A stretch of 64,000 nucleotides of DNA from Octopus vulgaris. Its lineage: Eukaryota. Both the position numbers and the translations under genes were made by a program. The notes under the pieces were generated by a model, which searched no databases, was not told the DNA's origin, and saw only the letters and a program-made list of their open reading frames with translations. Shown here piece by piece: positions 1 to 64,000 of the stretch. The DNA is taken from NCBI GenBank assembly GCA_951406725.2, contig OX597825.1, positions 54,002,001 to 54,066,000 of the forward strand. The letters are read 5' to 3'. Positions within the stretch are counted from its first letter, which is position 1; each line of letters begins with the position of its first letter.

Positions 1-1043
1 GTGTGTCTGTTTGTATGTATATATAATTTTGTAGAAAGCTAGGAGTCAGACCATAGTACTTCTTTGTAGGTAGATAGATATTCTAGGATATGACTATTTT
101 TAAACGCTTTGATGCCCTTTACAACCAACTGGCATCTATACACACACAAAACACACACACATACACACACACACTTACGCACATACACTTATACACAACT
201 TTTTTTTCGTTGAAATTTGCATCGTTGCCAAGTCAATTGCGTCTCATTGATTAATGCTGACAATTGCACGAATTAATCGCCGATGAATTACTCGCAACTT
301 TTGCGAGCAGCAACGAAATTGCCCGAAGTACAAAAGTACAAAATACACATCTTCGAGACCAACGGAGACCCACACCCAATAATAGGAGCTATTGAATGTT
401 AGCTTTTTTTTTACTGGTGTTTATTCCGTTCTGTATCTTATACATATTAGCGTTTCATACTAGTTAGCATGTAGTACATAGCAGCCAGTTGTATGCTTCA
501 AAGCCCGGCTTCAGAAATCCTCAATAAACACCTATTTAACTAGTAATCTATTAAATAAAGTAATGCAATAGTTCTTCCCTGTAACACCAACTTTTCATAG
601 AAATACCTGAAAGATTAGAACATCTTAAAAACCCTTCTTGTAATAAACGATCGTGAATTCAATCAGAATACAAGTTGTATGTACAATTATGAAGGGTTTG
701 ATAACATATCAATAAATAATGAGATTAACAATGGAGGATGTATGTTTTCCATCAGATATAAATAATAACTGATGCAAAAAATTATGTTGACATATAACGA
801 TTTGATTTGTTAATATTGGAAGTGTATAGCATCTGGGTGTTTGCTAAGCATGACACAGCATTGATTGGTAGATATCCTATATGATGCCTTGCAGAAAATG
901 GAAATTAATAAAATTATATCGATGCGTAACATACACTGATACAAACGCAAACATAAATGTATATACACAAGACACAGTGTTAAGCATAACATAATTACAT
1001 ATAAGTATATCTATATCTGTCTCTATCCCATTCACTCATAAAC

Positions 1044-1081
<38 letters not shown>

Positions 1082-1137
1082 ATATGTATGTGTTTGTGTG
1101 TGTCTGTGTAGATAAATAGACAGATAGACAGACAAAC

Positions 1138-1212
<75 letters not shown>

Positions 1213-1375
1213 GAGATAGAGAGAGAGAGAGAGATGGATAGATAAATAGATACATAGATATGATGTAGCAAACGGTCGTTCCCGTTGTATAAAGTGTAAA
1301 CTTGCAGAAGCACATGCAACATTTACAGGTATTCTATAGTGTTAGTTTAGAAGAGGTCTTGAGTAGCAAAATTGG

Positions 1376-1415
<40 letters not shown>

Positions 1416-2201
1416 TACAGCGAGAGAAAGAGAGAGAGCGAGAAAGAAAAAGACATATATATTTACTTACATGTATATGTGGGTGTATGTGTGTATAATA
1501 TTTATTGCCTAGGCTTAAATTTCTTTTGTTTAATTACAAGTATTTCCTTGAGAAATCGTGAAAATTTGTCGGTTTTAAATAGAAGATAAACTAAAGATCA
1601 TTAGACGAAGCCTCGATTGGATTCCTACGATGCGATAATTAAGGAGTGAACACGCTAAATCAACACCTAAAGTATAATTCTTTTATTTCTAATTTTAAAC
1701 TAGATTCTGCATACAAAGGACAGGAAGTCTTCAGAACTAAATATTATTCTCTTAAATTTGAAAATCGTGATCGAAGTAAAGATATTATTTATTTTTTACC
1801 TCACACATTTTCAAGACAATAATTTCTTTTGTAAAATGCATTAAAAGACTTAAATTTTGTTATCTTGTTCACAATAGCATTTAGAAAGGGAGCGGGTATT
1901 AGTACTTTAATATCAATGTTCCTTGGAATTGGTATGTGATGCAGTATTTGATAGTGTGCGTTTGAGACTCTGTGTGTGTTTTCACTTCTACACACACACA
2001 CACAGAAGTACAATTAAATGTTACAAACCTCATTCAGGGATAGCAAATTCATATGAAAGTACTGTTTAGTTACCTATACAAAGAATATTGAACATTACAT
2101 CTAACACTCAACTGTAAGGTAGCTATATAAACCGTAGTTTATATATACTTATTTCTTATAATAAACGTTAACTTAGTTAACGGTTATACAAATTAAATGT
2201 C

Positions 2202-2284
2202 CAATTCCTGCATGTTAAGTAAACGGCTGCAAGCCTTTAACTCAGTTAACGGTTTGCAGCCGTTTACTCAACATGCAGGAATTG
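2202..2284. repeat. Near-perfect palindrome, 41-bp arms
   Basis: caattcctgcatgttaagtaaacggctgcaagcctttaact-c-agttaacggtttgcagccgtttactcaacatgcaggaattg; 3 mismatches between arms. Confidence 0.9.
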
Positions 2285-2310
2285 AAAACCTTTTTGTATA
2301 TCTTTATCTA

Positions 2311-2410
2311 CCTCTGAAGAGATTCGACTTTCAAGTAATTTTTCATTTAATTAATTTTCTGAAGGTCTGGATTTGAAAAGTGATGTTTGTCAATGTTTTA
2401 ATTAATAAAT
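2311..2410 (+). ncRNA. Degenerate hammerhead-like motif with long stem II, followed by AATAAA (putative Penelope-like terminal repeat)
   Basis: CTGAAGA 2314-2320, imperfect stem (gattcgactttca...tgaaggtctggattt), GAAA 2375-2378, AATAAA 2404-2409. Stems I and III are not convincing. Confidence 0.35.
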
Positions 2411-2438
2411 TATAATTTATGGCTTAACCCCTTTATTT

Positions 2439-2631
<193 letters not shown>

Positions 2632-2692
2632 TATACATGCATTAATGTACTCTAAAATCTGGTACACATGATATATATATATATATATATAT

Positions 2693-2727
<35 letters not shown>

Positions 2728-2778
2728 TATAGATAGATAGATAGATAGATAGATATATTTACAAATACACACACACAC

Positions 2779-2818
<40 letters not shown>

Positions 2819-2884
2819 ATGTGTGTGCGTGTGTGTGTATGTATATATAACCAATATCTGTTGGTCTTTTCATGTTTGTTTTCC

Positions 2885-3900
2885 TGTTTGTAACTGTCCT
2901 GGCTACTGCAACTTGCCTCGTGAGAAATAATGTCGTCAAATCATTCTCTAGCATTTGGTAATAATATGGTTGATGTCCAGAGTCTTCGTCTTGCACAACC
3001 TACACTAGCTCTCTGTCAAGGCTTTTTGACATTTTATGCTCTAAGTACTCGCTGGGATCTCTTCTTCTTGAATTGCAAGGAGGTAGCTTTTGAAGTGAAA
3101 TGTCATAATCTTTTGGCATGATCTATTCCTTCTACGATTTATGTCTTTCGGGGCAAGTACATTTTATTATCTTCTCAGTGAAATGGTCCATTTTTTTAAC
3201 GTTTTCCTCTGATAAATGCATTTTACCAATCATCCTTTGGCTGGAATTGGCATTACTTCTTAGTTCATACCTCTACTCAAGTTTATTATCTAGCCTAATT
3301 ATGTTGTTGATTTCATGGTCACAAAATTAGAAAATATAGTCTCTGGTCTCTTTCTTCTGCAGCAGATGTTGTTTCACTGTCACGATACGCACTTCGTATG
3401 ACAATACAGATTTAAGACCATGGCTAGTATCGTTGCGATTGAAGTATAACCTGTCCACATCTCCAGGAGTGCTGAATCTGATTTTTGCTTTAACTCACAG
3501 CAACCTGCGTGTTCGGACATCTATCACATCTAGTTCTTGTAGTAAGCGGTTCAGAAGGCCAAACGCAGACGTTAGGATAGGCATTGCAAAAGTATTCTGT
3601 GCAGTACACGTGCTGCTCTTTGAGAAATGTGATGAAAATATTTTCTTTACTCTCTTGATGTATTCATTCCTGGTCCTCTTCTAACTTATAGGTCAATCAT
3701 ATCTGAGATTCTCATCTTCTCCAAGATACTTGTAATTGTCATCTTATTGTAGAAGCTGTATTGTCAAGTCCTTCATTATTAGATATATAAAGAGGGCACA
3801 AAGATGTTTTGTCAAAACTGAAGATTTGGAGTCAGAATAATTCATACAAATGCGCGCAGAAAATTGGGTAGAGAAGTCCAATTAGCTTTTTATGCGGTTG
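2885..3900 (-). mobile_element. Old degenerate R4/Dong-like non-LTR retrotransposon fragment (RT C-terminus to CCHC finger)
   Basis: Manual minus-strand translation with stops/frameshifts: NYKYLGEDENLRYD...EYIKRVKKIFSS...NTFAMPILT...DVRTRRLL...DVDRLYFNRNDTSHGLKS...SYLLAIQEEEI...CRLCKTKTLDINHIITKC. Collinear with the motifs of the 33.3-34.9 kb copy. Confidence 0.8.
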
Positions 3901-3931
3901 TTGTGTATATATGTATGTTATATATGTATGT

Positions 3932-4935
3932 ATCCTCTTGAGAAATTTTCTCATATAAACTCAAAATGCTAAAAAGCACAAACTATATCAGTAGCTGCAA
4001 CTAGGTCATCTCCGATGGAGGAGGCTTTTCTATCACTTGATTTCAGCGTAATTTGCATATCCCGTAGAAGGGGCGCCATACCACCGAATGCCAATTGAGT
4101 TTAGATGTGCAAAATAATACTTGGTATGAGAGCAGTTTCTATCGGTTGTAGCTAATTTACACTCCATCAGCTAGCTTTTTACTCATTGTTTGTTTAGTCA
4201 CTGCTAAACTGCATCAGTTTCACAGTATTTCGAACTAGTATTCGGTAGTAGGGTGGCTGTTGCTCAGAAGCCATAAATAATGCCCAACAGCACTGCAACA
4301 ATGAAACAAATTTTATATTTTTCGTTAGAAACAGCTCTAAAATACCAACAAGTGTTTAACAAACCATTTACATTAAGCATATGACATCGATATTTTCGAA
4401 ACTATAGAGCTGATTCTAAATCAAAGTTAAAATTTTGTTTTGCTTGCGAGGCGTTATTGAACATCGGTGAGATAGATTTTACTCTATCTGTATATTCTTC
4501 GAGCCATCGATTTTAATTCGTCTCGAGGGAACAAAATATCGATATTCACGTCCGGGTAGATTCGTTTCACGTGAATTTGAATGACACTGTGCTTTTCACA
4601 CACACCAGTTTCTCCAAAGGGACATTCCCTGAACGAACTATCGTAGACAATGTGTGTTTAGCAAAACATATCCTTTATGTGACACACACTTATACACAAT
4701 GTGACACACACCTATACATAATGTGACGCACATATATGTATACATGCATGCTGTATGTAGCAGTTCATAATAAAGTTGCATACTCTTGCGCTTTCATATG
4801 CATAGGTTATGCAAATTACGCTGAAATCAAGTGATAGAAAGGTTTCCTCTATCGGAGCTGACCTAATTTCAACAACTGATAGAGTTTGTGCTTTTTAGCA
4901 CTTAAAGTTTATATGAGACAATCTCTCAAGAGGAT
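3932..4935. mobile_element. Fold-back element with ~128-bp inverted arms (3932-4059 / 4808-4935)
   Basis: atcctcttgaga...tatcacttgatttcagcgtaatttgcata is the reverse complement, with scattered mismatches, of tatgcaaattacgctgaaatcaagtgata...tctcaagaggat. The repeat is direct observation; element class is uncertain. Confidence 0.75.
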
Positions 4936-5033
4936 TGTCACGGCATATAGCCTTTGAAAACGGCACACCCACGTTAAGTTGGATGTGCAATTTAATATTC
5001 ATTACAAAGGCTGTTTCCGACATGAGAAACCCA

Positions 5034-5077
<44 letters not shown>

Positions 5078-5164
5078 GTATATAGACACGTACAGATTTA
5101 TATATATATATACACACACAAACAATATATATAATTTTATACAGACATGCGCGCACACACACGA

Positions 5165-5208
<44 letters not shown>

Positions 5209-5472
5209 AAGTATGTATGTATATAAATATAATGAAGCACGTCCACATTTTATCATTATCATTTTATCCTAAATGTTGTTATTAATATAACCGTAGGACT
5301 AACGGTTCGTAAATTTATATGATAGTAATTATATTTTTCCTTCATTTCATATGATATTGAAATTGCTCCACGGATATTTATGCATATACTAGCGTAAATA
5401 TGTGTATGTATGCGCGTGTCTGTGTAAGTGTTCTTGAGTATTATATATATATACATACACACATATATAAAC

Positions 5473-5562
<90 letters not shown>

Positions 5563-5741
5563 AGGTAACATACATATATATGTAACATTTGCTTATGTAA
5601 GTGCATACATATGCAGGTATATACATCTTCCTCTTTCTTTATGTTCATTTATTGAATTCTTAATATGCCTTATTCTAATGCCCTGTAATAAATTTTATAA
5701 TTTATTCTACACCAAATAGAGAAATTCATTATGTAAGTTGG

Positions 5742-5779
<38 letters not shown>

Positions 5780-6102
5780 CCCCATAATTTGGATTTAGTT
5801 TAATAGGTGCCAGCGCAACAGTTTGGCGAACAGTGATTTCACTATTTCACTCCTGCAAATTGTAAACGTGTGTGAGCGCGCGTGCGCATGTACGTGTGTA
5901 TATGTATATGAAAACGCATGGTCCAGCTTTCTGATTTTTACACTCACGATCGCGAGGTCGTTATTTCAGTGCCTCGATCGGATGGTAGGTACAATGTGTT
6001 CTTGAACAAAATATTTTATCTCACATCTTTTTGCGATCACTTCGATATTCATCTCTGTAGCAAATCATTTTTGCAGATCATTCGGCAAATGCTGAAAACC
6101 AA

Positions 6103-6508
6103 TATGTGGCTTTGTGCTAAGAAGCTTGCTTGTGTTTATCATTCGCCATCGCTTGACAATCGACGTTGGTGTGTTTACGTTCCCGTAACTTAGTGGTTTG
6201 GCAAAAGAGACTGATAGCACATGGCTATGTGTTTAGGGTGTTGCACTCATGATTACACAAACGTGGTTTCGATACTCAGACCGGGCGTTCCGTTGTGTTC
6301 TTAAACGAAGAACTTTATTTCTCGTTGCTCTGCGATCATTTCAGTCAAGTGATACGTGGCACATGGTATACCTGAAAGATAATGTCGATTTGATTGAGGT
6401 AGTGATTTTATGTGTACACAAACATTTGATCACTATAAGCAAATCATGTGTGGTTTTCGGCAATTTCTTGCCGAACTCTCATGCGTCGTCTGACGATGGG
6501 AGACTCCA
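6103..6508 (+). mobile_element. Two adjacent degenerate tRNA-derived SINE fragments
   Basis: 6103-6217 matches head and central parts of the 45.8-kb SINE (cgcttgacaatc...gtgtttacgt...ggcaaaagaga). From ~6220 a second head with A/B-box-like tggctatgtg / ggtttcgatac. Confidence 0.6.
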
Positions 6509-7551
6509 TAACGTACATATATATACTCAATATTTCAATTCTATTTTCCTACTCGTATCACGAAACCTATACATACACATAAATATTCATATAAATACAC
6601 ATACCTGCACGAACAAACACATATACATATATTCATGTGTGTGCATGTGTGTATATATGGATATATGCTTGTGTCTGTGTGTGTGTATATATTGTGTGTA
6701 TGTATATATTGTGTGGTTGTTTAATCTGTGTTTTCAAATATTTTGAAATTTTGTTTTAATCAATTGAAGAAAAAGTATTGATCAATTGGTAAATTGAAAG
6801 AAATTTTATAAGAAAAATGTCAGAACTAAACAGTAATCGGATGTGACATTTAGTAAATGTTGATTGCACTAGCATTGCATTTAATGTCAAAGTTCATGTT
6901 TAACAGTGTGTAGGCGGCAGAGAAGGCCTTATGAAAACTTGCTAAACGCAGAATGTTTAACTGTAATGTGGGACTTACCTGTATCAATAAAAGTTTTCCT
7001 TGAACCAGAAATATCTATAAACAGCTTGTCTAACGCGCATGAAACTTATTTGTTTGATCATCTCACTCATATGCAGGTAAACTTTGCTTTTAAATCAAAT
7101 CACTCATACGAAGTGAAATTTTGCTTTTACATGAACCCCAGGTTTGTCTATATTTATGTTCAGAAGTTGTATACCTTCGCATGTAGTCTTTCTTTGTAAT
7201 ATACTGTGATACTTCGAAATACTTGGCGGAACGTTTGTTTATTAAAGTTATTTTAGTGAGTTATCAGCTAACAGCTTCACCAGAACCAAATACGGAAAGA
7301 GTTACCGAGAAGTGAGTTTGAAATAAATTAGCAATCACACTAAAATGTGTACCCCCAGCATGACCACAGGTCGTGGGTGAAAAGAAAGGCTTTGTTTCGT
7401 GTCTCATCTGGAAATTTCTAAGCATTTACTACAAAGTTACCTGACGACGAAAGGAAAGGAAACAGTTCGAAATGTTACTACGATATAAATATGTTATGTA
7501 TTCATATTAAATATAGCACTTATCTTTTAAAATGTGGTACGTATTCTATTA

Positions 7552-7885
7552 CTCTCTTTTGTCGATACGCTATTGTAGGGGGAAGTAAACAAGCCAACAC
7601 TAATTTTCAAACGGTTGATCGGGTAAAACACACATTCACACATACACACATACACACACATGCAACTTCACACACACATACACACCTTTACATGCACATG
7701 CGCATCACCTTACACTCACAGGCAGACACGTACGGTACTAATCCTCACTTTCAGTCTACCAAATTCACTCACTATCGATGGCCAGCTCGAAGCTGTAGAA
7801 TAAGACACTTACCCAAGGTGCCGAGGGAGTGAAACTGACCCCGGAACCTGGTGATTGCAAATTGAGCTTCTTAACCACACAACAA
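7552..7885 (-). mobile_element. Degenerate SINE of the 45.8-kb family with internal (CA)n
   Basis: ttcagtctaccaaattcactcac...gacacttacccaaggtg...cttcttaaccacac is the reverse complement of the 45773-46150 family. Confidence 0.7.
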
Positions 7886-10154
7886 TATCTGATGTGTATT
7901 ATTTTGTATAATCTTCATTATGCTTATTCTCACTTTTCCATGTCTCCTTGCCATTGTTTAGAATACGCATTTCGTGTTTCTAGTTTTGTGAACTTGACCG
8001 AAAATCGCTGAATATACATCAATGAACTTAGGGAAAGAAGAATTTTTCTTTCTGGTCGCTATAGACGGCTTCATGAGTGTATTGGGTTTAACATGATGTG
8101 GTAGTGATGTTGGCTTTGGCACGCAAGCCATATCACGTATCAAACTAAATGAATCATATATTTGGCTACGTATCAAATTCCAGCTTGACCCGAGATGATC
8201 GATGACCAATTTTGATAGGATTCTTAGAATATATACAGTTTTGTTGATTTGTAACGAGAAAAAATGGAACTACACACAACACAATAGTATAATAAGGATT
8301 CACTGTTGACGCAGGGTTCCAATCGATATCCAAACGATTTGGTGTTCGGAATTATAGTTGCATGAAGAACTGGAGCAGCAGATATACCACTCGACTAACA
8401 CATTGTAACCTAAATTTATACAGTTACCTTTGCAAAATAAATGGGGCTTTCCAATCCCCGCCACTTGAAAAATCGAAATATTCGATTAAAACAAAATATT
8501 TGTTTTGCGTCTCCGATGCTTTATATTGTATATAAGAATATATTCAGTTATAGATAATTATCATATTCTGATAGAGGGAAAATAATTATTGGTTATGTTG
8601 TTACATGAAAGAGTTTGTTTAATTAAAGTCAAACCTTGAACTTACTAATTGATTTATTTGTCATTCTATTATTCCGCCTTAGCTATGATCAAGTAGTGGG
8701 AAGAAATAAATTTTTGACTTAGTGGTGTCTAAAATATTTAAGGATGCATATTCTAGCGTAGTGATGGGTTCATTTGATGCTTTTTTGCCTTTGGTTTCAG
8801 TATAAAATTGTTGTGATTTTCCCCCAGTTTCCAGAATCTGGGTAATCGATAATATTGGCATCAGTAGAATAAGTATTGATGGGTCCTATATGACATGGAT
8901 TTAAGTTGTTAAATTTTCCGTTGTTTGGAAGCCTCGTAGAAGACTCAATGTATAGTGAAACAAATGATTTAAGTTTTGTGTTCTTCTCGTATTCGGAAGT
9001 TCGTTTTCCAGCATTGTTTGGAAAGCTTGAATTATGTGTCAGCGGTTGAGGAAGGTATTGGGATGTGCTTAGCTGTTACTGCTGTTAATGTAGGCACTCC
9101 CTCATTTTACCATTATTATTGTTGCTGCTGTTGTCGTGATTGATGATGATGATGAGAAGAAGGAGGAGGAAACGGAGGAGAAGGAGGAGGAGGGGAGATG
9201 GGGAAAAGGAGGAGGAGGAGGGATGGGGATTGTACTTAGTGCTTTACAGTTATTTTGTGATTTACGATGCATGAAAATATTTGACAGCTTTGTATTTTAT
9301 AATTTATTTTCTTTGTTACTTCAATGTTTATTTGTTTTACACTCAGTTATGTGGTGTGTGTATCCGTGTACGCGCGTGTGCGTCTGTGTGTGTGATGGGG
9401 GCGGTTGGTGATCGTGTTTGAGATGATCCTGAGTTTGCCTGTTTTTTATCTTCTTCATCAGACTGGTTAAATCTGTTGTAGAATTGGCGTTACATTTGTC
9501 TATGTTGGCATTTAGATATCTTTTTTTTTTGTGGATGCGTCTGTAATTATTTCCTTTCTGTATCTCATTACAGGATGTATGATGCTGATAATGGCCACGT
9601 TGTTGAATTATGCTGGTTTTGATTTTTGCTTCCTGGTTGAACAGGTTTCAGTGTTTTAGATGTTTTTTTCAAAGATGGGTTTGCTTTGTTCAGTGCCATG
9701 TGATTATATTATAATAAATGATGACGGGATGATAATCAGGGGAGGGGGAGATATCATGTAATATCATATGGTGGTACTTCGGAATGTGTGACGGAAGGTG
9801 ATGTCTGGACAAGAATGAGTTTTTTTGTAGTAACTTGGTGAGGTATTGTGTTGGTTAGCTTTATTTAAATAATGTAGCAATGTTTTTATGTGCGTTACAT
9901 ACTTGTGATTAAAAAATTGCTAATTTCATATTTTATGTCTTTGGCTACTGGGAATTGGGTTGGTGTAATTTTTAGATCAAGTATATTTTTTATCATCATC
10001 AAAAAAATATGTCTGACTTTAGAGAATTGATCATAGTGTTTACACGTAAATAGGTATATATGTCTACGGGTACGTACATATATGATAGTATAATATGCAA
10101 TTATATGTGCGTGTGTTTGAGTTTGTATGTGAGTGTGTGCGTTTGTGCGTATGT

Positions 10155-10180
<26 letters not shown>

Positions 10181-10192
<12 letters not shown>

Positions 10193-10300
10193 ATGATAAA
10201 CACGTATGTACACGTAATTATATGCACAGTAGATATATGTATATATATATATATATTATATATAATGATAAACACGTATGTACACGTAATTATATACACA

Positions 10301-10310
<10 letters not shown>
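10181..10310. repeat. ~71-bp tandem duplication within an AT microsatellite
   Basis: tattatataatgataaacacgtatgtacacgtaattatat(g/a)cacagta occurs twice. Confidence 0.9.
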
Positions 10311-10395
<85 letters not shown>

Positions 10396-11275
10396 CACAC
10401 ATATTTGACTCCATCTCGCTTGTCGTAGGGAGCTTGTCGTAGGGAGCTTGTCTCCCTTGTCAGCCTTTAGGAAAGTGCTTTCATGTGGCTAAGAGTTGTT
10501 TTGACTCTTATTCCTAGTAATTTAGTGCTGACGTTTGTGACGACTATACTTGTTGAATTTCGTTTGTAAATTGTTAATAGCCACCTTAATAATTTATATA
10601 TATGCTCATGTGTATATTTTTGGACTGTGCGATCCCTACAGAGTAGTATTCATTGTTTTCGGGGGAAAACCGCTCTAACCTCAAAGGATTTTAACAAACA
10701 CAGGATTCACATCGCTCCTAACAAACTTTTATTTTATTGCAGGTCAAGTGGAAGAAATAGGAAATTTATTGTATAGGCAAGAAAGCAAATGAAACTAAAT
10801 CATCTGTTGTTGGGTTCGCTATAACGACAGCCATTAGTAAACAATTGTCATACTTCCTTGAATTTAAAAAGATTCCATTATGACACTAAAAATAAATTTA
10901 AGGGTGAGAACTCCGTACAGAATAAACTCCGAAAACTCTAACAATGTCATACAATAGATATGACAAAGACACCTTCTGTAATAGCTTCCCTTCTGACATC
11001 TAAGAAGGCCCTTCAAATGTCAACGTCGTATTATTTGTTGGCTTTAATGCCAGGGTTGGTTTCAATTCTCTTTGTATTGAAGCAAATGGCAAGCAGAGTG
11101 TAGGCAGAATCAATAGCAACAGGCTGCGCTGAAAAATGTAGTCCTTTTTCTCTTTCAAAGAAATATAAAGATCGGGAAATCAACTAAAAATAATACACTG
11201 ACACACATATACACACAGATATGAATGTATGAATGTATTTATATATACATATACATATATATATGTATATATATT

Positions 11276-11323
<48 letters not shown>

Positions 11324-12112
11324 TATATATTATATAAAACGAAAAACTGAGCGAGAAAGGAAGAAAGAGAGGAGTTGATAGCGAGACAGACCGACAGACA
11401 GGCAGATAGATAGATAGAGATTTACGCATTCTGTCTATGGACTATCATTAATTGGCTACATAATCAACAGAAAACGGATAAAATCATTTTTTATTTCACT
11501 TGTACTCCATACATTTAGTTGGTTGTTGGACCGTTCTTTGTAACTGCGCAGCAAACTATTTTTCACTGCTTTGAGAAAACAGCGAAATCAAAAAGTCAAA
11601 GTTCCTAAATGCATAAATGTCAAGACACTCCAGGCTAAGGACAGAAAACGTGAGCCCTTCATAACACTGACAAATGTATATATTTCAGAAAATGTTGAAA
11701 AATGTCGGATATGCTTAAGAGAAACAACATATATTGCTTCCTTACAAAAATACATATGTAGCCTCATCGTAAGCATTCAACGACATCAGCTTGGAAATTA
11801 ACTATTTTTAGATCAATCATATTCTGCACATTGCATCTAAATGCTGTGATGTGTTGATAGCTCAACGGAAACACTGATATTCGACAAAATTAGAAAGACG
11901 ACTATGTGACAGTTTAGAGTAATAGTTAAATAATCAGCAAGTCTAGTATAATGAAGTTCAAAACTAATAGCGTCTGTGAAACCTAAAAGGAAGAAGAGAA
12001 CTCTATTCTTAATTATTAGAAAGGTTTCAATTAATATGTGACAAAGTGGCCATGAACTTTCCAATCAAACTTGGGTTAACACAGTTCTATATTTAAGAGA
12101 TGAGGAATTATG

Positions 12113-12282
12113 TACATTATTTACATTATTTACAATTGACGGATATTTGTCCTCATCTTGTTTGTTGTTAACACAACGTTTCGGCTGATGAAGGCTGGAG
12201 GGTATATCAGCCGAAAGGTTGTGTTAACAACAAACAAGATGAGGACAAATATCCGTAAATTGTAAATAATATAAATAATGTA
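12113..12282. repeat. Inverted repeat, ~77-bp arms, with a hammerhead-like core across the centre
   Basis: Arms 12113-12189 / 12206-12282 with ~3 mismatches. Plus strand reads CTGATGA-A-GGCTG-gagggtatat-CAGCC-GAAA (12185-12216). Confidence 0.85.
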
Positions 12283-14077
12283 AAGCTGATTTGAAAAATA
12301 ACATACACAAAGTAATTTGCGATAAACATTATCTTTCTTTCTTTCCTGATAGTCTTATCCTAGGTAGAGTGTTTACTCATACTGCATAAACAATATTAAT
12401 AGTATTAACCATCTATGAGGAGCGGTTAACATGCTAAATGTTATTAATACATTACGGGGTGATATGATTGATGAAGTTATCTCAGGCGGGGATGTATATG
12501 AATCTAGTAGAGAATATAACGGCACTAATCATCATTGTATTGCCTCCTATGCCATCTATTTTATATTTATGAGTTAGGATTCACCATTCTTTTACAGACA
12601 TTGACTAGTGAGTCTGATTTGTATTTCGTACAAGAGAAATCACCAAAGATTTTTGGCGAAAACAACACCTAAAAAATTATATTTTATATATTGTTAATGT
12701 AACAAATGTATACTATTTGAAGAAGCTGAATTAATGCCAAGATGTTTCTTGCACAGATCGAAAGATTCCAACACACCATAAACTTAAAGAAAACGGAAAC
12801 AATTGACAACCTGACGTCGACTGCAAAGAAAGAAATTGATTAAACGTTATCAACCTGCTTATATGTACCAAACAAGTCGCATAAAATTAAAATCCCTAAA
12901 TCAGAAATATGTAAAATTGCTTTACTGCTTGGATATCCTTCAGATATTGGAATGGTTATAAATAGATTATCCAGTGCTACTGACCACTTTAGTAAATTTC
13001 ATGAGTGGGGTTGATACTGGAGAAAATCTTTTGAAAATAATATTTAATGTGTACCGCGATGTACTCTTCTAAGGTTGTTTAATAGATCTGGTGTTAGGAT
13101 TTCCTGTCACCCGCGTATAGAAGGGTTAGTTATTTCTATATCCATACTTGTGTTACATTGTTCATTTCCTTGATCGGACAAAGCCTCTCCTTTCGAGAAA
13201 TGTGGCATTTCTAGCACTGGCGCATTTTTTAAATCTATTTATAATTTGTAGGAAGGACACAGAATTTGAAAGAGTAAGGAAACCCTACCCAGTGCTTTTC
13301 TATGCAGCCAACTGAGAGATTTCGTAGCATTTCAAGCTTGAAATGCTGCGATGACTCTCAGGACACAAATCTATACTGGAACTGATATATCTAATTCAAA
13401 GATATCCATAATATAATGTGTAAGGCGTCACACGATAGCAAAATGGATACGGAAAATATTATGATGCCAGGTCCTGAAAGATTTTGAGTATTGGCGTTAG
13501 ATAAATCGACTGAAGACAGAGAAAAGAGAAATCGATCTCAACACCAACATTTTCTTGATTTTATTGTGATTCTTGAGGATTAAAGCTTTGATTATTGATG
13601 CAAAGCTGGTTTCATGCTTCAACGTAGATACATGTATCAGGTAACTGACTGAGCATTGGGAAATTCATGCATAAAAATCGATAAGAGAGAATCCGTCATG
13701 CGATTAAATACGTATGCACAAATGCTCGCGCCCACACAGTGATACATATGCATAATTATATATGAGTAGGCATGTATAAGTATTTTGAAAATTGTGTGTG
13801 CACGAATGACGGGACAAATGAAAGAAAAGTGGCACTCACCAGATTTGGTGTGGTTACATATATTTTAACTCAGTACCATATGCCTTCAATCTTCGTGCGC
13901 TTGTAAGATACATCCATTTCATCAGTGTTTAGAAAACTGAGTGACGTGAGACAAATTCAAGATGGCTTCTACTTGATTGAGCCCTGTCGGTCGCCTCAGA
14001 GGGGCACGATTTTTCCAGAAACTCACATACATACACATATATATCGTTTGTTTTATGCGGAGTTTTATATACATACA

Positions 14078-14149
<72 letters not shown>

Positions 14150-14370
14150 ATGCGTGTATGTATAAGTGTATGAATGTGTGCATGTATATATTCATTTATG
14201 CTTCAAAATATAATATAAAACTGAATACATTATTGTACACAATGTATATTTATTAACTCTTGTACTCTGATGAACCTGAGACAACCGAATCTTTGGCGCC
14301 GGTTTAAAATCTCTGTGTGTCAGTTTATATCTGTCTATAAGTCTCTTTGACTGTCTGTCTGTCTGTCTTC

Positions 14371-14470
<100 letters not shown>

Positions 14471-14546
14471 CTAACTATTGATATACGCATAATACACACA
14501 TGCACACACTCACACATATATGTGAAAGGGAGAGAAATAAAGATAT

Positions 14547-14601
<55 letters not shown>

Positions 14602-15811
14602 CATATATATACATATATATATATATATATATGAATACGAACTACTATCTCGGTTGGTGCGTATGCATTTATGTACGTATAAATATTAATACATAACATT
14701 AATGCATAAATATATATATATATATACATATATATATACATATATATATATACTTATATATATATATACACTTCTGTGTATGTCTGTGTGCGCGCGTGGC
14801 GGGTGGTGGGCACACGCTTGTGTGTCTGTTGGTGTCGCTGTACATATTAGGCAGTATAGAGACTTGATATAAAAAGTAGAATTTGAGAAAAGTCAATGTT
14901 GTGTAGAGATAATAAATTAGAGACAATAATGGACATTAAAGGTCACAAGAATCATAATTGTTGTTTGGTAAAGATGGGAATACAAAGAATACAAAAACTT
15001 CATTGCCTCACACGCACACACACATACACACACACACATACACACACTTTCCTCACAAACACCCATAAATTCATGCATACATAAATAATAACATCTATTT
15101 GAGTTTCACTGCGTAGAATAGTATCTTAAAAAATAAATGGGAAGTGACAGGGAGAGAAACAAAGAAAGACAGCGAAAGAAAGAGAAAACGTAAAGTGAAT
15201 GTAGAAAAAATAGCTGAATAGATATAAAGCTTAGATAGATTAACACGAAGGTAACGTGAAAGAGAAGGGAGAAAGAGAGAGAGAGAGAGAGAGAGAGGTA
15301 GAAATAAATACATAGAGAAATTTTATTAAAAAAATTTTAAATGCATCAAGGTAATTAGTTTGGATGACAGCATATTTTCCATCATTTCGTAACACAATTA
15401 TATATATCACGTGGCAGGTTTAGGAATGTAGGAAGCGAATAAAATTAGCAAAACATAAATCTCTGAACTGCTTCCATTATACTTAATTTCTGCTGTTCTC
15501 TAAATTAAAGTAAAATATAATATGATATATGCTTTTCTTTTTAAATAGCTGATATTTGAAATGGAATATATGCGAAATTTGTTTTGTATTAATCATTTTA
15601 TGAAGTGGGAGTATTTCGATAACCAATGATAATTTGAGATTTTCAAACAACAAATTAAATGACTCGAATGCTTTTTTAGCAACTACACAATAACAATATA
15701 TATATATATATACACACATATATATACATATATATATATACACACATACACATATATGTATATATAAATGTATATACATAAATATACATAAATATATATA
15801 AATATATACAT

Positions 15812-15873
<62 letters not shown>

Positions 15874-16267
15874 AATAAGTATTCACCATACTTTTCTATG
15901 TTGTACTTTTTGCCTTGTTTTTTCAAGTATTACCTTTAATTGTCGATACAGTTGGCAGACGTTGTTGATTTTGGGATTAGGTTCTTTTAACCTGTAATAA
16001 CAGATTGCAAACTTCTACTAGTTTATTTTCTGTATTATATAATATTGCAAATCCTGCATAACAGTGCCATTGGTCACGATTTTCTAAAGGATCAGACGCT
16101 GATTATTGTACAAATGACGGCAAGAATTAGAAGTGTGTGTCACATTCGATGCATGACCAAAAAAAAAAAAGGGAATTGTTTGGGGATTAAGAATTACTCA
16201 AATTTACACCTATATATTTATCTCTATAAAGCACACACACAAATATAGATATATCACTAATGAAAGA

Positions 16268-17311
16268 AACAGAAGTCCTCCTGTCGAATTACACTCTCTT
16301 CCACATGCCTGACAGATATGATTAGTATGGTGTGTAACACCACCACCAGTGGCCAGGTTGTCACTCATCTGTCTCACTTTATGACTACGAAGATGACTCT
16401 TGAGTCCAGATTTACTGAGGCAGGGTCTTGCACAGACACTGCATGTCAGCATCATAGGAAGACCCTTCCAATCTGGAAGTGTAATAGCGATGCCCTTCCT
16501 GACATCCCTCCTTACTTTCTCATGTGCAACTCGAGATTTCTCAAAAGTGGCTGTCCCCTCATGCACAATCCTTATCCACCTGCTACGATCAATAGCTATG
16601 CCTTCCAATGTGTCAGGAGTGATGCAAGCATCTCTTAAGGAAGCCTTCAGCAAGTCCTTATACCTCTTTTTTGGTTTATGTGAATGTTGTTCTCCTTTAG
16701 CTAACTCTACATAAAAGAGTTGTTTTGGCATCCTTGAATCCTTCATCCTGACCAGATGACCACTCCATCTGAGCCTTTGCTTTAACACAAGAGCTTCTGT
16801 TCTTTCATACCGAGAGCCTTCCAATATTTCAAGATCACTGATGCGGTCCTTCCAATTAATGCCATAGATCCGTCTGAGACACATCTGATGGAAACGTTCC
16901 AGTTGTTTAAGGTGGTATCGATATGTGACCCACGTCTTGCAGGCATAGAGAAGAGAAGGGAGCACACATGCTTTGTACACCTTTATCTTTGTCTTTCTGC
17001 TTATGTCTCGCCGACTCCAGAGGCGCTTTTCTAGCCTTCCGAAAGCATCACTTGCTTTCCCAATTCTATAAGGAATTTCATCATCCAAATTGCTATATCT
17101 ATTAATAGTGCTTCCCAGGTAGACAAACTGATCAACTGCATCAAGCCGTTTACCATGCACATAGATATTTGGTACACTATACTGCTTACCAGGGGCAAGT
17201 TGATGCATGACAACAGTTTTCTTGAGATTGACTGTCAATCCTAAGGCAGTGCAAGCATCAGAGAATGCATTCAAAATTCAAAATGTGTTGCATATCAATC
17301 TCTCTGTGTGC
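16268..17311 (-). mobile_element. RTE-clade LINE fragment: RT C-terminal region plus C2H2 zinc fingers
   Basis: ORF 16210-17274: GLTVNLKKTVVM, QFVYLGS, RIGKASDAFGRL, KVYKACVLPSLLYAC, RLRWSGHLVRM, then CSVCARPCLSKSGLKSHLRSH and a truncated CQACGREC. Upstream AHREIDMQHILN is offset by a 7-bp duplication. Confidence 0.92.
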
Positions 17312-17789
17312 ATACATACATACATACATACATACACATAAATACATAGTGGTATTCCAGAAATAAGTAACATATTGAGAACGTCATGCTCATTACCCTT
17401 GGTCTTCCTTATCTACATTATTGAAAGTAGCCCATCTCATATTTTCATTAGTTATTTTAATGTTAAGTTTTATATACTAATCGTGGCCAGAATTATACAG
17501 GATTCTTTGTCTATAACCAAAAATGTATATTCAGATATACAATCATATTAAGACTGTTCTACGCCGACGAGATCAAACAGACTACTTGAGTCCGTAGTTT
17601 CCCCTTTCTTGCAACAAGCATCATATTGTTTTCCCTCTGTGATGTAAAATAAGAATTAATTCTTGTATACATTCTTGATTTGTTTTAAAATAATAACACT
17701 CCTTGCGGGTTTAATTAACACAACCACCTTCAAAACCTACAACCTCTCGCTCTACGCTGATTAAACATGTAGAGTGGTTTCGAAATGAA

Positions 17790-17918
17790 ACTCACAAGGC
17801 TTTGATCGGCTCGAGGCTATACTAGAAGACACTTCCTCAAGGTTCCACGCAGTTGGATTGAACTCAGAACAATGAAACTGAGAAGCAAACTTTTTACAGC
17901 ACAGCCAGGCCTCCGCCT
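17790..17918 (-). mobile_element. SINE 5' fragment (45.8-kb family)
   Basis: Reverse complement aggcggaggcctggctgtgctgtaaaaagtttgcttctc...gagttcaatcc...ttgaggaagtgtcttctagtatagcc matches the 45773 head. Confidence 0.75.
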
Positions 17919-18033
17919 ATTATATAAATCTTGTGTGTATGCGTATGTGTGTGTATGTATGTATGTATTTATGTATGTATATGTGTGTGTGTGCATATCA
18001 TATGTAGATAGACAGACAGACATACATACAAAC

Positions 18034-18102
<69 letters not shown>

Positions 18103-18115
18103 CGTAGATAGATAT

Positions 18116-18194
<79 letters not shown>

Positions 18195-18460
18195 TTCATT
18201 TCTCAGTAGTATAACTGGTGCCCTCATTTCTCTTCTCAGTATTACTATATACCTTATGAACACCTCAATATATATCCACCGATTCTGCAATATTGTGAGG
18301 AAAATGGTTGGTAATCCCTTTTTCATTAGTGGATTCCTATATGTCTTATAAATCCAATTGAAATCCAATTTGATATCATATTTGAAAAGTGTGAGTATTG
18401 TTATAGGACACCAGTCACTTCATATCTCGACCAACGTATAATACATACAAACACACACAC

Positions 18461-18527
<67 letters not shown>

Positions 18528-18679
18528 TATGCATACCTATATATATATGCATATATACATACATATATATACATACATGTATGTAAATAGATATACGTAA
18601 GTAGGTTGGTGTATATGAATGTTATATATATTAGCTAATATGTATAGCAGCAAATATATGCAATATTGAAGAAGATATA

Positions 18680-19820
18680 CGTGGTTTCACCAGTAAGTAT
18701 CCGGACTGATACCATAGTAATGAAGCTAAACAACGCAGAGTAAAGCCGCTTGGCACAGATTGACCTTAATTTTTGTGCATGTCCACTAGGTGTTAACGTC
18801 CTAGCTCACTTCCGCTGTTTACAACAGTGCTTGGAATGAAGGTGTATAACGTGTGATCGTCGCATTGAACACGGCAGAGATAGTTTCAAGATGGCCGAAA
18901 AATGTCGATAATGACGAAAATTCTAGGAGACCCCCAACCAGTAGAACTGAAAAAAAACATCGCAGATATGTGTGCAGCTCTGATGAGAAACCGTTGAATC
19001 ACCAGGTGTACGTTATCATAGGATGTGCAGATTAGTTACGTTTCAGTTTTGTCCATTATCACTTAAGATTTGGATATGAAACGCGTGTCTGCCAAGTCTG
19101 TGCCAAAACTACTTTCAGCTGAACAAAAAGACATCCGGGTTTCAGTTGCGCAAGATCTCCTTGATTGTGTCGAGAACTATTAGAACTTTTTGAATATAGC
19201 CATAACGGGTGATGAAGTGTGGCACTATGGCTATGACCTCGAAAAAGCCTAGTCTTCGCAGTGGGAGACTCCCAACATCTCCGACACCAACGACACCGTT
19301 GACTGTTTTCTGCGACTGCAAGCAGATTGTTCATCATCAGGATGCTCCACCTTGTCAAGCAATAAACAAGGAGTGCTACTGTGAGCTTTTGCAGCGTTTA
19401 CAGATACTATTCGTCGGAAAAGGCCACATTTTCATGCGTCCGGTGAGTAGCAATAGCACCATTACAACGCACCTGCTCATTCAGCGCAGTGGTTTTTGAC
19501 TAGGCAGAGTATTACCCAGGTCCGACAGCCACCGTATTCCCCAGATCTCGCCCCTTGTGACTTTTTCCTCTTTTCAGAATTTAAATTTCGCTTGAAAGGA
19601 ATATTTAAGGACGTCGAGGAAATCAGAGTGAATGCGACGAGGTAGTTGTTGATTTTCCCAGAAAACGAGTTCCAGGAATACTTCCATCACTGGTAACAGC
19701 GCTAAATTGAAGGTGTGGCTTTCGAAGGGAACAACTTTGAAAGACATTAAACGCCAAATAGTTACGTGTTGTAGTTTTGTTTTTATATCACCAGTGCGGA
19801 TATTTATTGATCAGACCTCA
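18680..19820 (+). mobile_element. Degenerate near-full-length mariner DNA transposon
   Basis: Imperfect TIRs (cgtggtttcaccagtaagtatccggactg / cagtgcggatatttattgatcagacctca) flanked by TA. Remnant motifs DDENSRRPPTS, ITGDEVWHYGYD, HHYNAPAH and PYSPDLAPCDFFLF across frameshifts. Confidence 0.9.
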
Positions 19821-20029
19821 TATGTTACATAAACTCCTCTAGAAAAGCAAAACAGATTTCAAAAGAGAAACATTTTGTCACTAATAATGGTATCCTCATA
19901 CACTAAAACAGTTTCAGAAGAGATTCTGAGACAAGTGATAGCCAAACATGAGATTTATTTCTGCACAGAAGTCTAATATTTTATAGAACTGAGCTTGTAT
20001 ATCTACTTTTAGATGTCGTACCAATATTG

Positions 20030-20220
20030 GTATCAAATGTTGGCACAAGTCGAGGAATTTAGTGGCTGCAGTAAGTCGACTACGTCGACCACAGACATCA
20101 GTTTGTATTTATTTTTTCGACCCCGAAGAATCAAAGATTAAGTCAATATCGGCGGAATTTGAATTCAGAACATGAAGCATTTTGCTCGGCGTGCAAACTA
20201 TTCTGTTAGATCGCCGCCTT
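20030..20220 (-). mobile_element. SINE of the GGCGGCGAG-head family (as 39.5-40.1 kb)
   Basis: Reverse complement begins ggcggcgatct; contains ttctgaattcaaattccgccga and ttcggggtcga. Confidence 0.8.
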
Positions 20221-20477
20221 AATTGTACTAATATTAATAGGTCATTCTCAATATGTAGTTCGGGATTCTATAACAGACTGTTGTACGTAGACCAGCACGA
20301 AGAATGCCTCAGACATGGGATGTGAACTGATTTCATTTGCTGAAAAAGATATAACGGTACTCAACATATTGTTGTTGCCAATCATTAATTTTCAAATATG
20401 CCTCGTGACAAATACTGACTTTGAAATGCTAGTATATATAACAAAAATATAAATTCAAATTACGATGAAAGTAAACA

Positions 20478-20847
20478 AATATTGTTGTATTTCGGGATGG
20501 TCATTTTATTTATTTATTTATTTATTTATTTTGCTAAATAAACACACGCACTATTTTTTTTCTTCATCGCTTATTACTGTTATTTTATTACTTTAACGCC
20601 TGTCCATTGTCTGGAAATCTTTCGTCACACATCTGTGACCCCTTCAGCAATACTTTTCGTTTCCGTGTGTTCTTGCTCCACGTACTCCATTCTGTTCTTC
20701 TAAGATGTATGAACAGAATGCAGTAAATGGAGTAAGAACACACACGGAAACGAAAAGTGTCGCTGAAGGGGTCACAAATATGTGACAAAAGATTTTCTGA
20801 CAATGGACAAGCGTTACATTAATAAAATAACAGTAATAAATGAATGA

Positions 20848-20893
<46 letters not shown>

Positions 20894-20957
20894 CGTGTGT
20901 TATTTTGGCAAAACAAAAATTAGAATAAAAGGACTATCCCGAAATAGAACAATATCT
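20478..20957. mobile_element. Fold-back pair of Penelope-like terminal repeats, each arm with a hammerhead-like core
   Basis: Arms ~20478-20697 / 20711-20957 with a 13-nt loop; (TA)n expanded only in the right arm. Core CTGAAGGG-GTCACA-nnnn-TGTGAC-(G/A)AAAG. Homologous to 56377-56545. Confidence 0.8.
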
Positions 20958-22576
20958 GTTTCAACACACGATTTCGCATTAGGAATTTTGCAAAACGAAT
21001 TCATAAACATAAACAAAGCTTGCTTTTTTTCTGGCAAATTTTCCTGCGAAAATATATCCTGTTCCTGCTATTCTGTTTGCATTATTCTGCGTTTGAAAAT
21101 TAATTATTTCTGTATCTAAAAATATATTTCTCTCAAAGGACACGTTTTGAGAAGCTACTTATATATTTATTTGTCATTGTTAATGAGAAGTATCATTGAG
21201 ATGAAACGACCCACAATGGGGTGGGGGCGGAGGCGCAATCATCTGTTCTTTTAATCTTCTGAATCTAGATATATGCGCTGCTAACACGCTTGCACATCAT
21301 CGTAGTCATCGACATAAATTTGGATCCAAATAGTTAATATATAGCAAGTGATTGAGCCTCCCTCATCCTGATAGGTGCGAAGGGTGCATGTGCTTGAGGG
21401 GCTTGTTCAGATCTATGGCAGTATAAACGATCTAGAGGCATTTATTGTAGGAAAGGGTTGACAGGAAGTGGGAGTCGTTCTTTACGTCTTCGATGACTCA
21501 TCTCTGCCCCTTGAAGTCTTGGAGTTAGAGTAAATTAAAAAAATAGGAAGCATTATTACACTCCTTTATAAACAACTATAAGGAAAATCAGATATTTACT
21601 GAATCGATTCCGGTATAGACGAATGCAATTTGCTTCTCTTAATCTTTTATGCTACTGCACTACAGGGCGAAAAAATAGGTTTAGATATTTTTGCATTGCT
21701 TCTTTGTGATTTTGGCTACCCGATCGTCTTTAACTGAGTTCAGTCTATTGCATGATTCTGAAATTAGTTCAGTTATATCTTCCTGTAAATTCCAGAGATT
21801 TAAAGGTCCTAGTGGCTGTACTTATTCAAAAATTAAGTGATGAAAAAAATTATGAACTACTGCACTCTACATAATTTCCCGTTATACTTATACGGTGAAC
21901 GTAGCTCTATTGTCACTACTCCTGTGTTTCATTTTCTAAACTTCACACTATACCATTTACTCAACCTCCCTCCAAAGATTGCACACCTCTGAAACATCAT
22001 TCAGTCACGGCATTTACTTGCAGAAGTCTAAGTACAAATTCAGATTAATCTAGCAAATGATAGAGACATTACAGATTACGGGTTTTGGCATAAATGCTAT
22101 AATTTCCATCAGCTAGTCTATTTCCTTTTTTAACATTTTGCAAAGTAATTCGTTACCTTGTTATTGTGTGGGACATTTGAATTGGAATAAACTAACATTA
22201 GTTACGATAGTTATATGCACAGAAATTGAAATATCAGGTCTAAATCCGTTTCATTACTACTCCGCAATTATATGTCTTCACTATTACTCCATTGAATTAG
22301 TACAAATCGGTGTAGGTGTAATCTCAAATGTTCAAACTTAAACGGATTCTCAAATTATAATGCATCGCCTGTGTCTATTAAAGACATATTGTGCTCTGAA
22401 GTTAAACAGATCTATGAATGACGCTTGACGAATGACAGTTAAACTAATTTCTATTAAAGATAAATTCGGATCTTAGCTCAATTAAAGTCGGCTTCAAAAT
22501 ATAGAAAATTCGTGAAGGTCATGCAGAACAATTTGTTTCGTATTAGAACAACCTCTTATTAGTGTAGATGTATGTG

Positions 22577-22958
22577 TGGAGGCGCAATGGTCCACTGGTT
22601 AGGACAGCGGACGTGCGGTCGTAGGATCGCGGTTTTGATTCTCAGACAGGGCGTTGTGAATGTTTATTGAGCGAAAATGCCTAAAGCACCACGAGGCTCC
22701 GGCGGAGGGTGGTGACGAACCCTACCCTACGCTTTCACAACAACTTTCTCTCACTCTTTCTTTCTGTTTCTGTTGAACCTGTATTTCAAAGGGCCAGCCT
22801 TGTCACACTCTGTGTCACGCTGAATCTCCCCGAGAACTACATTAAGGGTACACGTATCTGTGGAGTGCTCAGTCACTTGCACGTTAATTTCCCGAGCAGG
22901 CTGTTCCGTTGATCGGATCAACTGGAACCCTCATCGTGGTAACCGATGGAGTGCCACG
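22577..22958 (+). mobile_element. Full-length tRNA-derived SINE
   Basis: Head ggaggcgcaatggtccactgg (A-box-like) and ggttttgattc (B-box-like). Head/body shared with 57262; tail shared with 29269. Confidence 0.85.
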
Positions 22959-25053
22959 TATATGTATGATGAAGTGTCGTCAATTAATTTTCCTTCTGCT
23001 TAATGTTACTTTGAATCAAGTAAGGGTACTTACATAGGAAGATACTAATATGTATGGGAAGAAGTATCGTGTGGGTGATGTTTGTAATTCGTTTGCCACG
23101 ACGTGGCAGCACAATTCGCCCACATATTATTAAACTAAATCCTGATCGTTGATTTATAAAATACTAACATTCTGGGACATTATTTCAGAATAAAATGCAC
23201 ATTAACGGTCACAATATATGGTAAATCAGCAGCTTGTAGCACTATGAATGAGATGTTGGTGACAATGTCTAAGACTACACTGTGATGTTTTAAATCCACC
23301 ACGCATATTCCCATTTTTCCGTATTCAGAATTAAAGCCTACAAAGTCTTCTATGCGGTTCCTGAATATTTGAAGAGATGAAACGTGTAGGAGGTGTGATA
23401 CAGAAACTGTTTGTAGCTTCTTCTACACAGCTTTGTTCTAATGAAAGAAGTCAAGATGGTGTAGAGAAACCTAATATGGTACGAATATTTCCGACGGAGA
23501 AGAGCGATATTAAGAGTTTTCCAAATATCGTTTCATATATATGACGTACAAACGAAAGGCAGTGGGTTGGTGGAATTGTTAGCGTCTTGGACTGGCCTTT
23601 CAACGAATTTTGTTCAAGTGCATTTTTTATCATAGCAACGCCTGCAAAAACATTTGTACTGACATAATTCAGCGTCAATTCTTTTTAAGCAATATCAGTG
23701 ATGAAGCAATGCAAGACTTGCATGCATAGACAATCATCAGTCTTCTGCAGCCATCCACCCACTTCAAACAGGCTTCTCCATGCAGATGTGAATAAATTGT
23801 GAATTCTAATAGTCGAAGATACCTGGATTAGGCTTAACGCTTTGTTCTGCATTGCTTGAATACATATAGCTGAGATATGTAAGTGGTCAGTAATATCGGC
23901 AAGGGATATTTACGTCGTAATGGCCTCCTATCTATCAAGGCAGTGAAAATTTTCCCCACTACGCTTTCTCATGGGCACTCACATTCTGAAATGTTTCATT
24001 CGCATTTTATATCCCCAAACTACCTATATAGGCTCTGTATGCAATACAATATAAATGTAATTTGAATATGACTGAAGCCGTCTAATGTAAATGCGATGAA
24101 AGCAGCATTGCCAGAGGAAATTAATCACAGAATTTAAGAGAAAAAAATGGTTTCAATATTCATTTGAAGACCCTTAATTTGCAAACAGATAGCATAAAAT
24201 ATGGTTAAAAAATTGTTTCAAATGTTTTCCATAATTATCTTTCGCATTATGTAGTGAGGATTTAGCAGCGTTACATCAGGCGATTAAAAACTGGTGCATA
24301 GTTTTTTATGTCTCTCAAACATAGCTATTTGACAAAAAGTGTCCGTTGGGAGAACTATGAAACATAAAATGAATACTTGGAACGTTTAAATCGACTAAAT
24401 CCCACTATGGCGGCAGTCCAATGACTAGAACAAGCAAAAGAATAGAAGTAGAACACCACTTAGGAAGATAAGAAACGCATAATATTGTACGTAGAGAATT
24501 CAGCTCATTGAAATTGTGGTAATCTCCCGGTGATTCCAGTTTCACTTCGTCAATAGAGGAGGTTAACCTACAGAAAAGAAATATACAACTAAGTATCCTA
24601 CTAAACAAAAACAAAAACAACAAAGAAATAAAAGCGCAAACTATAAACAAACAAAATGAGGCAAGATATACAAACGCTAAAACAATAGTTTAACAAAACG
24701 CTATCGAAACAACAAAAACAAGCATTAAACACAAATGACAAAAAGACAAAAGAACAAGATATATATATGTAAAAAAAAAGGAAGGGAAAAGAATGACAAA
24801 ATAAATAATATTGTTTTCGTACGAAAATGATGTTTTAGACATAATATTTCCTTTTCTATATTTCTGTATAAGTTATTATTTTTATATTTTTTTTACATGA
24901 AAGTAAAACAAAGATAACATTTATTTTAATTACAGTTAACTTTCTGTTTTATGTAATAAAACTCTAGCGGACAGGAAAACAATATATCTTTTATCATTTT
25001 TTATTAGTTTTCCTTTTGCTTCTTTCCCTGTTAAATACATTTATTTTTCTTTA

Positions 25054-25132
<79 letters not shown>

Positions 25133-25883
25133 TGCTACTAGTACTACTATTATTACTATTATATTATCAGTATTATTCGTACATACTTATGTAATTTCAT
25201 TTGGATTGTTCTATCAAAACTAACAGATTAATATACTCACACTTTTACGCATGCATATAACACGCGCATACATAAAGGTACAGATACCTACACTGAGATT
25301 TTCGAAGCCACATATATGCATGCATGTATGTATGTATGCATGTATGTGTATAACTCTATGTACTATTGACAAATATTCGTTGATGTAACGAGGATATAAT
25401 CTTAGTGTATTAAATTTAGCAAAGAACTCTAAAGATTAGAGACATTTTTATTTCTAAGTATTATACGTCGAAATTAGAGATAGCTTTAAGTATTTGGCAA
25501 CAGAAAAATAAATGTGGTTACAAATACATCAAAATAAATATACTGTTTCTATATATATAGATTTCCTTCACAAACTACAATGTCTCTGGTAAAAAAAATA
25601 ATAACGGGTCATACGCATATCTTCATTCTTACCAGCCATAGTTATACTTCATTTAAATCCCAAGTTTTGAAAGTTTCTTTTTATTACATGGGTTACTTTC
25701 ATCCCTCTCGGGTCGATAAGATAAAGTATAGTTAGGTTCTAGGATCGATGATGCTAACAAACTTCCTTCCTTGAAAATTGCTGGCCTCGTACCAAAATTA
25801 GAAATACTTGTTATTGAGGAGACTAAGGTGGTAACCTGGCAGAATCGATAGCACATTGGGAAGAATTGATAAAAATAATACTG

Positions 25884-25896
25884 AATAATAATAATG

Positions 25897-25965
<69 letters not shown>

Positions 25966-26064
25966 GTAATAATAATAATAAAAAGAAGAAGAAGAACAAC
26001 AACAACAACACGACTAATAATAATGATGATAATAAAAATAATAATAATAATAATAATAATAATG

Positions 26065-26102
<38 letters not shown>
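25884..26102. repeat. (AAT)n array with AAG/AAC interruptions, flanked by SINE fragments
   Basis: Read directly. SINE pieces at ~25690-25860 (+) and ~26105-26400 (-). Confidence 0.9.
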
Positions 26103-26103
<1 letters not shown>

Positions 26104-27816
26104 TTGGCTCCAGGTTTGACCCCAATACTGAACTGGTACTTATATTCTCGATCCTGAGAGTATGAAAATCAAAACTGATTACCTCAGAAGTTGAACTCAG
26201 CACATAAAGAGCAATTTTAGGAGCGTGGATAATAGTCTATTACATCAATCACAGTACTTGCTTGTACTGTATTTTAAAGGATGAAATGCACGGTTGACCT
26301 CAGTGGGATGATTTGATATCAGAACCTAAAGAGCTGAAGAAAAAGCCGCTAACCATTTCTATTCGAGGCTGTAGCGATTTTTCCTGTGCGGCACCTTTGT
26401 AACTAAATAATAGTAATTTCGGAAACAAAAGCATACTTATAATGTTGATTTATAATTAAAAGACAAAATATTACGGATGATCTAACGTTGCAAAAAACTA
26501 GGTACAATTATTTACTTATATAAGCAGGCTATCAGCACCAAAATATCTAACGATATATTTATTTGTCTATATATCTATATCTATCTATCTATATATATAT
26601 ATATATATATATATATCCATCTATCTATCCATGTATGGATAGATATAAATATATACATGCATACATACATACTTACATACACATACATACAAACATGCAT
26701 ACATACATATATACATACATACATACATACATACATACATACATACATACATACATACATACATACATACATACATACATACGTACATACATACTTATGT
26801 AAATTGTGTTTCAGACTGACAGAGACCATGAAAATGCAGAGCATCACTAGCTGATTTGAAGAATATTTTGCGGAATTCTAACAAGTACATCTTGTAAGTT
26901 TGGGAATGATATTTTACTTTATTCTTTGAGAGCAGAGAATATAAAGATTGAAATCCTATTTATTGGTTCCTTTCACTTATGGAAAATACTTTGAATCACA
27001 TCATCATTCACATTCGCCCCGCAACCATCGCAATTTCATACTGCTTCCCAGTCTCAAATCATCCTTGATCTTTAATCAATCTGTGATACGCAAAACAGGG
27101 CTGGGGAATATAACATCATCGATTCAATCATCTCTTCCTTAACCGCTCGTATATTTCTCATATGCTAAAGCAGAAAACCAACATTTTCGAGGTTTTTACC
27201 TCAAGGACAGTTTTAAATTACGAGGTCATTGACGTTACACTTCAATTTATGAGTGCAGATAAGTTCCATTAAAATGCAGTGTGTACGACCAAGGCATTCC
27301 ATTACAGATACGTAACTCACCCTTTTTATGAGAGAACATAAAAATCTATAATTTTATCGTTTTTAAATAATCTATCAACTTGCATGCATTTCAACAAATT
27401 TAAATATAAAAATTATCGTGAGAAGAATATAACAGTCAGTGCAATAACAGTAATTTGCGGGACACAGATATATAGATTTTTAAATTAGCAAGTGCATTCA
27501 CCTCACTGCGTCTCTTCTCTCCTTTTGTTTCCGTCTCTCTTTCACGGCTTTTTTCTACCAGTCTTTTTCTTTATAAATATATATGTATATATGTACGTAT
27601 GTATGTATGTACACAAATACACACGCCCTCCCGCACACACACATATAATACATACTTACATGCACATGTATATATCAGAATCAGAAATTGGAAGAGAAAA
27701 CTGTGTGCGTTCGGGCGGATACATACGCTTTACATAGGCATGCGTGTGCGTCTCTATGTATACTTGAATATATGTATGCTAATATATGAATATTTATGTT
27801 TATATATATATATATG

Positions 27817-27921
<105 letters not shown>

Positions 27922-28327
27922 GGGGGACATGTGTGTGAGAGAGGAAGAGAGAGAGAGAGTAAAATTGATAGGTGAGAAAAAGATAAAGAAACAGAGAGAA
28001 TGAAGAGTGAGGCATGAAGGAAAAAAAAGGAAGGAAGAAATGGAGTGAAGAGAGAAAATTCAATAACGGTACGTTGAAGAACTTTAAAATAACAGCAGAT
28101 GTTTTTAGTTGCTATAACGGATATTGAAGTTAAGTCTTTGGGATATAAACATGGTAGGATGAATTATATTGTGGTTTACAAGACTTCCACATCATAATAA
28201 TTGCTTGGACAAACGTTGGACCACGTATAAAATTAGATCGTCTTTTATAATATATACAGATATATATGCATCCACAAATGCATGCATTCTTACATACCTA
28301 TATCAATCAATTCATCGATGTATACAA

Positions 28328-28533
28328 TACAGCAACCCTCGCCATATCGCGGTTTATTTTTTAAGCTTACGTCGATTCCTCCCTGGTGTTGTTTTGCATT
28401 TATAATAAAATAAATATTTACAAATTACAAAAACATTAAAAAAAATATACAGTACTGTTTATACTTCGTGGATTTTCACCTATCGCGGTGACTTTTGAAA
28501 CGTTACACCCGCGAGAGTTGACGGATTACTGTA
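28328..28533. mobile_element. Tigger/pogo-like MITE
   Basis: Imperfect TIRs tacagcaaccctcgccatatcgcgg / ccgcgagagttgacggattactgta, with TA-CAG...CTG-TA termini. Confidence 0.7.
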
Positions 28534-29268
28534 CATTTATTCTCACATGTATATATAGATACAGATAAACAAAGAAGCTTATATACATGAATACATGTAT
28601 ACATAAACACATACTTGCATACATATACAAATGCCTACGTAATATGCATGCATATTTCCCTCAACTCATCCAGACAGAAAGAGAAGGATTCGCTCCAGTG
28701 TAAGATTTATAATTCACTTATCGATCCCGTTGGCAAAGATACCCTCAAGCCGAATTCAACGTAGATTATTTGCAGGCAAAAAAATACTGCAAGGCAAAAA
28801 CTGAAGTTCTGGCTTAGCCAATTGAGCTCATTACTACACACACACACACTCATACACAGAAACGTGTGTGTTTTCTTTTTTATTTATTCATTTATTTTGT
28901 ACTCCCAAATACGACAAAAGCAAATCCCCGGAATTTTGTGCATTAAAACACCCCTTATTACGTTTAAAGTGAATTTACTTTTTCTCTATGTAATATGAAT
29001 TAAATATCATTTTCCACACCTATTGATTGGTGATGTGAGAATTGTTGCGGCGGTGAAATAAATGATGAGTTTCCTGCTCTCTGCACTGTGTGGATTCCGA
29101 GTGAGATAAAATAAAATTGACAACAACATTTATCGACCTCGAATAAGTCGTTAATTTGTATCAGCGTAATTTAAAATGAGAATGAAGAAACCCGCAACAA
29201 ATACCTACAGTTGTAACAAAAATCCTGTTAACTCACTGGCTTTAAATGTATAGTTAAAAAATAAAAGG

Positions 29269-29492
29269 GTGGCACTTCGTCGGTTCAAGTGGCTGAGCTC
29301 ACCACAGACACGCGTACTCTTAACGTAGTTATGAGTGTGACTCAGGATTGGATAAGACTGGCCCTTTCAAATACATTTTATTTTTGTCAGTTGAGTAGAC
29401 TGGAGCAATGTTCAAGGACACAATTCACCCCTGGGAATCGATCTCACGACCTTACAATCGTGAGCTGGATACTCCTAACCCTTAAACCACGT
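29269..29492 (-). mobile_element. Degenerate, internally deleted SINE
   Basis: Tail (gtggcact...ccacagacacgcgtactcttaacgtagtt) matches the 22.6-kb SINE; core (agttgagtagactggagcaatg) matches the 36.8-kb SINE. Confidence 0.7.
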
Positions 29493-31039
29493 ATACTTAG
29501 ATATACATTATTTACAACATTTTATATATTTTAATATCATATGTTGCACCCTGTAATATAATATACCTACCTACGATAAACGTATGACACATTTCATTAA
29601 GAGTCACGTACATTGTTAGCAGAATTATATTACAGCTTACATTTTTGTCAATTAACAATCATGTGTATCATTAATTTTGTCATATATTATTACTTTGACA
29701 CATTTACTGTAATAAACATTATTAACCATACTCTGTACGAAATACAATAATGAAGTATTATATACATTACGGAATGTCATATGGTTTAAGTTTATAGGAA
29801 CTTCTATCAAATATATTACTAATTCTGATTCACATTATTAACTTCGACATATAATATTAACTGTAATGCACATTATCAAAAGCTACATGCGTTATTAACA
29901 CTAATATATATCAAATTTTATAGCACTATTATTATTAACTTCATCATACATCATTAAAAGTACGCTACATTATTTAATGTAATACACATCATTATATGTA
30001 ATACATGCGATATATATTAATTTAATATGTTAACTTCTTAAGTAAAGTGAATATCATTTAGTAGAATGCATATTAATTGTAATAACTACTAACTGCTATA
30101 GGTAATGAGATACTTGACCGGTAATGTTTTCGGTAAATATCTAGTATTAGACTCGTCTAGTTAGACAGGTTGTATAAGAGTTTATAGGAAAATGGCATAA
30201 CATTGTGGGGAGGCGGTTATATGCAAAAACAAAATACGAATTAATTCGTTGATCAAAAAATTGATTCACGGTAGGAAACGACTATCAAAACTCCTTGCAC
30301 TTTACTCTCACATGCGGTATTGATAGCAATCCGAAATCAACCGAGCAGAAATTGAAGACAGATGTAATAGTATTATTTTAAATGTCTTGGCGAGATGAAA
30401 AGCAAAGCTAAGATTGGAAGAATTAGAACTCGCAACGTAAAGAGCCGGAATGGAAACTGCGATGGATTTAGCCTGACTCTCTAACGAGTTTTTCTAATCC
30501 AGGTGATAACAGAAATATCAACAACAAAAAAATAATTATTAAATTTGCGTATATAATTATATCCGTGTGATGACATTAATCAACGCAATTTCGTTGTAGA
30601 ATTCACACCTGTTTTTAATAGCATTCATGCTATATTTACCAATATGAAACGATGGTAATTTCCATTTCGCTTTTCCTTATAAATCTGAAAAGCCGTGTAC
30701 TTCATACATAATAACAAAGGATCGATATTTCTCAATAATAAGCCTTTCTAGATTGTATTACGTCAAAGTGTTTAGTTCATTTCTTCTTCTTTATAACATG
30801 GTATTAAAGGTTTAATAAAGATCTTACCCTCACACACAATTTATTTATCGCTGCGAAATTGTTGATCAAACTCTTTAATACATAGAAAGAAGGATGCCGG
30901 TTGGGAAAATTATGTTTCAGCGAATTACTAACAACATATTGCTTACCTTTCCTCATAGTTTCGTTCTTTTAAATACATTTCACATTAAAAACCTGTACTT
31001 TACAGAATATCTGCTGTCTCTGTAGTAGATAAAACACGC

Positions 31040-31870
31040 TTGCGATTACCAAATTTGAGAGATAATCAATGCAGTGGAAAGAGAGAAAGAAAGAACAGAC
31101 GTATTGTATAAAAAGACAAAGAAAACGTGGAAATAAAAATGTTTAATATGACTGTAGAGTTGGAGGTGAGTGGACGGGCAGCCGAGTAGCATTGTAAAAA
31201 GCTGCGAGAAGATGGCGCTCAGATATGAACTTAATGAAGCGGTTTATTAGAAGTTCAAATACAAGCTTGCTTTAGAGCGGTGATTAAAGTATAAAACGGT
31301 TGTTTAGCAAGAGAACATCAATTACTTGAATACCAACCATTTATCAACAGTACAAAGGTTTATGGACATTGCAACACATTGCAGAGGTGAGTTAGAAAGC
31401 TTATCGATTACAAAGAAAAACACACGCCATGTAACGAAACATGAACCGTTTTATGTGAATTGTTATCAGCAGGTATCAAATGACCAAGAGTTATATGAGT
31501 GATCAAAAGATATTTAAGGATTAACACTTATTCTTTCAATAAAATTCATTGAATTCCTGCTGTTCTTATCGTCTCAACAGTTCTGCGCATTTTCTACAAA
31601 ATACAGATGATACAACTATTGGCAGCACATTGTACCTGACTGTAAAAAAATATCAGTTGATGCTAGTCTAAGTCTACAAGTAGAAGTATCATTCTTTAAG
31701 AATACAGTACTATAAAGATTACACCTCAGGCATGTGTCGGTTCTGATCGTCTGCAGATATTAAAGATATGGTCATCAAAGTTTTCTTTTAAAGAACAGGT
31801 CGGCAAACTTTTATAACATTGACACTCCTCATGGACTCATTGCAAACTTATTGACTTCCATCATGTAAAT
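31040..31870 (+). pseudogene. Probable highly degenerate Tigger/pogo transposase remnant
   Basis: Manual translation fragments EIINAVEREKERTDV, ELNEAVY*KF, ADDTT, SDRLQILKIWSSK occur in the order expected for CENP-B HTH and DDE regions. Weak, by-eye similarity. Confidence 0.4.
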
Positions 31871-32220
31871 TTCTAAAATAAAATTCAATAGTAAACTTAG
31901 TACAAAAATGTTCTAATACCAAAACGGCTAATTTCTTCCAACTCTCGTGTCTTTACCGCTGTTAAATAAGAAATATTTGAAAACAAATTATTAAAATATC
32001 TAACAACATTGATTTTAAATACCCACAAAAATTGAGTCACATAATAACCATATATCATACTGACATGAAACTGCATTAGCAAGACACATCATGTGTGTGT
32101 GTGTGTGTATGTATACACACACATATACACACATACACACACACACTCTTACACACACATATATTTTACTTTTTTATTTTATCTAGTTTCAGCTCACGAG
32201 CTGTGGCCATGCTGGGGCAC

Positions 32221-32581
<361 letters not shown>

Positions 32582-33183
32582 TATATATATATATATATAT
32601 AGATAGATATAGTATTCAATAATAAGAAAATGGAGTGATTTATCCGATAAACATCAATTTATTAACATATTTTGAAGATTCTCAGCAACCAGCAATTGTT
32701 TCCATACTCAAAATGCTCAAGAACAAAATTAATAAATTAAAATTGAATTTAGCGAGTTAAACACTTCATCAGCATAAGAATTAAAACGCAGAAGGAGCTA
32801 CATTAGAACTGATCGGGTGACCATCAAAAGAATCAACATGTCAAAATACGTTTATATATGTGTGTGCGCGTGTGCAGGTTAATATTTCAAAAACTGTTAT
32901 ATATGTATATGTATTTTGTTTATATTTATCTGTGTGCGGATGTATGTTAAATTCGCCTTCGTGCGTGCGTATTAATTGTTTTTAAATATGCCATTACTAA
33001 TGTATATGCGTTTGTTTTTGTTTTTGTGCTTATATGTGCTCTAATATGCATGACCCTGTGATAGCGGTGTATTCTATTCTACTTTCTCTATGTATGGCAT
33101 TTGTATTTTATGTCATCAAAGTAAGCGTTGCAAATATTTTCACCATTTGATAAATCTTGAAAGTCAATATAGGAGACAAAATA

Positions 33184-33250
<67 letters not shown>

Positions 33251-34880
33251 GTCATTTACTTTTAATCTGCATGTTTGATGCAATCACTTGCCGGGGCACA
33301 CCCAGCGCCCTAGGGCAAGTGAAGGTTAAGAGTTGTTGAAATATAGTTGAAAGCTTGGGGAGGGGAAGTAGAGAAATATCTCCATGTAATACAAACACAA
33401 ACATTTACATTGATAGGGTTTTTCTAAGGATGTGGGCAGTACTTGTTAGCACAATCTTTTGGATTTCCTTGAGACATGGTTCTCCAGGGATATTGTCTAG
33501 GTGTTTCTGACATCCCTTTTTTATCATACCTAGGGCACCTACAATAACAGGAACAGGTTTTGTTTTAAGATTCCACATCTTTTGTATTTCGATTTCCAGG
33601 TCCTTATATTTACTAAGTTTGTCAAATTCCTTTACAGATACATTTTTATCAGTGGGGACGCTTACCTCTATTAGTCTGCAGGTATTTTCTTCCCTGTCTT
33701 TAACAATTATGTCTGGTCGATTAGCCTTGATCGTTCTGTCAGTGTTGACTGGAAAATCCCAGAGGATGGTGACATCCTTACCTTCAACAACTGGCTGAGG
33801 ATGGTGTTCATACCAGTTAGCAGGAGTGTCGAATTTGTAGTATTTACATATCTTCCAATGTATATACTGTCCAACCCTATCATGGCGATTTTTGTATTCG
33901 TTTGGTGTCAGCACAGGGCATCCCGAAACGAGATGGTCTATCGTTTCGTCAAATGTGTCGCAGAATCTGCATTTAGGGTCAGTACCGTTTCGGAGAACGT
34001 TAGCCTGGTAAATTCTGGTAAACAAGCTTTGATCTTGTGCTGCCATTATGAAGCCTTCAGTCTCTGCTTTCAATCCAGAACTCTTCAGCCACTGATGGGT
34101 TGTTGCTTGGTCTACATCAGCATTTTGGCTTCGGAGAATATATTGTCCATGCAGGGGCTTCTGGCTCTACCGCCTCTCAATTTGATTCTGCCCGTTCTTT
34201 TTTGCAGTCTGCTTGATTCGCTTTGCTTGCTTGGTAGCAGTGGTTTCCGGCTCTTCATCTGATTCAAGGTTAATGTCTAGTTCCCTTTCGAACTTATAGG
34301 CTTCCTTGACAATAGAATGCAGCTTTTTGCTGCTTTCGTGTTCGCACACAAGTCGCAGCATCCAGTCCTTTGTACTAGATAGGTACCTGTTCATTCCTAC
34401 AGTAGAGGTCTTATAGCACAGCTCTAATTGCATCATTCCTCTATCCCCGCTGCTTCTAGGTAGGTACAGGCGGTCTACATCTGCCTTAGAGTGGTGCATG
34501 CTCTTGGATGTCAGTAATTTTCTTGTCTTCCTCTCCAAGCGTTGGAGTTCCGTAAGGTTCCAGTTAATGATGTTAAAACTGTACTGGACTACTGGAAGCG
34601 CCAGGGTGTTAATGGCCTCAATGCAATTTTTGGAGTTGAGTTCAGTCTTCAGTACAAGCCTTATTCTCCTATAGTATTCCTTTCTTATTTTTTCCTTCAA
34701 AGTAGCATGATGTATACCATCTCCTTCGTTGATTCCTAGGTATTTGTAACTTTCTTGTGGGTCAAATTCCTTGATGGTAGTGTCAATATCTAATTTAACA
34801 GAAGCTGTTTGCCTGAGCTTGCCTCTTACAAAAGTTGCTTTAGCACACTTATCAAGGCCCAAGGCCAAAATCCAGTCCGA
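33251..34880 (-). mobile_element. 5'-truncated R4/Dong-clade LINE (RT C-terminus, CCHC finger, restriction-like endonuclease, 3' UTR) in a TAA array
   Basis: ORFs 34167-34868 (GLDKCA, YKYLG, DVDRLYLPRSSGDRG) and 33405-34073 (AAQDQ, CRFC...HLVSGC, RHD, ANRPDI, LIEV, KLSKY) joined by a frameshift near 34170. (TTA)n at 33186-33250 and 34881-34960. Confidence 0.93.
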
Positions 34881-34896
34881 TTATTATTATTATTAC

Positions 34897-34953
<57 letters not shown>

Positions 34954-35283
34954 CATTATTGTTGTTGTTATTTTTGTTGTTTTTTTTCAGTTCTGTACAT
35001 GAATTATTTTCTTATATAGTCCACATATAATTTTATAGTAGTTGTAAAGCATACTTATATCTATTAAATTATTCAATTTATATCCTAATCTACTTTCTAT
35101 TTTCATTATATTTTTATTTATAGTTTTCAAATACAAATTTATATGGAGGCGTACATGATAAACCTTTTTCGCATTTAATGTTAAAAACTTGCCTTTAGCT
35201 TATAATATTTGAAAGAGTTCATCAATATGAAGTTTACAACGAGTCATTAAAACCATATGACTTCCCACTTTATGTTAAACTAC

Positions 35284-35480
35284 TTATTTTCGTTCTTTAC
35301 TTTCACTTAGACTGGTGCTGGTATATTTATTCCTGTTTCTAAATGAGTGTTTATAGTTGGCAAGTCTTCGCTTAATAAAATGTCCAGTTGAGCCAATGTA
35401 ATAATAATTTAGTCCTTCAATTTCTACTTCGCTTCTATATACTACATTTGTTTTGCTTGCGAATATTACTAAGCAAACAT
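35284..35480 (-). pseudogene. GIY-YIG endonuclease fragment of a Penelope-like element
   Basis: KTNVVYRSEV...YYYIGSTGHFIKRRLANYKHSFRNRNKYTSTSLS. Confidence 0.8.
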
Positions 35481-36182
35481 TTATCTTTAAATTTGCAATC
35501 AAAAGGAATAATTTTATTTTTCACCCTAAAGCTGCGGTCAGTATTGATCATGTCATAGATATATAAAATTAAAATGGTGTTTACAGCCCTTTTTAAGAAG
35601 TATCTGCTTCCTAAAAAAACGACGTGTGTGTGTGTGTGTAATCATAGATCAAAGGTGGTTAGGAGTCCATACAAATAAAAAAATATAGATAAAAAACGTA
35701 AATAAATTTGGAAAAAGCATAGAAGTATATTTTACAGAAGATTTAACAAACTTTTACATACATACATGCATATAAACATACATATGCACACACATACATA
35801 CATACATGCTCCAACATACTCCAATACTATTTATTCTTATTTTAACCCCACGTACACTCAATATATCACCTTACCAGTTATCACCTGGCATCACAACTTC
35901 ATCGTACCTCGATACTTAAAGATTCCCGAATAGAAATAGATGCATTTTAAGATTTTCCTGTCAACCCTCAGGCCTGGCAATCAAATAGTGACACATTATC
36001 ACAAAAGTTTGCAGAAACTAGACAATTTGTTTTGGATATATTTTATTGACGTTTGTTTATTTGTTGTGTGTCGCTTAAGAGATTTGAGTTGATATTTACA
36101 TCTGCATATGGCATTCTCATTGCTGTTTAGTGAATAGTTTACACAGATAACACACTCCTCCAAATGTGTGTGTATGTGTGTA

Positions 36183-36228
<46 letters not shown>

Positions 36229-36242
36229 AATGTATATATATA

Positions 36243-36459
36243 TCAGGTGGTGCTAAAAGGTTCCTGACTTTAAGGGTATTGCGGAAGGCCAGGTGAGCGG
36301 CCAACATTTCCGCGTGCTTGTATAGGCCTTAGGAAAACTCAAAGTCTGCTGTAATAAATAGGTAAATCTGAGAATAAGACGCATAAAATCATATAAAATA
36401 AAAGAACTTCCTGTATTTTCTTTTAAGCAAAGCCAAGAACTTTTCAGCACTCCTGCGTA
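36243..36459 (+). mobile_element. Mariner-derived MITE
   Basis: TIRs ggtggtgctaaaaggttcctgacttt / aaagccaagaacttttcagcactcc; a second copy lies at 63316-63536. Confidence 0.8.
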
Positions 36460-36484
36460 CATATATACCTAAGTAAATATATGT

Positions 36485-36536
<52 letters not shown>

Positions 36537-36715
36537 ATGAACCGGGTGTTTTGGTGTCTTTACACCTTTTTACCATGAGACAGATGTATTCTCCAGGGCA
36601 ATCGCAGTCTATCTGCCTTTTAGCAGTTGCACCATGATATAAACATATTTCAACTAAGATATTTCAACTAACCAATTCTTTTCGTGCCTAAACAATGCTT
36701 AGCGCTATCACTTCA

Positions 36716-37200
<485 letters not shown>

Positions 37201-38225
37201 CGTTGCTTTTACGCAAAAGTTTCTTAAGTCCAAAACTTTGCTTTCTCAGAAAACGAAAAATAGTTTCACCATCCCATTTCGTTTACATTAGCAACAATTT
37301 CAGCTTAACAATAATACTTTGTTAGGTGTATAATATCGTAACTCCATGCATGTATGATATTTTCAGTTAGGGATATTTTTGTAAAACTGTCGTATGCGGG
37401 ACTTACTATACTTTCGAAAAATGCTAAACTGGTCTATTACACTTTGACAATTTTCATATCTTCGTATCTGAAACAACTGGATATACGATAGTGTGACCAT
37501 AAGAAAAGGTTTTTGCAAGCAAAATTTAAAAATGTAAAAACGCATTTGGCCAAATTTGGACATACAACAGCTTAGCATAATAACAACGATATGTGTGTGC
37601 ATGTGTGTTTGTATGTATGTGTGTATATGCATCTGTTATAACGAATACCTGCAGTATTAAAGAAAAATAACTATTTAAATCTTATATACATTGTAAAGAC
37701 ATCGGTGAAATTGAAAGTTACTGCAGTCTTCGTGCAAAGATAACATCTTTTAAGGTTATGCAATGTTTGAAAATTCAATGCATATTGGCGAGAGAAAATT
37801 ATCAGTAGCAAGCGGATTGGACAGATCCAATTTTGCACCATTGGTCTTTGTAAATTTTGTGGGATCACTGCCCGTAACAGGCTTAGAAAAGATTTGTCCC
37901 CTCTGTATATAGAAAAAACATAGGAATATTTTCTGGTATTATTTTTAACCCTCGAGATGTAAAAAAGTAATTATATGCAACAGAATACTAAATTAAAAGA
38001 GTCATCTATGTAGCATAGGTAATGCACATAAATCGGTAAAAGACGAATGTAATGCAGTATTCGTCAAGTCATAATATTTATTATGTATATGCTGTTTCAA
38101 AGCAGTATATGGGACACAAACGAAAATAGTCCCTACAGCAGCAATCAAACTGTTGGTGTAATCAATCTACGCTCTTGAAATGTTTACGCATGAGGCTCAA
38201 AAGGAAATGTTTACACATGAGGCTC

Positions 38226-38305
38226 TGTCCTTGTTTGTCCCCTCTATGTTTAGCCCCTAGTGGGCAATAAAGAAATAAGAAACGTTAGCACGCCGGGCGA
38301 AATGA
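38226..38305 (+). mobile_element. Isolated SINE tail-to-head junction fragment
   Basis: cttgtttgtcccctctatgtttagcccctagtgggcaataaagaaataagaaacgttagcacgccgggcgaaatg; the same junction occurs at 39622-39700. Confidence 0.85.
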
Positions 38306-39496
38306 TTATGGAGAAGGATATACAATAACATTTGCTAAAACAAATGTGAACTTCTCTTTCAATACAGGAAAAAAATTAAACCTTTCCAGAATGTCACTGT
38401 GTTAAAGGAATTTTTTTGTCATGTAAATAGTTAGGCAACTAAGGAGAGAGTACGAGCCGCCTATTGTCCAGTTTACTCTACTCTTTCAAATAGTAAGCTA
38501 CGGAAATTATCACCATGTAGAAATTAGGATACGAAAGTCAATATTCAACAATGATATCAAAGGTAATGGTAAATGATAATGCAATTTATGCGTTGTTGTA
38601 ATATTTTGGTAATATTTCTATCGATGTCAGCACAGTTAGAGGCAAAGTTAAGTCTCGTTAAAACAACATATCCGTGGAAGTTATAGTCACGAAATTACTG
38701 TACTTTGAACAAGTCATTGTTAAAGGAACGTGCTAAGAAAATAACTTTATTGTATGGAGTGCAAAAGTTAAACTCATTTTTGTAGCGTGATGCCAATATT
38801 ACAGAAACATGAACAGAATAATATTTAAATTAATAATGCATTTAGAGTGTAATACCAAATTTTAATAATCTGATAATAGTATAATATCAGCATTAATAAT
38901 ACATTATTATTATAATTACGAAATATGATAAAAATGTCCAATAAAAATTATTGTGTTTTTATCTTCTGTAAACTTGGACATTCTCCAACAACGTTTCAAA
39001 CAATGTTTTTAAAAAATCGAAATATTATAACTATGAGAACTACATATAATTCTGGTAAATAATTGAAAATAGGAACCGAATAAAAGAACGTAATGTAATC
39101 TAATATATTTTTCGATGTCACGCGTAACTAAAATATATTTTAAATGTTAATAAATAAAATATTTGGCAGAGAACAAGCGCTTTAACAGAAGCACATGTTG
39201 AATTTCTTTGTATGGGTGTAACTACAAGCATTAATCATATAATATATTTGCAATCTCAGAATAGTTGATGGAGCTGGACTTAAAATAGTGTTGATTGCAT
39301 CGGTCATGAAACTAAATATAGAAATAAATTATTCGGTTTCAGAAATTCTTTGATAATACAAATTTTTCAAGTCACTTAAAGTACGTCCTGTTGAGAATTT
39401 GTTCATTTATTATTTTAGTAATATTAATCGAATTCTTTTTTAGAGACAGTTTTTAAAATGTTAATAATCCACTGTATATCTAACAATATTTGATAC

Positions 39497-40090
39497 ACGT
39501 TAGCAAGCCGGGTGAAATGCTTAGCAGTATTTCATATGTCTTTACATTCTGAGTTCAAATTCCGCCGAGTTCGACTTTGCCTGTCATCCTTTCGGGGTCG
39601 ATTAAATAAGTACCAGTTACGAACTTGTTTGTTCCCTCTATGTTTAGCCCCTTGTGGGCAGTAAAGAAATAAGAGACGTTACCACGCCGGGCGAAATGCT
39701 TAGCGTATTTCGTCAGTCTTTTGTTCTGAATTCAAATTCCGCTTAGGTCGTCTTTGCCTTTCATCCTCTCGGTGTGGATCAATTAAGTACCAGTTTCGTA
39801 CTGGGGTCGATCCAGTTGACTGGTTACTGCCCCAAAAATTTTAGGCCTTGTGCCTAGAATAGAAAAAATAGTTGGTAAAAGTAAGGCGGCGAGATGGCAG
39901 AAATGATAGCACGCTGGGCGAAATGCTTAGCATATTTCATCTGTCTTTACGTTCTGAGTTCAGAGGTCGTCTTTGCCTTTCATTCTTTCGGGATCGATAA
40001 ATTAAGTATCAGTTGTGTACTGGGTTCGATCTAATCGACTTGCCCCTCCTCCAAAATTTCGGGCCTTGTTCATAGTGTAGAAAAGAATAT
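39497..40090 (+). mobile_element. Head-to-tail array of three SINE units (GGCGGCGAG-head family)
   Basis: Units start ~39497, ~39676 and ~39884; each has g(c/t)gaaatgcttagc...ttctga(g/a)ttca...ctttgcct...taagta(c/t)cagtt. Confidence 0.9.
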
Positions 40091-40185
40091 GATTATTTCA
40101 TTATATCATTATGAACTAAAAGAAAGAGTGAAATACCTTTCAGTATACATGTATGCAAATATACATAATTGTAGTAGTAGGTAGT

Positions 40186-40353
<168 letters not shown>

Positions 40354-40680
40354 TAGATAGATATGTGTGTGTGTTTGTGTCTAGTCTCATAGTGTAGATC
40401 CACGTAGCTTAATGATTCGGAGTACTGAACTCATGATCATAAAGTGTGTATTTTTGATTCCTGAACCGGGTGTTACGTTCTGGTCTCTAGCAAAGTATTT
40501 CATTTCATGAAGTGGTAACAACAAACAAGGTGGGAACACCTATCCATCCATTGTAAATTTAAATAAACTTGTAAAATTCGTACTTTTAGTTACTATAAAA
40601 GACATCAGTTTCCTCGTTTCCTTCCATTCCGAGAAAAATACGTTCCTAAGCGATTCTTTCGTCTCGCTGTCTCGCAAAAC

Positions 40681-40743
<63 letters not shown>

Positions 40744-40927
40744 CTCTCTTTATATATATATATGTATTTACACGCACACATACACACAGACATATCTATA
40801 TATGCATACAAACATATATACTTACATACACACACATATACACTTGCACAGGTACAGGTAGCTAGACAGAAAGCCTGACAAACAGACTGACAGCTTGACG
40901 GACATGTAGATAGGTAGGTAGATAGAT

Positions 40928-40993
<66 letters not shown>

Positions 40994-41124
40994 GTAAATA
41001 GGTAGTAGATAGACACATAGATAGTTTTATAGGTAGTTAGATAGATAGATTCATAAATACATTGATAGAGAGAGAAGCATCCCTGCGTACGCATATATAT
41101 ATACATAAATATATATATATATTG

Positions 41125-41900
41125 AGGATTTACAAAAACTAAAACAAAAGGTGAAGACGGATATGTGAACAAGAAACAGGTTTATTAGTTTTTAACGCTC
41201 GGGAAACGAAAAAGTCTTTCACGTTTGGAACCTACGCTCTTCGACAGAAAGGAACACAGAAAAAACGTGGAAAGAAAATAGAAAAAAGGTTTAGTGGCTA
41301 GCGATCTATCATGGCGAAAGCCGGACAGAGGAGGATACGTGATGTTCAACCATATAATAATATAAATAATACATATATATGCATATATACATACGTACGT
41401 ATACATACGTACAATTATACGCATATATATGTGGTGGGGGTAGAGGACTTCACGAAACGTGTACAACAAAAAAAGTACGAAGCACGAGTACATGGAACAT
41501 GAACTATTCTTTCGAACCACGAAAGACACAAATGGAAAACAAAACAAACAACATGAAGAACGAAACTTCATCAGTTGTTGGCTGTTTTTCTAGTCTCGTA
41601 TTTAGAGCATTTAACAAGAATATACGCTCTCGGTAAAACAGTTGCTCCCGCAAAGCAAATTAAATAAAATTTGGGATTTTGCGAAGGGTCAAAATTGGTA
41701 AAACAAATAGGACAGTACAGTAAAAGCAAACAGGAAGGGCTGCTAAGCCTAAACGAGTTTGTGGTGGCGAATGCGTAAATCAAGCGAGGACAGGAAACAA
41801 AGAAGTACACGTCTTCCTTGTTATAGCAACAACGGAGAGAAAGAAAGAATGATGGCCGATGGTCACGTGGGAGCCACGTGAGCAAGGGAGGTGGAGTGAG
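41125..41900 (-). mobile_element. Interspersed repeat, possibly a Penelope-like terminal region
   Basis: Minus strand has tcgaagagcgtaggttccaaacg (41222-41244), a decayed GAAGA...GAAAC-type motif, and ctgatgaag at 41565-41573. Assignment is inferred by analogy only. Confidence 0.35.
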
Positions 41901-42071
41901 GGAGAGAGAGAGTGATAGAGTAATAGCATAGACTAGTGGGAGAAGAGGAGGTAAAAGAATAAGAGAGAGAAAAAGAGAAAAAAGAGAAAAACGAAAGATT
42001 AAAAACGTATAGAGTGCGCGTGCATATATATAAACGTATAGATGTATGTACATATACGTATGTATATATGC

Positions 42072-42116
<45 letters not shown>

Positions 42117-43030
42117 AAATTCTTATAATGTTCGATAAAATTATACAAAAAATATATACTGCTTATAGCAAAGAAAGACAAAAAAAATAGTTCCTGCCTC
42201 TGAATAATAAACACTTCAAATAGAGATAACTAAACAAAATTTATAGAAGGTATGGTATTACTTCTAACCGAAGATGTGTGTAAGGTACTTGTTTGATTAT
42301 TTTAATATTGTTTAATAAAATCTATAACGAAAATAATATTCAGTAAACATATGGGTAGATATATGTTGCTGGATAAACACCATATATATTTTAATAGTTA
42401 CACAATATATTTATTAATACTGTAAGATTCGTGAATAAATATGATTATTAAGATTACAAGGTAAACATCTACTGAAGCATTTCTTACACAAAATTTTCTT
42501 TCTTCTATTTCTATATTGTGTCCCCGTGCGTATATTAATAAGGATTTTCAATACAGATATTATACCATGCAACTTTTTGAGGTGTGGTGTAGTCTGTTCC
42601 ATCGAATTTAATACTTGCTTGGTACTGCTTTATTAACCAAGGGACAAATTAGAGCCGGGAGAAAAGTAAGGTGACCACATCAGTTTAACGCGTAATTTCA
42701 CTATGCACTATATTGCATAGAACATATCACAGTAATACAAAAACAAGCTAACTCCTATATTTATAAGGATTAAAATGCGTTTACCGGGAAACACCGCAAT
42801 TTACTATTACTCTTGGAATCAGTTCTTAGAACTTTGATTTGGAAATATTCTAAATGGAGATTATAAGATGACACCAGATTTGTACAGTATTGCTTTTTCG
42901 GAAACAGATGTTGATGGTCATGTATCTTTTAATTATTACAAAATAATTTTCAATCATCTTTTGGTTCTGAATATACTTCTAGTCAGTGTCACATGCCAAC
43001 TATCTGTTTCTTTCTAGACAACCAGTTGTA

Positions 43031-43076
<46 letters not shown>

Positions 43077-43784
43077 CGTGCGTGCATGTGTGTGTGTGTG
43101 TGTATGTTTGTGTGTGTGTAATCTGTTTGTTCCTTCGCCTGCTAGAAATTAGTTATGGAGGTGGACTGAGTGACAAGTAGAGTAAGAGAGAGGGAGGAGT
43201 GAAGAAAGAAGAGATGAAGAAAGAAGAGATGAAGAAGAAGAGAAAGGTGGTTAATAGTAATCTACATAGGCCAAATGTTGCCAGCTAATGGGAAAAGTAG
43301 GGATGGACATGGGCGGTAGTTATACTGAGAAAGAGAGAGAATGAGAGAGCTGAGGAGATAGCAGTAATGGAGATGTGTTGATAATGAAAAATACTACTTT
43401 AATTGAACTAATTTGTTTTTTGCAATTATTTATCGTCTGCTCGCTAAAAAATTGATATTTGTTTATAAGAGTTACTTTAGCCTAAACTCCGGATTCATAA
43501 GGAACACGGTTGCAAGCTGCCTGAGAAAGGATGCGCAGATATAGTGCACGGATCAGAGATGAACAGCGAGAAAATATAATATTCATTACATCACGTCACC
43601 GACAGACACCCGAGGAATGGAATGTAGATGAACTTTAAAACTATTTAATGAAAGCTAAACCATGAATGACTTTAAAATGCAAATCATCCTTTAAGATGCT
43701 CTTAATTTTTCCATTCAGTGGAATTTCTATTAGTCCCACTAATATATATATACATACATACAAGACTTACGGAATGGAGTATGT

Positions 43785-45548
43785 GAAATCCGGGATACAT
43801 ATGATTCATAGCTAGTGGAACCTCAGTAATGGAAAAATCCAAAATGAGGTGTATACCGCTGACTACCCTTCAGGCCGAGTATATCTTGATTAGATTAACG
43901 GTTACATAACCACAAGGAGGTAAATGTCGATGCAAAGCTTCAATCAAAGTGTGTAGAGGACACAGTATGTAAGGCATATATAAATGAGTGGAGAAATAAG
44001 TAATAGAAGGGAAGAAAGAAGAGAGAGAAAATAAATAAATAAATAAAATGAGATAGAATAATATATACGAGAGTGAGAGAAAAGAGGAATTGGACGGGTC
44101 GGTGGTAGATAATAAAGTAGTTTTAGCTTAATCACAGAATTCTATAATGCTATTGGCATTTAAAGAGAAAAGAAATTGGAGAGGAGAGGGTGGGGAAGTT
44201 GTTTTGATCGTGGAGGACAAAAGAAAGTATGTATGAATAAAGCAAGGTAGGGTGGGGAGTTTAAGTACGACTAGTTGTTTTATGGTCAAAGGCATAAATT
44301 GGTACAAAAAAAGGATACAAGCGAAGTGGTGAAGATGTCTCTAGCCGTATGTACTTGTATGTTTACGAATGGAGGGGGTAGGAGGGGAGGGAGTAAAAAT
44401 ATAAGAAGGGAAATATATTTTAGGTAGTAAGTAAAAATACGATTAAGGAATTAAAATGGGAGAAAAATATTGTTGGTTTAATACGCAGTGGTAGTGAGGG
44501 GTGGATGAGTGGAAAAAGAATATGGGAAGACAAAAGCGGGATGAGGTTGCAATCATTTGTATTTCGAGAATAGATTTAGTACTCGATGTTTGCAGGTGAA
44601 AATTACACTGCTACGTTCATTGGATTGCAAAATTGCCATGACCTCGGCTATGCAGGAATCGAAATTATTATTAGGTCCTCTGTAAAATTTAGCGTGGGTG
44701 ATTGTGGACCATTTAAGAGTGTAAATAGTTGAGTCAAGTTAGTTTATTGATTAGTTGAGATAATGGATGTACCGTTTGATTTTTAAAGGATTTTAAGCGA
44801 GAGTAGTGATTGCTCACACTAGCTTTGAAGGTAGAGCTACATGAGCCGATGTAAATGTAGTTTCAGTTCTTAGTTGATACTGTGCACTTATAAACTATGT
44901 TTTTCATGAGACAGCGGTTATCTAAAGGATAGAAGTTTGGATGTCTGAAACTGCATAGGTGAGTGTGGGGGTGTTCACCATAAAACCACTAACCGTACCT
45001 AAATTCCCCACCCTACCTTGCTTTATTTAGACATACTTTCTTTTGTCCCCCCACGGCCAAAACTATTTCCCCACCCTCTCCAATTTCTTTTCTCTTAAAA
45101 TGTCAATCGCACTATTAAATTCTGTGAATAAGCTTAAACTATTTTATTATGTACAACTGACCCGTCCATTTCCGCCTTTCTCTCACACTCCTATATTTTA
45201 TTTTATTTATTTATTTTTCTCTTCCTTCTTCCCTTCTATTACTTAATTTCCGCTCAATTATATGCCCTCACATAGTGTGCCCACCACATATTATGATTGA
45301 AACTTTGCATCAACATGTACCTCCTGGCGACAATGTAAACATTAATCTAATCAAGATATCCTCAGCCTTAATAGTAGACAGTGGTGTACACCTCATTTGG
45401 ATTTTATTACTTCTAAGGTCCCATTCGCTATGAAACATATGTATCGCGGATTTCCTATGGTTGCCTGGTTGCCTACCGAGGAACATATAAAGAACTTTGT
45501 TTCAGCTCATCGATAAAAGGAAAAATCCGCAACCTTCCGTCTCAATAA
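43785..45548 (-). mobile_element. Truncated Penelope-like element: inverted ~490-bp terminal repeats flanking a GIY-YIG endonuclease remnant
   Basis: Arms ~43785-44286 and ~44977-45456 are diverged reverse complements. The right arm runs on to AATAAA at ~45544. The spacer encodes the endonuclease. Confidence 0.88.
44552..44955 (-). pseudogene. GIY-YIG endonuclease remnant (Penelope/Neptune-like), absent from the ORF track
   Basis: Manual translation CSFRHPNFYPLDNRCLMKNIVYKCTVSTKN*NYIYIGSCSSTFKASVSNHYS...(frameshift)LKWSTITHAKFY...DSCIAEVMAIL...FTCKHR. Confidence 0.85.
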
Positions 45549-45671
45549 ACGAATATTGTTCCTGAAAAATGTTTATTTATATTCACTACGGATTGCTCAA
45601 AGCTAACTTTCTTCCTGCAGCTAGATCCCTGGATCTTACATTTATTACATTTATACATAATATATTTATTC

Positions 45672-45760
<89 letters not shown>

Positions 45761-45772
45761 GTATACATGTAT

Positions 45773-46150
45773 AGGCGCAGGAATGGCTTTGTAGTAAGAT
45801 GCTTGCTTTCCAACCACATGGTTCCGGGTTCAGCCCCACTTTATGCCCCCTTGGGCAAGTGTTTCCTTCTATAGCCAGGCGCCGACCATAGCTTGTGAGT
45901 GGATTTAGTAGACGGAAACTGAAAGAAGCCCGTCGTATATTTGTGTATGTGCCTGTATTTGTCCTCCCACCGTCGCTTGACAATCAATGTTGATGTGTTT
46001 ACGTCACCGTAAATTAGCGGTTGGGCAAAAGAGATCGATAGAATAAGTATCAGGCTTCCAAAGAATAAGTCCTGGGGTCGATTTGTTCGAATAAAGGTGG
46101 TTCTCCAGCATGGTAGCAGCCAAATGACTAAAACAGCTAAAAAATAAAAG
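45773..46150 (+). mobile_element. Full-length tRNA-derived SINE
   Basis: Head aggcgcaggaatggctttgtagtaag, B-box-like gggttcagcccc, core ccttgggcaagtgt, A-rich tail. Partial copies at 6.1, 7.6 and 17.8 kb. Confidence 0.88.
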
Positions 46151-46399
46151 AATATATACATATGCACTTGTGCATTTTCATGTCTTACGCAGCAGTCACT
46201 GAACGAGAAATTAATTCAGTACATGGCCTATATAAACCACGGTAATAGAGATATGAACTAATTTTAGTTGCAGTATTCACAAGGCAAAACGAGACTTAAT
46301 ATACAACATTAAAAATATAATCTGGTTTAATAGGGAAATCTATTATATTGTTTAGATCAGATTTTCTTAACACGGGGTGAGGGGGTGATCGCTGGGGCG

Positions 46400-47311
46400 T
46401 GGATTTTGGGGTTTTCTCGGAGTGTCACGGAGGGTTTGGGAGAAAGCAATCTATTTCATACATTTGAGGTATAGCACGGCAGCACTGAAATATAAAATTC
46501 AACTTTACCAGAAAAGGGTTCAGTACGGTGACACAACATTCTTTCCTCTTACTGCTTCTCTTCCCCTTCATCTGGAGCTTCCTCATTACGCTTCTCTTGC
46601 TGTTCCGTTGATTCACCCATTTTTTTTTGGGGGGGGGGGGCTTGTCCTTCAGGTTAAAGGGTCTGGGGCACTTTATCCTTATGTGACCCTTCAGTCCGCA
46701 CTCGAAATATCTCATTAATCTCAGAGCGCACCATGCCAATCCTCACTCTTACCACTCCTTTCCTGAGATATGTTGGCTGGATCGTCCATTTTTCTGTCTT
46801 CAATGCCACAGTGGAGCACATAACTGCCCCCTCCTCAGTAGGGAAGCGTATCACCACTTCACCAAACCTTCCTCCTCTGCAGCAAAATTCAATATCACTC
46901 CTTACATCCTCCAAGCCATCTCCACCTCCGGATTGTCTGTAACAGGGCTCTATAAAACACCATTTTCTCTCTCTTACTCCGTTATATCTTTGAGTGGAGT
47001 CATTTCTAATCTTGCCCCCTCTCTTTGAATTAATACCTGGCTGCCTCTCACCATTTCAAAGTCGACAGACACTTCCTTGACTTCCATTTGTCTCACAGCA
47101 GCTGTTATATTCTCTCGGCCTGCCACTGAAGTGCAGCTTCCGATACACTTTTGCAGCTCTTCCACTTCTCACTGCGACTTTCGCTCCCATTGGGATTTAA
47201 CAACTCCAACAAAGTTTTAATAATTGCAACCCCGCTAGTGAGGACTTTAAACAAAGGACAACCTATCCGCAACGACAACAATTCAACACTGAGCGATTCA
47301 ATGCTTTTCAA
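46400..47311 (-). pseudogene. Degenerate gag/ORF1-like zinc-knuckle coding remnant, copy A
   Basis: ORFs 46654-46914 (VALKTEKWTIQPTYLRKGVVRVRIGMVRSEINE) and 46425-46739 (YFECGLKGHIRIKCP, a CX2CX4HX4C knuckle with the first C changed to Y). Paralogous to 48190-48570. Confidence 0.65.
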
Positions 47312-48189
47312 GGTCGCGTTGCTTCTTTAATGGGTACAGAGGCCCGAACACAGAGGGGACGGTACAAAGACAGACAGAATGATACAAGTGGGGACAAAAA
47401 ACATGAAGCGAATGAATGAAAATGGATTTATATAATGGATGGCGGTGTAATGGCTTCTCGAACCCCTACTATCGAGTAGTACCATTTTAACTATATTTTC
47501 CTCTTTTTTATACCAAGGTTTATCAAATTAATTCATCTTAATATAAAAAATATGGTTTCAATTGTTCAGTTTCTATCACAGGTGGTAGACAATCGTATCT
47601 TATCTCTCGTCCTAGTGCGTTCACGTCATCGCCAAACCTTGCTTTTAATTTTTTTTTTGTAATTCTTTAAGTCTATCACTATACTATCCATACCTGGTAC
47701 GGGTAAATCATAGTCCTGTACAATTTTTATAACCGTCTATATTTTTAAAAATTTTATTCTCAATGGCCTTGCTCCTCCAATAGCTAGTTAAATACGCCCA
47801 ATGTTTATAACTGGCCTGTAATCCTTGTGTGTCTGTTTGGTGTGTGTTTGTGTGTCTGCATGAGTGTCTGCATGTGTGTCTGCATGTGTGTCTCCTTGTG
47901 TATATTTGACTGGAATTTCTGGGCTGTCTGTGTGTTCTTGAGTATACTTGTCTGGAGATTCTGTGCTGTCAGGTGTTTTCTTCTATTTTTGTTGTAATGG
48001 GATATAGTATGTGGGTGCTTGTATATTACTTACTTCAATTTTTTTTAGTTCTTTGGGTATGAGTAGATTTTAATGTCCTTCCTCTTTCTGTTTTGTACTT
48101 CCTGGAATCATTCTTCTCTGCTTTCTACATTTGCTTTTTAGTATTTTCTTTTAATTTCTCGTCTCTGTAATTTTCTTCTTGTATCTCCC

Positions 48190-48570
48190 CTATTGGCTGT
48201 TAAGAAGGGGATAAAGTGCCTTTATGTTTCCCTTCTTTCTGAAGTGGTAGGAGATGAGAGGTCTTCCCTCTACCACCATACACAGCTTCAGCTCGTCTGG
48301 TAGCTCTTTCTCTTCGGTAATTCCCTGTAAGTCCAGAGGAGTGGCATGAATTATAACTTCCAGGCCGTATCCCCAGCACTTCAATTGTTTGGTGCGGCTT
48401 ACCTGCAGCACCACAGGGTCCTCCTTTTTATCTCTTAAGATTGCTGCAAGCAGCCACACCTCATTAATCTCAGGTTGCTCTCTGCCAATGCTCACTCTTG
48501 CTACTCATTTCCCGAGATATGTTGGAAGGAGTGCCCATTTTTCTGTTTTCAGTGTTACAGTCTTGGCATA
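48190..48570 (-). pseudogene. Degenerate gag/ORF1-like remnant, copy B
   Basis: TVTLKTEKWALLPTYLGK*VARVSIGREQPEINEVWLLAAIL...VVEGRPLISYHFRKKGNIKALYP aligns with copy A; knuckle decayed. Confidence 0.65.
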
Positions 48571-49532
48571 TTAGTTTAAATTCTGTGGATTTCATCGGTA
48601 AGTGACTATTCCCTGTAACTGTTTACGAAAATATTGTCTATAAAAACTATCACTGTTATATTTATGTAAATTGGATAGATTAATTTGTAAATGTAATATC
48701 ATGTCGGTGGCTAGCTACAGTATGAATTTATCATTGCATTAAAACTTTTGTATTAATGCTACATTGTGATATGAAGGATATCTATATATAATTTAGATAA
48801 CATCGTGAGTAATAGACTGGTGTAAATATTTCGTTTTTAATATAAAATAGCTTATATGTAAGTCGCTATTTAAAACTGTAATAGCTTAAATACTCAACTA
48901 TTTCAGCTTTATCTTGTTTCCAGTCCGATACTCTTGCATCTCAAACCTATCTGGCATACAAATGTGGATCTATTTATACGACATCATATTTTGGCAAAGA
49001 CAACGACCACAAAGATACATTCAATACATTGAGCCAATGAATGCCAATATATGAGAGTAAAGTAATGGAAAAGAGTATGTAAAACATGTTTAAAATAAGT
49101 AGTTATTGACTTTGGCCCATAAAAGTTATTGCTTTTATTTTCAAAGATATGATTATTTCAAATACAATCCAGTGTTTGTAAATATTTGTGCGTTGGTTAC
49201 ATGTTTCAAAGAGTTAATAACATTTCTGCGAAGTATGGTTGAGGGATAAAATGTTACTTTGGCAGAACCAATATCACCTACGACATTCATTTAAAACCAA
49301 CGGCTTAAGCGTTTTTCTCATAGTTGCTTAAAACTTCCGCTGTTATTGGTGAAATACATATAGAGCCATACAGACACACACACCATGCACACACTCACGT
49401 TTATGTATACATACATACATACATACATACATACATACATACATACATACATACATACATACATACATACATGCATGCATACATACATACATACTTACAT
49501 ACATATATATATATACATACATAGGTACGTAT

Positions 49533-50700
49533 ATAAAGGTCATCCCGTAAGTTCAGTCTGAATTTTTAATAAAGAAAACAAGTGATCAAATTTTATACTT
49601 AATTGAAATTTTATCATCAATGTACTTTCCCTGATTATCTATGACTTCCTTCCATCTATTTACAAGCTTTTTAATCCCATCAGTGTAAAACTCTTTTGGT
49701 TTCAAAGCGAAGAACTCTGGATTATCATTTTCGACCTTCTCCTTGCTTGCGAAAGTTATGTCCCCCAAATGATTCTGTAAACTGCGTAACAAATGGTAGT
49801 CTGAAGGAGCTAGGTCGGGAGAATAAGGTAGACGAGGAATTTTATCCCAACCAAAATCTTCAATCTTCTGTGATTGATCTTTGCAGTGTGGGGTCGCGCA
49901 TTGTCTTGATGAAACATCACTCCTTTTCGATTCACTAAAGCGTGTCTTCTTTTCTTCAAAGCTTGGTTCAAACGCTCTAATTGCTGACAGTAGAATTAAG
50001 CATTGATTTTGCATTAGGTGGCAACAATTCAAAGTGAATTACTCCTTTGCAATCGCACCAGATAGAGAGAAGAGCCCTTTTTCCATGAAGTTCCCTTCTC
50101 GGTTGTGGTTGAGCTTTTTCGTTTTTACCAAGAACACTGTTTACGACGTTTAACATTTCGATAGAAGATGCATTTTTCGTCACCAGTCACAAGTCTATCC
50201 AAAAAGAGTGAAATGAGTTCGCAATAATGAAGAGAAGAGCAGATATCAACTCGGTATTTGCGATTGCTTTCGGACAATTCATGAGGCACTCATTTTCCAT
50301 GTTTAGGAACCTTTCCAAGTTGTTGAAGATGAGGATGAACAATTGTATGGTTTAAACTAAGCTTTATTGTCAATTCTTCAACTGATAATGCAGGATTTTC
50401 TTCAAATAATGCCTCAAGCAGCTGATCATCAAACTCAACCTGACATCCTGTTCGATTTTCATCTACAAGCCTAAAATCTCCACTTCTGAATTTTGCAAAC
50501 CCTCTTCTGCAAGTTCTTTCATTCAAGCATTCTTTCTCATAAATTGAGAGTATGTTTCAGGTTGCTTCGGCTGCAGAATTTCCATTTTTGTACTCATAAA
50601 GCATTTCGTGCCTTAAATGCTGTTTGGGTACTTCCATATAAGAAAGGGTGTTAATCAAAGTAATTATGTATAATATTTATATTCTGTATAATATTTAATT
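49533..50700 (-). mobile_element. Degenerate mariner transposon, near-complete transposase pseudogene
   Basis: ORFs 50290-50526 (FAKFRSGDFRLVDENRTG), LVTGDEK near 50180, 49977-50183 (LLSIWCDCKGVIHFELL), 49586-50032 (PYSPDLAPSDYHLLRSLQNHL, FYTDGIKKLVNRWKEVIDNQGKY). A matching 5' TIR was not found. Confidence 0.92.
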
Positions 50701-50771
50701 AGCTTGAATATCACAAATACATAAACATAGTTTCTAGTGAGCAAACATGTTTGTGTGTGTAAAGATATTTA

Positions 50772-51140
50772 TACATTGGGGCTACCGAAATGTAATCTCA
50801 CATTTCGTTTAATAGGTATTCAAGTAAGGATAAGATACAACGTAAATATATTTATTTATTTATACAATATATATTTCAATTGCTATTTTTAACACTTTCT
50901 AACCTAACCTCGAAACCAGTTTTGTAATACTTCGTACAAAAAGAAATCAGTTTCTGTAGAAAAGAAAATGTTTCGTGTGCCATTTCAATATCGTCCAACT
51001 CAACTTTTTTGGTACTGATAAAATGTTCAAATGACCTGAATAATTGAAAATAGCATGGTGAGAATAATAGGTAAAGTTGAGCTTCCTATGCTAATGAATT
51101 TCTCATTCTAAGGCTTATTTTTGCTGAACGTGATTCTATT
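50772..51140 (-). mobile_element. Older mariner 3' fragment
   Basis: Minus-strand pieces PYYS...FQLFRSFEHFISTKKVELDDIEMA...VKNSN*NIY parallel the C-terminus of the adjacent mariner. Confidence 0.5.
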
Positions 51141-51329
51141 CTCGGGGAGCAGCTCATGAGTCACACATGTCGCTCTCCTGTACATATTCCCAATGTTGTT
51201 AATAGGATATGGCACAGAGAACAAATATTTTATTAAACCACCAAGATAAGTACTCATAAATTCTGACGTGCATTTTGTGTGTGACCTCAGACTATCTCCT
51301 TGAGAATACGACGTCTTTCCAGTATCTTA

Positions 51330-51387
<58 letters not shown>

Positions 51388-51755
51388 CACTCGTATATAT
51401 GTATGTATACATATATTACGAGTGCTCATTTAGGTTTACCACTAGAAGTCCACCTAAATCAAATGTCCTTTTCAAGTGATGACAAACGTTATGCTTTCTC
51501 ATTTTTACTTTAATCTATAACTACCTACTGAAGGAAAAACCATTTCTAACCGCCTCTGATAGGCAGTCTCAGCACCACACTGACAGATGCAGTTTAACCT
51601 GGAGTTTTAGTGGTAAACCTGAACACTCCTAGTACATATCTGTTACTTTGTGTCAGTTAACGAAAACTCCTCGTATATTAATTATGTATGTATGTATGAA
51701 AATATATGCGTGTGTGCGTGAGTGTGAGTGTCTGTGAGTATACATATACATATAC

Positions 51756-51817
<62 letters not shown>

Positions 51818-51821
51818 GTAT

Positions 51822-52153
51822 TAGGTAGGTAGGTACATAGGTAGGAAGGTAGGTAGGTAGGTAGGTAGGTAGGTAGGTAGGTAGGTAGGTAGGTAGGTAG
51901 GTTGGTAGGTAGGTAGGTAGGTAGGTAGGTAGCTAGGTAGGTAGGTAGGTAGGTAGGTAGGTAGGTAGGTAGGTAGGTAGGTAGGTAGGTAAGTAGGTAG
52001 GTAGATAGGTAGGTAGGTAGGTAGGTAGGTAGGTAGGTAGGTAGGTAGGTAGGTAGGTAGGTAGGTAGCTAGCTAGCTAGCTAGCTAGGTAGGTAGGTAG
52101 GTAGGTAGGTAGGTAGGTAGGTAGGTAGGTAGGCAGGCAGGCAGGTAGGTAGG
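51822..52153. repeat. (GGTA)n tetranucleotide array with GCTA/GGCA variants
   Basis: Read directly. Confidence 0.95.
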
Positions 52154-53279
52154 CATATTAAACTACTAGATATATTTAGATTAAAAATTCGTTTTCACTG
52201 GAACTAAACCCGTGTGTAAAAAAATTATTTCTGGGTACATAATGATAGAATATAAAAGATGGAAAGCTTCATCGCATAGATTATAAGCGCTACTTAGTGA
52301 GCGCCAGCTAATAAAATGTGCAAGAAATGTGTTCGGTCCTATTCTTTTGAATGAATATTTCTGCCTGCAGAAATGAAACTTTGAAGTAGGGTTTTCTAAA
52401 GGCATTTTATTGGAACCTTAAGCATTGATAATTGATGAGACCTGAGATGTATTCAGATTGTAATCATAAAGGAAAGTGTACGCAACCGGAAGTAAATTAT
52501 CTTATAGATTTTAGTTACTGCAGTATGTAGAGAGAAAGATATAGAGAGAGGGGAAAGAGAGGAAGAGAGAGAGGGTGAAAGAGAAAAAGAGAGAGTGGGA
52601 AAAGAGAAAGAGAGATAGAGATGGAGAAAATATTAGTATATAGTAAAGAGAGAGAAGCAGAGAATGTTTCTGGCGGTAAGGGAGATCGAATAAATAAAAC
52701 AACAAATCGCAAGGGCATCATTTATGGCGGAAACAAAATATTTTATTAAAAAATATCGGCAATTAAACCTTTGATCTTTTTCCAAATTCTTGTCTCTTGA
52801 AACTGTTATGTATGAGCTAATTTTATTTGTTGTTTTTTTTCTTAAGAGGTGTCTAAGACACTTAATATTAATCTATCGGGAGAACAGTAGAGACTTTGCA
52901 GTAATGGTACCGTTAATAATGAATGTATTGATATTAGCTGTCATATAAACTATATTGATAATAATCATCTTGCTACTCTAATTGCTAATGTTTGTCAAAC
53001 TAAATCATGGCCTGAGACAGTCTAGATAATAGACAACCGCAGCAATTACCAAATTATGTTTATTTTATGTGTAACTCGATTCCGTGTTCTATATTCAGTA
53101 GAGGAATTCTTGCTGTTCAATGCCCCGGGGTCATTCAAATAAATACCTATAGTAGACAGTAATACTTAAGAAAATTATATTTCTGAAATATCAAAGTTTC
53201 TAATGTTTTGTTGTTGTTGTTGTTGTGGTGGTGGTGGTGGTGATTAGTGGGGATAGTAGTTGGGGTAGTTGTGTTCCAC

Positions 53280-53481
53280 CACAAGTCAGTTCCTCTGTGC
53301 CCATACAACGTTGTTGAACATCAAGTACGTCATCATCCAGATTCGTTTTTCTACCGAAAGTGTGTTCACGATGGTTTGACTGATTTTCTCGCTTATCAAA
53401 CAAATTAGTAGGAAACGAGTTGCGGATGGAACTCTGACCAAGGCAAAATTTCACAAGTAGGCAATGTCTTTTAAATCTCAT
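53280..53481 (-). pseudogene. Mariner transposase N-terminal (HTH) remnant
   Basis: MRFKRHCLLVKFCLGQS...GRKTNLDDDVL...TEEL resembles the N-terminus of the 49.5-50.7 kb mariner. Confidence 0.5.
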
Positions 53482-54844
53482 ATATCAAAAAGCGGTATAT
53501 ATCAGACAAAATATTGCTGTTTTTGTGGGTTTGTCTTGCGACATTATTAATACCTCGGAATATGTTAGACACTCTCGTGCATTTAGAAGTTCATTTGCTC
53601 TTTGTTCTGTTGAAGATTTTAAATCAACAAAGTAGATAAAGTTAACACATTCTACAATGATTTGTAATAATAAAAGAGAAATTGTTAATAATCAATATTG
53701 TAAATTACATAAAACTAACACTTCCTGCAATTTAGGTTGTGGAATAGACGCATAATTAGCTTTATAGATGTAAATGGAAAATGAGTATGTCGTATTTGGG
53801 TAAATTTAGTTACTGGTATTTTGTTAGAGGTCAAATATACAATATGTGACTTCGATTTAATATACAAAATTGTAGTGCTATAGTTACGGAAGACATGAAT
53901 AGATAGGCGGAATGTTAGTGTCTAAAGAACTGCTTGATTCACTGGAACAGGTTTTAGTACCCCAAAAATTAATGTGCACATTTTCGATGATTGAAATTAA
54001 TGTAGTAATAAAATGCTTTGTCACTCTTAAAAGTAAGGGATTACTCAATAGAGAACAGAAAATTATAGATAACGATTCTCTATGAGTAAAAGGAGAACGT
54101 ATTTACATCATCGAGGGATTTTCTGGCTAAGAAAAGTACACCTGATGAGGAATTCTGTAAGAGTTAATGTGAAAGGAAACACTTCACTAATTTAAAGACA
54201 TTTGCGTTATGTAATTGGAGAACCAAAATTGGTTATGTGATAAGAATTGGATATGTCGATATTACTTGCTAATTTGATAATCTGCATTCGATATAGCAAT
54301 GACCGACTCAACTTAACCCCATTGCTTTTTGTGAATATCAGGAATTTTGGAACAATAACCTAATCGTAATTGTTCGCTACTTAAATGAGAAACATTGTCT
54401 TGTAACAATTTTCAAAGCTAACATAAAAATAACGAAAGACAAATGAAAATTATTATACAGTGTTTCAAAGTTATGCATCGACTTCTCAGGAAGGAATTTC
54501 GAGTCACTAAAAATATTTGTTCAAACTACACATATGCTAAAAGTTATTTGATGTGATGCCAAATAATGCTTCCGATGTCTTGGAACTCGTGTTCTTCATT
54601 TATTTCAAATTGGATCCAACATTCACATTCAAGTTTAGTAGAATATCTAAAGAATATTTATTTTGTAGAGGGCATTAAATCGTTCGGACAGATAGAGGAT
54701 AAAAAGGCGGACAAGAGAAACAAGAATTACAAGGACAGGCAAAAAAAGACGGGTCATTCTTGGCTTATATACAAACCTATATATTCATGAGTGTGTCTGT
54801 ATAAATAAAAATATGCAGTGTATATATAAGTATATATATATGCA

Positions 54845-54900
<56 letters not shown>

Positions 54901-54904
54901 TATA

Positions 54905-55375
54905 TAAGAGTTAAGGAATGGAATAGATTATATCAGGGCTATATATATATATGATAGCGACCGGAATGTCGGAAGTGGTAAATATCTAGGCGAGGTGTAT
55001 ACCGCAGGTTAATCTTCAGGCCAAGGGTATTGTATATATTCTCCAGTTCTCCACACTAACCTTGCTCTCTACACGCTCTCATCGAATCACCTGTGTGTTG
55101 ACATATATCTCCTTACGACAACGTAAACTTCATTTCATCAACATACCCTTGGCCTGAAGTAGCCTTCGGATACACCTCATTTTGATATTTACCACTTCCG
55201 AGATTCCTCTCGCAATGAAACATACGTAGTTCAGATATTATCTACACCATTCCTTAACTTTTATATTTTATTAGCATACCTGGCAACCCTGCCTGCCTAC
55301 TGTGAAATATAAAACCTTTTTCAGCTAACCATTCTTCGATACAGAAGAAATTCACAACCGTCCGTATCAATAAAT
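54905..55375. mobile_element. Short fold-back derivative of the 43.8-45.5 kb Penelope-like family
   Basis: Arms ~54905-55031 / ~55143-55265. Shares ggcctgaag...tacacctc...gaaacata(t/c)gta and the tail tgcctac...tataaa...tttcagct...caacc...tccgt.tcaataaa with 45360-45548. Confidence 0.8.
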
Positions 55376-55449
55376 CATTATGTTCTACGGCTTGCTATAA
55401 GCTGACCTTCTTCCTACACTTCGATTCTTGGCTCATACATGTGTACACG

Positions 55450-55521
<72 letters not shown>

Positions 55522-55589
55522 ATATCAAATCTATAATTGGTAGAACCTATCATTTTAGTAGAACCCCCTGTACGGATAAGTACTGTACT

Positions 55590-55929
55590 GTATGTAGATT
55601 TAGCCCACAAACAAACTGTAGCCAGAAATGTAGTCTACGTAGTCTATAGTATAAGATGTATAGAGGGACGATGCAGTAACAAGACAACGACATACGTAGG
55701 GGAAACGGCAAGAAGCATAGGAGAGCTATGTCCACATTGGAGACAACTCAAGGAAGGTAAAAGCTCATCGATTCTGTACCAACACGCCGAACAGGAACAC
55801 GGGGGATCAATCAATAACATAAAAATTAAAATATTGTCCACACATAGAACAGATTCAACAATTAGACAAATTACAGAAGCTACACACATAATAGAAAATA
55901 AATCTAGCCTGAATAGAAAACTAGAATAG
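55590..55929 (+). pseudogene. GIY-YIG endonuclease C-terminal domain of a Penelope-like element
   Basis: [12 protein letters not shown]...YVGETARSIGE...H...SSILYQHAEQEH...KILSTH...RQITEATHI...LNRKLE. Confidence 0.88.
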
Positions 55930-56021
55930 AGCACTAGCACACACCACAACATAAGACGATAGAGGATCCCGAAAACATAATAAATACACATATAAATAAA
56001 CAAATAGAAATAAATAACTAT

Positions 56022-56054
<33 letters not shown>

Positions 56055-56376
56055 TTTCGATTCGATTTATTATTATTATTACTAGTAATGTTGTTTATAC
56101 ATACATACATACAAGCATATGTAATGATAATAATAAGTGGATATAAACACATGAACAAAATAAGAATAAACAAAAAACAACAAAAACAAAATGCAAATTA
56201 CATGAACATATATAAACGGAAGATACAAATATTACAGGCATCCCTCCACATACACACACTAAATAAACATAGACGCACATAGAGATATAAGCATGCGCAA
56301 ATGAAGACATACAGTAGAAATACAAAATGGCTGACAGTTAGTAAGGAGAGACACAACTAAGAAGGAAAAAAACAAA

Positions 56377-56421
56377 GGACCACTGATGCGGTCACAGGGG
56401 TGTGACGAAAGAACTCTGGCC
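56377..56421 (+). ncRNA. Minimal type-I hammerhead ribozyme-like motif in a putative Penelope terminal repeat
   Basis: GGACCA-CTGATGC-G-GTCACA-gggg-TGTGAC-GAAA-G-aa-CTC-TGGCC. Stems I, II and a 2-bp III can all form; non-canonical C at core position 9. Lies ~450 bp downstream of the GIY-YIG stop, same strand. Confidence 0.65.
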
Positions 56422-56566
56422 GAAATAAGATTAAGATTAATGTAAAAAATAAATAACACTGAAGCAAAATAACACCAAATATATAGTGCGTGTGTTTTTA
56501 TTGGCTAAACTGGCAATATGACCGTTCCGAAATATAACAATATATATATATATATATATATATATG

Positions 56567-56603
<37 letters not shown>

Positions 56604-56624
56604 TCTATATATGCGAGAGAGAGA

Positions 56625-56655
<31 letters not shown>

Positions 56656-56679
56656 GTCCACAGATGATATCCAGCAATT

Positions 56680-56990
56680 CTCCGGTTAGTCGACACTTAG
56701 TATTGCTTAAAAGGTTCAATCTTAGACATCCGTGTGTTTACAAGGGATCGATTCCTTATGTATATCCAGCTTGGGAGTGCGCACAGGAACGTTGGTGGAC
56801 CACAGATCAGATATTAGAACAAAATGAAGCTTAACCTCTTAGAAATGAAGATAGCTCGCAGCACCTTTGAGCGAACAGCCTTAGAACGAACAAACTGGAG
56901 ATCATTGAGTTAAAATAGTATTAAAATGTTTGTTGCTTCGTGGTGCAAGGCAAAGGTGATAAGCGGTTGCAAGTATACCACCTGTATAGA
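56680..56990 (+). mobile_element. Old RTE LINE 3' remnant
   Basis: Manual translation GGPQIRY*NKMKLNLLEMKIARSTFERTALERTNWRSL parallels HKPKKRYKDLLKASLRDACITPDTLEGIAIDRSRWIRI of the 16.2-kb RTE. Confidence 0.65.
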
Positions 56991-57173
56991 GCTGTAATTC
57001 TCATACTTGCAACATCTGTGGCTTTCTTTGCAAATCGTTGGCGGAACTTAAATGTCACAATCGATATAAGCTTTATGACTGACAAAGAAAGAGTACGTTG
57101 CTGGAGCCCCGTGTGTGTGTGTGTTTGTGTGTCAGTGTGTGTGGTATACACACACACACACACACACACACAT

Positions 57174-57230
<57 letters not shown>

Positions 57231-57261
57231 TATATACGCATATATGTATGTATATATATTC

Positions 57262-57550
57262 ATGGCCTAGTGCTAGAGCAGTGGACTCGCGGTCGAGGGA
57301 TCGCAGGTTCGAATCTCGGACCGGATGATGAGTGTGTTTATGAGCGAAACAACTAAATTCCACGCTTCTCCGGCAGGAGGTAATGGCGAATTTCTGCTGA
57401 CTTTTTCACCACAACTTCCTCTCACTCTTTCCCCCTGCATCTAGCAAGTGACCTGTAACAGACCGGCGTTTCCTCCTGGTGGGGAACCTATAATCCAACA
57501 TAACGGGGAAGCCGCCCTTTATGAACCAGATATGACTCGGGAAGGAACAA
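57262..57550 (+). mobile_element. tRNA-derived SINE
   Basis: A box tggcctagtgc, B box ggttcgaatc; first ~170 nt homologous to the 22577 SINE, with a different tail. Confidence 0.85.
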
Positions 57551-57564
57551 ACACATGCATACAT

Positions 57565-57638
<74 letters not shown>

Positions 57639-57699
57639 TATATATATATATATATTTATATTATATATATATATGTATATATATACATATATATGTATG

Positions 57700-57825
<126 letters not shown>

Positions 57826-57874
57826 TACATATATACATATATATATATATATGTGTGTGTGTGTGTATGTAGGT

Positions 57875-58654
57875 ATGTATATATACATGAATATATGTGT
57901 GTGTGTATATGTGTATGCATATGCCCCACAATACACGTGGGTAGAATACAATTAATTTTTACTTTTCGTTGATGTAAACGGACTAATTTATGACATAACT
58001 TGATTGGTGATCAAGTGTTAGACTCTGTGACATTCATTTCTATTTCGTGGCTGATAGGTGACATATATATAATCGATACTAATGGGAATGCAACCTTAAC
58101 AGCAGGCTGTTAACCTGAAATATAATTTTCACTTAATTCTCCAGCACTCACTTATGTTTATTTTACTAATCGTCTGTATCACATGGCTCTCTTCGTCAAA
58201 ATTTTGGCCTTCAGCCTAGTCAAAACATTTCAATAATTTATAAACCTAGCTCACATCTTCTCCTTGACATTCCGAACAGACACTCATTTCAGATCAAAAC
58301 CATCTTTAGTTGGCAAGTCAATTTATACGCTTAATGGACTTGCTATTTTAAAATGCAAACTACTTGCTAAGTTACGACCATTCGAGGCGCCAAACCAATA
58401 TATCAAGGAATTTGATTCATTTTCCTGTCGAAGAAGGCCAATTTTTGTAAATTTGCAAGCATTTTGATTTTTCTTATTTATTATTATTATTTAGTTTTTG
58501 TATGTTGCTAAAAATCCAAACAAGGATTTAGTGAAGGTTGGGTGTAATCTTCACAATTTTTTCTAAAATTCTTTCCTATAATAATAGAGGAAAGTTATAT
58601 ATATATATATATATGTGAAAGTATACAATATATATATATACATATACAGACACG

Positions 58655-58739
<85 letters not shown>

Positions 58740-59460
58740 GTATATATACATGAATATATATGCGTGTGTATATGTGTATGCATATGCCCCACAATTACAC
58801 GTGGGTAGAATACAATTAATTTTTACTTTTCGTTGATGTAAACGGACTAATTTATGACATAACTTGATTGGTGATCAAGTGTTAGACTCTGTGACATTCA
58901 TTTCTATTTCGTGGCTGATAGGTGACATATATATAATCGATACTAATGGGAATGCAACCTTAACAGCAGGCTGTTAACCTGAAATATAATTTTCACTTAA
59001 TTCTCCAGCACTCACTTATGTTTATTTTACTAATCGTCTGTATCACATGGCTCTCTTCGTCAAAATTTTGGCCTTCAGCCTAGTCAAAACATTTCAATAA
59101 TTTATAAACCTAGCTCACATCTTCTCCTTGACATTCCGAACAGACACTCATTTCAGATCAAAACCATCTTTAGTTGGCAAGTCAATTTATACGCTTAATG
59201 GACTTGCTATTTTAAAATGCAAACTACTTGCTAAGTTACGACCATTCGAGGCGCCAAACCAATATATCAAGGAATTTGATTCATTTTCCTGTCGAAGAAG
59301 GCCAATTTTTGTAAATTTGCAAGCATTTTGATTTTTCTTATTTATTATTATTATTTAGTTTTTGTATGTTGCTAAAAATCCAAACAAGGATTTAGTGAAG
59401 GTTGGGTGTAATCTTCACAATTTTTTCTAAAATTCTTTCCTATAATAATAGAGGAAAGTT
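57875..59460. repeat. Near-identical direct duplication, ~720-bp unit, period 863-864 bp
   Basis: 57875-58596 vs 58737-59460; identical ORFs at 58264 and 59128. The only non-microsatellite difference I saw is acaatacac vs acaattacac. Confidence 0.95.
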
Positions 59461-59633
59461 GCATTGTCATGGGTTTTTGTTACTTAATGATTCTATTGAA
59501 TCGGTTTTCCAATATCTTCTTTCTGCAAGAGGAACACAATCCTGGGTATGTGTCAGATGTGAAAGTAATATATGAAAATACAATAATTCATGCATATAGA
59601 TAAAGCAATAAATAGACAAACATATACAGACAC

Positions 59634-59696
<63 letters not shown>

Positions 59697-59995
59697 TATA
59701 TACACGCATACACACCCATATGGTGCATGTCTGTAGGAGAAAGAAAGAGCAGTTATTCATATTTAGAATAAAACGATGGTAATATGTAAATCATGTTCTT
59801 ATGAGAGGACTTACAATCAGATTTAACGGATGGAGGAAAAGGTTAAGAATTAGCATGTAATACATATAGTTTCAAGACTATAGTGAATCGAATGCTTATA
59901 TATACATACACGCAAATGTACACACACACACGAACACACACACACACATACACACACGTATACGCCTGCAGGTACACATACAGATAGATGAATAA

Positions 59996-60071
<76 letters not shown>

Positions 60072-60072
60072 T

Positions 60073-60134
<62 letters not shown>

Positions 60135-61213
60135 TGTAAGCACATACTTGCGGAACAAGGTGGAAATACTTGAAGTTTTACTATCTGAGCTTTATTCCAT
60201 TGACCGAATCACTTGCTAATATAAGTGTCCAATGCTCGTCACATATAATAAAATAAAAAGTATTCTCCCTTCTCTCATACAGAGTGTACCTCTAGCATCG
60301 ATTCCCTTCTCAATTTACAATTTCTGCCAAGATAAATCCTCTAAATAGGCGAGGTGCTTTTCTTTAAGTTTCGATTCAGATAAACACTGAAAAAGCAGTC
60401 ATGTTTCCGTCAGCGATCGGTCTGTATTTTCATGTATATTTAGAACTATATTGTAATGAGTTCTGATGTTAGGTCTTTAGTGATTGATTTTACGGTGCTG
60501 TTTCTGGCAGACCGATCGCCGATGTCGAGGTTTCCTCGTTAGGTGGTTTAAATATGATGTGCAACTTCTTAGCAAAGTATCAAGATATAGTCACCTGAAA
60601 TAGGAATACCAGATTAACTACTCCACATTGGGATATAGGTGAATACAAACACACTCACACACACATGCAAATACATACTTACATACATACAAAGATATAT
60701 ACATACACACACACACATACACACACGCACGCTCATTTACACACACACGCTTACTCCCACATGATCAAACAGACTCCATAGAAGTTAGTGTTGGTCCCAC
60801 ATTGACCATAGTACAGTGAAATAGTATAGTGAGAGGCAGCAGACTTTTACAGACACTAAGTTAAAACACTGGCTAAAAACGATGAGGAACGCATTGTCAC
60901 GTTTGTTCCATAGGTGAGCAAGTGGTAGGGGCAACAGTGAGCAGGCTGATGGAAAGAACAATGGAACATGTAAAATCGAGAGTGGCGCTGCAGGAAGAAG
61001 ATGAAGAGAGAGAGTAGTTGAGGATACAAAGAGGAATTAGTAAATTAAGAGTAGATATAGGAAGAAGGAAACAAAGCTCGATTAAATCAGTTTTCTTGGG
61101 AATGTAGACATATTTCTGTGTGTGTGTGTGTTTGTGTATGTGTGCTTGCATGTGTGTGTGTGCGTGTGAGTGTGTTTGCTTGCGTGTGAGTGTGTATGTG
61201 TGTGTGTATGCGC

Positions 61214-61253
<40 letters not shown>

Positions 61254-61838
61254 CATTACCAGATCTGTCACGTAGCCATAACACAAACTTGTTTCAATTA
61301 GCCTCATACAATCTGCAGCAATTCAGATAACAAATAATTGTATAGTGTCAAGATGAATGGCCTTGTGCTTAAACTGAAAGCCCTATTAGTAGTGCTACAT
61401 GGTCCAATACAGTAGCTGAACATAGTTTTAAAAATATATATTATATAACAAACTTTACATATTAGTTTCTGTATGGAGAAAGTATCTCCGCTGCTATACC
61501 ACCAGGATCAACTCAAACATCTGTAGAAATACTATTTCAAAATATGTATTTACTAATTAAGCTACTCGAAATGGCCTTGAAGAGAAATGTTGAGAGATAT
61601 TACTTGAATCCTAGTGACAAATCTACACGTAGGTATTAGTCATATGTTTACAATCGTTTTAACGTATCATGATCACCTATTCACAGCAATAAATACCATT
61701 GCACGTCTATCTGAGTGATTAAAATAGCAAGAGGTCTCAACATAGTGGTCACAGCTTGAAGTATTTCCATTATCGTTCTGTAAAATAAGAGTTGGCCTGA
61801 AATCCAATCGTCGCAACTCTCAAAGAAACAATCATACA

Positions 61839-62012
61839 TCTTATTTCTTTACTACCCACAAGGGGGCTAAACATAGAGGGGACAAACAAGGACAGACAAA
61901 GGGATAAAATCGATTACATCGACCCCAGTGCGTAACTGGTACTTAATTTATCGACCCCGAAAGGATGAAAGGCAAAGTCGACCTCGGCGGAATTTGAACC
62001 CAGAACGTAAAG
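61839..62012 (-). mobile_element. SINE unit of the 39.5-kb array family
   Basis: Reverse complement ...gttcaaattccgccgaggtcgactttgcctttcatcctttcggggtcgataaattaagtaccagttacg...cctctatgtttagcccccttgtgggtagtaaagaaataaga. Confidence 0.9.
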
Positions 62013-62659
62013 AAGAATGTATATATCAGGTGTGCATTCTCAAAGGTTCCTCCCAGAGTTTTACGCTTCTTCTTCAAACCCGAAAGATAATTGACCTCGC
62101 CAAATATGCCACATGACCAGGAATTGGAAGTAGGTCGATGTAAATTCTAAAACAACCTGAGTGAGGATAACTTTCCTTAAAACTGTATAGCTGAATTTCT
62201 CTGGATCAACTGATTTTCTCTGATGGATCCAGTGAGTGAAAGTTATTAGCGTTTGCTGCTGGAGTTGAATCATGCATGTCGAGTGGCAATGGCCTACATT
62301 GGAATTATGTGCAGTTGGCTGACGAGTTCAGAGACAAGATTTTGCTGCAGTGCACGTGAAAATCCTAGCGAGAAATAGCATGTTTGCGTATGTCCCAGCG
62401 TTGGTTACGAATGTGTGTAGCTAGGTGTGTGTGAGCAGTCAGGTGTGTCGGGGGGATATGTGATTGTGTAACTGGTTTTGATGTGGTATTGATAGTGTTG
62501 GTGGTGGTGCTGGTAGTCGAGTGTAAATGCTTAGTTATGATTCAATGATTGGCATCTGGGTGTGGTTTCTACATTCCATTTCATGGTTTTGCATATTCTA
62601 CACTGCAGCAGTTTAGTAAATATATAATCTTTGTTCTATATATTTCTATATATGATATG

Positions 62660-62727
<68 letters not shown>

Positions 62728-63315
62728 GAATACCTACAATATTGTAACATAGATATACCCATGTTATTTTATTTTGTATTTTTGCTCCTGTTTATTCTAT
62801 ATCAAGGCTCTAGAAAATGGTTTACCCAGATATATATACAGAAATATCTCAATATGTTTCAGTCAATATTTCTCTACTCTAAGTTCAATCCATATATTTT
62901 CTCTATACTCTATGTTTGTATTTCGATACATTTTCTATATACCTGGACGTAGATTCAATATAATATCTCTATGTATCTTATACAAAATGTCAATTTCTAC
63001 GAGTTTAACGTGACATGTTGATATTCCACATTCTGTGTTAACCGTTTCTTGAATTAACCTGAGGATAATCTAGATGTCACAAACACGAAATGTCAAACAC
63101 TTGTTTTAAATATGGAATATGACGTTTGATTAATGACTGGGGGATGTCGGCATTTTAGTCCGTTAAACAAACATACCAGACACAAACACACATACACACA
63201 CACACACACACACGCATACACACACACAGATACACGCGCATATAATCCCGATCCACACACATGACCATATAAATATGTGAATACACGTAGGCTGACATTC
63301 GCTCATACACAGACA

Positions 63316-63536
63316 TACGAGGAGGTGCTAAATAGATTTTGGGTTTAAGAGTATCGCAAAAGACCTGGCTGGAGAGCCAACTTCTGGATTTCTTTATAGG
63401 GCTTATATAAACTGAAGGACCGTTGCGATAATTGTGTGAATCTGAGAATGGGATACGTTGAATAAAGTCATCATTAACTGATCAACCATAATTTTTTTAA
63501 TTCAAAGACATGAACCTTTCAGCAATCCATCCTATA
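63316..63536 (+). mobile_element. Mariner-derived MITE, second copy
   Basis: tacgaggaggtgctaaatag...gaacctttcagcaatcc; collinear with 36243-36459. Confidence 0.7.
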
Positions 63537-63914
63537 TGTATATGGACACAAACACATATGCACAAGTTTCAAATATGTTTCATTAATATTTCTTATGTCT
63601 CAGCAGTAAAATTCAGTTTTCAGAATATTGGTGTTTCTCTAGTACACGATGTCTGTGTTTGTCAACCTACAGCAGTCGCTCTCTGCCATATTTCTCTTTA
63701 TCTAAAATCTTTCAGCAACCAGTTTTCTCTCCACATCTTTCCTTCACAACTGCTCTTCCCACTCTTTTTCTCTTTATACATACATACATATGTGTGTGTG
63801 TGCTTGTACGTGTGTACGTATATATGGGCGGGTAGGGACGTATGAATGTGTGCGTGTGTGCGTGCGTGTGTGCGTGCATGTGTATGTTTCTACAATATAT
63901 ACCATGTATATAAC

Positions 63915-63958
<44 letters not shown>

Positions 63959-64000
63959 CAGATATACATATGCATATATACGTATAATACATATACATTT

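Follow-up and report, generated by a model that had tools for sequence, protein, structure and literature searches.

The association of Penelope-like elements (PLEs) with hammerhead ribozymes is already known. The minimal hammerheads described by Cervera and de la Peña (2014; PMC4209133) are of type I, with a short helix I, a palindromic helix III and predicted dimers, and PLE hammerheads are reported to require dimers (PMC4209133, PMC6765202). They mostly occur as dispersed single copies of truncated PLEs, with opposite-strand pairs 100–700 bp apart, and the helix II called "larger than usual" in that study has 7–8 bp (PMC4209133). For the Hydra clade, Craig et al. (2021; PMC8557442) describe the motifs RWK and DKT, a CxCx5C linker, CxxC/CxH in the endonuclease (EN), (TA)n targets, an inverted 5′-truncated copy, a one-sided tail, and, close to the 3′ end, a type I hammerhead whose short stem III is nearly palindromic. 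The helix II domains in the 26 Hydra rows of their File S2 measure ~10–24 nt. In vitro, uncut RNA is described as the main insertion template (PMC11167929). The octopus elements analyzed here share these features of the minimal and the Hydra hammerheads but differ in helix II, which consists of ~11 bp, an asymmetric loop, a 5–6 bp helix and an 18–19-nt loop.

The window, a stretch of 64,000 nt from Octopus vulgaris, contains four homologous arms, arranged as two inverted pairs rather than as a tandem array. Their coordinates and lesions, as described in an earlier note made by eye, all matched on re-examination. Insertion 1 (43761..45643) is a 5′-truncated Hydra-clade PLE with TA-rich repeats on its flanks. 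Its main body lies on the minus strand and its 3′ end is copied inverted on the plus strand, forming an inverted repeat of 80% identity (43785–44289 and 44974–45454). Read along the minus strand, a broken, C-terminal GIY-YIG endonuclease with a Hydra Cys linker (44556..44955) is followed by a 3′ untranslated region (43877..44555), contiguous with both the endonuclease and the hammerhead in L012 and L025, and by arm1 (43793–43876). This arm is a decayed type I hammerhead with the lesions A9>G and A15.1>U; its cut is predicted between positions 43796 and 43795, and its short 3′ end lies at 43761. Arm2 (45364–45446, plus strand) is the decayed hammerhead of the inverted copy, with G5>U, G8>U, an intact GAAAC and a predicted cut site after 45443. 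A tail of ~200 nt extends from it (45447..45643, plus strand), equals the start of the 5′ UTR and terminates in (TA)n.

Insertion 2 (54905..55447) is a pair of inverted 3′ ends, very short and lying within (TA)n, with the tail on the plus arm. Arm3 (54937–55022, minus strand) has an intact 5′ core, and its GAAAC and stem III are now (AT)n; the equivalent of the cut site follows 54940. Arm4 (55151–55231, plus strand) shows a 2-nt loss in the 5′ core, an intact GAAAC and a predicted cut site after 55228.

The mean column identity of the four arms is 78% over 157 alignment columns. Arms 1 and 2 were assigned to one subfamily (A) and arms 3 and 4 to another (B), each arm differing from its own subfamily majority at 11–15 aligned positions. 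The by-eye consensus had therefore mixed two masters. The hammerhead core is broken in all four arms, none of which gave a hammerhead when folded singly, and a whole-window Rfam scan yielded no hammerhead among the 150 matches listed of 273, which were microsatellite noise. Contigs from other DNA runs showed 3 differences in 189 nt to the arm1 region and 3 in 417 nt to the arm2 region, so that most of the damage in these two arms is not assembly error. The copies in the window are most likely dead.

Genome-wide, a strict pattern of the intact core gave 107 exact matches and its reversed control none, which places the repeat far above chance. All 11 scored core positions were intact in 21 of 48 copies found by BLAST. 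The majorities of four subfamilies (A–D) keep these 11 positions with not a single difference among them, whereas the free position N7 varies (A in A–C, C in D). All four majorities carry CUGANGA and GAAAC with an NUH triplet, here GUA, and a helix II domain of 58–59 nt; the consensus type I hammerhead with a stem II domain of ~58 nt, proposed from the window, was thus recovered throughout. Pair 10.1–11.1 is G-U instead of G-C. Most 3′ ends enter TA or related microsatellites, as expected for (TA)n insertion. Neighboring arm pairs were inverted in 30 of 32 cases and direct in two, and the inverted pairs cannot dimerize within one transcript because their arms lie on opposite strands. Three copies at C2:194.0 Mb were rejected as a tandem array and represent a 2.9-kb segmental duplication. 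The Rfam model Hammerhead_1 (RF00163) is alike in core and three-helix topology, but none of eight long copies matched it at E ≤ 10, whereas a short motif from the same genome, serving as positive control, did (E 7e-6). The prediction that standard motif searches would miss the long form was borne out for Rfam.

Judged by their sequences, the arms belong to a Hydra-clade PLE with a C-terminal GIY-YIG domain. At 11 of the 29 other EN loci the hammerhead lies downstream of the EN. The linked ORF has the Hydra motifs RWK, DKT, CxCx5C linker, CxxC..E and N..CxH, which its homologs P0004–P0006 also carry. In one full-length copy (L461), residues 1–302, 492–551 and 567–707 of P0005 are matched in order, with the reverse transcriptase (RT) followed by a C-terminal GIY-YIG domain and then by the hammerhead, which is uncut. 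This copy spans ~4 kb, simple-repeat DNA included; the published Hydra definition is <3 kb. No Pfam family passed the threshold for the two GIY-YIG domains of the window or for the Hydra homologs. An identity as a Naiad PLE was rejected, since an N-terminal endonuclease would be expected and the EN is C-terminal here. The tie to a GIY-YIG PLE drawn in the earlier note therefore holds for the EN at 44556–44955 (minus strand), but the GIY-YIG domain at 55537–55926 (plus strand) belongs to an unrelated element. The latter is the 3′ part of a younger C-terminal-EN PLE (55523..56573, plus strand), has its own short hammerhead-like motif (56380–56419) and is not part of the hammerhead system.

The integrated 3′ ends are bimodal, lying ~35 or ~235 nt beyond the cut site, and all are uncut; because the copies extend past the site, the downstream hammerhead would have been uncut in the template RNA. 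In L396 and L394 the tail continues into the N-terminus of the ORF, which identifies it as the start of the 5′ UTR of the element; a reading as coding sequence, sense or antisense, was rejected (best E 0.46). It measures ~200 nt, compared with 30–40 bp reported for Hydra elements (PMC8557442). The Poseidon element PAc of Anolis, as described by Frangieh et al. (2024; PMC11167929), likewise has a tail 3′ of an uncut hammerhead that is part of the next tandem unit, but differs in its short helix II, an ORF start inside stem II and a demonstrated, protein-assisted activity. At the 5′ side, 8 of 47 junctions fell within −4..+2 of the cut site versus ~6.7 expected, in 52 regions chosen by eye among 165 listed matches. 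Individual copies (L412, L415, L461) begin at the predicted cut site.

In the subfamily majorities, folding of the helix II domain gave z-scores of −2.1 to −4.5, and the whole motif folded no better than shuffled sequences (z = −0.25 to −1.75). The basal helix II of subfamily A reached a probability of only about 0.4. Stem I has a 2×1 internal loop with no nearby loop 2, and by eye no conserved pseudoknot or alternative helix was found in the large loop of subfamilies A–D. The computed pairing probability of stem III in the monomer was 0.03–0.04, and none of three core-intact natural copies folded into a full hammerhead. For the dimer, the computed optimum in all four subfamilies contained stems I and II together with a palindromic stem III of 8 bp, and lay ~9 kcal/mol below two monomers. 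The computed folds thus display the short palindromic helix III, pairing between two motifs, of dimeric PLE hammerheads, but not the small helix II (≤ ~8 bp, short loop) of the minimal type. That the palindromic stem III permits dimer formation agrees with these folds; the inverted arms of the window, however, cannot supply the partner.

A looser pattern retrieved 1,039 long-helix-II motifs genome-wide (2 in the control) versus 163 short ones, and 114 in a middle-length bin that by eye were mostly deletion derivatives. Among 17 clusters of long motifs (average alignment score 42%), stems I and II vary in sequence yet stay paired, with 40 of 51 pairs in stem I versus 22.4 after permutation and 77 of 85 in stem II versus 42.3. 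None of 20,000 permutations was as high as observed (P < 5e-5), for clusters that share ancestry and are not independent. The core across these families is fixed by the search pattern itself and is no evidence of core conservation. One of the 17 clusters, L176, is a local duplication. Within the arms' own family, covariation is weak: of 29 scored pairs, a single one is replaced by a different pair through changes on both sides, each of CpG type, and among the 9 pairs on which the subfamilies disagree, 4 contain a mismatch in one subfamily or more. The covariation of the stems, named earlier as a test of the fold, was accordingly found across families and is weak in the family to which the arms belong. 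Chance matches of the same pattern in metagenomes paired in 10 of 120 cases, compared with 29 of 30 in the octopus genome; the metagenome matches behave like chance and are uninformative on other animals, and no EN relatives were found in the metagenome scans.

The domain keeps a length of ~53–65 nt across families with distant endonucleases (branch lengths 0.5–0.9 in a tree of unnamed homologs that is based on the EN and not on the RT, and holds no published Hydra elements). The same layout, an asymmetric loop between a basal and an apical helix, recurs across families; conserved sequence was not found in the apical part. Hydra families with a short helix II are likewise spread in the octopus genome, and the most abundant long family, E, showed no EN upstream in 18 copies. 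The long-stem-II variant suggested from the window is real, but it is common to many Hydra families of this genome instead of being confined to one. Among published entries (PMC8557442), Hydra-1_Obim has a helix II of 22 nt and a different motif. The spike-moss PLE-X1 hammerheads in Files S1–S2, flagged as non-canonical, have a helix II of ~48–53 nt, and eight Naiads, one from an octopus, are labeled "HHR_half_core" with core halves 35–50 nt apart; these belong to other PLE clades and are single consensus entries.

Taken together, we read the arms as the decayed 3′ termini of two Hydra-clade PLE insertions, and the once-active RNA probably self-cleaved after GUA as a dimer, which would have trimmed the 5′ ends of tandem read-through transcripts. 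Stem III is predicted to pair only between two hammerheads, and the cut would occur after GUA in a dimer of once-active elements. Cleavage at the upstream copy would release the unit RNA, and the downstream hammerhead would be left uncut in those RNAs that get reverse-transcribed. The motif could also be vestigial, with the look of a core but no cleavage, and be kept as part of a 3′ end recognized by the RT. The uncut state of every integrated 3′ end and the absence of a clear accumulation of 5′ ends there fit this reading, as do the reports that hammerhead mutants of another PLE left in vitro insertion unaffected (PMC11167929) and that Naiads spread without canonical hammerheads (PMC8557442). 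However, we count the fixed core of the four subfamilies, in which N7 is free, against it, and pairing is preserved across many families; we regard a vestigial motif as improbable. An origin of the arms from a non-autonomous retrozyme or from the GIY-YIG element at 55537 is barely credible: most copies are short and lack an ORF, and arm4 is 300 nt away from the ORF at 55537, but the motif is contiguous with the Hydra EN at the 11 loci mentioned above and with the whole ORF in L461, neighboring pairs are rarely direct, and none of 19 other copies of the 55537 element bears the long-helix-II family. The rarity of direct pairs and the link to an ORF likewise led us to reject an identity as animal non-LTR retrozyme, which consists of short non-coding head-to-tail repeats.

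For the long helix II, the preferred model of dimeric cleavage would see an extension that was inherited within a single Hydra sub-lineage and tolerated there. Tentatively, it might instead be a selected functional module, for instance a site bound by the element's protein or a folding switch by which cutting of the 3′ hammerhead is delayed until it is required. In an old Hydra sub-lineage, the 53–65-nt helix II could conceivably have become a selected control module, such as a dock for the element's own protein licensing the upstream cut and blocking the 3′ copy; the form would now be dominant for its stem III type in this genome and invisible to the standard model. The retained length despite far-apart endonucleases and low motif alignment score, the recurring layout and the excess of long over short motifs speak for selection, and one PLE hammerhead is reported to cleave only with its protein (PMC11167929). 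Nevertheless, the apical part lacks conserved sequence, short-helix-II families have spread too, and a single origin followed by length drift is compatible with the data.

To the known association of PLEs and hammerheads, our comparison of sequences adds a long helix II as the majority form among pattern matches of this stem III type in the genome, kept across deeply split families. Rfam overlooks this form, so the numbers of ribozymes counted in genomes of this kind probably fall short of the true ones, and where clades are reported to lack canonical hammerheads, as with the Naiad "half cores", a renewed search that allows long spacers is warranted. For the question of what role the hammerhead plays in PLEs, the families also provide a natural series, in which helix II can be shortened or swapped at a constant core.

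The four arms lie where the earlier note had placed them, at 43793-43876 (-), 45364-45446 (+), 54937-55022 (-) and 55151-55231 (+). They show a column identity of 78% when aligned, and the lesions claimed for each arm were all seen as described; the observation is real and its reading correct. The arms form two inverted pairs, 43785-44289 with 44974-45454 (80% identity; subfamily A) and 54902-55030 with 55143-55266 (79%; subfamily B), and one-sided tails are located at 45447-45643 and 55264-55447. The regions of the first two arms were recovered in contigs of other DNA runs, with three differences in each region.

Using the second arm as DNA query against the 2.8 Gb animal genome containing the window, we obtained 884 candidates and scored 40 of them. 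A strict pattern, which required the two halves of the core, the spacer and stem III, identified 107 genomic places compared to none in the reversed control. Of 163 profile matches in the fetched loci, 143 remained as unique sequences. Few gaps were present in 135, and flanks alone placed 126 in subfamilies A (41), B (42), C (24) and D (19), with copies diverging by 11-14% from their own subfamily majority. The core reconstructed by eye from the four arms reappeared genome-wide: each of the 11 core positions scored, and also GUA, is retained in all four majorities, and N7, a free position, carries A in subfamilies A-C and C in subfamily D. Stem I consists of 3 bp, a 2x1 loop and a further 4-6 bp; the helix II domain of 58-59 nt begins with ~11 bp (at most two mismatches), continues beyond a 5x1 loop with 5-6 bp, and is closed by a loop of 18-19 nt; stem III is a palindrome of 8 nt. 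The core pattern played no part in collecting a set of 48 copies; their non-CpG mismatch amounted to 0.066 for core, 0.075 for unpaired and 0.107 for paired positions, and the core was intact in 21. These values fit decay after insertion.

The proposed linkage to a GIY-YIG Penelope-like element (PLE) held for the endonuclease at 44556-44955 (-), ~680 nt upstream of the first arm. This endonuclease as query led to 29 other loci, 11 of which have the hammerhead downstream within the fetched flank, and reverse transcriptase fragments are located further upstream of it. The RWK, DKT, CxCx5C, CxxC and CxH motifs of the linked ORF agree with the Hydra clade definition in Craig et al. 2021 (PMC8557442), and likewise with homologues recovered by profile. 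At one locus (L396), hammerhead, 200-nt tail and ORF start follow in a row, hence the tail is the 5′ UTR of the next unit. Another (L461) is a whole copy, starting at the predicted cut site and ending 35 nt beyond an uncut hammerhead. Tails of PLEs have been described as 30-40 bp long; the one-sided tail here, at ~200 nt, is far longer and implies two priming sites ~200 nt apart.

The linkage did not hold for the GIY-YIG at 55537, which we rejected as the arms' element, with a long-helix-II motif in none of 19 other copies. It is part of a younger, abundant PLE with C-terminal endonuclease and a Cx4CxxC linker at 55523-56573 (+) (1,829 candidates, 93% identity between copies). One copy (L247) has an open frame of 616 aa. 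The short hammerhead-like motif of this element at 56380-56419 (+), for which Rfam gave no match, has a non-palindromic stem III loop, and C replaces core A9 in 16/16 matches from the other copies. Downstream of a further copy (L258), a relative of family E, another hammerhead family of this genome, is inserted as judged by eye; its long helix II differs, and it has an extra A after the core, so that the patterns used here would miss such motifs. A transposase-like remnant at 49589-50556 (-), without a Pfam match, is presumably of Mariner type judging by its motifs.

As the earlier note had anticipated, a standard search misses the long form: Rfam matched none of eight long-helix-II copies, and a short motif from the same genome was matched. 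In Craig et al. 2021 (PMC8557442), the 26 Hydra rows of File S2 have helix II domains of 10-24 nt, in contrast to 58-59 nt here; two spike-moss PLEs reach ~48-53 nt, and the core halves of eight Naiads are separated by 35-50 nt. Our literature search, within the text portions available, found no description of long-helix-II Hydra hammerheads.

A looser pattern with free stem sequence, run in three spacer classes with one control each, yielded 1,039 matches for 44-70 nt (an undercount, because motifs preceded by C are omitted), 114 for 25-43 nt and 163 for 6-24 nt versus two in every control; as all three demand one stem III type, hammerheads with another stem III are uncounted. By eye, the 25-43-nt class consists mostly of deletions of long families. 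Long motifs in the fetched loci formed 17 sequence clusters, across which the first three pairs of stem I were paired in 40/51 and stem II positions 2-6 in 77/85 cases, versus 22.4 and 42.3 with halves permuted between clusters. Neither value was reached in 20,000 permutations, a P that overstates independence, given that relatedness links the clusters and one of them represents a local duplication. The earlier note's covariation test was passed at the cross-family level only; inside A-D covariation is weak, since 9 of 29 pairs vary between subfamilies (five stay paired, four are broken in at least one) and the sole two-sided change is CpG-type.

Hydra-type endonucleases are tied to families F, G and H and more loosely to I. 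In an endonuclease tree of 18 short rows (11 long-helix, one short-helix, six outside homologues), a branch (89/86, not starred) separates all 11 long-helix rows from the others, and a single origin of long helix II would be allowed by this topology. Family E (L151-L178), the most frequent long-helix-II family among the matches listed, has two 3′ ends, ~43 and ~115 nt beyond the predicted cleavage position, and targets (TA)n. We found no ORF upstream of its motif in 18 copies inspected; it is possibly non-autonomous.

The helix II domain folds stably compared to shuffles (z -2.1 to -4.5), the entire motif does not (z -0.25 to -1.75). Stem III pairing probability in monomers is 0.03-0.04, and single natural copies folded alone, including three core-intact ones, did not form the full hammerhead. 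For all four majorities, the computed optimal dimer takes the double-hammerhead form. For published PLE hammerheads, required dimers and low activity (PMC4209133, PMC6765202) and protein assistance with uncut templates (PMC11167929) are reported. By analogy, in a tandem transcript the hammerhead lying upstream would cut after GUA with a second motif as partner, which would fix the 5′ end of the RNA. In 52 regions chosen by eye from 165 matches listed, 8 of 47 genomic 5′ junctions fell within -4..+2 of this predicted site, compared to ~6.7 expected. The 3′ ends of copies cluster ~35 and ~235 nt beyond this site, so the 3′ hammerhead would remain whole in copied RNAs. Neighbouring motif pairs are inverted in 30 of 32 cases and not possible dimer partners, because the two motifs lie on opposite strands. 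At L199 (G000:C1:85190565-85193623), two family H hammerheads, of which the second carries a deletion in helix II, lie 250 nt apart in direct orientation; this rare arrangement could permit a dimer within one transcript.

The pairing of ribozyme and retroelement was already known; the long-helix-II hammerhead is a new structural variant of it, in which the role of the long arm is putative.
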